Assembly (NCBI GenBank): GCA_048886685.1
Contig: JBHLKM010000003.1
Location: 96,001-160,000, forward strand
DNA: 64,000 nt
DNA from: Candidatus Hodarchaeota archaeon
GTDB taxonomy: Archaea > Asgardarchaeota > Lokiarchaeia > Sigyniarchaeales > SOKP01
Direction: 5' to 3'
In this document: positions 1-64,000 of the stretch, piece after piece
How the letters are laid out: each line of letters starts with the position of its first letter
How positions within the stretch are numbered: the stretch's first letter is position 1
Translations under genes and position numbers: made by a program
Notes under the pieces: generated by a model
Seen by the model: only the letters and a program-made list of their open reading frames with translations
Databases searched by the model: none
What the model was told of the DNA's origin: nothing

Positions 1-366
1 TTTTAATAATCGTTCAATACTTTTGTAAATATCATCGTCTTTGAACGGCTTTTTAATATAATCTTTTGCTCCTTTTTCAGTAGCTTCCAAAATCGATAAT
101 TCTTGTCCCATTGCACTAACAACGACTATGTTTGCGGCTTTATCAAATTTCATTATTTCTTCAATTGCTTGGAGTCCGTCATAATTAGGCATAACTAAAT
201 CCATGGTTACTAAGTCTGGCTTCAAATCTTTATATAATCCTACTGCATCTTCTCCATTAGAAGCTTCCCCTATAACTTCCGCAAAATCCATATTCCCTAT
301 AATTTTTTTAATTCGATTTCTTACAAATGTTGCATCATCAACTATCAATATTTTTGATTTCTTAAT
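1..366 (-). CDS. CheY-like single-domain response regulator (3' end runs off the window; probable ATT start)
   Basis: Manual translation gives IKKSKILIVDDATFVR...DLVTMDLVMPNYDG...VVVSAMGQ...DYIKKPF: acidic pair, phosphoacceptor Asp, Ser and KP of a receiver domain. An in-frame TAA lies immediately before ATT at 366. Confidence 0.9.
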   Translation of the reverse strand, partial: MKKSKILIVDDATFVRNRIKKIIGNMDFAEVIGEASNGEDAVGLYKDLKPDLVTMDLVMPNYDGLQAIEEIMKFDKAANIVVVSAMGQELSILEATEKGAKDYIKKPFKDDDIYKSIERLLK

Positions 367-613
367 TTAACTCACTTTTTTTAATGGTTTATTATAGGTG
401 TTTTATGACTCTAAATTAGTAAAAGAACTTTATTATAAAGTTATCCGATACTGCCTAATTTCGTTATCATTAATAGTACATCAAGTGACAAGTTTGTTTC
501 TACGATGTTAAAATAGACGACAAAACAATATGCTAAAAAAAGTATCGAAACTTTGAAAAAAACAATCAAAGAAACTTTAATTACTTAATAATCACTTTAA
601 AATTTTGATATAA

Positions 614-2296
614 ATGACTGAATTAGTAGAGAAACTATTTACTCAAAACTGGAATTATAAAAATCGTCAAGAAGTTATTAAAAGATTACAGAAAAATCAT
701 TATGATATTATCGTAATAGGAGCAGGTATCACTGGAGCGGGTGTTGCAAGAGAAGCTTCTATGAGAAACTTAAAAGTTGCCGTTGTAGATAAACAAGATT
801 TTGCCGCTGGAACCTCTTCACGGAGTTCAAAACTAGCACATGGAGGTATAAGATATTTAGGTCTAGGGGAAATGGATCTTGTTCGAGAATCAACAACAGA
901 AAGAAATTGGATGAGAGTCCATATCCCACATTTAGTAAGACCAATACCATTTCTGTTTATTGCATTAAAAGGGGGTAAATATAAGAAGCGAGACATAATT
1001 GGGGCATGTAGAATTTATGATTTTTTAGGTAATGACAAATCTGATTTTAAGAATTATAAAAATCACAGTTGGTATTTACCAGAAGAAATTTTTAAGATGG
1101 AACCTGAGTTTATTAGGGAAGGAAATATTGGTGGTGCTGTGTATTATGATAATAATGTTGATGATGCTAGACTAACCATTGAAACCTTAAAAGAAGCCAT
1201 TGTTAGAGGTGCAGATGTAGTAAATTATTGCAAAGTAATTGGTTATATTAAAGATAACGCCAAAATCTTGGGAGTAAAATGCACAGATTTAGAAAATGAA
1301 TCAGATTTTGAAATAAAGGGGACTTTAGTAATAAATGCTACAGGAATTTGGACTGATGAATTATTAGAGACTTATCCTGAACATATTCCAAAACCATTAA
1401 TTCGCCCTACAAAAGGAGTTCATTTACAATTTAAAAGGGAACATGTTAAAAATAATATGGCTACGATTATTCGCTCAATTCATGACGATAGAGCTTTTTT
1501 TGTATTACCCCGAAATGATAATTTTACTATAATTGGAACTACTGATACAGATTATAAAGCTAATTTAGAAAATCCATTTTGTAATAAAGATGATGCTGAT
1601 TATTTATTAAAATCTGTAAAACATTATTTTCCCAATGCGGAGTTAGAATATGATAACATTTTATCCACATATGCCGGGATAAGACCTTTAGTTATGCAAA
1701 AAGGCAAATCTGAAAGTGAAATTTCCCGAAAACACATTATTTTTTTCTCAAATGATGGATTATTAACAATAACGGGTGGGAAATTAACAGCATTTAGGAG
1801 TATGGCTGAAGATTTATTTAAAAAAATTGAAGAAAAAGAGATATTTCCTGCTATTGCAAGAAAGGATAATTTTTCAAAACAAAAATATTTAATTAGCTTA
1901 GATAAACACGAATGGCTTGAAATCTTGAAAAATTCAGACATTCAATTAGATGAAGATATAACTGAACATATTTATCAGCAATATGGAAAAGGAACCTTAA
2001 AAATTCTTGAGATTATCAAAGAAAATGAAACTCTTAAAGAGAAAATTCTAAAAGAAAATTATTTTATTAAAGCAGAAATAGTTTATTGTCTGAGATATGA
2101 AATGACACAACATTTAATGGATTTGTTTTGTCGTCGAACAGAGATGTCTCTCTGGATTGGTCATAAAAATGCGATTAAAGCAGCTGAAATAGTCGCTGAC
2201 ATCATGGCAAGAGAATATGATTGGAATGAAGAGAAGAAAAAGCAAGAAATAAATGCCTACATTGAATATGTTAAAAAAACAGTTTCTTTTATCTAA
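614..2296 (+). CDS. glpD: FAD-dependent glycerol-3-phosphate dehydrogenase (GlpD/GlpA family)
   Basis: IGAGITG, GTSSRSSKLAHGGIRYL, DDARL, NATG-W-D, RPTKGVH, GTTD, AGIRPL, ITGGKLT motifs. Confidence 0.92.
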   Translation: MTELVEKLFTQNWNYKNRQEVIKRLQKNHYDIIVIGAGITGAGVAREASMRNLKVAVVDKQDFAAGTSSRSSKLAHGGIRYLGLGEMDLVRESTTERNWMRVHIPHLVRPIPFLFIALKGGKYKKRDIIGACRIYDFLGNDKSDFKNYKNHSWYLPEEIFKMEPEFIREGNIGGAVYYDNNVDDARLTIETLKEAIVRGADVVNYCKVIGYIKDNAKILGVKCTDLENESDFEIKGTLVINATGIWTDELLETYPEHIPKPLIRPTKGVHLQFKREHVKNNMATIIRSIHDDRAFFVLPRNDNFTIIGTTDTDYKANLENPFCNKDDADYLLKSVKHYFPNAELEYDNILSTYAGIRPLVMQKGKSESEISRKHIIFFSNDGLLTITGGKLTAFRSMAEDLFKKIEEKEIFPAIARKDNFSKQKYLISLDKHEWLEILKNSDIQLDEDITEHIYQQYGKGTLKILEIIKENETLKEKILKENYFIKAEIVYCLRYEMTQHLMDLFCRRTEMSLWIGHKNAIKAAEIVADIMAREYDWNEEKKKQEINAYIEYVKKTVSFI

Positions 2297-2304
2297 ATAT
2301 TTAC

Positions 2305-2319
2305 TTTCTTTTTTTTTTT
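2305..2319 (+). terminator. U-rich archaeal-type terminator candidate after glpD
   Basis: tttcttttttttttt run about 10 nt after the stop codon. Confidence 0.5.
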
Positions 2320-2398
2320 GAAATATTGGACTATATATTTTTAATAAATATTATTTTATATATTCATTATAATAATATATCCAAAATTAAATTAAAGC

Positions 2399-3079
2399 GT
2401 GATTAAATTGATTTTTGAGTGGGACTTTACAGACAATTTTTTAAAACCCCTTGGAGAATTTGGTGGTTTTTTCATGATAATTCTAGGGATAATCTGGGTA
2501 ATTTTCGTGGCATACGAAACACGAAGAAGAAAATCTTTTAAAAAAAGGAAAGTGGAAGAGTGGGATTTTGATGTAACGAAATTCTTGAAGATTTTAACGT
2601 ATCTGGGATTTTTAATTGGACTATTTAGCATTTTAACTGGAGCTGCAGAATTAATGTTTGATATACCACCAACGAATAGATTTGAAGATGTAAATGGCGA
2701 TGCTACTAGTGTTTTTACAGCAATTATGTTGATTATATTAGGAATTTTAACATTTGTTAAACCTGGAAATGATCTTCCGATTGCAAGCATGTTTGGTATT
2801 TTTGCAGCTTCAGCAGTTATAATTATTATTACACTCGTTCTCCCACCAGAAGTTGAACAAGTGATTGGTGCTTTTATAAACTTTCGATTATTCTTGTTCA
2901 TTGTTTTTATAATTATTTTCGCGATAATCGCTCTTATCGTGAAATTTTATACATCTGGCTTCATGGCTGTTTCTAAAGCACTCTCGTGGCCACCTTTGGC
3001 AGTTATTGTTGCTGCATTCTGTTTTATACAAGGATTTTTGTTACTGGTGTTTGGAGTTTCAATTACAGGTGTATTTTAA
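2399..3079 (+). CDS. Polytopic membrane protein of unknown function
   Basis: About 6-7 hydrophobic segments; basic loop RRRKSFKKRK after the first. Confidence 0.75.
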   Translation: MIKLIFEWDFTDNFLKPLGEFGGFFMIILGIIWVIFVAYETRRRKSFKKRKVEEWDFDVTKFLKILTYLGFLIGLFSILTGAAELMFDIPPTNRFEDVNGDATSVFTAIMLIILGILTFVKPGNDLPIASMFGIFAASAVIIIITLVLPPEVEQVIGAFINFRLFLFIVFIIIFAIIALIVKFYTSGFMAVSKALSWPPLAVIVAAFCFIQGFLLLVFGVSITGVF

Positions 3080-3152
3080 ATCTTAATTTATTTTTTATTT
3101 TTATCTTTAAAAGATTTAAAAATTTCATTTGTTTCATTCAAATTTAATACTT

Positions 3153-4265
3153 TCAATAGAAACTAAATCTATGTGAGAGATTTTTATTAATTTCTCCAAT
3201 AATATCATTATTTAGCTTATAGGCACATTTTGGGCATTTTTTTTCATTTGTAACATCTATTTTCTTAAAACTATATCCTCTTCTTTCAAATAATAAATGT
3301 CCACAATTTGGACAATATGTATTACTCCCTTGCTCATGGTTTATATTGCCTACATAGGGAAAATATAATCCCACATCCTTTGCAACTTTATATGCCATAT
3401 CTAAAGTTGCATAGGGTGTTCTTTTATTAGAAGGAGCTTTGAAATCAGGATGATATGCAGAAAAATGTGTAGGAGTATCTTTTCCTAAATTATCTACAAT
3501 CCAATTACATAATTTTTCAATATCTTCTTTACTATCATTTAGATCTGGAATGATCAAATTTGTAATCTCAACATGCATACCATTTGTTTTAAAATATTTA
3601 GCTGTTTCTAGTACGGGTTGTACAGATTTAACTCCACAAATTTTTTTATAAAAATCATCTTTCATTGCTTTAATATCGACATTAGCCGCATCAATACCCG
3701 CTTGTACGAGCTCCTTAGAAGCTTCTGGTGTAGAATATCCATTTGTAACTAAAATAGTTTTAATATCTTTCTCTTTAAGTAATCTTGCTGTATCTAATAT
3801 CCATTCATGCCAAATTAAAGGTTCGTTATATGTATATGCTAAGGTTTTTGCCCCACTCTTAACAACTTTTTTAACTAGCTGGTCAGGAGTCATTTCTACT
3901 AAAGACATTCCTCGTCCCTGATAGCCCTCAAGATCATAAAATCCATTTTTTCCATTATCTGTTGGGTTAGCTTGAGATATAGACCAATTTTGACAATTCT
4001 GACACTTAAAAGAACATCCTATTGATGCTATTGAGTAAGCTGTGGCGCCTGGCCAAAAATTGTAGAGTGGTTTTTTTTCAATAGGATCAAGACTTCCAGC
4101 AGAAATATGGGATCCATAAATTAAAGTGAATAATTCTCCATCAAAATTTTTTCTCGTTCGACATATACCCACTTTTTCAGGTAAAATAATACATTCATTT
4201 GCACAAATATGACATTGAACTTTATTGTTATCTAGGCTATTCCATAACCTTGCTTTTACTTTCAT
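3153..4265 (-). CDS. amrS: AmmeMemoRadiSam-system radical SAM enzyme
   Basis: N-terminal CHICANEC...GICRTR, DPIEKKPL, CSFKCQNCQNWSISQ (CxxxCxxC), AYTYNEP, C-terminal TYCPNCG. Confidence 0.92.
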   Translation of the reverse strand: MKVKARLWNSLDNNKVQCHICANECIILPEKVGICRTRKNFDGELFTLIYGSHISAGSLDPIEKKPLYNFWPGATAYSIASIGCSFKCQNCQNWSISQANPTDNGKNGFYDLEGYQGRGMSLVEMTPDQLVKKVVKSGAKTLAYTYNEPLIWHEWILDTARLLKEKDIKTILVTNGYSTPEASKELVQAGIDAANVDIKAMKDDFYKKICGVKSVQPVLETAKYFKTNGMHVEITNLIIPDLNDSKEDIEKLCNWIVDNLGKDTPTHFSAYHPDFKAPSNKRTPYATLDMAYKVAKDVGLYFPYVGNINHEQGSNTYCPNCGHLLFERRGYSFKKIDVTNEKKCPKCAYKLNNDIIGEINKNLSHRFSFY

Positions 4266-4388
4266 AATAATCCACTTACTTTATTTGATTTTCATTGAGA
4301 TTATTCTCTAAATATATAATAGATAGGTAATTTTATATTTCTTATAGATTTAAAATATTATTTTCAAAACATTAGGCAGGTATTCGAA

Positions 4389-4826
4389 ATGTCAAGGGTA
4401 GAAAAAGCTGTTTCTTCTTTTAGAGGAGATTTTAATTGTGCTCAATCCATATTGAGCACATATGGTATTCAATATGGACTAAATCGAGATACAGCTTTAA
4501 AATTAGCTACAGGTTTTGGCGGGGGCATGGCAAGATTTGGGAGAACATGTGGTGCCATTTCTGCGGCTTTTATGGTCATTGGCTTAAAATATGGTATGGG
4601 AATAAATGGGAAAATAAAATTAAAAGAAAAGACATATCAGCTTATTAGAGAATTTTCTAGCCAATTTCAAGGAATTCATGGCTCTTTAATTTGTAGGGAA
4701 TTACTCGAGTGTGATATTAATACACCAGAAGGTAAGAACTATTACTCTCAAAATGAATTATTTGAAAAGAAATGTCTGCAATATGTAAAGAACTCAGCAG
4801 AAATTTTAGAAAAAATATTAGAATGA
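4389..4826 (+). CDS. C_GCAxxG_C_C family redox-active protein
   Basis: FNCAQS, FGGGM...TCGAISAA, ICRELL, KC pattern. Confidence 0.88.
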   Translation: MSRVEKAVSSFRGDFNCAQSILSTYGIQYGLNRDTALKLATGFGGGMARFGRTCGAISAAFMVIGLKYGMGINGKIKLKEKTYQLIREFSSQFQGIHGSLICRELLECDINTPEGKNYYSQNELFEKKCLQYVKNSAEILEKILE

Positions 4827-4862
4827 GATTAAGTAAAACAATTAGTTTTAATTTGAATTTTT

Positions 4863-5780
4863 ATGACAAATAATGAAACAGATCTCAATAAAGAGGAATT
4901 GCAAGGTTTATTAAATAGAAAGCAGGAAAATATTGCAGAGTTAGAAAAAATCGGTAAAAATTCAAATTATATTAAAGAATTAAGTGATATCGCTTTAATT
5001 CAACTGCAATTAGAACAATATAATGACTCAGAGAAAAATCTTTTAATTTGTTTAAAGCATTTTGAGAAACAAAAAGATAGATTAGGACAAGCTTCTGTTT
5101 ATGGAATATTAGGAACCTTGTTCTATAAAAAAGGTGATTATCTAATATCTATTGAGTATTATGAAAAAGCATATGAGATATATGAGGAATTAATACAAAT
5201 TCAAGAAAAGATCACCTGTTTAAAAGGAATAGGTAATAGTTTAATAAAATTAAACAAATTGGACGAAGCTTGTGATATTTTTTTAGATTGTAGTGCTATT
5301 TGTTCTGATAATAATGATATCTACAATTTATTAGACTGTCTAGGAAATTTAATTTATATTTATGAAACAAATGAAACATGGGATGTAGTTTTTGAACTTT
5401 ATAAAAAAACTTTAAAAGCTTTTAAACAAATAAATGATTCTAAAGGAATAATTACATCATATTATAACTTAGGAATCCTTGAAAAAAATAATCATAATAT
5501 GAGAGAGGCACTACGATATTTTAAGAAAGGCACTAATAAAGCAATTGATTCTAACTATACTGAGTTAATTATTAAAGGTTTAGGCTATGTTGGAGAGAGT
5601 TTGTTTTATTTAGGAGAAATTAAAGACGCTAAAAATCAATTTATAAAAGCATTACACTTAGCAAATCAAATTAAAGCCGAGAATGCTAAACTTCAATTCC
5701 ATGTCTTGCTCCAATCACTTGGGTTAAAAGATCAACAAATTATAGATGAATTAAGGATGTATAAATATAGTTTGAAATGA
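4863..5780 (+). CDS. Tetratricopeptide repeat protein
   Basis: Repeated LG...G..A..Y.KA helical-pair pattern. Confidence 0.85.
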   Translation: MTNNETDLNKEELQGLLNRKQENIAELEKIGKNSNYIKELSDIALIQLQLEQYNDSEKNLLICLKHFEKQKDRLGQASVYGILGTLFYKKGDYLISIEYYEKAYEIYEELIQIQEKITCLKGIGNSLIKLNKLDEACDIFLDCSAICSDNNDIYNLLDCLGNLIYIYETNETWDVVFELYKKTLKAFKQINDSKGIITSYYNLGILEKNNHNMREALRYFKKGTNKAIDSNYTELIIKGLGYVGESLFYLGEIKDAKNQFIKALHLANQIKAENAKLQFHVLLQSLGLKDQQIIDELRMYKYSLK

Positions 5781-5784
5781 AATT

Positions 5785-6555
5785 TCATGAAAATTTAGAA
5801 AAATCTGGTTTTCTTTTTTCAAAAAATGCTTTAAAAGCTTCTTGAGCTTCAGGAGATCTCTGTCTTCTTACAAATTCGGCTCCTTCTTCTGGCATTAGTT
5901 TTTCAAGAACTCCAGTGTAGTACTTTTTTATGTATGCTTTTGTTTGTCGTAAAGCCTCTGGAGGTTTTTCAGCTAAGTTTTCTGCTAAAAGAGTTACTTC
6001 TTTGATTAACTCACTTTCTGGAAAAATTTTATTTATGATTCCAATCTCATTAGCTTCTTCAGCGCTAAACCAATCTCCAAAGAAGAATAATTCATTAGCA
6101 CGTTGACGTCCTATTAATTCTGGTAGATTAAATGTACTCCCAAATTCAGGGATTAATCCCAAATTAACAAACGGAAATTGAAATCTGGTATCCTTTGCGG
6201 CATAGACTAAATCAAAGTGTAATAACATAGTAACTCCAACACCAATTGCATATCCATGAACAGCAGCTAATATAGGTTTCTTTGCTTCTAAAATCCATTG
6301 TGTCCAACTTCTTGATGGTCTAGAACCTGATGCCCAATTAAGATCCTGAAAATCTTTTAAATCATTCCCGGCACAAAAACATTTTCCATTACCATATAGT
6401 AAAATAACTTTAATATTTGGATCATTTTCAGCCTTCTCTATACCTTCAGCAATTCCAGCATACATAACTCTTGTAAGTGCATTCCTTTTCTCCGCTCTGT
6501 TAAAGATAATATGAAAAACTCCATTTTCAGATTTAAATATTATTTGATCACTCAT
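5785..6555 (-). CDS. Enoyl-CoA hydratase/isomerase (crotonase) family protein
   Basis: NRAEKRNAL, FCAGNDL, AAVHGYAIGVG, PFVNLGLIPEFGST; start placed at the internal ATG (MSDQ). Confidence 0.9.
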   Translation of the reverse strand: MSDQIIFKSENGVFHIIFNRAEKRNALTRVMYAGIAEGIEKAENDPNIKVILLYGNGKCFCAGNDLKDFQDLNWASGSRPSRSWTQWILEAKKPILAAVHGYAIGVGVTMLLHFDLVYAAKDTRFQFPFVNLGLIPEFGSTFNLPELIGRQRANELFFFGDWFSAEEANEIGIINKIFPESELIKEVTLLAENLAEKPPEALRQTKAYIKKYYTGVLEKLMPEEGAEFVRRQRSPEAQEAFKAFFEKRKPDFSKFS

Positions 6556-6939
6556 TTTTTCACTTACGATCTGATATTTTCTTAATAACAATTAATATCT
6601 CATCATTTTAAAGAAGAAAGGTTTTAAAAAAATAAGTTAAAAAATTACGAAGAATGTTTATGCAAAGTTTATAATCCAAAACTATTTCACATTTTTTATT
6701 GCTTTTTCTTGATAAAAATAGAATACTATAGATGCTTTTAGAATAACAAATCCTAAAAACTTTTTGTGAGAAAAATAGTTGGGTTAAGGTTTAATCAAGT
6801 ATATTGGTTATTAAGAGTGTTTAACTTTCCATTTTAGACAACTAACTTAATGAAATTTGATTTAAATAATTATAAATAAATTAATTTTTATTTTTTAATA
6901 AAGAGATTCTAGTAATAATCAAAATATGTTTTTATATCT

Positions 6940-8364
6940 ATGAAGATCTGTCCTTATTGCAAACAACTTATTGCAGATGAACAATCATATTGCCCTAATT
7001 GTAATAAACCTTTAATTTCAAATCTGGGAAATCTCGTAAGTAATAATTTAACATCTGGATTTGACGAACCTGCAGTTTTTTCTTCAATTATGGAAGAAGA
7101 AGATGAATATTATGAAGATACAATCATAAATGATAGAGAAATAGAACTTGAAATAAAAAAATTAGATGAAGAGTTGGAGAGAAAAGAACTACTAGGAGAT
7201 CCAATTCCAGGGTCGCTATTATTAGAAAAATCGAGTTTGTATTATAAAAAGAGAGATTTACCTAATGCTATAAAAAGTCTTGAGTTAGCATTAAGAAATT
7301 TTGAAAAGGAAAATGATTTGTTTAATGTGGCAATATGTCATAATGAAATTGGTCTCATTCAAGAAGATATTGGATTTTTTGATCAAGCAATTTATCACTT
7401 TAATAGATCTCTTGAAATACTTAAGGATGTAAATGATAATCAAAAAATAATCAAAGTTTTAAACAATCTAGGAAATATATATTATTCGATTAAAGATTTA
7501 GAACAATCCTATAAATATTATCAAGAGGCCTTGGATTTATCTAAACGAGACAAGTTAAGCTATGACGAAATAAAAACAGCTAACAATTTAGTAGAAGTTC
7601 TTTACTTACTGAAAGAATATGAAAGGATTAAAAGAATTTTATCGAGAAATTCAGAATTTTTCAAGCATAATGAAGATGCCTATGGAATGATTCAAGTCCA
7701 TATAAAATATGGGAAATTATATTATTTTATTGGTGAAGATTACAATCAAGCATATGAGAGTTTAAATAGTGCATTACAATTAATTGAGAGAATAAGTGAA
7801 AAACTTTCTATTTATATGAGAGCAAAATTAGAATGGGAATGTTTCCTATATCTTGGAAAATTATACTTATTATGGGGTAATCTAGTTGATGCTGAAATAT
7901 ATTTTTTAAAAAGTCTTGAAGCGGTCCGTATTTTCGAAATTGGGGAAAATATTAATCAAGGAAATATATTGGAAAGTTTAGCTGAGCTATATGATATAAA
8001 AGGAGAAAAAGACAAAACAATAGAATATTATATTTTAGCTTGTGAAATTTACTATAAATATGGGGATAATACGAAATGCGCTCAGATTAAATATAAAATT
8101 GGGAAAATATATTTGGAGGATGAAAAGGATACATCTAATTCAATACAATTTTTTGAAGAAGCATTAGATTTGTATGAGGATCTACAATATATGAAAGAAG
8201 CCGCTGATGTTCTTCATAAGTTGGGAGATATCTATATTGATATTAGAATGCCTGATATAGCTAAAGAAAATTTTGAAAAAGCACGAAATTATTATAAGGA
8301 GCTTCAAGATGATTATAATTTTAATTTAATAGAGGAAAAAATCAGATCTTTATATAATGTCTAA
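6940..8364 (+). CDS. Zinc-ribbon plus TPR repeat protein
   Basis: N-terminal CPYC-x-CPNC, acidic linker, then many TPR units. Confidence 0.85.
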   Translation: MKICPYCKQLIADEQSYCPNCNKPLISNLGNLVSNNLTSGFDEPAVFSSIMEEEDEYYEDTIINDREIELEIKKLDEELERKELLGDPIPGSLLLEKSSLYYKKRDLPNAIKSLELALRNFEKENDLFNVAICHNEIGLIQEDIGFFDQAIYHFNRSLEILKDVNDNQKIIKVLNNLGNIYYSIKDLEQSYKYYQEALDLSKRDKLSYDEIKTANNLVEVLYLLKEYERIKRILSRNSEFFKHNEDAYGMIQVHIKYGKLYYFIGEDYNQAYESLNSALQLIERISEKLSIYMRAKLEWECFLYLGKLYLLWGNLVDAEIYFLKSLEAVRIFEIGENINQGNILESLAELYDIKGEKDKTIEYYILACEIYYKYGDNTKCAQIKYKIGKIYLEDEKDTSNSIQFFEEALDLYEDLQYMKEAADVLHKLGDIYIDIRMPDIAKENFEKARNYYKELQDDYNFNLIEEKIRSLYNV

Positions 8365-9044
8365 TCATCCTCAATTTCAAAATCTTCTTTTTTGTAAACT
8401 CTTCTCTCATATTCCTCAAATCCAATTCCTTTAATAAAAGCATATGATACTATATTATCTTTATACACTTCACATCTAAGTTCTTTTACATGAGGGTAGT
8501 GTTCTTTTAAATAGTTCCATGCCGCCATTCCCAGTATAGTTCCAACGCCCCTCCTTTGAAATCTAGGAATGACTGCTAAGGCTGCAATTACAGCATATTC
8601 ATTATTCTCACCCTCAAAATCTAATAATACAAATGCGGCATCAATACCATAAATTTTTCCAATGAGGAATACAGTGTCTGGATGTTTGAGAATTGTTAAT
8701 AAATCAGTTTTAGTAATTGGTCTAAAAGGAGTATTACTCGTTAACCAAGCTCGATTATATATATTTTTGAGAGTATCAAGATCTTCTTTTATTGCCTCTC
8801 TGATTTTCGCTTGGATGATATTATGTTCAATTTTTTCTAATAATTGATCTTCAAATCCTTTAGTTATTTTTTCTACAGGAAGTCTCATCTGAATGTATAC
8901 CATACCATCTAGGTAAAGTTCTTCTGTAGATCTGTCTACTACTTCTTTTCGCTTCCTCTTAGTTTCTATAGAAAGAAATAGTGCTCTCATTCTTCTCTTT
9001 TTAAGATCGACTCTTTCTTTACGTTCTAATTTAGATCTTGGCAT
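8361..9044 (-). CDS. GNAT family N-acetyltransferase with basic N-terminal extension
   Basis: LAVIPRFQRRGVG acetyl-CoA motif, N..S..F...GF. Confidence 0.85.
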   Translation of the reverse strand: MPRSKLERKERVDLKKRRMRALFLSIETKRKRKEVVDRSTEELYLDGMVYIQMRLPVEKITKGFEDQLLEKIEHNIIQAKIREAIKEDLDTLKNIYNRAWLTSNTPFRPITKTDLLTILKHPDTVFLIGKIYGIDAAFVLLDFEGENNEYAVIAALAVIPRFQRRGVGTILGMAAWNYLKEHYPHVKELRCEVYKDNIVSYAFIKGIGFEEYERRVYKKEDFEIEDD

Positions 9045-9065
9045 AATAAAATAGACATATTAAAA

Positions 9066-10700
9066 TTAGGGTAATAAATTAAGATTTTCCCGAATAATTC
9101 CTTCAATATTTTCATTAATTAGAACTTTTTCTTTTAATTTTGAAACACCAAGCTGAATCTTTTTCTTTAAATTCACATCTTTGATCAAGTTTTTTCTTTC
9201 GGATGAAAATTCAAAGTTTGATCTTACTGCCATATCATCTTCAATTCTCTCAATTAGAAGATTTTGTAATTTCATTAAAGGATCGGAGATATATTCATAA
9301 ATATTATTTGGATCATTTGTAATATATCCTGGAAATAAAATATTCATACGTTCTTCCATATTCTCTTCATTTTCGATAAATATGACGTAAACGGGCATAT
9401 AAATCCATTGTATGGGTCTTGAAAACAATTCTGATTGATTGTCACTTAATGACGTTCTGACTAGTTCTTGAGCTTCTTGTATGCATTTATTTTGCTTTAA
9501 CTCTATGATTTCTTTAATGTTATTAAACATAGTCGTTATCTTTTCTTCCAGACTTTTTAAGCTCGTAATTTTTTCTTCTTTTTCACTTTCAAATTCTGAG
9601 AGTAATTTGTCTCTATCTTTTAATTTTAAATTCTGTGATTCCCTAAACGTATCTAATTTTATTTTAGCTTCTTCATCTATTTTAAGTGCTCTTTCCTTTA
9701 ATTCGACATATCTTTGGTTAAGTCCTTCAAGAGATTCTAAAAATTTCTTACCTTCTTCTTTCAAATAATTAAAGTGATTCTCAAAATGGGGCAAAATATC
9801 TTCATAAACCCTAGTTTTTAAGGAATCATCACTGGTAAAAAATTTATTTTTCTTAATCATTTCTTCAAGATTTCTCTCAGATGTTTTAAACAATGTTGAG
9901 ATACCCTCAATTATTTTTTTTTTCTCCTCTACAATCCATTGGTCGATTTTATCTTGTTCTAATTTCACTTGGTGGTCTATCTGGGTTGGATCTATTGTTG
10001 ATGATGCTTTATTCATCTGACTAGAATATCTCATATCAAGGTCTTTAATTTGTACGTTTAGATCAATAAGCCATTTCTCTACTTCTTTTTCTATCAACTC
10101 TATTTGAGTTTTCCATCTATAAGCATTCCCCTTCATTATATCTATTATGTTACGATAATTTTCGGATATATTTAAGGCGTTATCAGTGGTAATACTATGA
10201 TCTAATACAGTATAATCAATTATTGGTTTGTATTCTATTAATGGAATTATCGTGATCAATGTTTGGAGAAACTCAGGATTTATCAAACCATTTATTTCAA
10301 GTGTTTGATATTCAGATTCTTCACCTTCCCCTATTTCTTCTGCTTCTGTGTCTTTATAAGTCAAAATCTCTATTAGTTTATTCAATTCATCTATTTTTGT
10401 TCGATTTTCAATGTTTCTTAGAATATGACCGACCAGTGGTTGACGTGGGGGATTTGAAAATCTATCTCTTTTAGTAAAGATGCCTAATCCATCTATCATT
10501 ATGTGAGTGCCAATAGTTCCTTGTATACTTAAAAAAGGCCAAAGTAGTCTCGAAAATGAAAGAATTCTTTCATTTTTACTTAAATCTCTCGTTAAAAGAT
10601 AAAAAGCGAGGGATAATTCATCATTTCCTTGAATAACAGGTCCTCTTGTAATTTTATCAATAAAAAAAGGCAATAGATATTGGTTACCATGTACAGACAA
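9066..10700 (-). CDS. Long coiled-coil protein with globular N- and C-terminal regions
   Basis: TTG start after a GGTGA SD-like motif; central E/K/Q/L-rich heptad region; no Walker motifs. Confidence 0.75.
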   Translation of the reverse strand: MSVHGNQYLLPFFIDKITRGPVIQGNDELSLAFYLLTRDLSKNERILSFSRLLWPFLSIQGTIGTHIMIDGLGIFTKRDRFSNPPRQPLVGHILRNIENRTKIDELNKLIEILTYKDTEAEEIGEGEESEYQTLEINGLINPEFLQTLITIIPLIEYKPIIDYTVLDHSITTDNALNISENYRNIIDIMKGNAYRWKTQIELIEKEVEKWLIDLNVQIKDLDMRYSSQMNKASSTIDPTQIDHQVKLEQDKIDQWIVEEKKKIIEGISTLFKTSERNLEEMIKKNKFFTSDDSLKTRVYEDILPHFENHFNYLKEEGKKFLESLEGLNQRYVELKERALKIDEEAKIKLDTFRESQNLKLKDRDKLLSEFESEKEEKITSLKSLEEKITTMFNNIKEIIELKQNKCIQEAQELVRTSLSDNQSELFSRPIQWIYMPVYVIFIENEENMEERMNILFPGYITNDPNNIYEYISDPLMKLQNLLIERIEDDMAVRSNFEFSSERKNLIKDVNLKKKIQLGVSKLKEKVLINENIEGIIRENLNLLP

Positions 10701-10886
10701 GGATTTTCACCTACTTTTTAATTTCTTTATATTAAAATAATTCTGAATATATTAAATTTAAAGCGATTCAGTTTTAAAATTTTAATCTTTTTGAAAAAGA
10801 TAGTAAAAAACTTAGAGTCTAAATATTACAATAATTAATTATGAAATGAATTATGAAATGAAATTTAGAGTTTAAAAGGCACAAAA

Positions 10887-11759
10887 TCATTTGAGCTGTT
10901 CATAGTTATTAGCTATTACCATTATAAGGAGTGCTAATAATATTATCAATGGTGGTACTATTGCTCTTACATGAGGTAAATCAGCTACGTCAAGTGCCCC
11001 TTGTAATATTCTTCCTCCAATAAAATATAAGAGGAACCCAATAGCGTTTAAGGCATATGATTTTCTTAATACTCCAAAAGTTTTCCAGGCAAGATATAGA
11101 AATATAAATGGGATTAACGCCAGGAACAATGGCATAAAAATGAAATTAAATAAAAATCTCCCAATAGGATATTCCCAAGATCCTATTTTTATTAATTTTA
11201 TATCACCTGATATACTATATTGACTTGGAAAATCTGGATCCATGAAAAGCCATTCTGATAGAGTTAAAGAGAGAAAACCTATTATGACAGGAACAACAAT
11301 TAAACCAAGACGAATCAGTAATTTGATGTTATTTTTATTATTGAACCAATCTCTAATTGATTTACCCTTCTCTTCCTCTTTTTCTGCCCCTGCCTCCGGA
11401 GGAAACAGTAAAATTCCCAATACTCCTACAGCACAAGCAGTTCCCAACCAAGTAAAAAATGTAGCAAAACGGTAATTAAACATTAAAAAATCTACAACTT
11501 CTGCGCCATTTCCAGGGGGTGGAGAAGATTCATAAAGTTCTGGAGCGTAAAAATAATATATTATAAAAAATACCCGTGCAATACCAAAACATAGAAAAAA
11601 TAAGCTAAAAAATAACCAATATAATTTCTTAGAAGTTCGAAATCTTATAAATAGGAAGTAGAAAAACAATAAAAAGAAATAGCCTACAATGACATAGTAA
11701 AGACCCATTTCAATAGCATCCCAAAACCCAAAATATTGATAAATATCTTGAAACAACAT
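10887..11759 (-). CDS. Seven-transmembrane membrane protein, unknown function
   Basis: Seven hydrophobic segments with two longer polar loops. Confidence 0.75.
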   Translation of the reverse strand: MLFQDIYQYFGFWDAIEMGLYYVIVGYFFLLFFYFLFIRFRTSKKLYWLFFSLFFLCFGIARVFFIIYYFYAPELYESSPPPGNGAEVVDFLMFNYRFATFFTWLGTACAVGVLGILLFPPEAGAEKEEEKGKSIRDWFNNKNNIKLLIRLGLIVVPVIIGFLSLTLSEWLFMDPDFPSQYSISGDIKLIKIGSWEYPIGRFLFNFIFMPLFLALIPFIFLYLAWKTFGVLRKSYALNAIGFLLYFIGGRILQGALDVADLPHVRAIVPPLIILLALLIMVIANNYEQLK

Positions 11760-11878
11760 AATAAGTTAATTTTTTTTATTACTTTGAATAATATTATTAT
11801 CTTTTAGTTGTATAAAAATTTATTTCAATTTGAGTAATTCTTAAAATACAAATATTATCAATTACTTTAAAAATCTAT

Positions 11879-13372
11879 ATGAAAATCGAGAATAACATTG
11901 AAACGTTTAACTCATTAATAAAACGTCGCGGGTTCATTTGGGGCCCATCACCAGAAATTTATGGTGGTTTTGCTGGTTTTTACTCCTATGGTCCGGCAGG
12001 GATGGCTCTTAAAAACAATATATTAGAACTTTTTAGACGAGAATGTCGTTTTTTTGGTTTTGGGGAAGTTGAGTGCCCAACAATAATGCCAAGTATCGTT
12101 TGGGAAGCTTCAGGGCACTTAGAAAGATTTATTGACCCAGTGATGAGATGTAATAAATGTAACACATTATATAGAGCAGATAAATTACTTCAAGAAAATC
12201 TTCCTGATCTTATGATTGATGGCTTATCATTTGATGAAATGGAGAATTTAGTTAAGAAACATGAATTATCTTGCCCTAAATGTGGATATAAATTTCAAAA
12301 AATCGAAGAATATAATTTAATGCTAAAAACTTCTGTAGGAAACAATGTCACAGCTTATTTACGCCCTGAAACGGCAACTACAACATATCTACTTTTCAAT
12401 CGTTTAAACCAAGATGCACGTAGACAATATCCTATTAAAATATATCAATTTGGTAAAGCATATAGGAATGAAATCTCACCTAGACAAGGAGTTCTACGAA
12501 TGAGGTCTTTTGATCAATTTGAACTTCAAATATTTATCAGTCGAGAACAAGAAATGGATTACGAGGATTATGAAGATGTAAAACTGAACAAATTACCACT
12601 TTTAGATTGGAAATTACAAGAAAAAGGTATTAGTAAACCTAATATAATTTCACTTGATAAAGCTATAAAAGATAAAACTCTTAAAAAACCAGCTTATGCT
12701 TATTGCCTTTATGTGGCATACTATTTAACAAAAATTCTAGGTATCCCAGAAGAATTAATCAGATTTAGACAACATTCAATAAATGAACGGGCTCATTACG
12801 CTGACGATGCGTGGGATTTAGAAATTAAAACAAGACAATTTGATTGGGTAGAAATATGCGGAATTCATGATAGAACTGATTATGATCTGAAAAGGCACGC
12901 TGAATATTCAAAACAAAACTTTGAGATTAATATGGGAACTGACCCAAGTATTAAGGAAATTCCACAAGTTCTTGAAATTGCCTTTGGAATTGATAGAATT
13001 ATTTACACACTACTCGAAACTACCTTTAATATTGATGAAGGAAGAATTATACTCAAACTTAAACCAACTTTAGCACCAAATACAGTAGCAGTATTTCCTC
13101 TCGTTAGAAATAAAGAAAATATTAGAAAACTCGCATTAAAGATTCACAGAGACTTGTTGGAAAATCGTATAAGCTCTTTTTATGATGCAGCCGGTTCTAT
13201 AGGGAAGAGATATCGAAGGCAAGACGAGCTAGGTACTAAATGGTGTATAACTATAGATTATGAATCATTAGATGACAATTCTATTACACTTAGAGACCGT
13301 GATTCAATGGAACAAATACGAATTAATATTTCAAATCTTTCTGAAACTATAAAAAAGAAACAACAAGAGTAA
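11879..13372 (+). CDS. glyS: Glycine--tRNA ligase (alpha2, archaeal/eukaryotic type)
   Basis: YLRPETA, GKAYRNEISPRQG, ERAHYA, GIHDRTDYDL, FGIDR, GSIGKRYRRQDE. Confidence 0.96.
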   Translation: MKIENNIETFNSLIKRRGFIWGPSPEIYGGFAGFYSYGPAGMALKNNILELFRRECRFFGFGEVECPTIMPSIVWEASGHLERFIDPVMRCNKCNTLYRADKLLQENLPDLMIDGLSFDEMENLVKKHELSCPKCGYKFQKIEEYNLMLKTSVGNNVTAYLRPETATTTYLLFNRLNQDARRQYPIKIYQFGKAYRNEISPRQGVLRMRSFDQFELQIFISREQEMDYEDYEDVKLNKLPLLDWKLQEKGISKPNIISLDKAIKDKTLKKPAYAYCLYVAYYLTKILGIPEELIRFRQHSINERAHYADDAWDLEIKTRQFDWVEICGIHDRTDYDLKRHAEYSKQNFEINMGTDPSIKEIPQVLEIAFGIDRIIYTLLETTFNIDEGRIILKLKPTLAPNTVAVFPLVRNKENIRKLALKIHRDLLENRISSFYDAAGSIGKRYRRQDELGTKWCITIDYESLDDNSITLRDRDSMEQIRINISNLSETIKKKQQE

Positions 13373-13503
13373 TTTCTTACATTTTTGCTTAATATTTTGA
13401 TCTTTTTGATTCTTTCAGAAAAAATTTTAAAGAGAAGCATTTTTTAAAAATATAAATTGAAAATTATACCATTATTACAAATATCAATCTTATTCAATCT
13501 GAT

Positions 13504-16299
13504 ATGAGTTTTTTTAAATTCTATACTATAGGAAAGAAACATAGGCAAAAAAAACAATATATTAAAATATTAATCTGTATTTTCTTTGCTTTACTCTTTA
13601 CATTAAACTTTTTCGATCATTTATCTTTAAACCAAGTAAATGGTCCTATTAAAGATTTTAATAGCGAGAATAAAGATCTTTTCAATTTTGATAAATCTGA
13701 TTTAGATATCACTACAGATCTTTCTATGCTTGAAAATCCTTTTACTGAAAATTTTGATTTACTACGAATTTTTTTTGACACTAAGTATAAATCCAGTTTA
13801 GATCTTGATATCTTTCTATATTATAGAGAGGGAGATACAAATGGAATAATCACAGATGACACGATTTATTCAGAGGATAATCTGCTAATGTACAATTCAT
13901 TAATGAAAACGGAATTAGACTCAACTGAAATTTTTAATACTTATTTAAAGTTGAAATCAACTCCTTTATGGTATGAGGATGATAATGGGCAATTCAATTA
14001 CGGTTTTGTAAGGTCAGTTGATAACTCTACTGGTGAAGTGAAGGATGATAATAGATATTTAATTGATAACGTGTTACCAATTTTTTTACTGATTGAAACT
14101 ATTGGCGAAGACATCGATGATATTTCAATAAATGGCGAATTTCCTAAAGATTCAATTGAAGAAATGTTTTCTCTTATAAATTCTACTAATTTTTGGGATG
14201 AAACTTATGATGGATTTTTTAATTCTAATTCCACATCAAATAAATACTCTGAAAGCAACTTTTATAGTATTTTGGCAAATCTACTAATCCATCGGACATA
14301 TCATCAACAAAATATAGGTAATAATATAAAAGATAGAGCATATGAATTAGCAGATAAGACAATGGATGCTATTATAAATAATATGTGGGATTCAACTGGT
14401 AAAGCTTTTTATTATAATGCAGATATAGATTGGGACACTTCAACTGCAGGACAAAAATATTATCACTTAGATGTGAATGCTTTAGGAATCATAGCTTTAT
14501 TAGAATATTGGGTTGGATCTGGAATGGAAAGTGATTCACCCTTTTTTATAAAAGCAGTAAACCTTTACAATAGCTTAGATAGTAACTTATGGAATTCAAT
14601 TGATAAACTCTATCACAAAGTTGCTCAACCTAATTGGAATATTATCAATTTTGATTATGACCTTGCTGCGAATGCTCTAATGCTAGAAGCGTGTATACGC
14701 TTATTCCAGCTTACAGGAAATATAACCTATTACGATAGAGCTATTGAAATTTTCAATTCATTTGAAAATAATTTATTTGATAGCACAAATAATGCATATA
14801 ATTATGCTTTAGCAGATACTAGCAAGAATTTTAACTCCAACTTAAAGTTATTTGATGCTTATCTGAGAGCATCTAACACTTTTAGTAGTACAATATTAGA
14901 TGCAAACTATAATCTGACTGCTACAGTCCCTAATTTTGTTTTTAATCAAGATATTATGAATTTAACATCATATTTTGCATTTGAGAATATAGAATACTAT
15001 TACAACCTTTCAATTGATTCCTATGTTCCTTTTACTACAAAACATAATATTACTGATGCCGATATAAATTATATCTTTAAATATCCAAATGGGACATTTT
15101 TAGACCAATTTAATCATCAAATTATTAGTCCAGATGAGTCTCATACTCTCATATACGATATCGAAGAAACCCTTCCGATAGGAGAAGGTTATTATATTTA
15201 TATTTGGGCGAATAAAACATATTTTAATCTGGCTGACACTATTAAACGCTTCAATGTCAATTCTGGGCTAATAAATGAAACAATTGAGGGCCTAGTTAGT
15301 TTTCTCTATCAAGGACCACTCTTAAATATAACACTTCCCATTAATTATACTAGAAAAGACAATTTAACACTAACCGCGTCTTTGGAGGGTAATGATATAA
15401 TTAATTTTACGGCACAAGAAATTAATTTTACCGCAAGTACTGAATTGGATGAACTCACTTATATTGAATTTAATCTTACTGCTAGACTTGGAGCTATTCC
15501 TGGTCCTAGTGTAATTGTATTTAAAATAACTCAAGGAAATATATTATATCTTGAAATAAAAAAAATAATAGAAATTGGGTATTCATTTGATTATGAAAAT
15601 CTATTATATCAAAGTAGGGTTGTTAGTGGTGAAAATATTGAAATTTTTATGAACTTGATCAATTACTTACCAAATGCTACACAATTATTGAATGTGAGTT
15701 TTACAGGAAAAACAAAAAATTCAATTGAACCTTATATTCAAGAAGAAACTTTAGATGAAAAAGAGATAAGAACAGTTTCTTACAATCTAAAAACTCTTGA
15801 AAATATTGAAAATGATATTATTAGAATCGAAATGGCTATAAAACAAAATACAACAACATATTACACTGAAGAATTGACTATAGAAATTATACCTAGATTT
15901 GAAATTATAAGTGTCTCATTCCCAAAAACAGTCACTCAAGGAGCAGCAGCTTACTTTATAGCTGTATTAAAAAATAACTTAGATCATCCAGAAGGAATTT
16001 CTTTATTTTTTAATGGAGAATTAGTGCAATCTAACATTGAAGAACTTATCCCTGGTGAGAACAGGATTGAAAAAAAAATCATCCCTGCTACAAATCCATA
16101 TGAGTTTGGAACTAAGACTTATAGGGTAATCCTAAAAGATAGTGAAAATAATGAAATTGCAAGATTCTTTTTTGAAATTACATTAGAACTCTCAACATTT
16201 AATTTAATAATTTTCTATGTCGTCCCTGTTATCATTCCGATTGGTATTATTTTATACTTTTTACATAAACAGTTAAAATATAAAAAATTGAGAAGATGA
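13504..16299 (+). CDS. Large membrane-anchored surface glycoprotein with alpha/alpha-barrel (GH76/six-hairpin-like) domain and beta-rich stalk
   Basis: N-terminal signal/TM; helical-hairpin motifs (ANALMLEACIRLFQLTGNITYYDRA); many N-x-S/T sequons; C-terminal TM plus basic tail. Confidence 0.65.
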   Translation: MSFFKFYTIGKKHRQKKQYIKILICIFFALLFTLNFFDHLSLNQVNGPIKDFNSENKDLFNFDKSDLDITTDLSMLENPFTENFDLLRIFFDTKYKSSLDLDIFLYYREGDTNGIITDDTIYSEDNLLMYNSLMKTELDSTEIFNTYLKLKSTPLWYEDDNGQFNYGFVRSVDNSTGEVKDDNRYLIDNVLPIFLLIETIGEDIDDISINGEFPKDSIEEMFSLINSTNFWDETYDGFFNSNSTSNKYSESNFYSILANLLIHRTYHQQNIGNNIKDRAYELADKTMDAIINNMWDSTGKAFYYNADIDWDTSTAGQKYYHLDVNALGIIALLEYWVGSGMESDSPFFIKAVNLYNSLDSNLWNSIDKLYHKVAQPNWNIINFDYDLAANALMLEACIRLFQLTGNITYYDRAIEIFNSFENNLFDSTNNAYNYALADTSKNFNSNLKLFDAYLRASNTFSSTILDANYNLTATVPNFVFNQDIMNLTSYFAFENIEYYYNLSIDSYVPFTTKHNITDADINYIFKYPNGTFLDQFNHQIISPDESHTLIYDIEETLPIGEGYYIYIWANKTYFNLADTIKRFNVNSGLINETIEGLVSFLYQGPLLNITLPINYTRKDNLTLTASLEGNDIINFTAQEINFTASTELDELTYIEFNLTARLGAIPGPSVIVFKITQGNILYLEIKKIIEIGYSFDYENLLYQSRVVSGENIEIFMNLINYLPNATQLLNVSFTGKTKNSIEPYIQEETLDEKEIRTVSYNLKTLENIENDIIRIEMAIKQNTTTYYTEELTIEIIPRFEIISVSFPKTVTQGAAAYFIAVLKNNLDHPEGISLFFNGELVQSNIEELIPGENRIEKKIIPATNPYEFGTKTYRVILKDSENNEIARFFFEITLELSTFNLIIFYVVPVIIPIGIILYFLHKQLKYKKLRR

Positions 16300-16305
16300 A
16301 AACTA

Positions 16306-17979
16306 TTGAGAAATAGAAAACATATCAGTATTGCTTTAATTCTTTTTATTGTATTTAGTACTTTTTTTAGTGTTGCTTTATTTTCCTTTAGCGAAGCCCC
16401 AATTTCAGATATAGATAATGAAAAAAGATCTTTCAAACCCAAATTAGCAGATGGCCCTCCCTTACCTTATTATGCGATAAATCGAAGTGCTGAAAGCATT
16501 TATCGACTTTTTGAGTCTGTTAATTTCACAATTGACACCTTCGGATATAGCGACGTTGATCATGCGGATATGCGAATAGATTTTTCTAATGGCTCTACTA
16601 TAGATTATAATATGCAAAATGTTGCGCCTAATAGATATTCCTATGAGTATAAACCAAGGTATGATGCACATTTAGGACTTCAGAATGTAAGTTTTCTTAT
16701 TTACAATATTACCAATACACTATTAAATGCACATACAACTTATACAAATTTTACAATTAAAACTAACTACTTAGCAACCAATATTAATTCTGAATATTAC
16801 ATTGGAGATGAATTAAATCCGAATTTTCTTATTACAAATTGTTCAAAATGGAATCTTACCATTGTAGATAGTACAGTTGAATCGGTACAGCGCAATATAA
16901 CTAACTTTGAATATAATTCTTTTCAATTTACTTATCGAATTAACAACGAAACTTTTTATAACTTTTTAGATCAAACTTTTTTTATTAAACTCAATATGAC
17001 AAATACAGACTTTGGGATTAAAGGCGCTGCATATTTTCCATTTAAAGTTTTAAATACGAATCCCATAATAAATATTGCTTCAATTACATTTACTCCAGAA
17101 GAACCATACAGGGATGAAGATTGTGAGATTACTCTAAATGTGACTGATTTAGAAGACCTCTCAGAAAATCTGAAAGTAATTGTGTCTATTGAAGATCCTA
17201 ACGGGCTCTTACTTAAAACGATTGTATTAAGTCATGATGCTAATATCACTTTTTCAGGGGATTTTTCTGTTCCTACGGAAAGGCCTGTTGGAAGATATAA
17301 GGCTGATATTAGAGCAGAAGACCTAGTTGATGGAACTGAATCTATAACTGTATATTTCATGGTCAAAAATAACCTACCTGAAATTCACAGCTATAAGATT
17401 AATGGAAGATCAGGGGATCAAGGATTGTCAATATTATATGGTAAAAATTTGATCTTTTCTTTTAATGTTTCGGATGTAGAAGGAGTTGCTTACGTTAAAG
17501 TCGCTCTTTTAGATGAAAATTATGAATGGTATAATATAACTCGAGATTATATCGGGATTGATACAGAAATAACTATCCGGACTATTGATTTAATAACTGG
17601 TGTCTGGTATGTCTATATTTATGTTATAGATTCTGACGGAGTAATCATAAGCCTTATAGATGATTATGATAAAGCACCTCAAGCAATAACTATTATTCCT
17701 GATCGATTAAGTGATTACTTACCCTGGATAATTTTTTTTCTGGGATTAATCTTAGGTATTTTAATAAGTGTTGGGCTTGTTTACAGACATTTTAAATCAA
17801 AAATGATTGATTCAAAAGCTGTACTTCCCAAAAAGAAAGAAATATCACCAAAAAAACCGTCAGAAAAGAAAAAAGTGGAACAAGTTAAAGAAATTGTTGA
17901 AGAAAAAGACACAATAGAAAAAACGCCAGAACAAAAAGAAGAGAGGGTGCCTAAACGTAGAATAAAAAGAAGATTATAA
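16306..17979 (+). CDS. Membrane-anchored surface glycoprotein with Ig-like repeats and charged cytoplasmic tail
   Basis: Signal peptide; repeated N..P.I...V.D.EG beta-sandwich pattern; TM WIIFFLGLILGILISVGLV; K/E-rich tail. Confidence 0.7.
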   Translation: MRNRKHISIALILFIVFSTFFSVALFSFSEAPISDIDNEKRSFKPKLADGPPLPYYAINRSAESIYRLFESVNFTIDTFGYSDVDHADMRIDFSNGSTIDYNMQNVAPNRYSYEYKPRYDAHLGLQNVSFLIYNITNTLLNAHTTYTNFTIKTNYLATNINSEYYIGDELNPNFLITNCSKWNLTIVDSTVESVQRNITNFEYNSFQFTYRINNETFYNFLDQTFFIKLNMTNTDFGIKGAAYFPFKVLNTNPIINIASITFTPEEPYRDEDCEITLNVTDLEDLSENLKVIVSIEDPNGLLLKTIVLSHDANITFSGDFSVPTERPVGRYKADIRAEDLVDGTESITVYFMVKNNLPEIHSYKINGRSGDQGLSILYGKNLIFSFNVSDVEGVAYVKVALLDENYEWYNITRDYIGIDTEITIRTIDLITGVWYVYIYVIDSDGVIISLIDDYDKAPQAITIIPDRLSDYLPWIIFFLGLILGILISVGLVYRHFKSKMIDSKAVLPKKKEISPKKPSEKKKVEQVKEIVEEKDTIEKTPEQKEERVPKRRIKRRL

Positions 17980-18033
17980 ATGTATAAAATTTCTCTGTTA
18001 TTTTCTTCTTTATAAAATCACTATTTTAATTTA

Positions 18034-18945
18034 TTATTGTAAGATATCGTAAAGCTTATATTGAAATTTCCCAAGTTTACCTCCAAAATTACCTGCAGAG
18101 ATTCTATTTATACCAGAAACTTTTACCGCTGCTTCAATTCCTAGTTTCATCGCAGTTTTTATCGATTTTTCTGTAGCTCCATCTAAGATTATCTCATAAA
18201 CACAGTTATCTCCTTCACGCAAATCTGAATTTTCAATTTTATTTTTAAGAGTTGGACAGAGTGGATCATTAGTGGATGCATTCAAAAAACTATATTTTGA
18301 TCCTACTTTTGATCCAGATCGTGCTATACCACCAGGGAATGGAGCTATCACGTTGGGCACATCTTTTATTGCATCTATTGCCTTTTCGGCAGCTTCAAGG
18401 GCAAGATCTTGATTTTCTCCAATTATTAAGAAATTTCCTCCCGCAATTCCCTTCCCTACTTTCGCCATACTTTGGACTATAAATTCTCCTTCCATAACTG
18501 GTATTGACCACGCCTCAAAGGGGAACTTACCTTCAATCTTCTCTTGAAACCCATCACCAAAAAATTTAAGATTTGCGCCTATTTTTATTTCAAATTCTTT
18601 TTCAGGGTCTAATGATTCATCTAATGCATCATAACAAGCAGTGGTGGGGCATGTCAAGACACATTGTCCCAGTCGATTCATTACAACGTTACTCACCTGA
18701 TCCTTTTTTGTTTTAAAAAACATTACTATCACTCCCGGACGATTATCTGGGGTTCTATCTGAAGGGACAAAGATATCTATTCCTGCTTCAGCATCACAAT
18801 GAATTGTTGATGTTCCATAACCTGTTGAAACTAATGCAGCAATTTTCGCCCACTTTTCATTCTTAGCAGTAATTAGTATTCGTGTAAAGAAACCACCAAA
18901 AGCTTCACAGAAGGTATCTTCAATTTCTACACCATTTAAATCCAT
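18034..18945 (-). CDS. ftr: Formylmethanofuran--tetrahydromethanopterin N-formyltransferase
   Basis: NGVEIEDTFCEAF, CDAEAG, TPDNRPG, GQCVLTCPTTA, IPVMEGEF, RSGSKVGSKY, SAGNFGGKLG. Confidence 0.97.
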   Translation of the reverse strand: MDLNGVEIEDTFCEAFGGFFTRILITAKNEKWAKIAALVSTGYGTSTIHCDAEAGIDIFVPSDRTPDNRPGVIVMFFKTKKDQVSNVVMNRLGQCVLTCPTTACYDALDESLDPEKEFEIKIGANLKFFGDGFQEKIEGKFPFEAWSIPVMEGEFIVQSMAKVGKGIAGGNFLIIGENQDLALEAAEKAIDAIKDVPNVIAPFPGGIARSGSKVGSKYSFLNASTNDPLCPTLKNKIENSDLREGDNCVYEIILDGATEKSIKTAMKLGIEAAVKVSGINRISAGNFGGKLGKFQYKLYDILQ

Positions 18946-19118
18946 TTTGAGTATTACTCCTTCTAATTTATTATTTTCAAAATATAATTTTTAATTATTG
19001 TATGAACTAATAGCATTCTATTTTATATAAAATTTTAAAAAAAAAATAAAAACATTGAACAATTGTATGGAATTATATTTTCAAATTAAAATTGAAATTA
19101 CTAACTATGCTGTAAAAA

Positions 19119-19955
19119 ATGAGTGAAAGAGTACTTAAGATTGGAATATTAAAGAATGGAACTATTGGATCATCTCTATTACTTGCTTTCTTAATGGATG
19201 AGCGTGCTGAAGCTACGCGGATTAATGTATACGAAGTTACATCTGGTGCAAAAATGCACCCTCCCGAAATGTGCACAAAAACTATGGAAGATCTACTAAA
19301 ATGGAATCCTGAACTAATTGTTATGTCAAGTCCTAATGCTGCTTTACCAGGACCAAAATCGGCCAGAGAAATGGCAGGAGATATTCCTACAATAGTTATT
19401 TCAGATGCACCGGCTAAAAAAGCGGTTGATGAAATTAAAGAAAAGAACATGGGTTATATTTTAGTAAATTGTGACAGTATGATTGGAGCACGCAGACCCT
19501 TCCTCGACCCGATCGAGATGAGTATTTACAATTCTGACTTATTAAAGGTTCTTGCAATAACTGGAGCACTTCAAGTAATTACTGAAGAATTAAATAAAGT
19601 TATTATGGACATGTTAGAGGGAAGAGCACCTACTTTACCACAAATAATCGTGGACTCGAATAAAGCTACAGCAGCTGCGAATTTCTCTAATCCATATGCA
19701 AGAGCAAAAGCTATTGCTGCTTTTGAATTAGCGGCATCTGTTTCAAATATTACAGGAAAGGCATGTTTTCAGTTAAAAGAGAGATCTGAATATATGCCAT
19801 TACTTGCAACTGCCCATGAGATGATGAGAACTGCTGCTCTAATGTGTGATGAAGCAAGAGAAATTGAGAAAGCTAATGATACGGTAATAAGAAGACCGCA
19901 TCACGCTAAGCAGCAGCTCCTCACAAAAATAGGATTATATGATAAAGAACAGTGA
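19119..19955 (+). CDS. mtd: F420-dependent methylene-H4MPT dehydrogenase
   Basis: KNGTIG, MDERAE, SGAKM, SPNAALPGP, DSMIGARRPFLDP, AHEM, AREIEKAND...RRPH. Confidence 0.95.
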   Translation: MSERVLKIGILKNGTIGSSLLLAFLMDERAEATRINVYEVTSGAKMHPPEMCTKTMEDLLKWNPELIVMSSPNAALPGPKSAREMAGDIPTIVISDAPAKKAVDEIKEKNMGYILVNCDSMIGARRPFLDPIEMSIYNSDLLKVLAITGALQVITEELNKVIMDMLEGRAPTLPQIIVDSNKATAAANFSNPYARAKAIAAFELAASVSNITGKACFQLKERSEYMPLLATAHEMMRTAALMCDEAREIEKANDTVIRRPHHAKQQLLTKIGLYDKEQ

Positions 19956-20025
19956 TTACTCAATCAGAAAGGAAATAGTCTTCAATATTTTCTTTTTTAT
20001 TTTAAATATTTTTTTTCTAAATAAG

Positions 20026-20982
20026 CTAAAATTCAGAAGATTTTAAATATATTTTTAAATTATTGAAAGCCTCTCCATTGAGAGCACCCATTACTCCTGC
20101 AAAAACTTCGGGTCGCTTACTTCTTGTAACAGCCATTAAAACGGCTCCATTAATAACTTCTTTTACTAATATCCAACAATCTTCTGATTCGTAAACTACA
20201 GTTGATAATTTTAATGGAGATAAATTCGAGATATTTTGAAATTCCATGATTTGTTGATAAATACCATAGATATTAGAATCTAGCGTTCCAATCTCAAATT
20301 TCATAAATTGTAAAGGCTTAGATTCAAATTTACCAAATGTTGATGTAATTAATAAGCCATCAGGCTGGTTGAATAAGAGGTATTCTGATAAAGTATTAAT
20401 CTTTAATTCATCCAGTAAATGACGAATCTTTCCTAAACGTTGTAGGGATAAAGTATTTTTCTGGATCTCAAAATCTAAAATTTCTATTAACCTATGTTGA
20501 GCACTTCCTTCTTTTACGGACACAGGAGTGAACGAAATCTTATCAAGTAATTTCCCGTTTAGCCCTTTAGATAATACCTCGTAATATTCATCTTCTTTTG
20601 ATTCTTGTAAATCAATTTTATTTAACAATACATATGCTTGATCTATTTCAGGAGAAAATTCGAACAAATATTTCAAGAAATTATCAAAAATATCACGTAC
20701 TCCCGCGTCTACTAGAGCAGAATCCACCATAAAAACTGCAGTAGTGACTTCTGAAAATATAAGTCCTCGCTGAGATTCGGAGAAATATCTTTCTAAATAT
20801 CGCTCTTGACCACCTAAATCCCAAATTGATAACTCTAAAATTCCTCTAAAAATAAAATTTTCTCTTGAAACACCTTTAGTAGGTTTTAAATTGAGAACTT
20901 TCATAAAATTGTATCCTAGACAGGTAGTTCTCATTAAGCTTGTCTTTCCTGCACCAGCAGGTCCAAATAAAAGAACTTTCAT
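20026..20982 (-). CDS. Rag/Gtr1-like GTPase with C-terminal roadblock/longin-like domain
   Basis: GPAGAGKTS, WDLGGQERYLERYFSESQRGLIFSEV (compare RagA WDCGGQ...YF.SQR..IF..V), NKID; C-terminal LFNQPDGLLITS. Confidence 0.85.
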   Translation of the reverse strand: MKVLLFGPAGAGKTSLMRTTCLGYNFMKVLNLKPTKGVSRENFIFRGILELSIWDLGGQERYLERYFSESQRGLIFSEVTTAVFMVDSALVDAGVRDIFDNFLKYLFEFSPEIDQAYVLLNKIDLQESKEDEYYEVLSKGLNGKLLDKISFTPVSVKEGSAQHRLIEILDFEIQKNTLSLQRLGKIRHLLDELKINTLSEYLLFNQPDGLLITSTFGKFESKPLQFMKFEIGTLDSNIYGIYQQIMEFQNISNLSPLKLSTVVYESEDCWILVKEVINGAVLMAVTRSKRPEVFAGVMGALNGEAFNNLKIYLKSSEF

Positions 20983-21221
20983 CGTGATTTAATTTTTTTT
21001 TAGAATATAATTAAGAAATCAATACATTAATATTATTTTCTATGAAATTAATTGATTTTATATAATCTTTATAATTTTATCTTTATTTAATTTTTTCTAA
21101 TTCTTAAAAAGAGAATTTAGATTAAAATTAAATTGATGAAATGACGATCCAATTAAATATAATTTTTAATTTAATTAAATACGATATAAATATAATCATA
21201 AAAAAAAGGATCAAAAATAAA

Positions 21222-21749
21222 ATGGACCTTTTAAAATATATACGCAATGTACCTGATTTTCCAGTTAAAGGAATCCAATTCAAGGACATTACTACTTTGG
21301 CTAAACTTCACGCACCTTTTAAAGATTCTTGCGACCAAATAATAAATCACTTCAGAGATAAAGGTATAACTAAAGTCACTGCAATTGAAGCAAGAGGGTA
21401 CGTTTGGGGGGGAGTTATAGCATACCAATTAGGAGCTGGGTTTGTTTTAATTAGAAAGCCAGGAAAATTACCTGCTCAGACGATTAGTGAGACATATGAA
21501 CTTGAATATGGCACAGATTCTATTGAAATGCACCGTGATGCTATTGAAGAAGGAGAGAAAGTATTAGTTTTTGATGACTTACTAGCAACTGGTGGCACAG
21601 CGAAAGCAGCATGCAATCTAGTTGAGAAAGCAGGGGGAGTAGTTGTTGGGGTTGCTTTTATAATTGAGTTAACGGGAAGTTTACATGGTAGAGATAAATT
21701 AAAGGGTTATAATACCATTTCTTTAATAGAGATTCCAGTTGAAGAATAA
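21222..21749 (+). CDS. apt: Adenine phosphoribosyltransferase
   Basis: PDFPVKGIQFKDIT, EARG, RKPGKLP, YELEYG, VFDDLLATGGT; start set at MDLLKY. Confidence 0.96.
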   Translation: MDLLKYIRNVPDFPVKGIQFKDITTLAKLHAPFKDSCDQIINHFRDKGITKVTAIEARGYVWGGVIAYQLGAGFVLIRKPGKLPAQTISETYELEYGTDSIEMHRDAIEEGEKVLVFDDLLATGGTAKAACNLVEKAGGVVVGVAFIIELTGSLHGRDKLKGYNTISLIEIPVEE

Positions 21750-21784
21750 AATAATATGTAAAGATATTTAATCAAGTCTTTTTT

Positions 21785-22783
21785 TTAAATTCCATCCAAC
21801 TCGGCAGGAATATATCCAAAGGTAATAAAAAATCTCTTTTTTACTTGCTCTAAATTAAAAACTTGTGTTTGTGCCCCTGTAGTTTCAACCACAAATGAGC
21901 CAATAATAGCTCCTAGTCGACATGAATCTAATAGAGTCATATTTAATATTAAACCAGTTAATATTCCAGCACGATATCCATCTCCTGCCCCAGTAGTGTC
22001 TTTAATTTCTTTAGGAGTAGCAATTGGGATATTAATCTCAAATATTTTATTACCATCATCCTTATAGATCAATTCAGATCCTTCAGATCCTTTAGTTATA
22101 ATTATTGCCTTAACATGTTCAAGTATCTGTTCCTCATCCAACTCAGATTTTTCTTTTATTTGATTAATTTCATAATTATTTCCAATTAAAATTTCTGATT
22201 TATTGAGAATCTCTATTAAGCTTCCTTTTCGGAATAGTGGAGTTACTTGACCAGGATCAAATATTGTAGGAATTTTTAAATCATATAATTGGATAGAAAA
22301 ATTTGTCATAGCTTCAATACTCTGTGTTGAATTTATTGCATAAATATATTCTTCTGGATTTGATATCTTTTCTCTTAAATCAATCTCCTTACACTTATCT
22401 AAAGCACCACCATGGAAAATGATCATTTGATTAGATTTTATATCGTTAACTATATAACACGCAGCTGTGAAAAGATTTTCATGTTCATCAATTAATAATT
22501 CTATATTGTTAAACCTTTTTATATGATCCTTATATCCTAATCTTTCAAAATCATTTCCAACTGAACCAAATAAAGAAACATTCGCAATATTTAAGATTCC
22601 TAGATTATATGCAATATTCCCTGCTGTTCCACCAAAATATTGATGACGAGTGTCTGCTGTAACAGTGCTTTGATATTCTTCCTTATCATGGTCAATCGAT
22701 ACTGCATTAATAAAATTTTCTTTAAACCCCATTATATAATCAAAAGCTAGTGATCCAAGAACAAGAACTTTGGTTTTTTGCAT
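21785..22783 (-). CDS. PfkB-family nucleoside/carbohydrate kinase
   Basis: GSLAFD, GGTAGNIAY, FDPGQ, DTTGAGDGYRAG; lies between apt and MTAP. Confidence 0.88.
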   Translation of the reverse strand: MQKTKVLVLGSLAFDYIMGFKENFINAVSIDHDKEEYQSTVTADTRHQYFGGTAGNIAYNLGILNIANVSLFGSVGNDFERLGYKDHIKRFNNIELLIDEHENLFTAACYIVNDIKSNQMIIFHGGALDKCKEIDLREKISNPEEYIYAINSTQSIEAMTNFSIQLYDLKIPTIFDPGQVTPLFRKGSLIEILNKSEILIGNNYEINQIKEKSELDEEQILEHVKAIIITKGSEGSELIYKDDGNKIFEINIPIATPKEIKDTTGAGDGYRAGILTGLILNMTLLDSCRLGAIIGSFVVETTGAQTQVFNLEQVKKRFFITFGYIPAELDGI

Positions 22784-22949
22784 GAGATTCTAAATTAAAA
22801 TTATGAAATAAATTCTATAATAATCTTTTCAATATTAAACCTTAATAGGTATAGCTATTCTGTTAAACTTTTTCATTAACTACTTGGGTTAAATATAATT
22901 TATTAAATTTCAAATATTATAATTTAAAAAACTTCAAAAGGGAAAAAAA

Positions 22950-23705
22950 ATGGGACAACAAAAAATTGGTATAATTGGTGGTTCTGGATTGGATGATCCG
23001 GACATTTTAAAGGATGCTAAAGATATAAATGTCGATACATTATATGGAAAACCTTCCTCACCTCTAAAAATTGGAAAAATTCATGATGTTGATGTAGTTC
23101 TTATAGCAAGACATGGAAGAGAGCATACTATTCCACCAACGCAAATAAATTATAGAGCTAACATACAAGCTTTAAAAGATCAGGGTTGTACTCATATATT
23201 AGCAACGACAGCTTGTGGGAGCTTGAGAGAAGAAATAGGGCGAGGTGATTTTGTCATTCTTGATCAGTTTATTGATTTCACTAGGCTGAGAAAAGTATCT
23301 TTTTTTGAAGAGTTTGCTCCCGGGGATATGAAACACACTCCAATGGCTCATCCTTATTCAGAAGAGTTAAGAAACATCCTTATTGAAACAGCAAAGGAGC
23401 TTAATCTTAAATATCATGAAAAAGGGACTGTGGTTACTATAGAAGGACCAAGATTCTCAACAAGGGCTGAATCAGAAATGTTTAGGATATGGGGGGCAGA
23501 TGTGATTAACATGAGTATCGCTTCTGAAACAATTTTGGCTAATGAAGCAGGTATCCCGTATGCCGCTGTAGCTATGTCAACAGATTATGATTGCTGGAAA
23601 GATGACGAAGTTCCAGTTACATGGGAAGAGATCTTGGATATTTTTGGGAAAAACGTTGATAATGTTATTGCTCTACTAACTAATAGTATAAAAAAGATAA
23701 GTTAA
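22950..23705 (+). CDS. mtnP: S-methyl-5'-thioadenosine phosphorylase
   Basis: IGIIGGSG, TLYGKPS, RHG..HTIPP..INYRANI, IEGPRFSTRAES, STDYDCW. Confidence 0.93.
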   Translation: MGQQKIGIIGGSGLDDPDILKDAKDINVDTLYGKPSSPLKIGKIHDVDVVLIARHGREHTIPPTQINYRANIQALKDQGCTHILATTACGSLREEIGRGDFVILDQFIDFTRLRKVSFFEEFAPGDMKHTPMAHPYSEELRNILIETAKELNLKYHEKGTVVTIEGPRFSTRAESEMFRIWGADVINMSIASETILANEAGIPYAAVAMSTDYDCWKDDEVPVTWEEILDIFGKNVDNVIALLTNSIKKIS

Positions 23706-23874
23706 TTTTTTGGTTTCTTGATTATTACTTTTTTTTATAATCTTTAGAATAAAAAGAATTGATAATTACAGAAATCCAAATCTTCTTGAATTTAATAAAA
23801 TTATTATTTTTTTACATATTAATTTTATATAAAAAATGTTTTCACGCTTATAAAATTCTTAGGGACTTTCAAAA

Positions 23875-25179
23875 ATGGTGAGTATTTCTTTTCTCGGAGG
23901 TTGTAGGGAAATTGGGAGAAGCGCTGTATTAGTGGAATCTAAAAGCGGTATTAAGTGCATGTTAGATTATGGGATTCGATTCCGAGGAGAAGAAAGACTT
24001 CCTATGAGTACCAACATCGAAAATCTAAAAGCAATCGCTTTAACTCATAGTCACATTGATCATTCTGGAGGATTACCTTTATTATATAAAACGGAGAAGG
24101 TACCATTCTTTACAAATTCCATTTCTCTTGCATTAACTGAAATTTTAGTAAAAGATATGATAAAAATATCAAATTATCCATATCCCTTTGGATATAGAGA
24201 ATTAGACTTATTAAAACAAAATTCATTTTTCCTTAAAAACGGGACAAGACAAAAAATAGCTGATGATTTCTTTATTACATTCATCGATGCAGGCCATATT
24301 CCGGGGAGTGTATCTATTTTGCTCGAAGTAGATCATAAAACTATTTTGTATTCTGGTGATATTAACACACAGAATACTAATTTAATTCGTTCCGCAAGCT
24401 ATTTGGATATCCCTAAGATAGATACATTAATTATTGAATCTACTTATGCTCTCCGAGAACATCCTCCAAGAGAGCAACTTGAGAAAGAATTTATAGAGAA
24501 AATACAGAATATTACCAATAATGGTGGAACAGTACTAATTCCCGCTTTCGGTGTAGCTCGTTCACAAGAAGCTCTACTTATTTTGGAGAAATATAACTAT
24601 AATGGAAAAATCTTCATCGACGGCTTGGCAAGAAAAATATCAAAATTATGTTTAGATTATCCAGATTATATCAAAAACATTAAAGTATTTAGGAATGCTT
24701 TGAAAAAAGCACATTTTGTATCGAAACCAAAAACTAGGGCACGTATAAAAAAATCTAGTGGAGTTATAATTTCTCCATCTGGTATGTTGAAGGGGGGGGC
24801 TGCAATAGATTATATTCAATCAATATTGTTGGATCCTTTATCAGCAATTTATCTTGTAGGTTATCAAGTGGAAGGAACACCTGGTAGAAATTTATTAGAT
24901 GAGGGAATTTTCGAGTTAAAAGAATCTCGAAAAAATAAACCTAATTTTAATCTAAAAATTGAAGCTCAATGCGATTACGATTATTTCGACTTTTCAAGTC
25001 ATTCTGATAGTATTCATATTCATGATTACATTGAAAACCTGACATTCAAAAAAAATACTAATAGTGATATTTTCTGTATTCATGGGGATAATAAATCAAC
25101 AACCAGCCTAGCTAGCGAATTAGTGAACAAAAATTATAACTCAGTTGCTCCTGAAATAGGAGAGATTTATCAAGTTTAG
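23875..25179 (+). CDS. MBL-fold beta-CASP ribonuclease
   Basis: LGGCREIGRS, THSHIDHSG, AGHIPG, SGD, ESTY, GYQ.EGTPG, FSSHSD, IHGD. Confidence 0.9.
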   Translation: MVSISFLGGCREIGRSAVLVESKSGIKCMLDYGIRFRGEERLPMSTNIENLKAIALTHSHIDHSGGLPLLYKTEKVPFFTNSISLALTEILVKDMIKISNYPYPFGYRELDLLKQNSFFLKNGTRQKIADDFFITFIDAGHIPGSVSILLEVDHKTILYSGDINTQNTNLIRSASYLDIPKIDTLIIESTYALREHPPREQLEKEFIEKIQNITNNGGTVLIPAFGVARSQEALLILEKYNYNGKIFIDGLARKISKLCLDYPDYIKNIKVFRNALKKAHFVSKPKTRARIKKSSGVIISPSGMLKGGAAIDYIQSILLDPLSAIYLVGYQVEGTPGRNLLDEGIFELKESRKNKPNFNLKIEAQCDYDYFDFSSHSDSIHIHDYIENLTFKKNTNSDIFCIHGDNKSTTSLASELVNKNYNSVAPEIGEIYQV

Positions 25180-25190
25180 ACATAGGGTTT

Positions 25191-26723
25191 TCAAAATGTA
25201 ATCCTATTTTTTCTTAATTGATTTCGAACTGCTATATTACACTTTTCCAGAAATAATTCAACTTTCTCAATAGGGATTTTTGTTCCCGCTGCTGGTGGAT
25301 GTCCTCCTCCTAATACATCTAAATTTGATTGTTTACATGCATCTCTAATCGCTTCTGAGAGATTTATACCTTGATTTACAATCACTTCATCTGCTCTTCC
25401 TGAAACTTTATATACATCCTCATCAGTTCTCTTCGCTAATCCAAATATTGGTTTTGATTTATCTATACCTTTAATATTTTCGTAGATTAACATTGAAGTA
25501 ATCGTTCCTATAATACTTTCAGGAATTACATCCTCCCCAAAAAAATATTGAATCGAGTCTTTTTCTTGAATTTTTTCATTTTCTTGAATCCAAGAAAGGC
25601 TCTCAACCAAAGACTTTCTGTAATTTTTTAAAACTTCCTTAGATCGCTGGTAAACTTCCTTTCTATTTCCCATTGCAATGGCTATCCCTAACGATGAATT
25701 ATGAGTTCGACCACATGCATTTAGTAGATTGGAAAATTCTTTAGCATCATGAAGTTCTGAGCCAACGGGTTCCTTTTTTAATATATATCGATTCACAATT
25801 AATTTTTTAATTATTTTTTTAGGTTCTAAATCTAGTTTAAGTGATGCATATTCAATAATAGCTGACGAAATTTTTTGTTTCTCATCTTGGTTTAATTCAT
25901 TCAACGTTTTTACATTACCTTCAGAATTTTCCATTAAAATTCCTTGAGTTTTCAAGAAAATCAAAGATCTATTTGCATCCTTCGATAATCCAGGTAAAAA
26001 AATTTCTGTTGAATAAGCAATTGCTTCATTTAAAGGTTTTAGACTAGGAAAATTTAAATCATTTACAACTTCGATTAATTCTAAATTCATCGCATCTTCT
26101 AAAATTAACTTGTTTAGTCCTATAAAAGATTTGTTTAATCCCTGATTTTGAATATCCCCAATTGCCCCAACAATAGCGATTGGTGATAAGTCTGAATTTT
26201 CTTGATTCAAACATTTCGCGAAATAATAGCATAATCCAGCACCAGAAATTTGATTACTACCGTCAATGTCATAAAAATAAGGATTAATGTGCCATTTTTT
26301 TGTTTTTTCATAAATTTCTTCAATTTTTTTAATTTCTTCTTTATTGGAAACATTCTGGGGTATGTGATGATCCAGAATTAGAAAAGAATTAAAATCTGCT
26401 TCATGAATTAATTTTGATTGTATTTCTAAATACTGTCCACTTCCAAAATCAGAAAAGATTAAAAAATTCTTAAATTCTTGAACTTTTTTTAATATCTTCT
26501 CAATTTCTTTTTTTTCTAATTGTCTCAGTACAGTAATTTGAAATGGTATTTCTTCTCGATATAAAGCTTTGCCGAGAATTGCACCCGAGCTTAATCCATC
26601 TGCATCCAGATGGGTATATATATGAACAGGAGTGTTCATTGTATTGATACACTTCAGTAAGTTATTCTTTACAACCTCAAGATTGATAAGCAATTTAGCT
26701 AATTTTTCTTTATCTTTGTCCAT
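25191..26723 (-). CDS. RecJ/Cdc45-like DHH nuclease (GAN-like)
   Basis: HLDADG, SDFGSG, LDHH, ISGAG, GAIGD, LNACGR, GGGHPPAAG. Confidence 0.9.
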   Translation of the reverse strand: MDKDKEKLAKLLINLEVVKNNLLKCINTMNTPVHIYTHLDADGLSSGAILGKALYREEIPFQITVLRQLEKKEIEKILKKVQEFKNFLIFSDFGSGQYLEIQSKLIHEADFNSFLILDHHIPQNVSNKEEIKKIEEIYEKTKKWHINPYFYDIDGSNQISGAGLCYYFAKCLNQENSDLSPIAIVGAIGDIQNQGLNKSFIGLNKLILEDAMNLELIEVVNDLNFPSLKPLNEAIAYSTEIFLPGLSKDANRSLIFLKTQGILMENSEGNVKTLNELNQDEKQKISSAIIEYASLKLDLEPKKIIKKLIVNRYILKKEPVGSELHDAKEFSNLLNACGRTHNSSLGIAIAMGNRKEVYQRSKEVLKNYRKSLVESLSWIQENEKIQEKDSIQYFFGEDVIPESIIGTITSMLIYENIKGIDKSKPIFGLAKRTDEDVYKVSGRADEVIVNQGINLSEAIRDACKQSNLDVLGGGHPPAAGTKIPIEKVELFLEKCNIAVRNQLRKNRITF

Positions 26724-26827
26724 TTTAGATAATCATAAATTCAAAATTGAAACTATAATATAATAAGATATCAAAATTATAATAAATACCTCATTTAAAA
26801 AAAGTAAATTTACTAAAGTGAAAATAA

Positions 26828-27823
26828 ATGCATCATGTAAAAATAAATGAACTAGCAGAAAAAATTGTAGAGAAAATAATCAGTAGTAAAGAAATCTATA
26901 AAGTCAATATAAATAAATTATCTAATAATTCTACTATTTTAGATATGACAAATGCTTCATGGAAAGGAGGCAAATTGGTAGGAGAAATATGTATGGGTGG
27001 TTTGGGATATGTAAAATTTTCACACTATAATTTAGATGGACATTTCATACCAAGTGTCATTGTTCATACTTCAGAACCGTTACTATCATGCATGGCTTCT
27101 CAATTAGCAGGTTGGAACGTAAAATTAAAGAAAGAAGTAGAAAAAAATGGGCAGATGAAAAAGAAAGTGGTTTTCCAATCATTAGGTTCAGGGCCTGCTC
27201 GAGCTAAAAGCAAACTCGAAAAGATATTTGATGAAATTGATTACACAGATATATCTGATTGTGCTGTGATTGTTTTTGAAACACCTAAACTACCAAATGA
27301 AGAAGTTATGAATATAGTCGCCGAAAAATGTGGTGTTGATACAAGCAAAACTTATGCCGTTTGCGCTCCAACGGCTTGTTTAACAGGATCTATTCAAGTA
27401 GCGGCAAGAATTGTTGAGACAGGTATTCACAAATTGCATGAAATTAATTTCCCAATTGAATTAATCAAAGATGGATATGGAACAACAACGATTGCTCCAA
27501 TTGCGAAAGATGATTTAGGAGCAATGGGGCGCACTAATGATTCTATAAGCGCAGGTGGTATGACGTACTATACTATCGACATTGAGAAAGAAAAAGAAGA
27601 AGAACTATTTGAACTTATTAGAAAAGGTCCTGCGAACACATCCTCCAGTTATGGAAAACCATTTATAGAAACTTTTAAAGCAGTAAATTATAACTTTTAC
27701 GACATCGATCCTGGATTATTCGCTCCAGCAACATACACTTTAACAAACGTTAGAACAGGAAAAAGTTTAAGTGTTGGAAAAGTAAATCATGAACTTTTAA
27801 AACAATCTTATGGATTAAACTAG
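26828..27823 (+). CDS. mch: Methenyl-H4MPT cyclohydrolase
   Basis: ICMGGLG, CMASQLAGW, GSGPARA, APTACLTGSIQVAARIVETG.HK, AMGRTND, FYDIDPGLFAPA. Confidence 0.96.
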   Translation: MHHVKINELAEKIVEKIISSKEIYKVNINKLSNNSTILDMTNASWKGGKLVGEICMGGLGYVKFSHYNLDGHFIPSVIVHTSEPLLSCMASQLAGWNVKLKKEVEKNGQMKKKVVFQSLGSGPARAKSKLEKIFDEIDYTDISDCAVIVFETPKLPNEEVMNIVAEKCGVDTSKTYAVCAPTACLTGSIQVAARIVETGIHKLHEINFPIELIKDGYGTTTIAPIAKDDLGAMGRTNDSISAGGMTYYTIDIEKEKEEELFELIRKGPANTSSSYGKPFIETFKAVNYNFYDIDPGLFAPATYTLTNVRTGKSLSVGKVNHELLKQSYGLN

Positions 27824-27879
27824 TTGAAAATAAAAAAATTCTATAACTATTTATTTTTTTAAATTTATAAAAAGAGAAG

Positions 27880-28950
27880 CTAAATATTAGTTAATTCTTC
27901 TTGATACTTTAAAATTTCATTTACAGAAATGTCTCTATCGAAATTTATTTTCTTATGTATCCCTAAGTATGCACATGCAAGGTTAGCAGCAGCAGCAATT
28001 TCAGCTTTTTTAAGAGTTTTGGAATATTCATCCTGCGTGAGTTGTTCTTCTTGGTAAGTACTTTCTTGATGCTGACGTTCTTTAAAGTTAGTAGCTCTTT
28101 CACTTTTCATATGATACAACAAAGATGCCATTTTATCAGCCACCTTAAAAGGTAACTGGTTCCTAACAATTAAACGAATTATATTGTTTACGTCAAAATA
28201 ATTCAAGGTTTCATATTTAGCACGCAGGAAACTTTTAAGATTTTCAGAATCTTTTTCACATTCTATTTCTGTCCAATCATGGATAGCTAGTTTTCTTCTA
28301 AAAAATATCAGTTCCCAATCAATTCCCAGTTCTTTTAGAAATTCAAGTAGTTTTAAATCATTAGCTTTTCTTGATTCAATAATTATATAAAGTTGAAGAC
28401 CATAATATTTATGTTCTTGTTGAAGAAAAAAGCCTCTTTGTTGCATAGATGCAAGAATTAATAGCTTTATTGAGAGGACATTTTCGGAAACATTCTTTTT
28501 GCTACAATTTAGGTAGATTACATTTCCCTCTTCACTCACATATTCACAATCTAAAAATCCTAAAATGCTTTCTTTATTTTCCTTAATAAATTTGTTTAGT
28601 CCATTTAAAGTAGGTTTTACGTCAAAACGTATTAAATCCTCTTGACCTATAGTAACATAATCGTTATAATTGCTACCAACTGCAAGTTTAATCGCGTTTA
28701 ATTTAAATTCTTTATCAATTCCAAATACTTTCTGAAAAGCTTCATTTATAGGAAAAACTTCATCTTCGAGAATCTTAACATCTGCCATAGAACTCTCATA
28801 TGGTTCCTGTTCATTTAACATTTTGTTTAATATAGGTGCTTCTGAAGCCTCTACTTCAATTTCATATGATTTTGCTAAGTCTCTTCTAATAATGCAGACA
28901 GATCTCTTTTTTTTATTAAAAATTGAAAGCGAATTATTATTATCAATCAC
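27880..28950 (-). CDS. Hypothetical soluble protein (frame stays open upstream to ATT at 29013)
   Basis: 356-aa ORF with typical coding composition; no recognised motif. Confidence 0.75.
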   Translation of the reverse strand: MIDNNNSLSIFNKKKRSVCIIRRDLAKSYEIEVEASEAPILNKMLNEQEPYESSMADVKILEDEVFPINEAFQKVFGIDKEFKLNAIKLAVGSNYNDYVTIGQEDLIRFDVKPTLNGLNKFIKENKESILGFLDCEYVSEEGNVIYLNCSKKNVSENVLSIKLLILASMQQRGFFLQQEHKYYGLQLYIIIESRKANDLKLLEFLKELGIDWELIFFRRKLAIHDWTEIECEKDSENLKSFLRAKYETLNYFDVNNIIRLIVRNQLPFKVADKMASLLYHMKSERATNFKERQHQESTYQEEQLTQDEYSKTLKKAEIAAAANLACAYLGIHKKINFDRDISVNEILKYQEELTNI

Positions 28951-29199
28951 TGCTCGAAATTTCTCAGTGAATTTATCTTCTGCGTTCTCTGAACCTACTC
29001 TTCTTCTTCGAATTTTTAATCAACTAATTATTTTTGAAAATTGATCTTAGTTAATTTATTTATACAATTTTTATCTTAAATTCTTATCTAAAAGAAATTA
29101 TTAATCTTAAATTTATATTAAATTGAAAAAGGGACAGCCTTAAAATTAAATAATTTATGAATGGATACTATTATTTTATCATAACCCAAAATAAATGTA

Positions 29200-29379
29200 T
29201 TATTCTATCTCATCTTCTAAGAAATAATCGTTGTTTTTTTTTATATAAACAGTTGTAGAACCAAAATTATTACGAATAGTATATTTATCTCCTTGAACAT
29301 CTAATATTTCTATAGAATATGATAATTTCCTTTTATTTAAGATATCTTCGACTATTTTTTTCTCTTCTTTAGAATCCAT
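29200..29379 (-). CDS. Small hypothetical protein, 59 aa (below the ORF-track cutoff)
   Basis: ATG...TAA: MDSKEEKKIVEDILNKRKLSYSIEILDVQGDKYTIRNNFGSTTVYIKKNNDYFLEDEIE; fills an otherwise empty gap. Confidence 0.7.
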   Translation of the reverse strand: MDSKEEKKIVEDILNKRKLSYSIEILDVQGDKYTIRNNFGSTTVYIKKNNDYFLEDEIE

Positions 29380-29736
29380 ATTTTAGTTTTATATTTCAAA
29401 TCAAAAAAAATTTACTGTTTTTTCTAATATTTAGATAGTAAAATCATAGATAATAAGCTCTTCTTCTTACATTATTAAGATCTTATATAATCTTATTATA
29501 TTGTAAAGTATAAACTTAGAATAAGGTTTCGATTGAATTAAAAAAGCGGAATTTTATTTCCTAAATAAAAATTTGAGGTATTTCTAGCGATTTTTATCCC
29601 AATAGGTGCAATTCCATGATTTTATTAAAAATCGGAGTTTTTTTTAATAATCAGTTTAATAAATAAATGAGTATTTCATTAAAATATCTACATAGTAAAA
29701 TTATAAAGATAATCGATCTCTCGTCTCTGAAGTGAT

Positions 29737-30987
29737 ATGGTTCAACAGAAACTTGACATTGGATTCTTTACCAGTATGTATAGCCAAACTAATGGTACAG
29801 CCCATGCTGTGCGATTTCTATCCGAGGCAATCGCAAAACATACAAGTCATACAGTTCATGTTTATGCACCAGGAATTCAGAAACCGAAAAACATTCCAAA
29901 AAATCTTTATCTTCATAATTTCTTTGGTGCTAAAATAGCACCTAAAACGGGTTTTGTTCTAAGTTTTCCGATTCATAAATATTTTTTCTGCCAAAAAGAT
30001 TATTTAGATATTGCTCATATTCATACACATGCAACATTTGGCAGTATGGCAATAAATTGGGCAAAATATATCGGGATTCCAATGGTAGGAACTCATAATT
30101 CACCCCTTTCCTTTTACACATCGCAATATATACCTATAGTGGGAGGTCTTTTGTCTAAAATGGATTGGGTTTGGCGATATGAAAGACATATCTTAGATAA
30201 ATATGATCTTGTATCAGTACCAACAAAATCTAAGAAAGAGCTGCTTAGGAAGCAAAGATTTAAAGAACCTATTGTCTGCCTTTCCAATGGGATTCATGAT
30301 AGCTATTTCACAGATGTTAAAGAAAACGGTGTTCGGGATAAATATAACCTAGATAATAAAAAGATTCTCCTTTATGCTTCAAGACTTTCTCCTGAAAAAC
30401 ATCAATTAAGTATTATTAAAATATTTAAAAAAATACATAAAGAGGTACCCAATTCACAATTAGTACTTGTAGGCAGCGATGGACCATTAACTTCACATGT
30501 TCTAAAACTTATTAAAAAGAAGCATTATAAAGATTTTGTCTCGTATTTAGGTAGAGTCCCATTCAACGATCTATTGAAACTTTATAATACTGCTGATTTA
30601 TCTTGCCTATGGTCTTGGATAGAAGCAGAAGGGTTGGTACTTCTGGAAAGTATGGCTCAAGGAACACCATGTATAGGTTCTAACAGTATTGGAATTTCAG
30701 ATGTGATAAGGCACGGTCATACTGGATATTTAAGTCAAGATTTAAATGATTTTAAGGAGAGAATAATAAATCTATTTAAAGATGATGATCTTCGACTTGA
30801 AATGGGTAAAAATGCCAGAAAAGTTGCTGAAAATTATAGGATAAGCAATGTAGCAAAAACCTGGGTAGAATTATATAAGTTTTTAATTAATGAACTTTAC
30901 CCGCTTAGGTATTACAAAAAAGAGCGGAAAGAAAGGGTAACGTTGGTAAAGGAGTTTGTACATAAATTGCCAATAGTTAGTTTTTAA
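29737..30987 (+). CDS. GT4 (GT-B) glycosyltransferase, glycolipid-synthase-like
   Basis: YSQTNGT, HIHT, GTH, SRLSPEK, EAEGLVLLESMAQGTP. Confidence 0.88.
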   Translation: MVQQKLDIGFFTSMYSQTNGTAHAVRFLSEAIAKHTSHTVHVYAPGIQKPKNIPKNLYLHNFFGAKIAPKTGFVLSFPIHKYFFCQKDYLDIAHIHTHATFGSMAINWAKYIGIPMVGTHNSPLSFYTSQYIPIVGGLLSKMDWVWRYERHILDKYDLVSVPTKSKKELLRKQRFKEPIVCLSNGIHDSYFTDVKENGVRDKYNLDNKKILLYASRLSPEKHQLSIIKIFKKIHKEVPNSQLVLVGSDGPLTSHVLKLIKKKHYKDFVSYLGRVPFNDLLKLYNTADLSCLWSWIEAEGLVLLESMAQGTPCIGSNSIGISDVIRHGHTGYLSQDLNDFKERIINLFKDDDLRLEMGKNARKVAENYRISNVAKTWVELYKFLINELYPLRYYKKERKERVTLVKEFVHKLPIVSF

Positions 30988-31000
30988 GTTGAGACTTGTA

Positions 31001-31747
31001 TTAGAAATTGAAATTTTTTCTAATTTCACTTAATTTTATTTTACAGATATCACATAATTCATATGATTTCTTATCAATTTCATCAACGTCTTTAGAAAAC
31101 CTCATAACACATGAATTTTCCTCACAATGAGCAGATCCTATAAAAATATGTCCAATTTCATGAATTATTTCCTTAATAACTCTTTGTTCAAATAGTTCAC
31201 TATCTTTTCGTCTATCATAATATTGCTCTTTTAGTTTAAGAGTAGAGACTACGCTGCACCGATGTTTTAAATGAGTTTCTCCAAATAAAAATAGAATATT
31301 GTTGTCGCTACTGGAATAGATAGGAAGATCTGTGAGTGCAATTATCATCCCAAGTTTTTCCCTCGTTCTAATATTAATTAATGATTGATAAAATTTATTA
31401 GTGGGGTGAATATTTAATTTATGATTAATTCCTTTCATTTCTTTATACTCTTTTTTTACACCTTTAGAGAGAAGTTCTTTTGAAAAATAAAATTGCCCCA
31501 AATTTCTAACTTCAAAAAAGTAGGAATCATAAACCTGATTTAAGTAAAATTTGATCTTGTTAAATAAGTTAGGATCAAACTCGGCATAAAACAAAATTCC
31601 CAAATAACAAGGCAATATTAATCTTTGTAGTTCATCATCCACTAGTTCAAATTCTTCCGAATAAAAAATTCCAATTCTGGTGACAAGTTTTTTTAACTTC
31701 TCTTTGTATTTGCGTATTTTCTGCTCATATTTTTGAAATTTAGGCAT
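31001..31747 (-). CDS. Archaemetzincin-like Zn metalloprotease (M54)
   Basis: TDLPIY...FLFGE, VVST, KEIIHEIGH...HC...CVMRFS...D.K...LCDIC. Confidence 0.85.
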   Translation of the reverse strand: MPKFQKYEQKIRKYKEKLKKLVTRIGIFYSEEFELVDDELQRLILPCYLGILFYAEFDPNLFNKIKFYLNQVYDSYFFEVRNLGQFYFSKELLSKGVKKEYKEMKGINHKLNIHPTNKFYQSLINIRTREKLGMIIALTDLPIYSSSDNNILFLFGETHLKHRCSVVSTLKLKEQYYDRRKDSELFEQRVIKEIIHEIGHIFIGSAHCEENSCVMRFSKDVDEIDKKSYELCDICKIKLSEIRKNFNF

Positions 31748-31895
31748 TATCTATCAAAACAAAATTTTAGATTATCTAAAATAATCATTCTCTTAAAATA
31801 AAATTAGTTTAAAATCATTAATAATAGGTATTTAAATCATTAATTATATTATAAAATAAAATATTTCAATTTGGTTGAAAATTAAACGTAGGATT

Positions 31896-32939
31896 ATGGT
31901 TGAAAATTCAAAAAGCTCAGATGATTTGGAGCATAAGGGAGAAGATATTGAACGTATCTCAAAAAGTTTTAATACAAATGAAAAAATTATCGAAAAGGAT
32001 TTTATTCCTCACTACTTTCCAACATATAGAATCAAAAGAAAATTATATCCTGTTCCAATAATTCTAGTTGTAATAATTTCAGGTATATTAGCATATTTAA
32101 CATATGTAGAAGCAGGAGTTCAAATAGAAGGAGGATATTTCTCAGAAAGCGAATATGGAGCAATTGGGGGGATAATTAATGGAATTATATATACGGTGCT
32201 AGCGGGTTTCTCTGCTTTTGTTATTATTTACATTATTAAAAAAAGAGGAGTGGGGACTTTAATATATATTTTTGGAATAGGTTTTGGGATAGTAGCCTTT
32301 TTTCAAACTTGGTTCTTTGGTGAGATAATATTATATCTTTCAGTTGCTAATTATCCTAGATTATACTATACTCTTGATGTTGAATTAATTTTTCTTACAG
32401 CAGTATTTACCATATTTATAATTTACAGATATTTTACCTCAAAATCAATTAAGATAAAAAATTTCATTGTGTTATATATTGGATTACTAATTGGGGCTTC
32501 TATGGGTGTTTTAATGCCTCTTTGGACTACTCTAGCCATATTAATAGGAATTTCGTTATGGGATATGTTTGCTGTTTTGTATAAACATGGACCTATAAAG
32601 CAATTAATTGATATTGTTTCTGAATCTAATGACAACAATATTTCAGAAAAAGAATTAAAAGATAAAATTAATAGCGGAGAATTTAGATATGATACTTCCA
32701 AATTGGAGATCGGAATTGGTGATCTAGCATTTTATAGTATGCTTACATCCAGTGCTCTTGTTCAAACAAATAATATAATCATTATGATTTTAACTTCAGT
32801 AGCTATAATAGTTGGAACAGGAATTACAATAATGGGATTAAAAAGAAATAAAATCCTACCAGGTCTACCTATCTCAATCTTTTTAGGAATTGGAACAATG
32901 TTGCTCTCCTGGTATATTTTTTCATTCATATTTGTTTAA
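31896..32939 (+). CDS. Presenilin-family intramembrane aspartyl protease (A22)
   Basis: About 9 TMs; SLWDMFAVL...GPIK, GIGDLAFYS, LPGLPISI (YD, GxGD and PAL equivalents). Confidence 0.92.
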   Translation: MVENSKSSDDLEHKGEDIERISKSFNTNEKIIEKDFIPHYFPTYRIKRKLYPVPIILVVIISGILAYLTYVEAGVQIEGGYFSESEYGAIGGIINGIIYTVLAGFSAFVIIYIIKKRGVGTLIYIFGIGFGIVAFFQTWFFGEIILYLSVANYPRLYYTLDVELIFLTAVFTIFIIYRYFTSKSIKIKNFIVLYIGLLIGASMGVLMPLWTTLAILIGISLWDMFAVLYKHGPIKQLIDIVSESNDNNISEKELKDKINSGEFRYDTSKLEIGIGDLAFYSMLTSSALVQTNNIIIMILTSVAIIVGTGITIMGLKRNKILPGLPISIFLGIGTMLLSWYIFSFIFV

Positions 32940-33008
32940 CATTAAATTTCTAATTTTTTAAAGTAAATTACATTTTATTTTTTATTACCAAATAAAAGGT
33001 GTATCTTT

Positions 33009-34196
33009 ATCGTAACAATAGATGATATTAAAACAATAGTAGTAATAGGTGCAGGGGTTATGGGTCATGAAATTGCTCAAGTAGCTCTTATGGGCGGTTT
33101 TGAAAATATAATTTTAAATGACTTAAATGAGGAAATTATTAATAAAGCTGTGATCAGAATTAAAAGTGGTTTGGAACGACTTGAGCTAAAAGGTAAGTTA
33201 AATGAAAGTTATACAACCACTAATCTAATGGATAATCTAATAGGGGAGGTTAGTTTAGAAAAAGCCCTATCCAGAGCAGACTTTGTTATTGAAGCAATTC
33301 CAGAAGTTATGAAAATTAAAAAAGATCTTTTTGAGAAATTAGGTAATTATTCCCCCGAAAATGCAATTTTGGCAACAAATACGTCTACAATGAGTATTTC
33401 TGAGATAGCTTCAACATCAGGAAGACCTGATAAAGTTATAGGATGCCATTTTTTTACACCCATAGTCGTACTACGATTAATTGAAATCATTAAGGGAAAA
33501 AAAACTTCAGACGAAACTGTAAAAATAGCAAAAGAAATCTGTCAAAAATTACCCTCTCTTCAAGGAAAACGCTTTTTACCAGTACTTCAAAAAGAAAGTC
33601 CCGGATTCATTGTAAATAGGTTAAATGCTGTTTCTTTTCTCTATTTAAACTGGCTTCTGGAATATTCTATGGAAAAAGGTATAGCCTTGGAAAATTTAGA
33701 TGCAGATGCTGAATCTCTGGCAGAAGTTGGTCCATATGCTAAATTGGATTATCTTGGTCTTGATACAGTATTTAATGCCATGATATATTTCGCAGGAGCT
33801 GTTTCTTCAGATTTTACTCCAGGAAAAACTATAACAAGACTAGTAAGTAAAGGAAATCTTGGAAGAAAAACAGGAAAAGGACTTTTTAATTGGAATGGAG
33901 AGAAATTAAAAATTTCTAAAAAAGAGAAAGCTGGTCTCTTAGACATTGAGCTTCTTATGGCAACCCAATTAAATGAGGGATGTAGACTTTTAGAAGAAGG
34001 TGTAGTTCCTGGTTATAAAATAATTGATGACGCTATGATGGCAGGAATGAACATACCTGGTCCCTTTGGCCCTGGAAAAAGAAATTATGGGAAATGGACA
34101 AATTTATTAGAAGATTTTGTAGAAAAATCAGGTATTACATATTTAAAACCGTGTAAACTGATGAAATCTGGCGATTTTATTAATATGAGAAAATAA
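33009..34196 (+). CDS. 3-hydroxyacyl-CoA dehydrogenase (probable ATC start)
   Basis: Frame upstream of ATG 33060 encodes IVTIDDIKTIVVIGAGV-MG (Rossmann strand plus GxGxxG); EAIPE, TNTS, GCHFF, PGFIVNR, GRKTGKG. Confidence 0.9.
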   Translation: MVTIDDIKTIVVIGAGVMGHEIAQVALMGGFENIILNDLNEEIINKAVIRIKSGLERLELKGKLNESYTTTNLMDNLIGEVSLEKALSRADFVIEAIPEVMKIKKDLFEKLGNYSPENAILATNTSTMSISEIASTSGRPDKVIGCHFFTPIVVLRLIEIIKGKKTSDETVKIAKEICQKLPSLQGKRFLPVLQKESPGFIVNRLNAVSFLYLNWLLEYSMEKGIALENLDADAESLAEVGPYAKLDYLGLDTVFNAMIYFAGAVSSDFTPGKTITRLVSKGNLGRKTGKGLFNWNGEKLKISKKEKAGLLDIELLMATQLNEGCRLLEEGVVPGYKIIDDAMMAGMNIPGPFGPGKRNYGKWTNLLEDFVEKSGITYLKPCKLMKSGDFINMRK

Positions 34197-34268
34197 AGAT
34201 TTTTTCATAAACCTTTAATAAAACTTTTCATAACTTTATTAAAAAAAGGAAAAAGCTTAGCAGTCATA

Positions 34269-35315
34269 ATGTCTTTTATAAACGGTCTTAAGATCTTCTT
34301 TAAAAAACCGTTATATGTTCTCATTTTAGGTTTGTTTATTGTTGCTTGGATTTTAATTTTATTTGGTTATACTATCTTTATTATTCAAGGATATTATCGA
34401 TTTCTTTTCTTCTTTATTGGTATTTTGGCAGGATTTACCCTACTCTTATTCATTTCCACTTTCTTTAAACCAATTGATGATATAAGTTATATTTTTATTA
34501 TCATTATATTTATGATTTCAATTCCGATTATATTAATATTTAAAGGGCTTATTATATCAATAATCATCCCCTTTTTGATAGTAAATCAATTGTTAACAGC
34601 ATTTTTTGCATTTAAATTATGTATGGATTCATCAACTAAAGTTGATGATTATTTCTATGTTAAAGAAAAATCTCGGAAGTTCGTAAGACCATTAGAATTC
34701 ATATTATTTGGATTTATAGCTTTATCAGTATTTGTTATAACATGGAATATAATGCGCCGTTTAACTCCTGGTGCTGCAAAAAGAAGTGCAAATATCTTTA
34801 GAATTATTTTTTGGGTCAATATAATTTTAATTATTATCGTAATAACAAGACTACCTATTACCAAAAAATTAGCGGCATACATTACATTATTTTTTTTATT
34901 AACTTATTTATATATCTTATATATCATAATAGATTTGATTGCCGTTATTATATTTCCAGATACGTTAAGTTTCACTTGGTATTTCTTTATAATTGACATC
35001 ATATTATTCTTTTACATCATCGGTTCTATATTTGATAAAGTAGAATATTTAGAACAAAAATTTAAAATTTTCAAGGTAGAAACATTATCTTTATTTGTAA
35101 TCATATTGAAATTATTTACTCAATTCTTTAAAATTATCCCGGATATTCCTGGTTTAAGAGTCTCTTTTAATTATGTAAAGATACAATTATATTTACAATT
35201 ATTTCTGTTATGGATGTTTGTAATTTTTATTCTAATTTTTGGCATTCATTCGATAATTGTCCATAAAGAAGGTAATAATAAATTGAATGATTTAGGGGAT
35301 AAAAAAATGAACTAA
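34269..35315 (+). CDS. Polytopic membrane protein, unknown function
   Basis: About 10 very hydrophobic I/F/L segments. Confidence 0.75.
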   Translation: MSFINGLKIFFKKPLYVLILGLFIVAWILILFGYTIFIIQGYYRFLFFFIGILAGFTLLLFISTFFKPIDDISYIFIIIIFMISIPIILIFKGLIISIIIPFLIVNQLLTAFFAFKLCMDSSTKVDDYFYVKEKSRKFVRPLEFILFGFIALSVFVITWNIMRRLTPGAAKRSANIFRIIFWVNIILIIIVITRLPITKKLAAYITLFFLLTYLYILYIIIDLIAVIIFPDTLSFTWYFFIIDIILFFYIIGSIFDKVEYLEQKFKIFKVETLSLFVIILKLFTQFFKIIPDIPGLRVSFNYVKIQLYLQLFLLWMFVIFILIFGIHSIIVHKEGNNKLNDLGDKKMN

Positions 35316-35397
35316 TACAATCCATAAATTATAGCATTATGATTTTTTAAATGTATTAAATTTATATTATTAAAGTAAATAATTAAAAACCTATTTC

Positions 35398-35688
35398 ATG
35401 TCCAAACCAGAAAAAGGTATAAAAACAGGATTAGAGAAGATTATAGATTATTTCAATAATAATCTTGAAGAAAACCATCCTATAGCTATTGCGAAAGTTG
35501 TAGAAGACACAGGCTTCTCTTGGAGTTTTATTAAGAAAACATTAGCTAAGATAAAAGAGAATTACGACGGATTTCATTTTGAAAAATCAGGAAATACCTG
35601 GATTACATGGAAAGACCGAGACCACATAATTAAGAAGCTAGATGACACATGTTCTCGTTTTTTAGAAGATTCTGATGATGAGTGTTAA
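35398..35688 (+). CDS. Small putative winged-helix DNA-binding protein
   Basis: IAIAKVVEDTGFSWSFIKKTL helix-turn-helix pattern followed by a beta-hairpin (HFEKSGNTWITW). Confidence 0.6.
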   Translation: MSKPEKGIKTGLEKIIDYFNNNLEENHPIAIAKVVEDTGFSWSFIKKTLAKIKENYDGFHFEKSGNTWITWKDRDHIIKKLDDTCSRFLEDSDDEC

Positions 35689-35789
35689 GATATTATAGAT
35701 TAAATTCATTTGTTTAAAATCTTTCTTTCATATTTTTCAATTTTTTGAAAAATTAATCATTAATCTGTAAAAAATAACTAGATTCTATC

Positions 35790-35838
35790 AAAAAACTTTT
35801 TATTAGTGTGAGATTTCATTTAGTGTGAAGTTTCACAC
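35790..35838 (+). promoter_or_regulatory. BRE/TATA-like promoter followed by tandem operator with palindrome GTGTGAA-gt-TTCACAC
   Basis: aaaaactttttatta, then ttagtgtgagatttca / ttagtgtgaagtttca direct repeat; perfect 7-bp inverted repeat at 35823-35838. Confidence 0.6.
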
Positions 35839-35869
35839 CAAATAAAATTAATGTATCTGGTTAATTCAA

Positions 35870-36814
35870 ATGAAAATTGAAAAATCAAGCCAAGATCTCG
35901 AAAATGAGGTAATATATGCGGGTTTATGTATCCATTGTGGAAGTTGTAATGCTTTTTGCCCGCATATGGATTTTAACAAAGAAACTGGGGAAGCTTATGT
36001 TGTGGATGAATGTGCTGAGACAGTAGGACTCTGTTATAATGCATGCCCTAGAAGTTTTCTCCCTATATCTGAAATCGAACAAAAATTATTCGGGAAGACG
36101 CGTGTTGATTTAGCAGTAGGTGTTTATAATGATATAATTCAGGTAAAATCCAAGAATAAGGATGAAATATTGTATAACCTCGCATTAGCTGCTTTTGAAT
36201 CTGGAATTATAAAACATATGGTTTTGAGTGAACCAAAGAGTAAGAAACCTCCTGTAGCATTCCCAGTTGTCGTAGATAATGCAAAGGATGCTAAGAAATA
36301 TATACCGAAAGCAACAATGGATAATGCAGGACCGCTGATTACTGGCATTGGCGTAGCATATAAAGATTATAAACGCGATATTGGAATAATCGCAAATCCA
36401 TGTCATTTACAGGGATTAGCAAAAATTCTCACCAGTGATTTTAACACCGGAGCAGAAAGAACATCCTTATGTATTGCTTATGCATGTTCCTCTGGGGGGA
36501 TGACTGGTTGTAAATATTGTACTGACTTTTCTGGTGAATTTTCTGATATTTCATATTCACCCTGGGGTGCTCCTAAAGGTTCTGGTGAAGCTTTCTTAAT
36601 AATCAGAACTGAAGTTGGTCAAAAAGTAGTCGATACTGCTGTTAAACAGAAATTAATTGAAATAACCGACCCAAATCCTGATTTATCAGAAATGAAAAAA
36701 TTTCTAAATAAAAAACGCAAAAAGAATTTCTTAACGCTTCTTGGAAAAGATTTAATCACGGCAAAATACTTAGATCTTAATGTTGATGAGTTAAAAGATA
36801 TTCTTGAAGAATAA
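35870..36814 (+). CDS. Coenzyme F420 hydrogenase/dehydrogenase beta-subunit (FrhB/FpoF)-like Fe-S protein, degenerate
   Basis: CIHCGSCNAFCP and C...GLCYNACPR ferredoxin region; NPCH, GCKYCTDFSGEFSDIS, IIRTEVG. Confidence 0.8.
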   Translation: MKIEKSSQDLENEVIYAGLCIHCGSCNAFCPHMDFNKETGEAYVVDECAETVGLCYNACPRSFLPISEIEQKLFGKTRVDLAVGVYNDIIQVKSKNKDEILYNLALAAFESGIIKHMVLSEPKSKKPPVAFPVVVDNAKDAKKYIPKATMDNAGPLITGIGVAYKDYKRDIGIIANPCHLQGLAKILTSDFNTGAERTSLCIAYACSSGGMTGCKYCTDFSGEFSDISYSPWGAPKGSGEAFLIIRTEVGQKVVDTAVKQKLIEITDPNPDLSEMKKFLNKKRKKNFLTLLGKDLITAKYLDLNVDELKDILEE

Positions 36815-36921
36815 CCAATATTTTTATTTCTATTTCTTTTTACTTTTGTTTTTCAACCGTTTACTTAAATTTTAATAGAGTAATTCTTCTTTAAAACGAA
36901 AATCTTCTTGAATTAGATTAA

Positions 36922-37455
36922 TTATGTTAGGATATTTTGTTTTATCAAAATTAAACGAGTTAATGTTTCAAAAATTTTTTTATTATTTTCTCCACTTTTG
37001 GATGAGGTTTCAAAGAAATGGCTTATTTTATATTTTTCTTTAAATTCCTCTGCTTGTTCAATATCTATACTCCGTCTTATATCCGCTAAATCAAGCTTTT
37101 CTCCAACTAAAATAAAAACCGAATTGAGAGTGTTATTATAGACAATATCATACCATTCTTCTAAACTTTCAAAGCTAGTTCTTCTTGTTATGTCATAACA
37201 TAAAAGGCACCCTACTGCGCCACGTGCGTAATTAGGTAAAAAAATTCTGAATCGCCTTTCACCCGCGAAATCCCATATTTGAAGTCTTACGCTAGTTGAA
37301 TTATTAACTTCTATATCAAAAGTCGCGAGATCTGTTCCTATTGTTATTTTCTGGCTTATGAAGAGTCCTGTTATCAACCTCTGTACCATAGTTGATTTTC
37401 CTATGCCCCCATCTCCAACAATAACGACTTTAAAGATTAATTTTCGCTGCGACAT
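36922..37455 (-). CDS. Rab-like small GTPase
   Basis: FKVVIVGDGGIGKS, TIG.D, LQIWDFAGE.RF, YDITRR.SF, GEKLD, ETSSK. Confidence 0.92.
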   Translation of the reverse strand: MSQRKLIFKVVIVGDGGIGKSTMVQRLITGLFISQKITIGTDLATFDIEVNNSTSVRLQIWDFAGERRFRIFLPNYARGAVGCLLCYDITRRTSFESLEEWYDIVYNNTLNSVFILVGEKLDLADIRRSIDIEQAEEFKEKYKISHFFETSSKSGENNKKIFETLTRLILIKQNILT

Positions 37456-37520
37456 GATCCAGAATCTTAATGTTATAAGGAAATCTTAATATTAATATGT
37501 ATAAAGATTTTTATAAAGTT

Positions 37521-38396
37521 TTACTCAATATTTAATTGGTCTTTTATTTTATTATCAAGAGCCTTAAGGTGTTCAAGTATAATAATTTGAATATTCTCAG
37601 GCAAGGATTTAAGAATCTTTTCTAATTCTTCTTTGCTAAAATTGCTAACATCCCGATAGGTTAGAATCAGAGATATGATTGCAATAAGAGGTGATATTAA
37701 CAGGATAAAATAAATAAGAGAAGAATTAGTCATTGGATCTGATCCCGCAATTCCCGTTCCAGGTAGATTAAGGTGAATAATAAAGATTGTGTTTTGATTT
37801 AAAGTAATAATTAAAATGAAATTTAGAATGTTTAGAGCAATGAAAACAAATAAGTTAATTATGGCAATTAATCTATAATTTTTTAATCTTAAAAATGAAA
37901 CGATGGAATCATAAGTTTTAGGATTCTCTTTATTAATTGTGTTAAGATTAATTTCAACTTTTGAATACTTCCATAGATCAACAAAAATCCATAAAAATCC
38001 AAATGTGTATAAAAAAATAAACAACAAGTTAAAATATGGGAAATAATCTTCAACTATATGCGGATTGTAAAGAGATTCGCCCCCTATCCAAAATAATAGA
38101 ATTAATTGGAAAAGAGCTGAGAAAAATAAGCGATTCGCGTGTTTCTTTTCTAAACCTAATGGATTATAAATAATAGGCTTCTCCTCAAATTCAGTTCTCC
38201 ATTTATTTGTATTAACAATTCTAAAAAATATTGAAAAAGCAAAAGAAATAAGCGGAAATAATAAAAGAGATATATTTTCCCATACTTGAGTAATTATTAA
38301 TAGAAAAAGAAAACTAAAAATGATTAAATCACGAATAATGGTTTCATTAAAAAGATCTTTTATTGATATGTAAAAATTATTATTAACTTCACTCAT
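37521..38396 (-). CDS. Membrane protein, unknown function
   Basis: About 6 hydrophobic segments; co-oriented upstream of the Rab-like gene. Confidence 0.72.
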   Translation of the reverse strand: MSEVNNNFYISIKDLFNETIIRDLIIFSFLFLLIITQVWENISLLLFPLISFAFSIFFRIVNTNKWRTEFEEKPIIYNPLGLEKKHANRLFFSALFQLILLFWIGGESLYNPHIVEDYFPYFNLLFIFLYTFGFLWIFVDLWKYSKVEINLNTINKENPKTYDSIVSFLRLKNYRLIAIINLFVFIALNILNFILIITLNQNTIFIIHLNLPGTGIAGSDPMTNSSLIYFILLISPLIAIISLILTYRDVSNFSKEELEKILKSLPENIQIIILEHLKALDNKIKDQLNIE

Positions 38397-38596
38397 TTTC
38401 TTATTAAAAGCAATCTTAATAATTAAACTTTTATGATTAATAGTTTTGAATTATCTGCTTATAGCTTACGAATAAATTAGATTCTATTTCATCAAAGCAT
38501 AACTCTTATTAACCCTAAAAATTTAAATTAACCACACTATTTTATTCCACATCATACATCTTACACATTAAATAGTGTTAAGATGGTGTAGTAAAA

Positions 38597-39694
38597 GTGA
38601 AAAGTGAAAAACTCGGAAGCCGAAAGACGCCTCTCTATGATATTCATGTAAACCTTGGCGCACGAATGGTAAATTTTTCTGGATGGCTAATGCCTGTTCA
38701 ATATGAGAGTATTATTAAGGAGCATGAAGCAGTCCGTTCTAATGCAGGAGTGTTTGATATATCCCATATGGGTGAGTTTCTACTTAATGGTCAAGATGTA
38801 ATTCCCTTTTTACAATATATCATGATAAACGATTTAAAATTATTGGAAATATCAAAGGGTCAATATTCTTGTATGTGTTACGAAAATGGCACTGTAGTTG
38901 ATGATTTAGTTTATTATGAGGAAAAAGAAGATCTCTTTAGAATGATTGTTAATGCTGGTAATATTGAGAAAGATTTTGAATGGTTAAAAAATCATATTAA
39001 TAAATATGATATAAGTATGCAGGATCTCTCATCTGAACGAAGTCGTTTAGCGTTTCAAGGTCCTAAAGCAGACGATCTACTTCAACCACTGGTAGATGTT
39101 GACCTTTCCGAAATAAATAGATTCTATTTTCGGCATTGTAACCTTAATAATATGCCAATATTCATAGCTAGAACAGGCTACACAGGGGAACGTGGCTTTG
39201 AGATCTCATTTGAAAATAAATATTCAGAAGAAATTTGGAATAATTTGACGAATACAGGAGCTAGTCCAGCAGGCTTAGGAGCAAGAGATTCCTTAAGGTT
39301 AGAAGCGTGTTATTCTTTATATGGACATGAAATAAGTGATACAATTACGCCAATAGAAGCGGGATTAAATTGGTTAGTAAAACCAAAGGAAGGTATTGAC
39401 TATATTGGTAAAGAAGTGCTTTTAAAACAAAAATCTGAAGGTACTGAAAGAACTTTAGTTGGTCTAAATTTGTTAGATAAAGGTATCATAAGGGAAAACT
39501 ATAAGATCTTCAAGAATGGAAATCAAATTGGTTATGTAACTTCTGGTGGATTTTCACCTACCCTTAAAAAAACCATTGGATTAGGATTGGTGAAATCTCA
39601 ATATAAAGAAGTGGGGATGGATTTGGAAATCGAAATTCGAGGAAAATTATTGAAAGGAATTACTGTCTCTACACCATTTTATCGAAATGTGTAA
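38597..39694 (+). CDS. gcvT: Glycine cleavage system aminomethyltransferase T
   Basis: KTPLY, FSGWLMPVQY, FDISHMG, RTGYTGERGFE, GLGARDSLRLEA. Confidence 0.97.
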   Translation: MKSEKLGSRKTPLYDIHVNLGARMVNFSGWLMPVQYESIIKEHEAVRSNAGVFDISHMGEFLLNGQDVIPFLQYIMINDLKLLEISKGQYSCMCYENGTVVDDLVYYEEKEDLFRMIVNAGNIEKDFEWLKNHINKYDISMQDLSSERSRLAFQGPKADDLLQPLVDVDLSEINRFYFRHCNLNNMPIFIARTGYTGERGFEISFENKYSEEIWNNLTNTGASPAGLGARDSLRLEACYSLYGHEISDTITPIEAGLNWLVKPKEGIDYIGKEVLLKQKSEGTERTLVGLNLLDKGIIRENYKIFKNGNQIGYVTSGGFSPTLKKTIGLGLVKSQYKEVGMDLEIEIRGKLLKGITVSTPFYRNV

Positions 39695-39728
39695 AAGGCG
39701 TATAAATTTAGAGAAAGAGTGAATACTA

Positions 39729-40124
39729 ATGAGTTATGAATTTCCTAGTGAATTAAAATATACAACAACTCATGAATGGGTAGATTTAAGTGATAATATT
39801 GCTACTGTTGGCATTACTGACTATGCTCAACATCAACTTGGTGATATAGTTTTTGTGGAACTTCCTGTTGTGGGAATTGTATTAGAGAAAGAAAGTAATG
39901 CTGGTGAAATTGAGTCAGTAAAAGCTGTTGGAGATCTTATAATGCCGTTATCAGGAGAAATTATTGAGATAAATGAGAAACTTGCTGAAAGTCCAGAACT
40001 CGTAAATTCATCTCCTTTTGGGGATGGTTGGATGATAAAGATTAAAATTTCTCATGCTACCGAAATTGATGAACTTATATCTGTTGAAAGATATAAAGAA
40101 TTAGTTAAATCAGAAGAACAATAA
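39729..40124 (+). CDS. gcvH: Glycine cleavage system H protein
   Basis: HEW, VGITDYAQ..LGD, IESVKA lipoyl-Lys. Confidence 0.97.
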   Translation: MSYEFPSELKYTTTHEWVDLSDNIATVGITDYAQHQLGDIVFVELPVVGIVLEKESNAGEIESVKAVGDLIMPLSGEIIEINEKLAESPELVNSSPFGDGWMIKIKISHATEIDELISVERYKELVKSEEQ

Positions 40125-40196
40125 TATTTTTTTTTATTTATTCGTTAAATTATTTTTGTTGATTATTTATATCAAATAATAGAGTTGAAAAATTAA

Positions 40197-41540
40197 GTGG
40201 ATTTTGTACCTCACGATAAAAAAACAGTTACCGAGATGTTAAGGGTAATTGGTGTCGTTGATATAGAAGAATTATTCCAAGATATCCCTAATGATTTGAT
40301 TAAAGAAAAGTTGAATTTACCTAAAGGATTATCTGAACCTGATCTTTTTCGGCATTTGAAGGAACTCTCGGAAAAAAATCGAAATTACTTGAGCTCATTC
40401 ATAGGTGCTGGTTGTTATTACCATTATATCCCTTCATTAGTAGATTTTGTTATTTCCAGATCTGAATTTTACACTTCATATACCCCTTATCAAGCAGAAG
40501 CGAGTCAAGGCTATTTACAAGCCATTTATGAATATCAAACATTGATTTCCAGACTTACTCAAATGGATATTGCTAACGCAAGTATGTATGATGGTTCTAC
40601 TGCTCTTGCTGAAGCGGCTATTATGGCCACACTAATTACTAATAAAAAATCTATACTTTTATTAGAAGGAATACACCCCGAATATATTGAAGTTGTTAAA
40701 ACATATTGTTGGGGTCAAGATATTAGTATTAAAATAATAAATGAGGATAAATTAATAACTGAGTTAAATGAAGATATTGCCGCTTTATTGTTCCAGAGTC
40801 CTAATTTTTTTGGCGATGTAGAGGATGTCTCAATATTAATAAAAAAAGTTAGAGAAAAAGCTCCAAAATGTTTGCTAGTTCAAGTAATGACTGATCCCAC
40901 ATGCCTAGGAGTCTTAAAACCTCCAGGACTAACAGATATTGATATCTTTGTAGCTGAAGGACAATCTTTTGGCATAAGTCCATCTTTCGGAGGGCCTGGA
41001 TTAGGGATTTTTACTGCTAAAAAGAAATATCTAAGAAAAATACCAGGTAGGTTGATTGGTAAAACTAAGGAGATTAATGGAACAGGAGAAGGATTTATCT
41101 TAACATTACAAGCGCGAGAGCAACACATCCGACGCGAAAAGGCAAGTTCAAATATATGTACAAATCAAGCACTATGTTCATTGGCAGCATCAGTTTATTT
41201 AATGGCAATGGGAAGAACTGGATTAAGAGAGATTGCAATCCAGAATTTTCAAAAAGCTCATTACCTCAAATTTGAACTAGGAAAAATCCCTGGTTATAAA
41301 ATCTTAAATACTAAACCCACATATAACGAGTTTTTAGTTAATTGTCCTAATATTGATTCTCTTATTATTCAATGTAAACAGCGTAACTTACTTCCACCCC
41401 TTAGAATATCAAAATATTATCCTCAAATGAAAAACACCGCTTTAGTGTGTATAACAGAAATGAATTCAAAAGATTCTATTGAAGCATTTCTTCAAGCTGC
41501 TCAAGTGGCATCAAACAAAAAAGAGGAGGGAGAAATATAA
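40197..41540 (+). CDS. gcvPA: Glycine dehydrogenase (decarboxylating) subunit 1
   Basis: YTPYQAEASQG, ASMYDG, FGGP, REQHIRREKASSNICTNQ. Confidence 0.97.
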   Translation: MDFVPHDKKTVTEMLRVIGVVDIEELFQDIPNDLIKEKLNLPKGLSEPDLFRHLKELSEKNRNYLSSFIGAGCYYHYIPSLVDFVISRSEFYTSYTPYQAEASQGYLQAIYEYQTLISRLTQMDIANASMYDGSTALAEAAIMATLITNKKSILLLEGIHPEYIEVVKTYCWGQDISIKIINEDKLITELNEDIAALLFQSPNFFGDVEDVSILIKKVREKAPKCLLVQVMTDPTCLGVLKPPGLTDIDIFVAEGQSFGISPSFGGPGLGIFTAKKKYLRKIPGRLIGKTKEINGTGEGFILTLQAREQHIRREKASSNICTNQALCSLAASVYLMAMGRTGLREIAIQNFQKAHYLKFELGKIPGYKILNTKPTYNEFLVNCPNIDSLIIQCKQRNLLPPLRISKYYPQMKNTALVCITEMNSKDSIEAFLQAAQVASNKKEEGEI

Positions 41541-51575: not shown

Positions 51576-52741
51576 TGTGTGATACATTTATAGCGCTTGG
51601 GAATGCTAGTAAAGATGGAAATGTTATTTTTGGTAAAAATTCAGATCGCCCTTTTGATGAAGTCCAGTTAATAGTCTATGTCCCTCGAGAAAAGCATGAA
51701 AGTGGAGACCTTTTGAAATGTACATATATCGAAATTCCTCAAGTTAATGAAACTCATGCTGTTCTTTTGAGTCAACCTTGGTGGATGTGGGGTGCAGAGA
51801 TGGGTACAAATGAGTATGGTGTAGTAATAGGGAATGAAGCGGTACATACACTAGAACCAATAAGGAATATTGGATTATTAGGGATGGATTTATTGAGATT
51901 AGGTCTTGAACGAGGAAAAACAGCAAGAGAGGCGTTGGATGTAATTATTGAGTTGTTAGAAACATATGGTCAGGGTGGAGGTTGTGCTTATAATGATCCA
52001 AGTTGGATGTATCATAATTCATTTATTATTGCCGATCCTGATGAGGCTTATGTTTTAGAAACTGCTGATGAGTGGTGGATTGTTGAAAAAATAAACAGTG
52101 TAAGATCTATATCCAACAGTATCTCTATTAGGGGTAAAGGGGATCTGCGAAGAGATGGAATTATAAATCATGCTATAAAGAGAAATTACTGTAAGGATGA
52201 AAATGATTTTGATTTTGCTACAACTTTTTCAGGATCTCTAATATCTACGATGCCTTCACCTCATTCTAGGGAAGGAAAGGCTACTCTATTATTGAAAGAA
52301 AATATAAATCAAATTTCTCCAAAATTGATGATGGACTTTCTTAGAGAACATCAAGCAGGAATTTGCATGCATGGGGGTTTTGAATCAACTGGTTCACAAG
52401 TTTCTCATCTAATGAAAACCAAGAAATCAATTCATTGGTTTACAGGAACTACTCTCCCTTGCGTTAGCATATATAAACCTTATGCATTTCCTATTAATGG
52501 CCAAAAATTCTATGATTCAGGACCGTATTCAAATATTAACTCAGATTGGTTTTGGTGTAAACATACCATGTCAAAACCTATAAAAAGGAAAAAAGAAATT
52601 AGAAATATTGAAGATTCCCTTATTTCTAAAATTGAAAAGCTGTTAAGTCAGGGAGACAAAATCTCTGAAGATGAATTTATAGAAAAAATAGGAAAGCTTA
52701 ATATTGAAGCTTGGAACAAATCCTACCAGATGTCTCAATAA
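51575..52741 (+). CDS. Secernin-like peptidase C69 (Ntn hydrolase), copy 2
   Basis: Same motifs as copy 1; TGATG stop/start overlap. Confidence 0.9.
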   Translation: MCDTFIALGNASKDGNVIFGKNSDRPFDEVQLIVYVPREKHESGDLLKCTYIEIPQVNETHAVLLSQPWWMWGAEMGTNEYGVVIGNEAVHTLEPIRNIGLLGMDLLRLGLERGKTAREALDVIIELLETYGQGGGCAYNDPSWMYHNSFIIADPDEAYVLETADEWWIVEKINSVRSISNSISIRGKGDLRRDGIINHAIKRNYCKDENDFDFATTFSGSLISTMPSPHSREGKATLLLKENINQISPKLMMDFLREHQAGICMHGGFESTGSQVSHLMKTKKSIHWFTGTTLPCVSIYKPYAFPINGQKFYDSGPYSNINSDWFWCKHTMSKPIKRKKEIRNIEDSLISKIEKLLSQGDKISEDEFIEKIGKLNIEAWNKSYQMSQ

Positions 52742-52875
52742 TGAGAAATTTCTATTTCATTTGGTTTGTCATATCTCACTGAAAAGTTAATAAAATCTTT
52801 TTTTAATAAAACTTAATAGCTTAAGAGTATTTCTTCTTTTATTATATTACAACAAAATCTTTATTGATTTTTCAG

Positions 52876-53169
52876 ATGTCACAGAGTAAATTAGATCTTT
52901 TAGGTATGGAAGGAGTAATTTCAAATTATAAACGAGGGCGTCATACTATTCACCAGAAACATTGCATATTAGTTTTCACGGATATTAAGACTAGAAAAGA
53001 TGCAAATCGGCTTATTGGTCGAACTGTCGTTTGGAAAAGTTCATCTGGTAAGGAATTAAAAGGGATAATTACTCGAGCTCATGGTAACAATGGAGCCGTC
53101 CGGGCTCATTTTAAGAAAGCAGGAGTCCCAGGCCAAGCTCTTGGAACAAAAATAAAAATCATAAAATAA
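52876..53169 (+). CDS. rpl35ae: 50S ribosomal protein L35Ae (eL33)
   Basis: GVISNYKRG, G.ITRAHGNNGAVRAHF...PGQALG. Confidence 0.93.
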   Translation: MSQSKLDLLGMEGVISNYKRGRHTIHQKHCILVFTDIKTRKDANRLIGRTVVWKSSSGKELKGIITRAHGNNGAVRAHFKKAGVPGQALGTKIKIIK

Positions 53170-53327
53170 TATTTTTTGTTCAAAAGGATTTTTTCTTTTT
53201 TCTTATATCTGGATATTACATGATACATGAATAATATATTCTTTTTTGTATTTTTGACATTGTAAGATCTTTGATAAAGCGATTTGTAAAGATTTTCGAA
53301 TTTATTGGTTGGGTTTAAATTTTTAAA

Positions 53328-55349
53328 ATGTCAGATCAAGTTTGCCGATTTTGCCAAAGATATGTGCAGTTGACTTATTATTGTGATGAGTGTGGTGCTA
53401 ATTGTTGTTCTGACTGTTTACATGAAAAAAAAGTTGATTATTATCTTTGCCAAGAGTGCAATTCGAAAAATATAGGTCCTCCTGATTCTGATAAAAACAA
53501 AGTATGTAATGATTGTGGTAATGACAATATAATTAAAATAAACCAACCTTTAAAATCATGTCCAAAGTGTGGATCTCACAAAATTATTAACATTTATGAA
53601 AAGAAAGAAGATTTAGAAAAAGAATTTTTAGAATTGATAAAAAATTCTCGCTTATTTATTAATCCCTTAAGAGAGGTTCTCGATAAGTTATTTATCCTTC
53701 AACAAGAAATAAAAAAAGCCAGAGATCCTCCTATAAGATGTTACCATTTTCCTAAAATGGAATCTGATTTATTAGCTCTCTTTAAATTGTTTGTTTACGT
53801 GCAAAATACATTATTTGATAAAATTAATGCCCACTTTCATCAAATGGTTTTATACAAAGAATACTTTTTTGATATTTACTCTCAACCAAATTCTAATATA
53901 ACAATTATTGAAGGTATCTTTGATAATCTCCTTAGAAGTCATAATTCTATCAATGATTTTGTATTCAATAACGTTAAGACTTTTAAAGATAGTATCGCTT
54001 CTTTTGAAGCTAACCTAAAATTTGTTGAAAAAATTAGTCTTTATTTCTCCACTTATAAGAAATTAATAAAATTGGCAGAAAAAGAAAAACCTGTCTATGC
54101 AATCTACGCTAAACTAGTCAATGGACTGAACACAGATGATAGGTTTAAGAAAGACAGAGGAATTTTATTTATCACTAATTTAGATTTATCTTTCATTCAT
54201 GAGTTTGGTTTAAGAAAGAAAAAGCGGGCATTGATTTTTAAAGCCCCAGTTCGAGATTTAATTAGGATAAAAGAAAAAGGAAAAGTCTTCAAAAAATTAT
54301 ACCTTGAATTTGAGTATGGGAAATATGAATTTACATTACCAAATAATGCTCTTTCTAGAGTTATAGAATATATTCTATTGGCAAGAACATTTGACGAATC
54401 CACCGTTTATGATAGTAAATCAGCAACTAAACTCCAAAGAGTCGAAATCGATTTAAATGAGCTAGCAAATTTTATTGAAGAAAGCATTAACTCATTCTTT
54501 AGCCTAAAATGTCAATACAATAAAAGTTCTCAAAAGATAAGTAGGTATAATCAAATTTTTCCTCAATTTTATAATGGGCAAACTAACCAAATTCCAATTT
54601 CAATGCATCAATCTCGAAATCAAGAATTTCCTTATCAAAGTGAAAATTTAGGACAGTTAGAGATGAATCAGGCATTTATTCAAAATCCAAATAATCAATA
54701 TCTTCCATTTTACATTCGAGGAGTAGGTCAATCTCCTCAAGGTTTATATAACTATATTAGCTCTTTGAATCATTATCAACAATCCAACCCAGCCCAAAGT
54801 AGGTTCTTTCCACAAAATTTCATCAATCCAAATCGCTTTCAAAATTATAATCCTCAAAAAATCAAATCCAACTTTGAAGAGCTTCTCGATATTGAAGAGA
54901 ACGATATTCTAACGAGAAATTTAGAACAAACACAAGCTTTTAATCCACAATACCGGAATCAAATAGAACCTGAAATTTTAAATGATAGAAATAGCTTTCA
55001 AGAATTTAACAAAAATCATTTATCTGACCTGTTTAATATAAATAATTCTTTAACTCAGCAATCTTATAAGCATAAAAGGAAGTTGTTTAAATTAGATCGA
55101 GAAAAACATGAAAAAATGCTTGAACTAGAAAAGGAAAGATACAGTCTTAAAGCAACGTTGAAAAAACTTGAAACTAAATTTGATCAAGGATCCATATCAG
55201 AAAGCGATTATTTTCGTACCTATAGAAATTTAAATAAAGAAATTTATTTAATCGATAATAAAATTCAAAAATTAAGACAGAGTTTAGAAGAATTAGAATC
55301 CCTTAAACAAAACAGCAGAAATTTTGATAATAAAAGATTCTATACCTAG
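53328..55349 (+). CDS. Multidomain protein: Zn fingers, helical region, PH/GRAM-like domain, Q/N-rich linker, C-terminal steadiness-box-like (Vps23/ESCRT-I-like) coiled coil
   Basis: Six CxxC pairs; GILFITNLDLSF; Q/N/P/Y-rich tract; KLETKFDQGSISESDYFRTYRNLNKEIYLI. Confidence 0.6.
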   Translation: MSDQVCRFCQRYVQLTYYCDECGANCCSDCLHEKKVDYYLCQECNSKNIGPPDSDKNKVCNDCGNDNIIKINQPLKSCPKCGSHKIINIYEKKEDLEKEFLELIKNSRLFINPLREVLDKLFILQQEIKKARDPPIRCYHFPKMESDLLALFKLFVYVQNTLFDKINAHFHQMVLYKEYFFDIYSQPNSNITIIEGIFDNLLRSHNSINDFVFNNVKTFKDSIASFEANLKFVEKISLYFSTYKKLIKLAEKEKPVYAIYAKLVNGLNTDDRFKKDRGILFITNLDLSFIHEFGLRKKKRALIFKAPVRDLIRIKEKGKVFKKLYLEFEYGKYEFTLPNNALSRVIEYILLARTFDESTVYDSKSATKLQRVEIDLNELANFIEESINSFFSLKCQYNKSSQKISRYNQIFPQFYNGQTNQIPISMHQSRNQEFPYQSENLGQLEMNQAFIQNPNNQYLPFYIRGVGQSPQGLYNYISSLNHYQQSNPAQSRFFPQNFINPNRFQNYNPQKIKSNFEELLDIEENDILTRNLEQTQAFNPQYRNQIEPEILNDRNSFQEFNKNHLSDLFNINNSLTQQSYKHKRKLFKLDREKHEKMLELEKERYSLKATLKKLETKFDQGSISESDYFRTYRNLNKEIYLIDNKIQKLRQSLEELESLKQNSRNFDNKRFYT

Positions 55350-55431
55350 CTCTTTATTAATACATATTTTATGCAAATTCTGCATATTCTACGTTATTTA
55401 AATTTATATTCTTTTAAATTTTATAGAAGAT

Positions 55432-56448
55432 ATGGATAATCCCCCGTTTTCCACAGTAGTTGGAAGTTGGCCATTGAGCAATAATGCGGAGAATATGCTT
55501 AGGGTATTTAATGATCTAATTCAAATTGGCATTGATTATCCATGTTATCCTCAATTAATTTCTATGATTTCTCAGTTTTTAATCCCACTATCAAATGAAA
55601 TTGCCCAATTAGAAGAAATTAACAACAAATTTTATTTATCAGATGATTTCGAAATCCCAAAAATCCCGATAGCTTTAGAGTATGGAGAATTCATAAAAAA
55701 TTTTTTTAATGAACGAGTACAGCTTTCAAAACAAATTATGGGAACAAAAGCCTGTTTAACAGGGCCAATAACGTTAGCATCTGAAATTATATTAAAAGGT
55801 GAAATTGCAAATGACCTCAAACCTAGAATCTTTACAGAATCTAGAGCAGTAATGGTAGATTGGATCGTGGAAAAATTAGCAGGAATTATGAAAAAGTTAG
55901 GAAAAGCATATAATAGTATGGGTATAAATATAATTTCTATGGATGAACCTCTTTTGGGTATTTTAATTGGAAGAAAGGTGCTTTTTCACTCGGAGGAGTT
56001 CATTGTAGAAATTCTAAATGAGGCTATCTCAGAAATAAAGTCTTTATCATCAATTCATGTGTGTGGCAGAATTAGCCCTAAATGCCGTGACATACTCCTT
56101 CAAACTGATGTGAACATATTGGACCATGAGTTTAGAACTAATGAGGAAAATTTTGATATTTTTCAAAAAGAGCATTTAGAAAATAATGATAAATTATTAG
56201 CTTTAGGCACAGTTAAATCGAAGTTCACACCAATAGAAGGATGTGAAATCAATGATTACATCGAAGGAATAAATTCTTTAGAAGCTTATATTAGAACAGC
56301 TATTAAACAGTATGGTAAGGAAAATTTAATAATCAAGCCCGATTGCGGTTTTTTATCTTTAAAAGATTCATTTGGGGAAGAAATCGGTTATGAAATAGCA
56401 ATAAGAAAAGTAAAGAATATGGTACAAGCTCTAAAAAGAATTAAATAA
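55432..56448 (+). CDS. MetE-like methionine synthase (single catalytic barrel)
   Basis: VVGSWP, LTGPITLA, MDEP, IHVCG, DHE, PDCG Zn ligands. Confidence 0.82.
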   Translation: MDNPPFSTVVGSWPLSNNAENMLRVFNDLIQIGIDYPCYPQLISMISQFLIPLSNEIAQLEEINNKFYLSDDFEIPKIPIALEYGEFIKNFFNERVQLSKQIMGTKACLTGPITLASEIILKGEIANDLKPRIFTESRAVMVDWIVEKLAGIMKKLGKAYNSMGINIISMDEPLLGILIGRKVLFHSEEFIVEILNEAISEIKSLSSIHVCGRISPKCRDILLQTDVNILDHEFRTNEENFDIFQKEHLENNDKLLALGTVKSKFTPIEGCEINDYIEGINSLEAYIRTAIKQYGKENLIIKPDCGFLSLKDSFGEEIGYEIAIRKVKNMVQALKRIK

Positions 56449-56491
56449 CTAATAATATTCTTTTAATGTGTAAAAAATTTATGAAAAAGTG

Positions 56492-57139
56492 TTATCCTTG
56501 TAATTCTTTTCTTAGTTTTTCTATTTCTTTATTTAATTTTTCTTTAGATTTTACTTCGTCTAATTCTTCAATTTCATACTCTGGAATATATTGTAAATCA
56601 TCTGAAGGAATTTCTGGCATTGCCCCTCCTTGGTCAAGAAGCATTTCCGTCTCAAGTTGATTCAATTCCTCTGTCACATCAATCGCAAGATCAATTTCAG
56701 GGTCTCCTGCCAAAATATCCGCTGCTTCTTCAATTTCTGCAACATATGCCTCAGAGTCTTCCGCAATTTCTGCAACTTTAGCAGGTGAAGCTCTTGTGGC
56801 GATATACTCCAATTCATCGCGTATTCCACTAAAGATGTCTCCTGTAGCTGAGATTAATTGGCCCTCCTCAATAGCCTGAATCTGACGTTCTATTTTTGCC
56901 CTAATGTTATTTGTTCTATCAACTTTAGCGTTATAAGATTTGTATTGAATAAGATAATTTTTTGCGCGATCTTTTTCACCCCGTTTCAATGCAATTTTAG
57001 CATTCTTACGGCTTATCTCAGCTCGTTTGGTGTAATTTCTATTAATTAAATTTAATCTATGAATATGGCTCTTAGCTTTTGATACTAAGTCGTCTTTCTC
57101 TTTACCTTTCCGAGGAAAGAGCTTTTTTTTTAATCCCAC
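56492..57139 (-). CDS. ESCRT-III Snf7-family protein (Vps20/32/60-like)
   Basis: Amphipathic N-terminus GLKKKLF; basic hairpin AKIALKRGEKDRAKNYL; acidic C-half; EELNQLE; MPEIPS. Confidence 0.88.
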   Translation of the reverse strand: MGLKKKLFPRKGKEKDDLVSKAKSHIHRLNLINRNYTKRAEISRKNAKIALKRGEKDRAKNYLIQYKSYNAKVDRTNNIRAKIERQIQAIEEGQLISATGDIFSGIRDELEYIATRASPAKVAEIAEDSEAYVAEIEEAADILAGDPEIDLAIDVTEELNQLETEMLLDQGGAMPEIPSDDLQYIPEYEIEELDEVKSKEKLNKEIEKLRKELQG

Positions 57140-57266
57140 TGACTATTCAACTCTTTTTTTTATGATTTATATGATTTTTCTAACTTAAAAATTTAATATT
57201 ATTCAATATAATATAATAAATTAATTCTCAACAAAAAAGTTTTCATAGACCGAAATTTGATTTATT

Positions 57267-58382
57267 ATGAAAAAAATAATCCTAAATTTTGAGATTAAGA
57301 AAAAGAATTTTAAGGAATTAGTTCAAGAAGCATTTAATAAGGATATCTTAAATTATTTAGTTTCAAATAAAACTTATTCTGATTTTAAAGGCATAGAAAG
57401 GATTAATCTATTTACAAGAGATCTGGATATTCCAGCACAATATTTTATAACTGATAATAGAGAGAACCTAAAAGTATTATTAGATAATAATAAATTCTCG
57501 GAAAGAATAATTGGATTTTATAAAGAATTAAAATCGAAAGACGATGAGAAAGTAATTGTCGAACTTTCTAAAAGTAAACAAGTAGATTTTATTATTGTTT
57601 CGGCTAAAGACTGGAAAATTATCCCTTTTGAAAACCTTATTGCTGAAATGCATAAAACAGATACTGATTTAATTGCAGCAGTAGATACGGTTGATGAAGC
57701 AGAATTAATGTTAAAGACTTTAGAAATTGGCGTAGATGGGATACTTTTAACACCAGAAGATATTGATGACATTATTCATTTAAAAAAACTTTTGGATGTC
57801 ACTTTTCAGATTGAACTTTCAAAAGCAAAAGTAGTCAATATTGAGAATATACCTGAAGCTGAAAGAGTATGTGTTGATACAACATCACTTCTAAAAGTAG
57901 GAGAAGGCCTTCTCGTAGGTTCAACAGCGACAGGTTTTTGTTTAATCCATTCTGAAACATTTGAAACTCAATTTGTAGCATCCAGGCCATTTAGAGTTAA
58001 TGCAGGGGATGTATCTGCTTATGTTTTAGTACCTGATGATGATCCTGAAAAAATATTTCGTACCAAATATCTGAGCGAATTAAAAGGTGGAGATAAAGTA
58101 TTAGCCATTACAGAAAGAGGTGAAGTAAGAATTGTATCAATCGGAAGGGTTAAAATTGAAACTAGACCAATGTTGAGATTTGAATTAGAAGCTTCATTAG
58201 AGGATAAAAAAATACCTATCAGTTGCATTTGCCAGAACGCTGAAACAATTCGCTTAGTTGGTGTTGATGGTAAGGCTAAATCTGTTGTTGATATTAAAAT
58301 TGGTGATGAGGTTTTAGTCCATATAGGTCCTGGAGCAACTCATTTCGGTACTCCAATAAAAGAAACTATAATTGAAAAATAA
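57267..58382 (+). CDS. 3-dehydroquinate synthase II
   Basis: DWKIIPFENLIA, LEIGVDG, RVCVDT, GEGLLVGS, RPFRVNAG, QNAETIRL, HFG. Confidence 0.95.
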   Translation: MKKIILNFEIKKKNFKELVQEAFNKDILNYLVSNKTYSDFKGIERINLFTRDLDIPAQYFITDNRENLKVLLDNNKFSERIIGFYKELKSKDDEKVIVELSKSKQVDFIIVSAKDWKIIPFENLIAEMHKTDTDLIAAVDTVDEAELMLKTLEIGVDGILLTPEDIDDIIHLKKLLDVTFQIELSKAKVVNIENIPEAERVCVDTTSLLKVGEGLLVGSTATGFCLIHSETFETQFVASRPFRVNAGDVSAYVLVPDDDPEKIFRTKYLSELKGGDKVLAITERGEVRIVSIGRVKIETRPMLRFELEASLEDKKIPISCICQNAETIRLVGVDGKAKSVVDIKIGDEVLVHIGPGATHFGTPIKETIIEK

Positions 58383-58406
58383 ATATATTAGAAAGATAGA
58401 TAACTA

Positions 58407-59534
58407 TTAGACGTTTCCATCCTTGAACAATGGAATTATTTCTTCACTCACTATTCTTGAAGCATCCCAGTAAGTAAATGGAGCATTTTTGCTAGAAGCC
58501 CTATTTGTGGATGAAAATATGAAATGATTAGCACCAGCCTCGATGTAAGATTTAATTCTTTTAATAATATCTTCTTTAGTTCCAATCATTAAACTTTCAT
58601 GTATTAACTCATCTGGAATATCTTGAACTATAGGTTCTAATTTTCCTATATCAAATCTCCTTACGTCCTCTCTATCAATTTTTAAGATGTTCATATCTTC
58701 ACTTTTACGACCAGTTGCTCCTAAATAAAGTTCCTCATATTCATCTTTCCAATATCCTAGTTCTTTTATTCGTCTTGGATTTGTTAGTAATTCATATTTA
58801 TTCCCTAGTATTCTCTGATTGATTAATTTCTCGTTGTCATTTATAAATAGGAAATGAAAAATCCCAAATGAGAAATTTTCTAAATCCCTTCCTATTTCGT
58901 TCATAACCTTAATAATTTCTTGTCTCTTTTTCTTATACGTGACCTTATCAATTCCAACAGGCATCCAACCATCTGCTATCTCTCCTGTTAGTTTTAATGT
59001 TTTAGGGCTATTTGCACCAATCCAGATCGGTATAGTCGATACAGGTTGAGGGAGTAAATTCGCATTTTTCGCTTTGTAGTGTTGCCCTTCAAATGAAACA
59101 TTCCTACCTTCAGTCCAAAATGATTTCATATAATTAATAGATTCCCTCATTTTGGAAAGTGCACGGTCAGAGGGTATACCATAAGCTTTTAAATTCATGC
59201 CTTCCCCAGCGCCAATACCCAAAATAAGATTTCCTTCAGTAAGGTGGTTTATAGAGGTGCATAACTGTGCCAGAACTGCAGGATGTATTCTATGAGGATC
59301 TGTAACTGCAGTTCCAAATGATTTTCCTTTAACCAATTCTGCCATTGCCCCAAATAATGCCCAAGGACTTAAAAAATCGTCAACCAAAGTACCTCCCATG
59401 CCAGATAGGTGATCGGGGAGCCAAAGAGAATCCCAATTTTCCTTACTTGCTGCTATTACTTTTTTTCGGAAAAAATCATACGAATGAAGATAGTATATTT
59501 GATGACCGAATTTTATTTCACTCAAATTTATCAC
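58407..59534 (-). CDS. LLM-class (luciferase-like), probably F420-dependent oxidoreductase
   Basis: WLPDH, GTAVTDP..HPAVLAQ, LGIGAGE, IWIGA.SP, ADGW. Confidence 0.88.
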   Translation of the reverse strand: MINLSEIKFGHQIYYLHSYDFFRKKVIAASKENWDSLWLPDHLSGMGGTLVDDFLSPWALFGAMAELVKGKSFGTAVTDPHRIHPAVLAQLCTSINHLTEGNLILGIGAGEGMNLKAYGIPSDRALSKMRESINYMKSFWTEGRNVSFEGQHYKAKNANLLPQPVSTIPIWIGANSPKTLKLTGEIADGWMPVGIDKVTYKKKRQEIIKVMNEIGRDLENFSFGIFHFLFINDNEKLINQRILGNKYELLTNPRRIKELGYWKDEYEELYLGATGRKSEDMNILKIDREDVRRFDIGKLEPIVQDIPDELIHESLMIGTKEDIIKRIKSYIEAGANHFIFSSTNRASSKNAPFTYWDASRIVSEEIIPLFKDGNV

Positions 59535-59633
59535 TCAAAAACCATTTAGATTTTGTTAACAAATAGTACATAGTTTTAAAAATTCTCTCTTTCTTAAATT
59601 ATTATATAGCAAATTAATACCAATAAAAGAACC

Positions 59634-60908
59634 ATGACAACATTTTGGGCTCCATTATTACACATTTACCAACCACCTACACAAGATCTTAAAGTTTTAA
59701 AATCAATAGATGAAGAATGCTACAAACCTTTATTTAGTCTAGTTGATGCTTATGATGAAGTTAAATTTAGTTTAAATGTAAGTGGTATTCTCATTGAGTT
59801 ATTATATGAATTCGGTTTATCTGATACGATGGATTTATTAAAAAACCTTGTATCTGAAGACAAAATTGAGGTTGTTGGAACAGCTAAATATCACCCCATA
59901 CTTCCATTGATACCAAAAAAAGAAGCTCAATATCAAATTCAAATGAATGAAGAAATAAATCGAAGAGAATTTGGTCGATGGCAAAGAAAAGGTTTTTTTC
60001 CACCCGAAATGGCAATATCTGGAAGTGTTGCTAAATATATTCGCCATTTAGGATACAAATGGGTTATAATGAGTGGTATTGCTTGCCCTGAAGATTGGTC
60101 TTACGATAAAATTTATATTTCTCCTAATGGACTTCAATTATTCTTTAGAGATGATATTCTAAGTAACAAGATTTCCTTCAAGAGCATCTCACCAAAGGAA
60201 TTTATAAAAACGGTTAAAGAGATTTTCCAGCCAAATTTAGATCCAAAGAAAAAATCCATCACTGAGATTGATAGATATATAATTACAGCTATGGATGGTG
60301 AAACATTTGGTCATCATATCAAAAATTATGAAAAAACTTTTCTAAAAAAGGTATTAGATCTCATTAATGATGAAGAAAGCATTAGAACTGTGTTTATATC
60401 AGAATTAGATCGATATTTCCCATTAAGTAATAAAAAAATTATCCCACGTGAATCGAGCTGGAGTACAACTTATGAAGATATTCAAGCAGGTATTCCTTAT
60501 CCATTATGGAAACATCCAGAAAACAACGTTCATAAATATTATTGGAAATTAATGAAATCTCTGAATAATTTAATGAATTTAGCTGACAACATAGATTTAA
60601 CAGTAGATTGGGAGGTTGAGAATTATTACAATACTGCAAGGTACTTTTATAATCGTGGAATATATTCATGTCCAACCTGGTGGGCTAATCCGCAAAATAA
60701 AACATGGAGTCCTAATCTTATTTATAAGGGAATAGAACTACTCATGAGAGCAGCACTGAATGCTCAATTGGCGTTGGTTTACGTTGGAAAATCTGATCAT
60801 AGTGATGGTTACTATGATTCCATCTCATTATATCACAGTTTGCTCTTAATGGAATTGTCTAATATAACAAAAAAGAACATAAAAAGGTATAATCAAAATA
60901 AAGACTAG
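59634..60908 (+). CDS. Glycoside hydrolase family 57 protein
   Basis: HIYQP, YHPILP, FFPPEMA, AMDGETFGHH, SSW. Confidence 0.92.
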   Translation: MTTFWAPLLHIYQPPTQDLKVLKSIDEECYKPLFSLVDAYDEVKFSLNVSGILIELLYEFGLSDTMDLLKNLVSEDKIEVVGTAKYHPILPLIPKKEAQYQIQMNEEINRREFGRWQRKGFFPPEMAISGSVAKYIRHLGYKWVIMSGIACPEDWSYDKIYISPNGLQLFFRDDILSNKISFKSISPKEFIKTVKEIFQPNLDPKKKSITEIDRYIITAMDGETFGHHIKNYEKTFLKKVLDLINDEESIRTVFISELDRYFPLSNKKIIPRESSWSTTYEDIQAGIPYPLWKHPENNVHKYYWKLMKSLNNLMNLADNIDLTVDWEVENYYNTARYFYNRGIYSCPTWWANPQNKTWSPNLIYKGIELLMRAALNAQLALVYVGKSDHSDGYYDSISLYHSLLLMELSNITKKNIKRYNQNKD

Positions 60909-60922
60909 CAGAATTAATGATT

Positions 60923-61300
60923 TTACTTAATTAATTTTCCAAGAACCTCATTCCACTTTTCTAAATCACGCACATACCATGCAATTGAATCAGTTACTCC
61001 TTTTTCATTTGTAAATATTACATTTAAAAGAGGTCTTAACACTGATCTGTACATATGAGATTTTGGATTTTTTATCTCAATGATAGATTTAACTGGAATT
61101 AATATTTTTTTTTTAGGTTTCCACATACCAAAGAATAGTTCCTCTTCTGTTAGCAATAGAACACCATTTCCACGAATTTTACCTAATCCTAACAATTCTT
61201 GTCCGAAAAAATTACTTGAATCGTCTTTAATTAATACATCCTCATCCTTATATTTTTTATGGATTTCATTTATCCGTTTCCTAAATAATTTTTTTAACAT
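60923..61300 (-). CDS. Small PH/GRAM-like domain protein
   Basis: RGNGVLLLTEEELFF...ILIPVKSIIEI...C-terminal W-containing helix. Confidence 0.6.
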   Translation of the reverse strand: MLKKLFRKRINEIHKKYKDEDVLIKDDSSNFFGQELLGLGKIRGNGVLLLTEEELFFGMWKPKKKILIPVKSIIEIKNPKSHMYRSVLRPLLNVIFTNEKGVTDSIAWYVRDLEKWNEVLGKLIK

Positions 61301-61364
61301 ATAATTATCAAATCATAATTCTCTATATTTTAACCTAGTCCCATTAATCATTCATTTGTTTTCT

Positions 61365-61565
61365 TCAATTATATACCAATCTTCGAAATGGAATTTTAAC
61401 ACTTAAATTTGTAGGAATATAAGGAGGTTAATCTTCATACCGCCATGATCGAGGTTGAAATTGTGTAACTGGAAAAAAATCAGTTTTTAAAGTCATACAC
61501 GATATCGGAACAGCGTCAAGTTTTTCGAAATAAAAAGCTCTTCTTACTCTCTCCTTACCATTCAT
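61365..61565 (-). pseudogene. Remnant N-terminus of a uroporphyrinogen-decarboxylase/methyltransferase-family gene
   Basis: MNGKERVRRAFYFEKLDAVP...QPRSWRYED*PPYIP...YN*: resembles the M..RERV..A.....PDRVP start, with in-frame stops. Confidence 0.5.
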
Positions 61566-61716
61566 AGAATTTCAATTGAATCTAATTATTAATTAATGAT
61601 CAAAATATAAACATAAATTATTTAATACCTAGTTTATATATTAAACCAGATATAAATTTAAAAAAGAATTCAACTTGAAAACAGAGTTCTTATAATTTTA
61701 ACGTACTTGGTAAATA

Positions 61717-62793
61717 ATGTCAAAAGATAATAAAAAAAAAATTAAATACTGTATTTATTGTGGCACTGATGTCGAAAATAATCAAACTTATTGCCCAAAA
61801 TGCGGTAAATTAATTTTAAAACTTAGCTCAAGTGAAACACCAACAGAACCAAGTTCTATCCATAAACCTGTTTCCACCAAAAAGGTTGAAATTTCGCGTA
61901 AATGTCCTGGTTGTGGATCACTTGTTACCTCGATAATTTTGGATCAGTGTCCAATATGCAATGCCACCTTAGAAAAAATCTCTGAGGTAAAAAAAATTGC
62001 TATCCAAAAAAAGCCAGGATTGATATTTACAGACAAAAAATTAGAGCCTGAACAAAAATTTATACTAAAAAAGGATAGATGGAATTTAAAAGAAGGAATA
62101 AATGTCTTTGGAACATGTATATACATTTTCATAATAGCATATTTTCTTATTTACTTTCTGCTTATTTTTCAAGCGGAAGAGGATTCAATTGAACCAAGTA
62201 TTCAAATTTATATACTAAACCAAATCCCTGAAATATTAATAATTATCTATCCCATATATTATATACTATCTAAAAATCATAGCTTTACAAAATTAGGCTT
62301 TATTAAAAGTCCTAAGAAGATTCTAACAGGAATCCTTATAGGTGCAATAGGAGCGATAAGTTTAATATTAATAAATATTCTTTTCAGTTCTTTAATCAAT
62401 TATTTAGCCGAAGTAGGCTTAGACTTTTTTGATATGGATACAGAGATCAATTTACAAAATCAAATTATTAGAGATGCTGATTTTATTTGGGTATTCATGC
62501 TAATAACATTAATTGCTATGGGGGCGATATCATTAGAATTTGTATATAGAGGTGTACTACATAACACTTTAAAACAGAGATTTCGTAATGATATTTATAC
62601 AATTTTAACCGTTGCAGTAATTTATTCAATTCTTATGCTTTTTATAGCTCCAAATCCTGCCTATTTCCTCTTGAATTTCTTGTTATTTGTAGTTTTAGGA
62701 ATTCTCTGGGAATTATCTAATGGGAACATCTATAGTACTCTCATTGCAAGTGTTTTTTATAATATTCTTTTAATTATATTAATCTATTTTTAG
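61717..62793 (+). CDS. Double zinc-ribbon plus CPBP (Abi/CAAX) family membrane protein with degenerate active site
   Basis: CIYC/CPKC/CPGC/CPIC; TMs; LEFVYRG in place of EExxFRG. Confidence 0.78.
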   Translation: MSKDNKKKIKYCIYCGTDVENNQTYCPKCGKLILKLSSSETPTEPSSIHKPVSTKKVEISRKCPGCGSLVTSIILDQCPICNATLEKISEVKKIAIQKKPGLIFTDKKLEPEQKFILKKDRWNLKEGINVFGTCIYIFIIAYFLIYFLLIFQAEEDSIEPSIQIYILNQIPEILIIIYPIYYILSKNHSFTKLGFIKSPKKILTGILIGAIGAISLILINILFSSLINYLAEVGLDFFDMDTEINLQNQIIRDADFIWVFMLITLIAMGAISLEFVYRGVLHNTLKQRFRNDIYTILTVAVIYSILMLFIAPNPAYFLLNFLLFVVLGILWELSNGNIYSTLIASVFYNILLIILIYF

Positions 62794-62877
62794 TTATAAC
62801 CTTACATTACTCCCTCAATATAAAGTTTTAATAATAAGGAAAATCAATAATAATATCATTAGATAGGAGTAAAAAGA

Positions 62878-63588
62878 TTGAGTAAGACAGTTTACAGAAA
62901 TAAGGGTTCTAAGGATAATATAGTCCTTTCCCTTGCGGGTGTTCATGGAGTAGGTAAAACAACAATCTTCAATCTTTTTAAAAAAACACTCCAAGATAAT
63001 AATAAATTCAAATTTTTTCCTGAAAGATATGTAAAAAAACCACCATTTCCATTTGGTTCTTCGAATAAACAGATTGGTTTTAGAAGTGAACTTCATTTTC
63101 TTCAACAGCTTATTAGAAGAAATCAAAATATCATTAATTTTGATAATAAATATAACGGTAGAATAATAGTATTAGATAGAACCCCTTTATGTGTATTAAT
63201 TTATTCTAAAAGTCTAAATCTTAAAGAAAAAGATTTTAATCTCATTTTAGACACATACAATTCCATTATATGGAAGGAAGATTATATAATTTATTTGACC
63301 GCGAAACCTGACATAATTCTAAAAAGGATAATACAGAGAGGTTCACTTGATAAAATAAGAAGAGAGTGGAATGAGGATGATACTGACTATTTACTAAAAA
63401 TTCTTGCTTATTATAAACAATATTTATCTACTAAAACCAACGTATTTCCTATTAATACAAATGATCTTACTCCTAATGATGTAGTTAATAAAATTAAAAA
63501 AATAATAACAGACTTATCTGATTATTCTTTTGAAAAGATTGCACAATCTCCTACAACTCAAATGAATTTAGATAAATTCATAAAATAG
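62878..63588 (+). CDS. Deoxynucleoside/thymidylate kinase family protein
   Basis: GVHGVGKTT, LDRTP, YL.A......RI..RG lid. Confidence 0.85.
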   Translation: MSKTVYRNKGSKDNIVLSLAGVHGVGKTTIFNLFKKTLQDNNKFKFFPERYVKKPPFPFGSSNKQIGFRSELHFLQQLIRRNQNIINFDNKYNGRIIVLDRTPLCVLIYSKSLNLKEKDFNLILDTYNSIIWKEDYIIYLTAKPDIILKRIIQRGSLDKIRREWNEDDTDYLLKILAYYKQYLSTKTNVFPINTNDLTPNDVVNKIKKIITDLSDYSFEKIAQSPTTQMNLDKFIK

Positions 63589-63685
63589 AATAAAGATAAA
63601 TATATTAAAATGGTCTATCTATTTATACTTAAATCTCAATAAAAAAATCTTATTCGATTCAAATTATCTAGTATAGGAATAATAA

Positions 63686-64000
63686 ATGTCATCAATTGCT
63701 AGTGATATACAAGAAAAAATGATGTACTTGCTAAAGGAAGAAGAGAGTAAAACTGAATTAGAAAATTTGGTAGTCCTTGATAGAGTAGGAATGAAAATTG
63801 CAACCGCATCATCTTCAGAGCTTGATGCAGATGCAACCTCTGCCTCTAGTACTGCTTTAATTGATTTAGGTTTGAGATTAAATCAAGCAACTGATCATGG
63901 CGCTTTAACAGAAATAGTTTTACATAATTCTTCTGGATATAGTATTTTAATGGCAATAAATGATGAATATATCGTTTTTGGTGGATTAAGAGCTGTTGTT
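63686..64000 (+). CDS. Roadblock/LC7 (LAMTOR-like) domain protein, 3' end runs off the window
   Basis: Manual translation MSSIASDIQEKMMYLL...LVVLDRVGMKIATA...DATSASSTALIDLG...GALTEIVLHNSSGYSILMAI. Confidence 0.85.
   Translation, partial: MSSIASDIQEKMMYLLKEEESKTELENLVVLDRVGMKIATASSSELDADATSASSTALIDLGLRLNQATDHGALTEIVLHNSSGYSILMAINDEYIVFGGLRAVV

What the first reader, a model, noticed from the sequence alone, without database searches (positions are those of the whole stretch)
32964..33062. 3-hydroxyacyl-CoA dehydrogenase apparently starts at ATC
The first ATG (33060) falls inside the GAGVMG nucleotide-binding loop. The preceding Rossmann strand (IKTIVVI) is in frame, with no NTG back to the TAA at 32964. 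ATC at 33009 lies 5 nt after AGGTGTA, the same SD-like hexamer and spacing as the XPD case. This is independent support for SD-guided non-canonical starts.
Basis: partly seen in the sequence, partly recalled or inferred. Interest (0 to 1): 0.7.

Follow-up and report, generated by a model that had tools for sequence, protein, structure and literature searches.

The report
Asgard dehydrogenase gene starting at ATC
An intact, selected 3-hydroxyacyl-CoA dehydrogenase gene of a Loki-type Asgard archaeon has no ATG/GTG/TTG start and most likely begins at ATC, 7 bases after a ribosome-binding site. Close relatives have switched between ATG and ATA/ATC at this codon, and gene finders cut the protein short.

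Summary
From TAA 32964 to ATG 33060, which lies inside GAGVMG, the frame holds no ATG, GTG, TTG or CTG. AGGTG (32997-33001) lies 7 nt before ATC 33009.

ATC 33009 sits in the column, 13 codons before the first Gly, where 17 of 19 syntenic orthologs with a canonical start have ATG (GTG in one). The nearest species (G017) has ATA there, and a metagenome relative also lacks a canonical start.

The gene is under purifying selection: dN/dS is 0.14-0.18, the same as in ATG-start pairs. This holds for the 16 codons before the internal ATG too.

Seventeen public protein clusters are truncated calls (378 aa, MGHEIAQ...). On a tree they interleave with ATG-start forms, which needs at least 5 state changes.

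In my own genome-wide counts, ATA/ATT/ATC codons behind GGTG are enriched 2.7-fold. About 55 long ORFs have unexpectedly long stretches without a start codon. At least six other genes have Pfam domains that begin right after an SD-plus-ATH site.

Sequencing error, pseudogene and the internal ATG are rejected. The choice of 33009 over ATC 33003 remains inferred, and no peptide evidence exists.

This scan had already reported the same habit on other stretches of this genome. I found no publication on it.

The parts
31875..32939 (+). Upstream presenilin-family gene. It lies in the same reading frame as the dehydrogenase but is separated from it by three in-frame TAA codons.
   Evidence: Pfam Presenilin 1.2e-23. 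It is syntenic upstream of the dehydrogenase in 21 of 23 species of the genus.
32950..32963 (+). CTAATTTTTTAAAG block, identical in G000 and G017. It is a candidate archaeal TATA/BRE region that would give a short SD-bearing leader (inferred only).
   Evidence: Intergenic alignment. No transcript data.
32964..32966 (+). In-frame TAA that closes the frame upstream.
32997..33001 (+). Shine-Dalgarno element AGGTG, complementary to the 16S rRNA 3' end ...GGATCACCTCCT.
   Evidence: The 16S 3' end was read in the genome. Duplex energy is -9.6 kcal/mol, the strongest of 24 orthologs. It is conserved as AGGTG in G017 and GGGTG in L032.
33003..33005 (+). Alternative ATC, 1 nt after the SD. It is ATA in G017 and L032, but Phe in P0008.
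   Evidence: A spacing of 1 nt is at background level among ATG genes.
33009..33011 (+). Most likely start codon, ATC, 7 nt after AGGTG.
   Evidence: It aligns with the ATG/GTG of 17 of 19 syntenic orthologs that have a canonical start, and with ATA in G017. A spacing of 7 nt is the mode for GGTG-led ATG and ATH genes.
33009..34196 (+). 3-hydroxyacyl-CoA dehydrogenase coding region, 395 codons plus stop.
   Evidence: Pfam 3HCDH_N 1.2e-49 and 3HCDH 5.5e-14. PDB Hbd/HADH hits down to 1.7e-45. dN/dS 0.18 against G017.
33045..33047 (+). ATA used as the start by the public gene call (383 aa, MGAGVMG...). It would delete strand beta-1.
   Evidence: P0002. This column is GTA in G017, so it is not conserved as a start.
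33048..33065 (+). GAGVMG dinucleotide-binding loop, which holds the first canonical ATG (33060-33062).
43065..43078 (+). The XPD comparison case: GGTGTA, 5 nt, then ATA.
   Evidence: The DEAD_2, Helicase_C_2 and HBB domains are present, and Walker A lies before the first ATG.

Best explanation
The gene encodes a functional 395-residue 3-hydroxyacyl-CoA dehydrogenase. Its mRNA carries an AGGUG Shine-Dalgarno element that pairs with the 16S rRNA 3' end. That pairing places the codon 7 nt downstream, AUC at 33009, in the P site. There the ordinary CAU-anticodon initiator tRNA starts translation, presumably with Met, despite a mismatch at the third codon position. The ancestral ATG at this codon was replaced by ATH in this sub-lineage. 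Since then the codon has drifted among ATA and ATC and has reverted to ATG several times. This is what one expects if AUH behind a good SD is a usable start in this genus, probably a weaker one. Shown here: there is no canonical start; the ATC is homologous to ortholog ATGs; the SD is present at the usual spacing; the whole ORF, including the segment before the internal ATG, is under purifying selection; start states switch repeatedly; SD-plus-ATH sites are enriched genome-wide. Inferred: that initiation really occurs at 33009, that Met is inserted, and that the efficiency is lower than with ATG.
For: - **No canonical start:** no NTG occurs between TAA 32964 and ATG 33060.
- **Essential N-terminus:** the Pfam and PDB alignments need residues from about 33027 onward.
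- **Start column:** in 21 syntenic orthologs the start lies 13 codons before the first Gly. It is ATG in 16, GTG in 1, ATC in G000 and ATA in G017.
- **Other lineages:** G017 (79% identity, dS 0.62) and metagenome L032 (74%) also lack canonical starts.
- **Selection:** dN/dS is 0.14-0.18 in pairs without a canonical start and 0.12-0.19 in canonical pairs. In the 16 codons before the internal ATG, G000 against L032 shows 8 synonymous and 4 non-synonymous differences.
- **Truncated public calls:** 17 protein clusters are 378-aa calls from NCBI, JGI, ENA and Logan. All three that I could check at the DNA level lack a canonical start.
- **Switching of start states:** on the tree, canonical and non-canonical rows interleave. 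P0007 (non-canonical) groups with P0003/P0004 (canonical) at 99/92 support. At least 5 state changes are needed among 31 rows.
- **Revertants:** the ATG-start forms inside this clade carry their M in exactly the same column.
- **Genome-wide SD link:** GGTG lies 5-9 nt upstream of 2.06% of ATH codons in start-free leaders, against 0.77% of other codons. That is an excess of about 47 sites.
- **Genome-wide leaders:** 31 ORFs have start-free leaders of 60 or more codons, where about 1 is expected.
- **Other genes:** in 6 or more of 10 other SD-plus-ATH genes the Pfam domain starts at residue 4-22 from the ATH.
- **Initiator tRNA:** an ordinary initiator tRNA is present, with A1:U72, a GGG/CCC anticodon stem and anticodon CAU.
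Against: - There is no peptide, ribosome-profiling or transcript evidence.
- L032 has TTA in the start column. Its only nearby ATH codons lie 1 nt and 4 nt after GGTG, outside the usual 5-9 nt.
- The ATC/ATA two codons upstream (33003) is also kept in three of four lineages, so the exact codon is not settled.
- SD strength does not cleanly separate ATH orthologs from ATG orthologs: the ATH forms rank 1, 7 and 7 of 24.
Confidence: 0.63

Rival explanations
1. Translation starts at the other ATC, 33003-33005, two codons upstream. This would give a 397-residue protein beginning (M)FIVTIDD.
For: This column is ATH in G000 (ATC), G017 (ATA) and L032 (ATA), including L032, where the main column is TTA. 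Changes in the next two codons are conservative (F/I, I/L), as they would be if those codons were translated.
Against: It lies only 1 nt after GGTG. Among 1707 ATG genes that spacing is at background level (5 cases, about 2 expected by chance), against 19 cases at 7 nt. Ten confident ATH genes use spacings of 5-9 nt. P0008 has Phe in this column. No ortholog has its ATG there, and all revertants regained ATG at the 33009 column.
Confidence: 0.14
2. The protein is truncated and starts at ATA 33045, as in the public annotation, or at ATG 33060.
For: The public call P0002 uses ATA 33045. Seventeen clusters are called from the internal ATG.
Against: Either start deletes strand beta-1, and ATG 33060 also deletes two of the three glycines of GxGxxG. 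The 16 codons upstream of the internal ATG evolve under purifying selection. Column 33045 is GTA in G017. No SD precedes either codon.
Confidence: 0.04
3. Translation enters the frame by another route. Candidates are a frameshift from the out-of-frame GTG 32999 or ATG 33022, readthrough or reinitiation from the presenilin gene, or an initiator-like tRNA that reads AUH.
For: Presenilin lies in the same frame 69 nt upstream and is always syntenic. Out-of-frame GTG and ATG exist in all three lineages. The tRNA census is incomplete: ARAGORN finds 35 and Rfam 30.
Against: Three in-frame TAA codons separate the two genes. The out-of-frame ATG is a by-product of the conserved (D/N)(D/E) codons and is also present in ATG-start orthologs. 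No slippery site is conserved: the position reads CTT T, ATT T and AAT T in the three lineages. The only initiator-type tRNA found has anticodon CAU.
Confidence: 0.05
4. The missing start is a sequencing or assembly error, or the gene is decaying.
For: A single G-to-C change at 33011 would create this state.
Against: The state is shared by independent assemblies (G017, L032) and by 17 clusters from four data sources. The 395-codon frame is intact in all of them. dN/dS is 0.14-0.18, equal to that of canonical orthologs.
Confidence: 0.02

Closest known systems
Deinococcus dnaA, which starts at ATC (shown by N-terminal TMPP proteomics; PMC2830850)
   Same: A conserved housekeeping-type gene with no canonical start. 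ATC is the start and is conserved across related species. Annotations had to be corrected.
   Different: That case is bacterial, uses IF3-type proofreading and has direct peptide proof. Here the organism is an archaeon with the eukaryote-like aIF1/aIF1A/aIF2 machinery, there is no peptide evidence, and the start state switches between relatives.
Bacterial infC (AUU/AUA) and pcnB (AUU) starts, as reviewed in PMC2830850. NCBI table 11 lists ATT, ATC and ATA as possible starts.
   Same: An SD-led near-cognate AUH codon serves as the sole start of an intact gene.
   Different: Those are isolated genes in which the weak start serves autoregulation. Here the gene is an ordinary metabolic enzyme, one of many such genes in the genome. 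No regulatory loop is evident.
Near-cognate initiation in eukaryotes (CUG, GUG, UUG, ACG, AUA, AUU; PMC3105428, abstract) and near-cognate putative start sites in Haloferax ribosome profiling (PMC7261190)
   Same: An AUG-anticodon initiator tRNA accepts a single mismatch, and the initiation factors are homologous (eIF1/aIF1).
   Different: In eukaryotes the start is found by scanning and Kozak context and usually adds alternative N-terminal extensions. Here the start is placed by an SD and is the only start of the main protein. The Haloferax sites were set aside by those authors as possible false positives.
Clostridial and human 3-hydroxyacyl/3-hydroxybutyryl-CoA dehydrogenases (PDB 6aa8, 4kug, 1f0y)
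   Same: The same two-domain fold family, with the GxGxxG loop and the HFFxP...E catalytic motif.
   Different: The archaeal protein carries about 95 extra C-terminal residues. Identity is only about 35-40% by eye from the single printed alignment; it was not computed.

Membership tests
3-hydroxyacyl-CoA dehydrogenase (Pfam 3HCDH_N + 3HCDH) | N-terminal Rossmann NAD-binding domain with the GxGxxG loop | tested here: met
   PF02737 at 1.2e-49, residues 9-181, profile positions 1-170 of 180. GAGVMG lies at 33048-33065.
3-hydroxyacyl-CoA dehydrogenase (Pfam 3HCDH_N + 3HCDH) | C-terminal helical dimerisation domain | tested here: met
   PF00725 at 5.5e-14, residues 199-294.
3-hydroxyacyl-CoA dehydrogenase (Pfam 3HCDH_N + 3HCDH) | Catalytic His-Glu pair (the HFFxP ... 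E motif) | tested here: met
   The query segment viGcHFFtPivvlrLiEi aligns with viGmHFFnPapvmkLvEv of 6aa8. That these residues are the catalytic pair is established knowledge, not tested here.
3-hydroxyacyl-CoA dehydrogenase (Pfam 3HCDH_N + 3HCDH) | Enzyme activity and substrate chain length | not testable with these tools
   An assay is needed.
SD-led near-cognate (AUH) initiation | No canonical start in frame upstream of residues needed for the fold | tested here: met
SD-led near-cognate (AUH) initiation | The AUH codon is homologous to the canonical start of orthologs | tested here: met
   In the column 13 codons before the first Gly: ATG in 16, GTG in 1, ATC in G000, ATA in G017. L032 is the exception, with TTA.
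SD-led near-cognate (AUH) initiation | An SD complementary to the organism's own 16S 3' end, at functional spacing | tested here: met
   AGGTG against ...CACCTCCT, -9.6 kcal/mol, 7 nt spacing, which is the genome's mode.
SD-led near-cognate (AUH) initiation | The gene stays under purifying selection, including the segment between the AUH and the first ATG | tested here: met
   dN/dS 0.14-0.18. The N-terminal 16 codons show 8 synonymous and 4 non-synonymous differences.
SD-led near-cognate (AUH) initiation | Direct evidence for the N-terminus (peptide, toeprint or ribosome profiling) | not testable with these tools
   No such data are accessible.
Autoregulatory weak-start circuit (infC type) | The gene product controls start-codon discrimination | tested here: not met
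   The product is a metabolic dehydrogenase, so it is not filed under this type.

The most novel reading that the evidence does not exclude
In this Lokiarchaeal genus, AUA/AUU/AUC behind a strong Shine-Dalgarno element is a regular, evolutionarily interchangeable class of start codon. A single gene can switch between ATG and ATH repeatedly (at least 5 times among close relatives here) without loss of function. Strong GGTG-type SDs are rare overall, yet roughly 30% of GGTG-led starts would be ATH. That would mean relaxed start-codon proofreading, compensated by the SD, in the archaeal lineage closest to eukaryotes, where near-cognate initiation is also common.
Probability: 0.6. Interest if true: 0.8.

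Novelty: new variant of a known kind. Interest (0 to 1): 0.62.

Why it matters
Reviews of archaeal initiation name only AUG, GUG and UUG as start codons (PMC7531240). [quoted passage not shown] I found no paper on ATH starts in Asgard archaea.

If this reading is right, it has three consequences:
- Gene calls for this gene are wrong in at least 18 public protein clusters: 378 or 383 aa instead of 395, with strand beta-1 of the Rossmann fold missing. The same will hold for dozens of other genes per genome. This distorts Asgard proteome sets used for structure prediction and for phylogenies of eukaryote origin.
- Start-codon stringency in the closest archaeal relatives of eukaryotes can be tested with concrete genes.
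- This locus adds something the single-gene cases lack: a dense set of close relatives in which ATG and ATH alternate at one homologous codon. That is a natural series for measuring what the change costs.

Tried and rejected
- **DNA of the truncated clusters:** I could not read the DNA of the 17 truncated clusters or of P0008. Their start state is inferred from gene calls and checked at the DNA level for only three.
- **Cluster members:** The listing of cluster members gave no longer alternative calls.
- **First SD scan:** a scan of AGGTG plus any codon opening a long ORF was swamped by in-frame GGT-G inside genes and was dropped. I replaced it with a test restricted to start-free leaders.
- **SD compensation:** the idea of a stronger SD where the start is ATH is only weakly supported at this gene. 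The ATH forms rank 1, 7 and 7 of 24, the lineages are related, and some ATG orthologs also have strong SDs. L031, which has ATG, has lost the GGTG.
- **Special initiator tRNA:** ARAGORN finds 35 tRNAs and Rfam 30, so the census is incomplete, probably because many tRNA genes carry introns. The one initiator-type tRNA has anticodon CAU. The two predicted GAU tRNAs have G1:C72. Nothing unusual was found, but absence is not proven.
- **Frameshift, readthrough, truncated start, error, pseudogene:** all rejected for the reasons given under the rival explanations.
- **Broad SD test:** a wider 5-mer SD test on the 50 ORFs with the longest coding-like leaders found SD plus ATH in only 16. That set also contains selenocysteine genes and ORFs of unknown start type, so not every long leader is an ATH start.

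Full report
**Observation.**
- TAA lies at 32964 and is followed by 31 sense codons with no ATG, GTG, TTG or CTG.
- The first canonical start, ATG 33060, is the M of G-A-G-V-M-G (33048-33065).
- AGGTG lies at 32997-33001. In-frame ATC codons lie at 33003 and 33009, which is 1 nt and 7 nt after the last G of the SD core.
XPD has 71 start-free codons that include its Walker A motif.

**What the gene is.** It is a two-domain 3-hydroxyacyl-CoA dehydrogenase.
- Pfam gives 3HCDH_N at 1.2e-49 and 3HCDH at 5.5e-14.
- Profile position 1 of the NAD domain aligns to residue 9 counted from ATC 33009.
- Solved Hbd enzymes such as 4kug align from their residue 2 to query residue 8. The HFFxP...E catalytic motif is kept.
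- A protein starting at ATG 33060 would therefore lack strand beta-1 and two of the three glycines.
- The window lies on contig C3 of a 4.4-Mb genome with 30.9% GC. The genome has a presenilin homologue and selenocysteine genes. Relatives carry public names such as Promethearchaeota or Lokiarchaeota.

**Orthologs.**
- All 23 species of the genus have homologues. In 21 of them the best hit lies directly downstream of the presenilin gene, so these are positional orthologs.
- In 17 of the 19 with a canonical start, that start lies exactly 13 codons before the first Gly of GxGxxG. It is ATG in 16 and GTG in G023.
- G000 has ATC in that column. G017, the closest species (79% amino-acid identity), has ATA there, and its frame also lacks any canonical start.
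- A metagenome contig, L032 (74% identity), is a third lineage without a canonical start. L031 (81% identity) has ATG in the column and has lost the GGTG.
- All five paralogs in G000 start at ATG.

**Not an error, not a pseudogene.**
- G000 against G017 gives 395 aligned codons without gaps, dS 0.62, dN 0.11 and dN/dS 0.18.
- Pairs of sequences without a canonical start give 0.14-0.18. Pairs that involve ATG-start orthologs give 0.12-0.19.
- In the 16 codons between the proposed start and the internal ATG, G000 against L032 shows 8 synonymous differences on 12.5 sites and 4 non-synonymous differences on 35.5 sites. So this segment is translated.
- Upstream of AAA AGG TGT the substitutions lose their third-position bias. 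This places the start within 33003-33011.

**Switching between ATG and ATH.**
- A search of 5.8 billion proteins found 17 clusters of exactly 378 aa that begin MGHEIAQ. These are gene calls from the internal ATG, made by NCBI, JGI, ENA and Logan pipelines. The search also found 395-aa forms that begin M(V/T)... in the same column.
- The public call for this very gene is 383 aa (MGAGVMG). It starts at ATA 33045, a column that is GTA in G017.
- P0013 is identical to the G017 protein, and P0040 is 96% identical to the L032 protein. All three short calls that I could check at the DNA level do lack a canonical start.
- On a maximum-likelihood tree of 58 sequences the two states interleave. P0007 (short) is sister to P0003/P0004 (ATG) at 99/92 support, inside clades supported at 100/99 and 98/97. 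P0040 is a separate loss.
- Counting only well-supported branches by hand, at least 5 state changes are needed among 31 rows.
- Every revertant has its M in the 33009 column. This is the strongest argument that this codon, rather than 33003, is the start.

**SD and spacing.**
- The 16S rRNA ends ...GGATCACCTCCT.
- Among 1707 ORFs that start at a first ATG, GGTG peaks 7-8 nt upstream (19 and 15 cases, against about 2 expected per position). A spacing of 1 nt is at background.
- Ten confident ATH genes use spacings of 5-9 nt, with a median of 7.
- This favours 33009 over 33003.
- L032 does not fit. It has GGGTG followed by ATA at 1 nt, ATT at 4 nt and TTA at 7 nt. Its start is unexplained.
- P0008, a 413-aa call, reads ...NRCFSIVTIND. 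It has Ile at the 33009 column and Phe at the 33003 column.

**Genome-wide context (my own counts).**
- Of 3185 non-overlapping ORFs of 150 codons or more, 31 have 60 or more codons without ATG/GTG/TTG after the upstream stop, where about 1 is expected. The tail from 40 codons upward holds about 66 ORFs, against about 11 expected from the geometric decay of the shorter classes.
- In start-free leaders, GGTG lies 5-9 nt upstream of 75 of 3643 ATH codons (2.06%) and of 152 of 19693 other codons (0.77%). For ATC alone the count is 14 of 427. The excess of about 47 compares with 109 GGTG-led canonical first starts.
- Only about 3% of ATG genes have such an SD and about 12% have any 5-mer SD. This agrees with the remark in PMC7531240 that SDs are not prevalent in a Lokiarchaeal genome.
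- I fetched ten SD-plus-ATH genes. In at least six the Pfam domain starts at profile position 1-3 within 4-22 residues of the ATH, and 26-67 codons before the first canonical start. They are GpmA-type His_Phos_1, ThiF, a response regulator, a cytidylyltransferase, a CoA-binding protein and an FAD oxidoreductase.
- Some long leaders have other causes. In-frame TGA in HdrA-like and SelD-like genes, together with a tRNA-Sec, points to selenocysteine.

**Mechanism.**
- The one initiator-type tRNA found has A1:U72, a GGG/CCC anticodon stem and anticodon CAU. So the simplest reading is a mismatch at the third codon position, tolerated when the SD fixes the codon in the P site.
- This is inferred. 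The tRNA census is incomplete.
- A conserved CTAATTTTTTAAAG block about 50 nt upstream may be the promoter. This too is inferred.

**Literature.**
- I found no report of ATH starts in Asgard archaea.
- Reviews name AUG, GUG and UUG for archaea.
- Haloferax ribosome profiling saw near-cognate sites but set them aside.
- ATC initiation has been proven by N-terminal proteomics for Deinococcus dnaA.

**Earlier notes of this scan.** Other stretches of this genome, and XPD in this window, were already reported as ATH-start cases. I wrote down my own reading before opening those notes, and the counts above are my own. What this locus adds is an ATC case, a correction of the public ATA 33045 call, and the repeated switching between ATG and ATH at one homologous codon.

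**Verdict.**
- My confidence that the gene is functional and starts at one of the two ATC codons, 33003 or 33009, is about 0.77 (0.63 for 33009 plus 0.14 for 33003).
- Peptide-level proof is missing.

Noticed in passing
window 33045-33047: The public gene call for this gene (P0002, 383 aa, MGAGVMG...) starts at ATA 33045. So an annotation pipeline accepted a non-canonical start here, but at a codon that removes strand beta-1 and is GTA in the nearest species.
   Followed up: yes
L032:1494-1502 (metagenome contig Ga0114925_10009842): This is a third lineage without a canonical start, but its start column reads TTA. The only ATH codons near the GGGTG are ATA at 1 nt and ATT at 4 nt. dN/dS is still 0.14-0.16. 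Where this gene starts is unexplained.
   Followed up: partly
G000 contigs C11:121577, C6:216694, C13:56709 and C13:58039 (+ strand); C2, ORF start at 92422 counted on the reverse-complemented contig (- strand): In-frame TGA codons lie inside HdrA-like (..VC[RH]-TGA-G.NI..) and SelD-like coding sequence, and ARAGORN finds a tRNA-SeC. These are probably selenoproteins. They inflate any list of ORFs that lack an early start.
   Followed up: no
G000 genome-wide: GGTG-type SDs precede only about 3% of ATG starts, yet roughly 30% of all GGTG-led starts would be ATH. Strong SDs appear to be concentrated on weak start codons.
   Followed up: partly
G000 ORF starts at C2:405697, C19:3299 and C5:205198 counted on the reverse-complemented contigs (- strand); C13:81016 (+ strand): These ORFs have 83-163 coding-like codons before any canonical start and no obvious SD plus ATH just after the stop. 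They may be split or frameshifted genes, introns, or another start type. I did not examine them.
   Followed up: no
L031:124-190: A second dehydrogenase gene (apparently a paralog; the contig is cut just upstream, so synteny could not be checked) on the same metagenome contig starts at TTG, where the similar genes in L021, L023 and L024 have ATG. Start-codon turnover in this gene family is not limited to ATH.
   Followed up: no
G000:C30:10443-10546: The initiator tRNA (A1:U72, GGG/CCC anticodon stem, CAU) carries an intron. ARAGORN and Rfam together find only 30-35 tRNAs, so many tRNA genes here probably have unusual introns.
   Followed up: partly
window 31875-32939 and 33009-34196: The presenilin homologue and the dehydrogenase are adjacent, on the same strand, in 21 of 23 species of the genus. 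This is a conserved pair with no obvious functional link.
   Followed up: partly

Follow-up and report, generated by a model that had tools for sequence, protein, structure and literature searches.

The closest described systems belong to the Znr_CC_PH_SB family of Asgard archaea (asCOG cog.011556, also spelt Znr_PH_CC_SB), which was reported by Makarova et al. 2024 (mBio; PMC10936438) and includes protein As_004-p_01543 of Lokiarchaeum GC14_75 (Table S2 in PMC10936438). The Lokiarchaeum protein combines three zinc sites with a helical region and a PH domain and carries a steadiness box at its C-terminus, and its gene is flanked by a MetE-like gene and a convergent Vps20-type ESCRT-III gene. 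The family bears on how ESCRT sorting first became membrane-tied: Asgard ESCRT-I gains a PH domain and zinc fingers, and eukaryotes use the UEV domain of Vps23 and the GLUE and NZF domains of Vps36, a point already in print. Further from the family stand Vps23/TSG101, which also ends in a steadiness-box hairpin, Vps36/EAP45, which likewise has both zinc fingers and a domain of PH fold, and crenarchaeal CdvA, a membrane-side recruiter of ESCRT-III whose hairpin is said to be related to the steadiness box (PMC10936438; bioRxiv 10.1101/2023.07.25.550441).

We analyzed a window of 64,000 nucleotides from a Candidatus Hodarchaeota genome, in which the Lokiarchaeum domain set and both flanking genes recur. 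By ORF calls, the span 53328-57139 consists of three genes:

53328..55349, + strand: gene for the Znr_CC_PH_SB protein (ORF, 673 aa), ortholog of Lokiarchaeum GC14_75 As_004-p_01543
55432..56448, + strand: MetE-like gene (cobalamin-independent methionine synthase family; 338 aa; Pfam Meth_synt_2, E 2.6e-9)
56492..57139, - strand: convergent ESCRT-IIIB gene (Vps20/32/60-type Snf7; 215 aa; Pfam Snf7, 41.6 bits)

Family assignment and gene neighborhood

There is very little doubt that the 673-aa protein is a member of the Znr_CC_PH_SB family. Its 262 homologs come, every one, from Asgard-type sources, and a 650-aa Lokiarchaeum protein (P0039, UniRef label 'SB domain-containing') is 64% identical to it over the full length. 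The difference between the 673 and 650 aa lies in a Q/N-rich linker, and nothing else of substance separates the two. The gene order PepD-L35Ae-X-MetE-Vps20(-)-DHQS-Mer-GH57 is common to the window and Table S2 of PMC10936438, the order shared with the As_004-p_01543 entry comprising 12 genes. As_004-p_01543 is almost certainly Lokiarch_16740, which a 2018 review lists as the Vps23 homolog and which is almost certainly the Lokiarchaeum ortholog of the 673-aa protein. The best explanation of the protein, and in our judgment a likely one, is a Znr_CC_PH_SB ortholog acting as an ESCRT-I-type adaptor without a UEV domain.

The first-pass annotation had correctly placed a Snf7 gene two genes from the adaptor gene; it had also implied that the full architecture was novel, which is not the case, as this architecture is already published as Znr_CC_PH_SB (PMC10936438). 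The family and the gene order are likewise published, and this copy brings no new architecture. The modest additions made here are a count of the linkage to B-type ESCRT-III genes and evidence for a local insertion of the MetE-like gene.

The adaptor gene is present in a single copy in this genome. The neighboring Snf7 protein scores well above the Pfam Snf7 cut-off (27.3 bits) and matches PDB 9fn1_U, 'Vps20/32/60-like protein', with E 3.7e-106; this is the Lokiarchaeum filament protein, from the Lokiarchaeota filament structure that Melnikov et al. 2025 described (9fn1). It also matches the Heimdall ESCRT-IIIB (E 1.4e-4), and bit scores tell A- and B-type references clearly apart, identifying it as B-type and not A-type. 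The second Snf7 gene of the genome, of the CHMP2A/CHMP1B type, is located beside Vps4 on contig 10, where the Vps22-Vps25-Vps4-ESCRT-IIIA cluster sits, and Vps28 is encoded on contig 1 (Pfam VPS28, 36.8 bits). The MetE-like gene between the two ESCRT genes is a local insertion and lies outside the system. In the GTDB family of this genome (f1), it intervenes in five genera (g1, g5, g6, g7 and g8); without it, the adaptor and ESCRT-IIIB genes abut, as in genera g3 and g4 and at one locus of family f2.

Several other signals were discarded. A third Vps23_core match in the genome (contig 17) is a false positive from a GH3 glycosidase, and a 125-aa GRAM-like protein encoded at 60923-61300 has no BLASTP similarity to the PH domain of the 673-aa protein. 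The search of the genome for UEV domains gave 0 matches, the control likewise matching nowhere, and a scan for bacterial-type promoters and terminators stayed at chance level, such signals not being meaningful for an archaeal host.

Domain organization of the 673-aa protein

The protein was divided into six regions:

53328..53591, + strand: zinc module, residues 1-88; an eight-Cys B-box-1-like part and a four-Cys zinc ribbon, three zinc sites
53592..54068, + strand: helical domain, residues 89-247; helices 89-110, 112-132, 144-181 and 188-242
54069..54407, + strand: PH-like (GRAM-type) domain, residues 248-360; VIA-align structural matches over ~243-360
54408..54539, + strand: helices after the PH domain, residues 361-404; AF2 helices 363-370 and 377-404
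54540..55046, + strand: Q/N-rich low-complexity linker, residues 405-573 (169 aa); N 17%, Q 14%
55047..55346, + strand: steadiness-box-type helical hairpin, residues 574-673; helices 574-619 and 625-670, turn D619-S624

The C-terminal hairpin is homologous to Vps23. In an AF2 model built on the family alignment, it consists of two 46-residue helices with core pLDDT >95, the segment FDQGSISESDYFRTYRNLNKEIY (residues 618-640) covering the turn and the start of the second helix. On the single sequence, Pfam Vps23_core aligns over profile positions 7-64 of 64 with E 0.0016 and 18.8 bits, which falls short of the curated cut-off of 26.8 bits. When a profile of 56 family members was compared with 177,635 PDB sequences, yeast Vps23 core chains ranked first (2p22_A, E 4.3e-5; 2f66_A, E 1.5e-4; 2caz_A, E 5.5e-4), followed by TSG101 (E 0.011) and VPS37B (E 0.03). 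In a Foldseek search with the hairpin model, ESCRT-I headpiece chains take all of ranks 1-7, and the Vps23/TSG101 chains among them superpose with rmsd 0.7 A for 53-57 aligned columns; the Foldseek E-value is only ~0.2, which is to be expected of so small a hairpin. The likeness to the steadiness box exceeds chance.

These matches bear on the view that the protein is a generic zinc-finger/coiled-coil protein with a SHOCT-like or unspecific C-terminus that lies near Snf7 by chance. The sub-threshold Vps23_core score and the commonness of helical hairpins speak for such a view; however, the Pfam scan at E <= 1 returned only Vps23_core, DZR and GvpG and no SHOCT match, Vps23, TSG101 and VPS37 come out best in the PDB whether profile or fold is compared, and 13 GTDB families show the adjacency to ESCRT-III. 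By the Vps23-type matches and this linkage it is effectively refuted, and we regard it as highly improbable.

The hairpin is preceded by a linker that is placed like the Pro-rich region of TSG101, and the C-terminal part of this linker (residues 545-584) has pLDDT of 46-62. The span between the PH domain and the steadiness box (residues 395-590 here) ranges from 6 to 444 residues among the 56 homologs. Ahead of the steadiness-box core lies just the N-terminal half of helix 574-619, which the monomer model folds back into a long hairpin; the protein may lack the long stalk coiled coil that Vps23/TSG101 shares with Vps37/Mvb12.

The N-terminal part also differs from Vps23/TSG101: the place of the UEV domain is taken by zinc fingers together with a helical and a PH domain. 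No UEV or UQ_con match was found by Pfam in the 673-aa protein, and residues 1-88 are occupied by the zinc module. Its 12 Cys residues form six CxxC pairs and are invariant or at least 90% conserved among the 56 homologs. Eight of them (C6, C9, C19, C22, C27, C30, C41, C44) have the spacing of B-box 1, and four (C60, C63, C78, C81) form a zinc ribbon. An NZF reading of the C27-C44 site was rejected: the spacing fits, but the W/TF/N signature residues are absent.

The B-box-1 spacing raises the possibility of a RING/B-box cross-brace, so that the protein would be an E3 ligase or ubiquitin receptor acting on ESCRT-I, with the hairpin serving for docking only. Pfam zf-B_box matches 14 of the 56 family members (best E 2.4e-5) and ANCHR-like_BBOX matches 7 of 56, some homologs carry the NCBI name 'B-box zinc finger protein', and among the weak PDB profile matches, which go to B-box/RING and zinc-ribbon proteins alike, those to RNF4 RING and TRIM B-boxes reach E-values of 0.003-0.03. 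However, the B-box and RING matches are all under the curated cut-offs, zinc-ribbon families match other members equally often, and B-boxes are mostly non-catalytic. Literature can be cited on both sides. In Hatano et al. 2022, the legend to Supplementary Fig. 8 includes RING, CC and PH in its list of depicted domains, and, as far as this legend goes, the RING-CC-PH protein probably belongs to the Znr_CC_PH_SB family; on the other hand, Makarova et al. read the zinc module as three zinc ribbons (PMC10936438). Overall, we consider a ubiquitin-system function quite improbable.

The AF2 model of residues 1-405 has a mean pLDDT of 92.1 and pTM 0.81, and distant homologs align as far as about residue 395-400. 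The four helices within residues 89-247 mostly exceed pLDDT 93, and the domain contains a conserved loop motif, R132...H140.P..E145, in which R132 is invariant and H140 and E145 are at least 90% conserved. No rigid structural match was found for the helical domain by VIA-align, where the rmsd is 8-18 A whenever a DH-PH alignment extends over the helices, and an ESM Atlas search with residues 86-250 gave no usable match. A DH-PH (RhoGEF) or dynamin-like reading was dropped: DH/PH fragments are the top Foldseek matches, but at TM 0.22-0.29 and rmsd ~20 A, and the PH part alone superposes, which amounts to a common arrangement and not a common fold.

The PH-like domain is best matched by the Lam6 PH-like domain (VIA-align Z 13.3, rmsd 2.5 A, 109 residues) and the MTMR2 PH-GRAM domain (Z 12.9). 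Dozens of PH domains have Z >10, many PH/PTB domains falling at 10-12, and the EAP45 GLUE domain (Z 10.2, rmsd 3.3 A, 96 residues) ranks under the GRAM-type domains. Across the family, Pfam bPH_3 matches 21 of 56 members, GRAM 6 of 56 and Vps36_ESCRT-II 2 of 56, the 673-aa protein not being one of these two. The first-pass annotation had described a steadiness-box-like C-terminus joined, in place of a UEV domain, to clustered zinc fingers, a bundle of helices and a domain resembling PH, GRAM or GLUE; all of these elements were borne out, though the PH domain is not GLUE-like in any specific way.

Compared with Vps36/EAP45, the zinc sites are N-terminal, all conserved Cys lying within residues 6-81 ahead of the PH domain, whereas in yeast the NZF is inserted in the PH domain; the NZF signature is missing as well. 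The EAP30 tandem winged-helix core has no Pfam match in the 673-aa protein and was matched only in a variant (P0216) from a narrow lineage, family f23, where the module and a Vps22-type winged-helix pair form one fusion protein. An adaptor role and an analogy with Vps36 are plausible, and the latter was also drawn for the family by Makarova et al. 2024 (PMC10936438).

Linkage to ESCRT-III genes across the phylum

Of 300 genomes sampled from the phylum, 209 encode a homolog of the 673-aa protein. The linkage survey covered 36 fetched loci, with 17 GTDB families of the phylum sampled. In 12 of these families (f1, f2, f6, f8, f10, f14, f17, f18, f20, f21, f23 and f28), the adaptor gene is convergent with a B-type ESCRT-III gene that adjoins it or lies within a few kb. 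In addition, it adjoins the only ESCRT-III gene of the locus in f9 and Vps25-Vps4 in f11, and adjacency to ESCRT-III is absent in f3 and f29. The proposal of the first-pass annotation had been made dependent on conserved linkage to Snf7 and on a C-terminus resembling more than SHOCT or a coiled coil, and both were found.

Across the phylum, the adaptor gene has no better conserved linkage than its adjacency to B-type ESCRT-III, which is deeply conserved and reaches far beyond Lokiarchaeia. In family f1, the ESCRT-IIIB gene lies outside the Vps22-Vps25-Vps4-ESCRT-IIIA cluster and is still beside the adaptor gene, that is, it left the Vps4 cluster yet kept this neighbor. Since the two genes are convergent, they are not co-transcribed.

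Proposed role at the membrane

The protein is probably a link between membranes and the ESCRT machinery. Judging by sequence and structural models, its most likely role would be that of a membrane-binding ESCRT-I-type adaptor whose hairpin docks to Vps28/Vps22 and which feeds ESCRT-IIIB. The basic PH/GRAM-like domain (K+R 24, D+E 15, net +9) would tether the protein to the membrane with support from the helical domain, and the three-zinc module would bind a partner, be it cargo, ubiquitin or another ESCRT protein. The disordered Q/N-rich tether would connect these domains to the Vps23-type hairpin, which in turn could pack with other steadiness-box hairpins, namely the Vps28 N-terminus and/or the hairpin reported on Asgard Vps22 by Makarova et al. 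(PMC10936438). The membrane site would thereby be coupled to ESCRT-II/Vps25 and then to the neighboring ESCRT-IIIB polymer, which would recruit ESCRT-IIIA and Vps4 (contig 10). Taken whole, this five-step mechanism has roughly an even chance of being correct; membrane binding, the partners of the hairpin, the task of the zinc module and the succession of the steps are inferred.

PH-like folds can bind peptides and proteins too, and membrane binding is therefore not assured. The family profile did not pick up Vps28 and Vps22 of this genome at E <= 0.01, so the sequence gives no hint of the partner of the hairpin. Yeast two-hybrid contacts with Vps28 and Vps22 were reported for a Lokiarchaeota 'steadiness box protein' (Hatano et al. 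2022); a motif search of the supplements of that study did not find the motif of the Lokiarchaeum ortholog, and the protein therefore cannot be equated with Znr_CC_PH_SB. Helical hairpins are a simple, common fold, which counts against the ESCRT-I adaptor reading.

The conserved neighbor of the adaptor gene is ESCRT-IIIB itself, not Vps28, Vps22 or Vps23, and in Lokiarchaeia the pair was kept together after leaving the Vps4 cluster. This favors a CdvA-like role, in which the PH-anchored protein would directly nucleate or anchor the ESCRT-IIIB polymer, bypassing Vps28 and ESCRT-II. The family profile also matches CdvA weakly (9s9i_A), but with E 0.17 this match is not significant, and hairpins of the steadiness-box type are known to pack against one another rather than against Snf7 cores. 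A kinship of the steadiness-box and CdvA hairpins is argued in two papers (PMC10936438; bioRxiv 10.1101/2023.07.25.550441); CdvA differs, however, in having a PRC barrel of its own and an E3B peptide that binds the winged helix of CdvB, an extension that Asgard ESCRT-IIIB lacks (PMC10936438). A CdvA-like role thus appears possible but unlikely, and the docking adaptor described above is preferred.

Either way, Znr_CC_PH_SB is a good target for binding and localization work in cultured Lokiarchaeia. It can be speculated, as a distinctly long shot, that Asgard ESCRT-IIIB is directly recruited to the membrane or nucleated by the zinc-PH-hairpin protein, which would then be more than an additional ESCRT-I subunit and would correspond functionally to CdvA. 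If so, the fusion to a Vps22-type core in family f23 would represent one membrane module pluggable into ESCRT-I or ESCRT-II, and a fusion of this kind could have produced Vps36.

Locus and architecture of the proposed adaptor

The first-pass annotation had placed an ESCRT-I-like adaptor and a neighbouring Snf7 gene within positions 53328-57139. The span contains three genes that agree with this description, and the Snf7 assignment is supported by Pfam (Snf7, 41.6 bits, cut-off 27.3).

53328-55349, + strand: proposed adaptor (below, the adaptor), 673 aa
55432-56448, + strand: MetE-like protein, 338 aa
56492-57139, - strand: Snf7 protein, 215 aa

The window has a G+C content of ~30%, and its relatives are Lokiarchaeia-type Asgard archaea. 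An alignment of 56 homologues, with identity down to ~20%, served to analyze cysteine conservation and to build an AlphaFold2 model of residues 1-405 (mean pLDDT 92.1, pTM 0.81), which comprises the following predicted elements.

Residues 1-88: small, beta-rich zinc module
Residues 89-247: helical domain of four helices
Residues about 248-360: PH-like beta-sandwich with a helix cap
Up to residue 404: additional helices

Twelve cysteines are invariant or near-invariant (C6, C9, C19, C22, C27, C30, C41, C44, C60, C63, C78, C81). B-box-like cysteine spacing and sub-threshold Pfam matches favour an alternative RING/B-box role of the adaptor in the ubiquitin system, which is weakened by equally good matches to zinc ribbons. 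Cysteines aside, the family is most conserved in the loop that connects helices 2 and 3 of the helical domain, where the motif LR.......H.P.LE (R132, H140 and E145; nt ~53721-53762) is almost invariant.

The modelled fold of residues ~243-360 is firmly assigned to the PH superfamily by VIA-align comparison with 48,161 PDB representatives, and the domain is net basic (24 K+R, 15 D+E) and has a conserved KKK loop.

VIA-align matches of the adaptor PH domain
Lam6 PH-like domain: Z 13.3, rmsd 2.5 A, 109 aligned residues
MTMR2 PH-GRAM: Z 12.9, rmsd 2.8 A, 107 aligned residues
Many PH/PTB domains: Z 10-12
EAP45 GLUE: Z 10.2, rmsd 3.3 A, 96 aligned residues

A linker rich in glutamine and asparagine (residues 405-573, Q+N 31%) follows; within the family, the corresponding stretch is as short as 6 and as long as 444 residues. 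Residues 545-673, modelled separately, form a hairpin of two helices of 46 residues each (574-619 and 625-670; core pLDDT >95) joined by a DQGSI turn, and the C-terminal motif quoted in the first-pass annotation falls on this predicted turn. The family alignment contains a conserved C-terminal block, TL..L...F..G.IS...Y...Y..LQ.ELY.I.

The C-terminal steadiness box

The adaptor sequence by itself matches Pfam Vps23_core below threshold yet over nearly the full length of the profile (residues 591-648 aligned with positions 7-64 of 64; E 0.0016, 18.8 bits, cut-off 26.8), and 16 of the 56 family members match it, with a best E-value of 7e-6. When the family profile was searched against all PDB sequences, the top matches were yeast Vps23 core chains (2p22_A, E 4.3e-5; 2f66_A, 1.5e-4; 2caz_A, 5.5e-4), followed lower down by TSG101 (E 0.011), VPS37B (0.03) and CdvA (0.17); the profile alignment spans the entire hairpin and matches the turn glycine. 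Foldseek ranks 1 to 7 for the hairpin model are all ESCRT-I headpiece chains, with the Vps23/TSG101 chains superimposing at an rmsd of 0.7-0.8 A over 53-57 columns; at about 0.2 the Foldseek E-values are weak, in line with the small size of the fold. SHOCT is absent from the Pfam matches of the adaptor. The proposed resemblance to the Vps23/TSG101 steadiness box is thus borne out by the family profile and by Foldseek: homology of the hairpin to the Vps23-type steadiness box is established at the family level, and a chance coiled coil at the C-terminus is effectively excluded.

Distribution and linkage to ESCRT-III

Of 300 genomes sampled from the phylum, 209 carry a homologue of the adaptor. 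The family is Asgard-restricted, since clustering at 50% yields only 131 representatives among 1.8 billion proteins. We annotated 36 loci from 17 GTDB families (numbered f1, f2 and so on; the source organism belongs to f1) using ESCRT queries and Pfam checks. In 12 families (f1, f2, f6, f8, f10, f14, f17, f18, f20, f21, f23, f28) the adaptor is convergent with a B-type (Vps20/32/60-type) ESCRT-III gene, mostly as its immediate neighbour; in the remaining cases one to a few genes intervene, with a separation of 7.7 kb at one f2 locus. The linkage to Snf7, whose lack of conservation the first-pass annotation had named as one ground for refutation, is thus conserved. The usual order in these families is Vps25-Vps4 / ESCRT-IIIA, ESCRT-IIIB / adaptor, and in Lokiarchaeia the adaptor and ESCRT-IIIB have stayed together though ESCRT-IIIB departed from the Vps4 cluster. 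Among the other families, the adaptor abuts the sole ESCRT-III gene of the locus, an A-type, in f9 and Vps25 in f11; f3 and f29 show no ESCRT gene out to about 9 kb from it, and f12 is uninformative because its contig stops at the adaptor gene. The MetE-like gene separates the pair in f1 genera g1, g5, g6, g7 and g8; it is missing from g3 and g4, and is therefore a local insertion. In f21, a short ESCRT-IIIB-like fragment of about 80 aa (L029:10920-11159, - strand, E 2e-6) comes immediately after the adaptor, and a complete ESCRT-IIIB gene lies 2 kb beyond it; the fragment may be a duplication remnant.

The f23 locus L034 carries a fusion gene (L034:9001-10803, + strand, genome G052) in the slot of the adaptor beside ESCRT-IIIB. 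Its Zn-helical-PH module matches the family profile (positions 7-404, E 7.5e-93). Where the adaptor has a steadiness box, the fusion carries a Vps22-type winged-helix pair (Pfam EAP30, E 1.8e-11; 37-42% identity to Vps22), which is nearer to eukaryotic Vps22 than to Vps36. The fusion is kept in three f23 sequences with 64-75% mutual identity (P0216, P0252, P0253). In L034, a UEV-Vps23, Vps28, Vps22 operon is located 6 kb upstream of the fusion gene. The domain order of the fusion is Vps36-like, and the data agree with a local domain swap. The fusion supports the earlier idea of a module spanning ESCRT-I and ESCRT-II, without demonstrating a descent of Vps36 from it.

Proposed role, published family and genomic context

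The folds, homology and synteny are shown; the best-supported reading inferred beyond them is that of a membrane-side ESCRT-I-type adaptor. Membrane would be bound by its PH domain, to which the helical domain may contribute, and a partner by its zinc module, with a flexible tether leading to the hairpin, which could assemble with the hairpins of Vps28 and/or Vps22 before hand-on to Vps25 and then ESCRT-IIIB. Alternatively, the adaptor could recruit ESCRT-IIIB directly in a CdvA-like manner, a reading favoured by the identity of its conserved neighbour, but it is not known to have an interface for such recruitment.

The family, its architecture, proposed role and exact gene order are already published, and the initial observation is confirmed and its interpretation supported. 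Makarova et al. 2024 (PMC10936438) described 'Znr_PH_CC_SB' / 'Znr_CC_PH_SB' (asCOG cog.011556), composed of three zinc ribbons, a PH domain, a coiled coil and a steadiness box, as a likely ESCRT-I component that eukaryotes lack and that is probably ancestral among Asgard archaea; from the analogy with Vps36 they expected its PH domain to associate with membranes. The window shares the gene order given in their Table S2 for Lokiarchaeum GC14_75 (RidA, PepD, L35Ae, cog.011556, MetE, Vps20(-), DHQS, Mer, GH57, cog.005314, CAAX protease). Lu et al. employed cog.011556 as a 'Steadiness/Vps23 box' family. Caspi and Dekker 2018 reported Lokiarch_16740 as the Vps23 homologue and Lokiarch_16760 as the Vps20/32/60 homologue, and the spacing of these tags, two apart, fits the window locus. 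The legend of Supplementary Fig. 8 in Hatano et al. 2022 names RING, CC, PH and SB among the domains of GC14_75 ESCRT-I proteins.

The window Snf7 matches PDB 9fn1_U ('Vps20/32/60-like protein', E 3.7e-106), from a Lokiarchaeota ESCRT-III filament that binds and deforms vesicles (Melnikov et al. 2025). The sole other Snf7 of the genome, of CHMP2A/CHMP1B type, has Vps4 and Vps22 (142152-142808) as neighbours on contig 10, and Vps28 is encoded on contig 1 (211468-212028); the genome has no second adaptor copy. A Pfam UEV search of this genome gave no match, but carries little weight because the control search gave none either; Hatano et al. likewise report no canonical UEV-Vps23 in Lokiarchaeum GC14_75.

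Two further proteins of the genome combine ESCRT-like segments with other domains. A 461-aa protein on contig 13 (about 75250-76632; L002:286-1668, + strand) joins an IFT52 GIFT domain (E 1.1e-10) to a sub-threshold Vps23_core/SB-like segment at its C-terminus, and appears to be among the multidomain SB proteins noted in Lokiarchaeia by Makarova et al. A ~600-aa protein on contig 5 (L008:1471-3258, - strand) contains PCI, DDRGK and UFM1-ligase-like winged-helix repeats; its C-terminus holds a Vps28_C-like domain that scores slightly below cut-off (22 bits).

Within the window, a 125-aa protein (60923-61300, - strand) shows weak GRAM/PH-like similarity in Pfam (E 0.2) and no BLASTP similarity to the adaptor PH domain; its counterpart at the same position in Lokiarchaeum GC14_75 is the uncharacterised cog.005314. 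Two tandem paralogous C69-family dipeptidase genes (50382-52741, + strand) occupy the place where Lokiarchaeum GC14_75 has a single PepD gene with an ArgE-type gene ahead of it.
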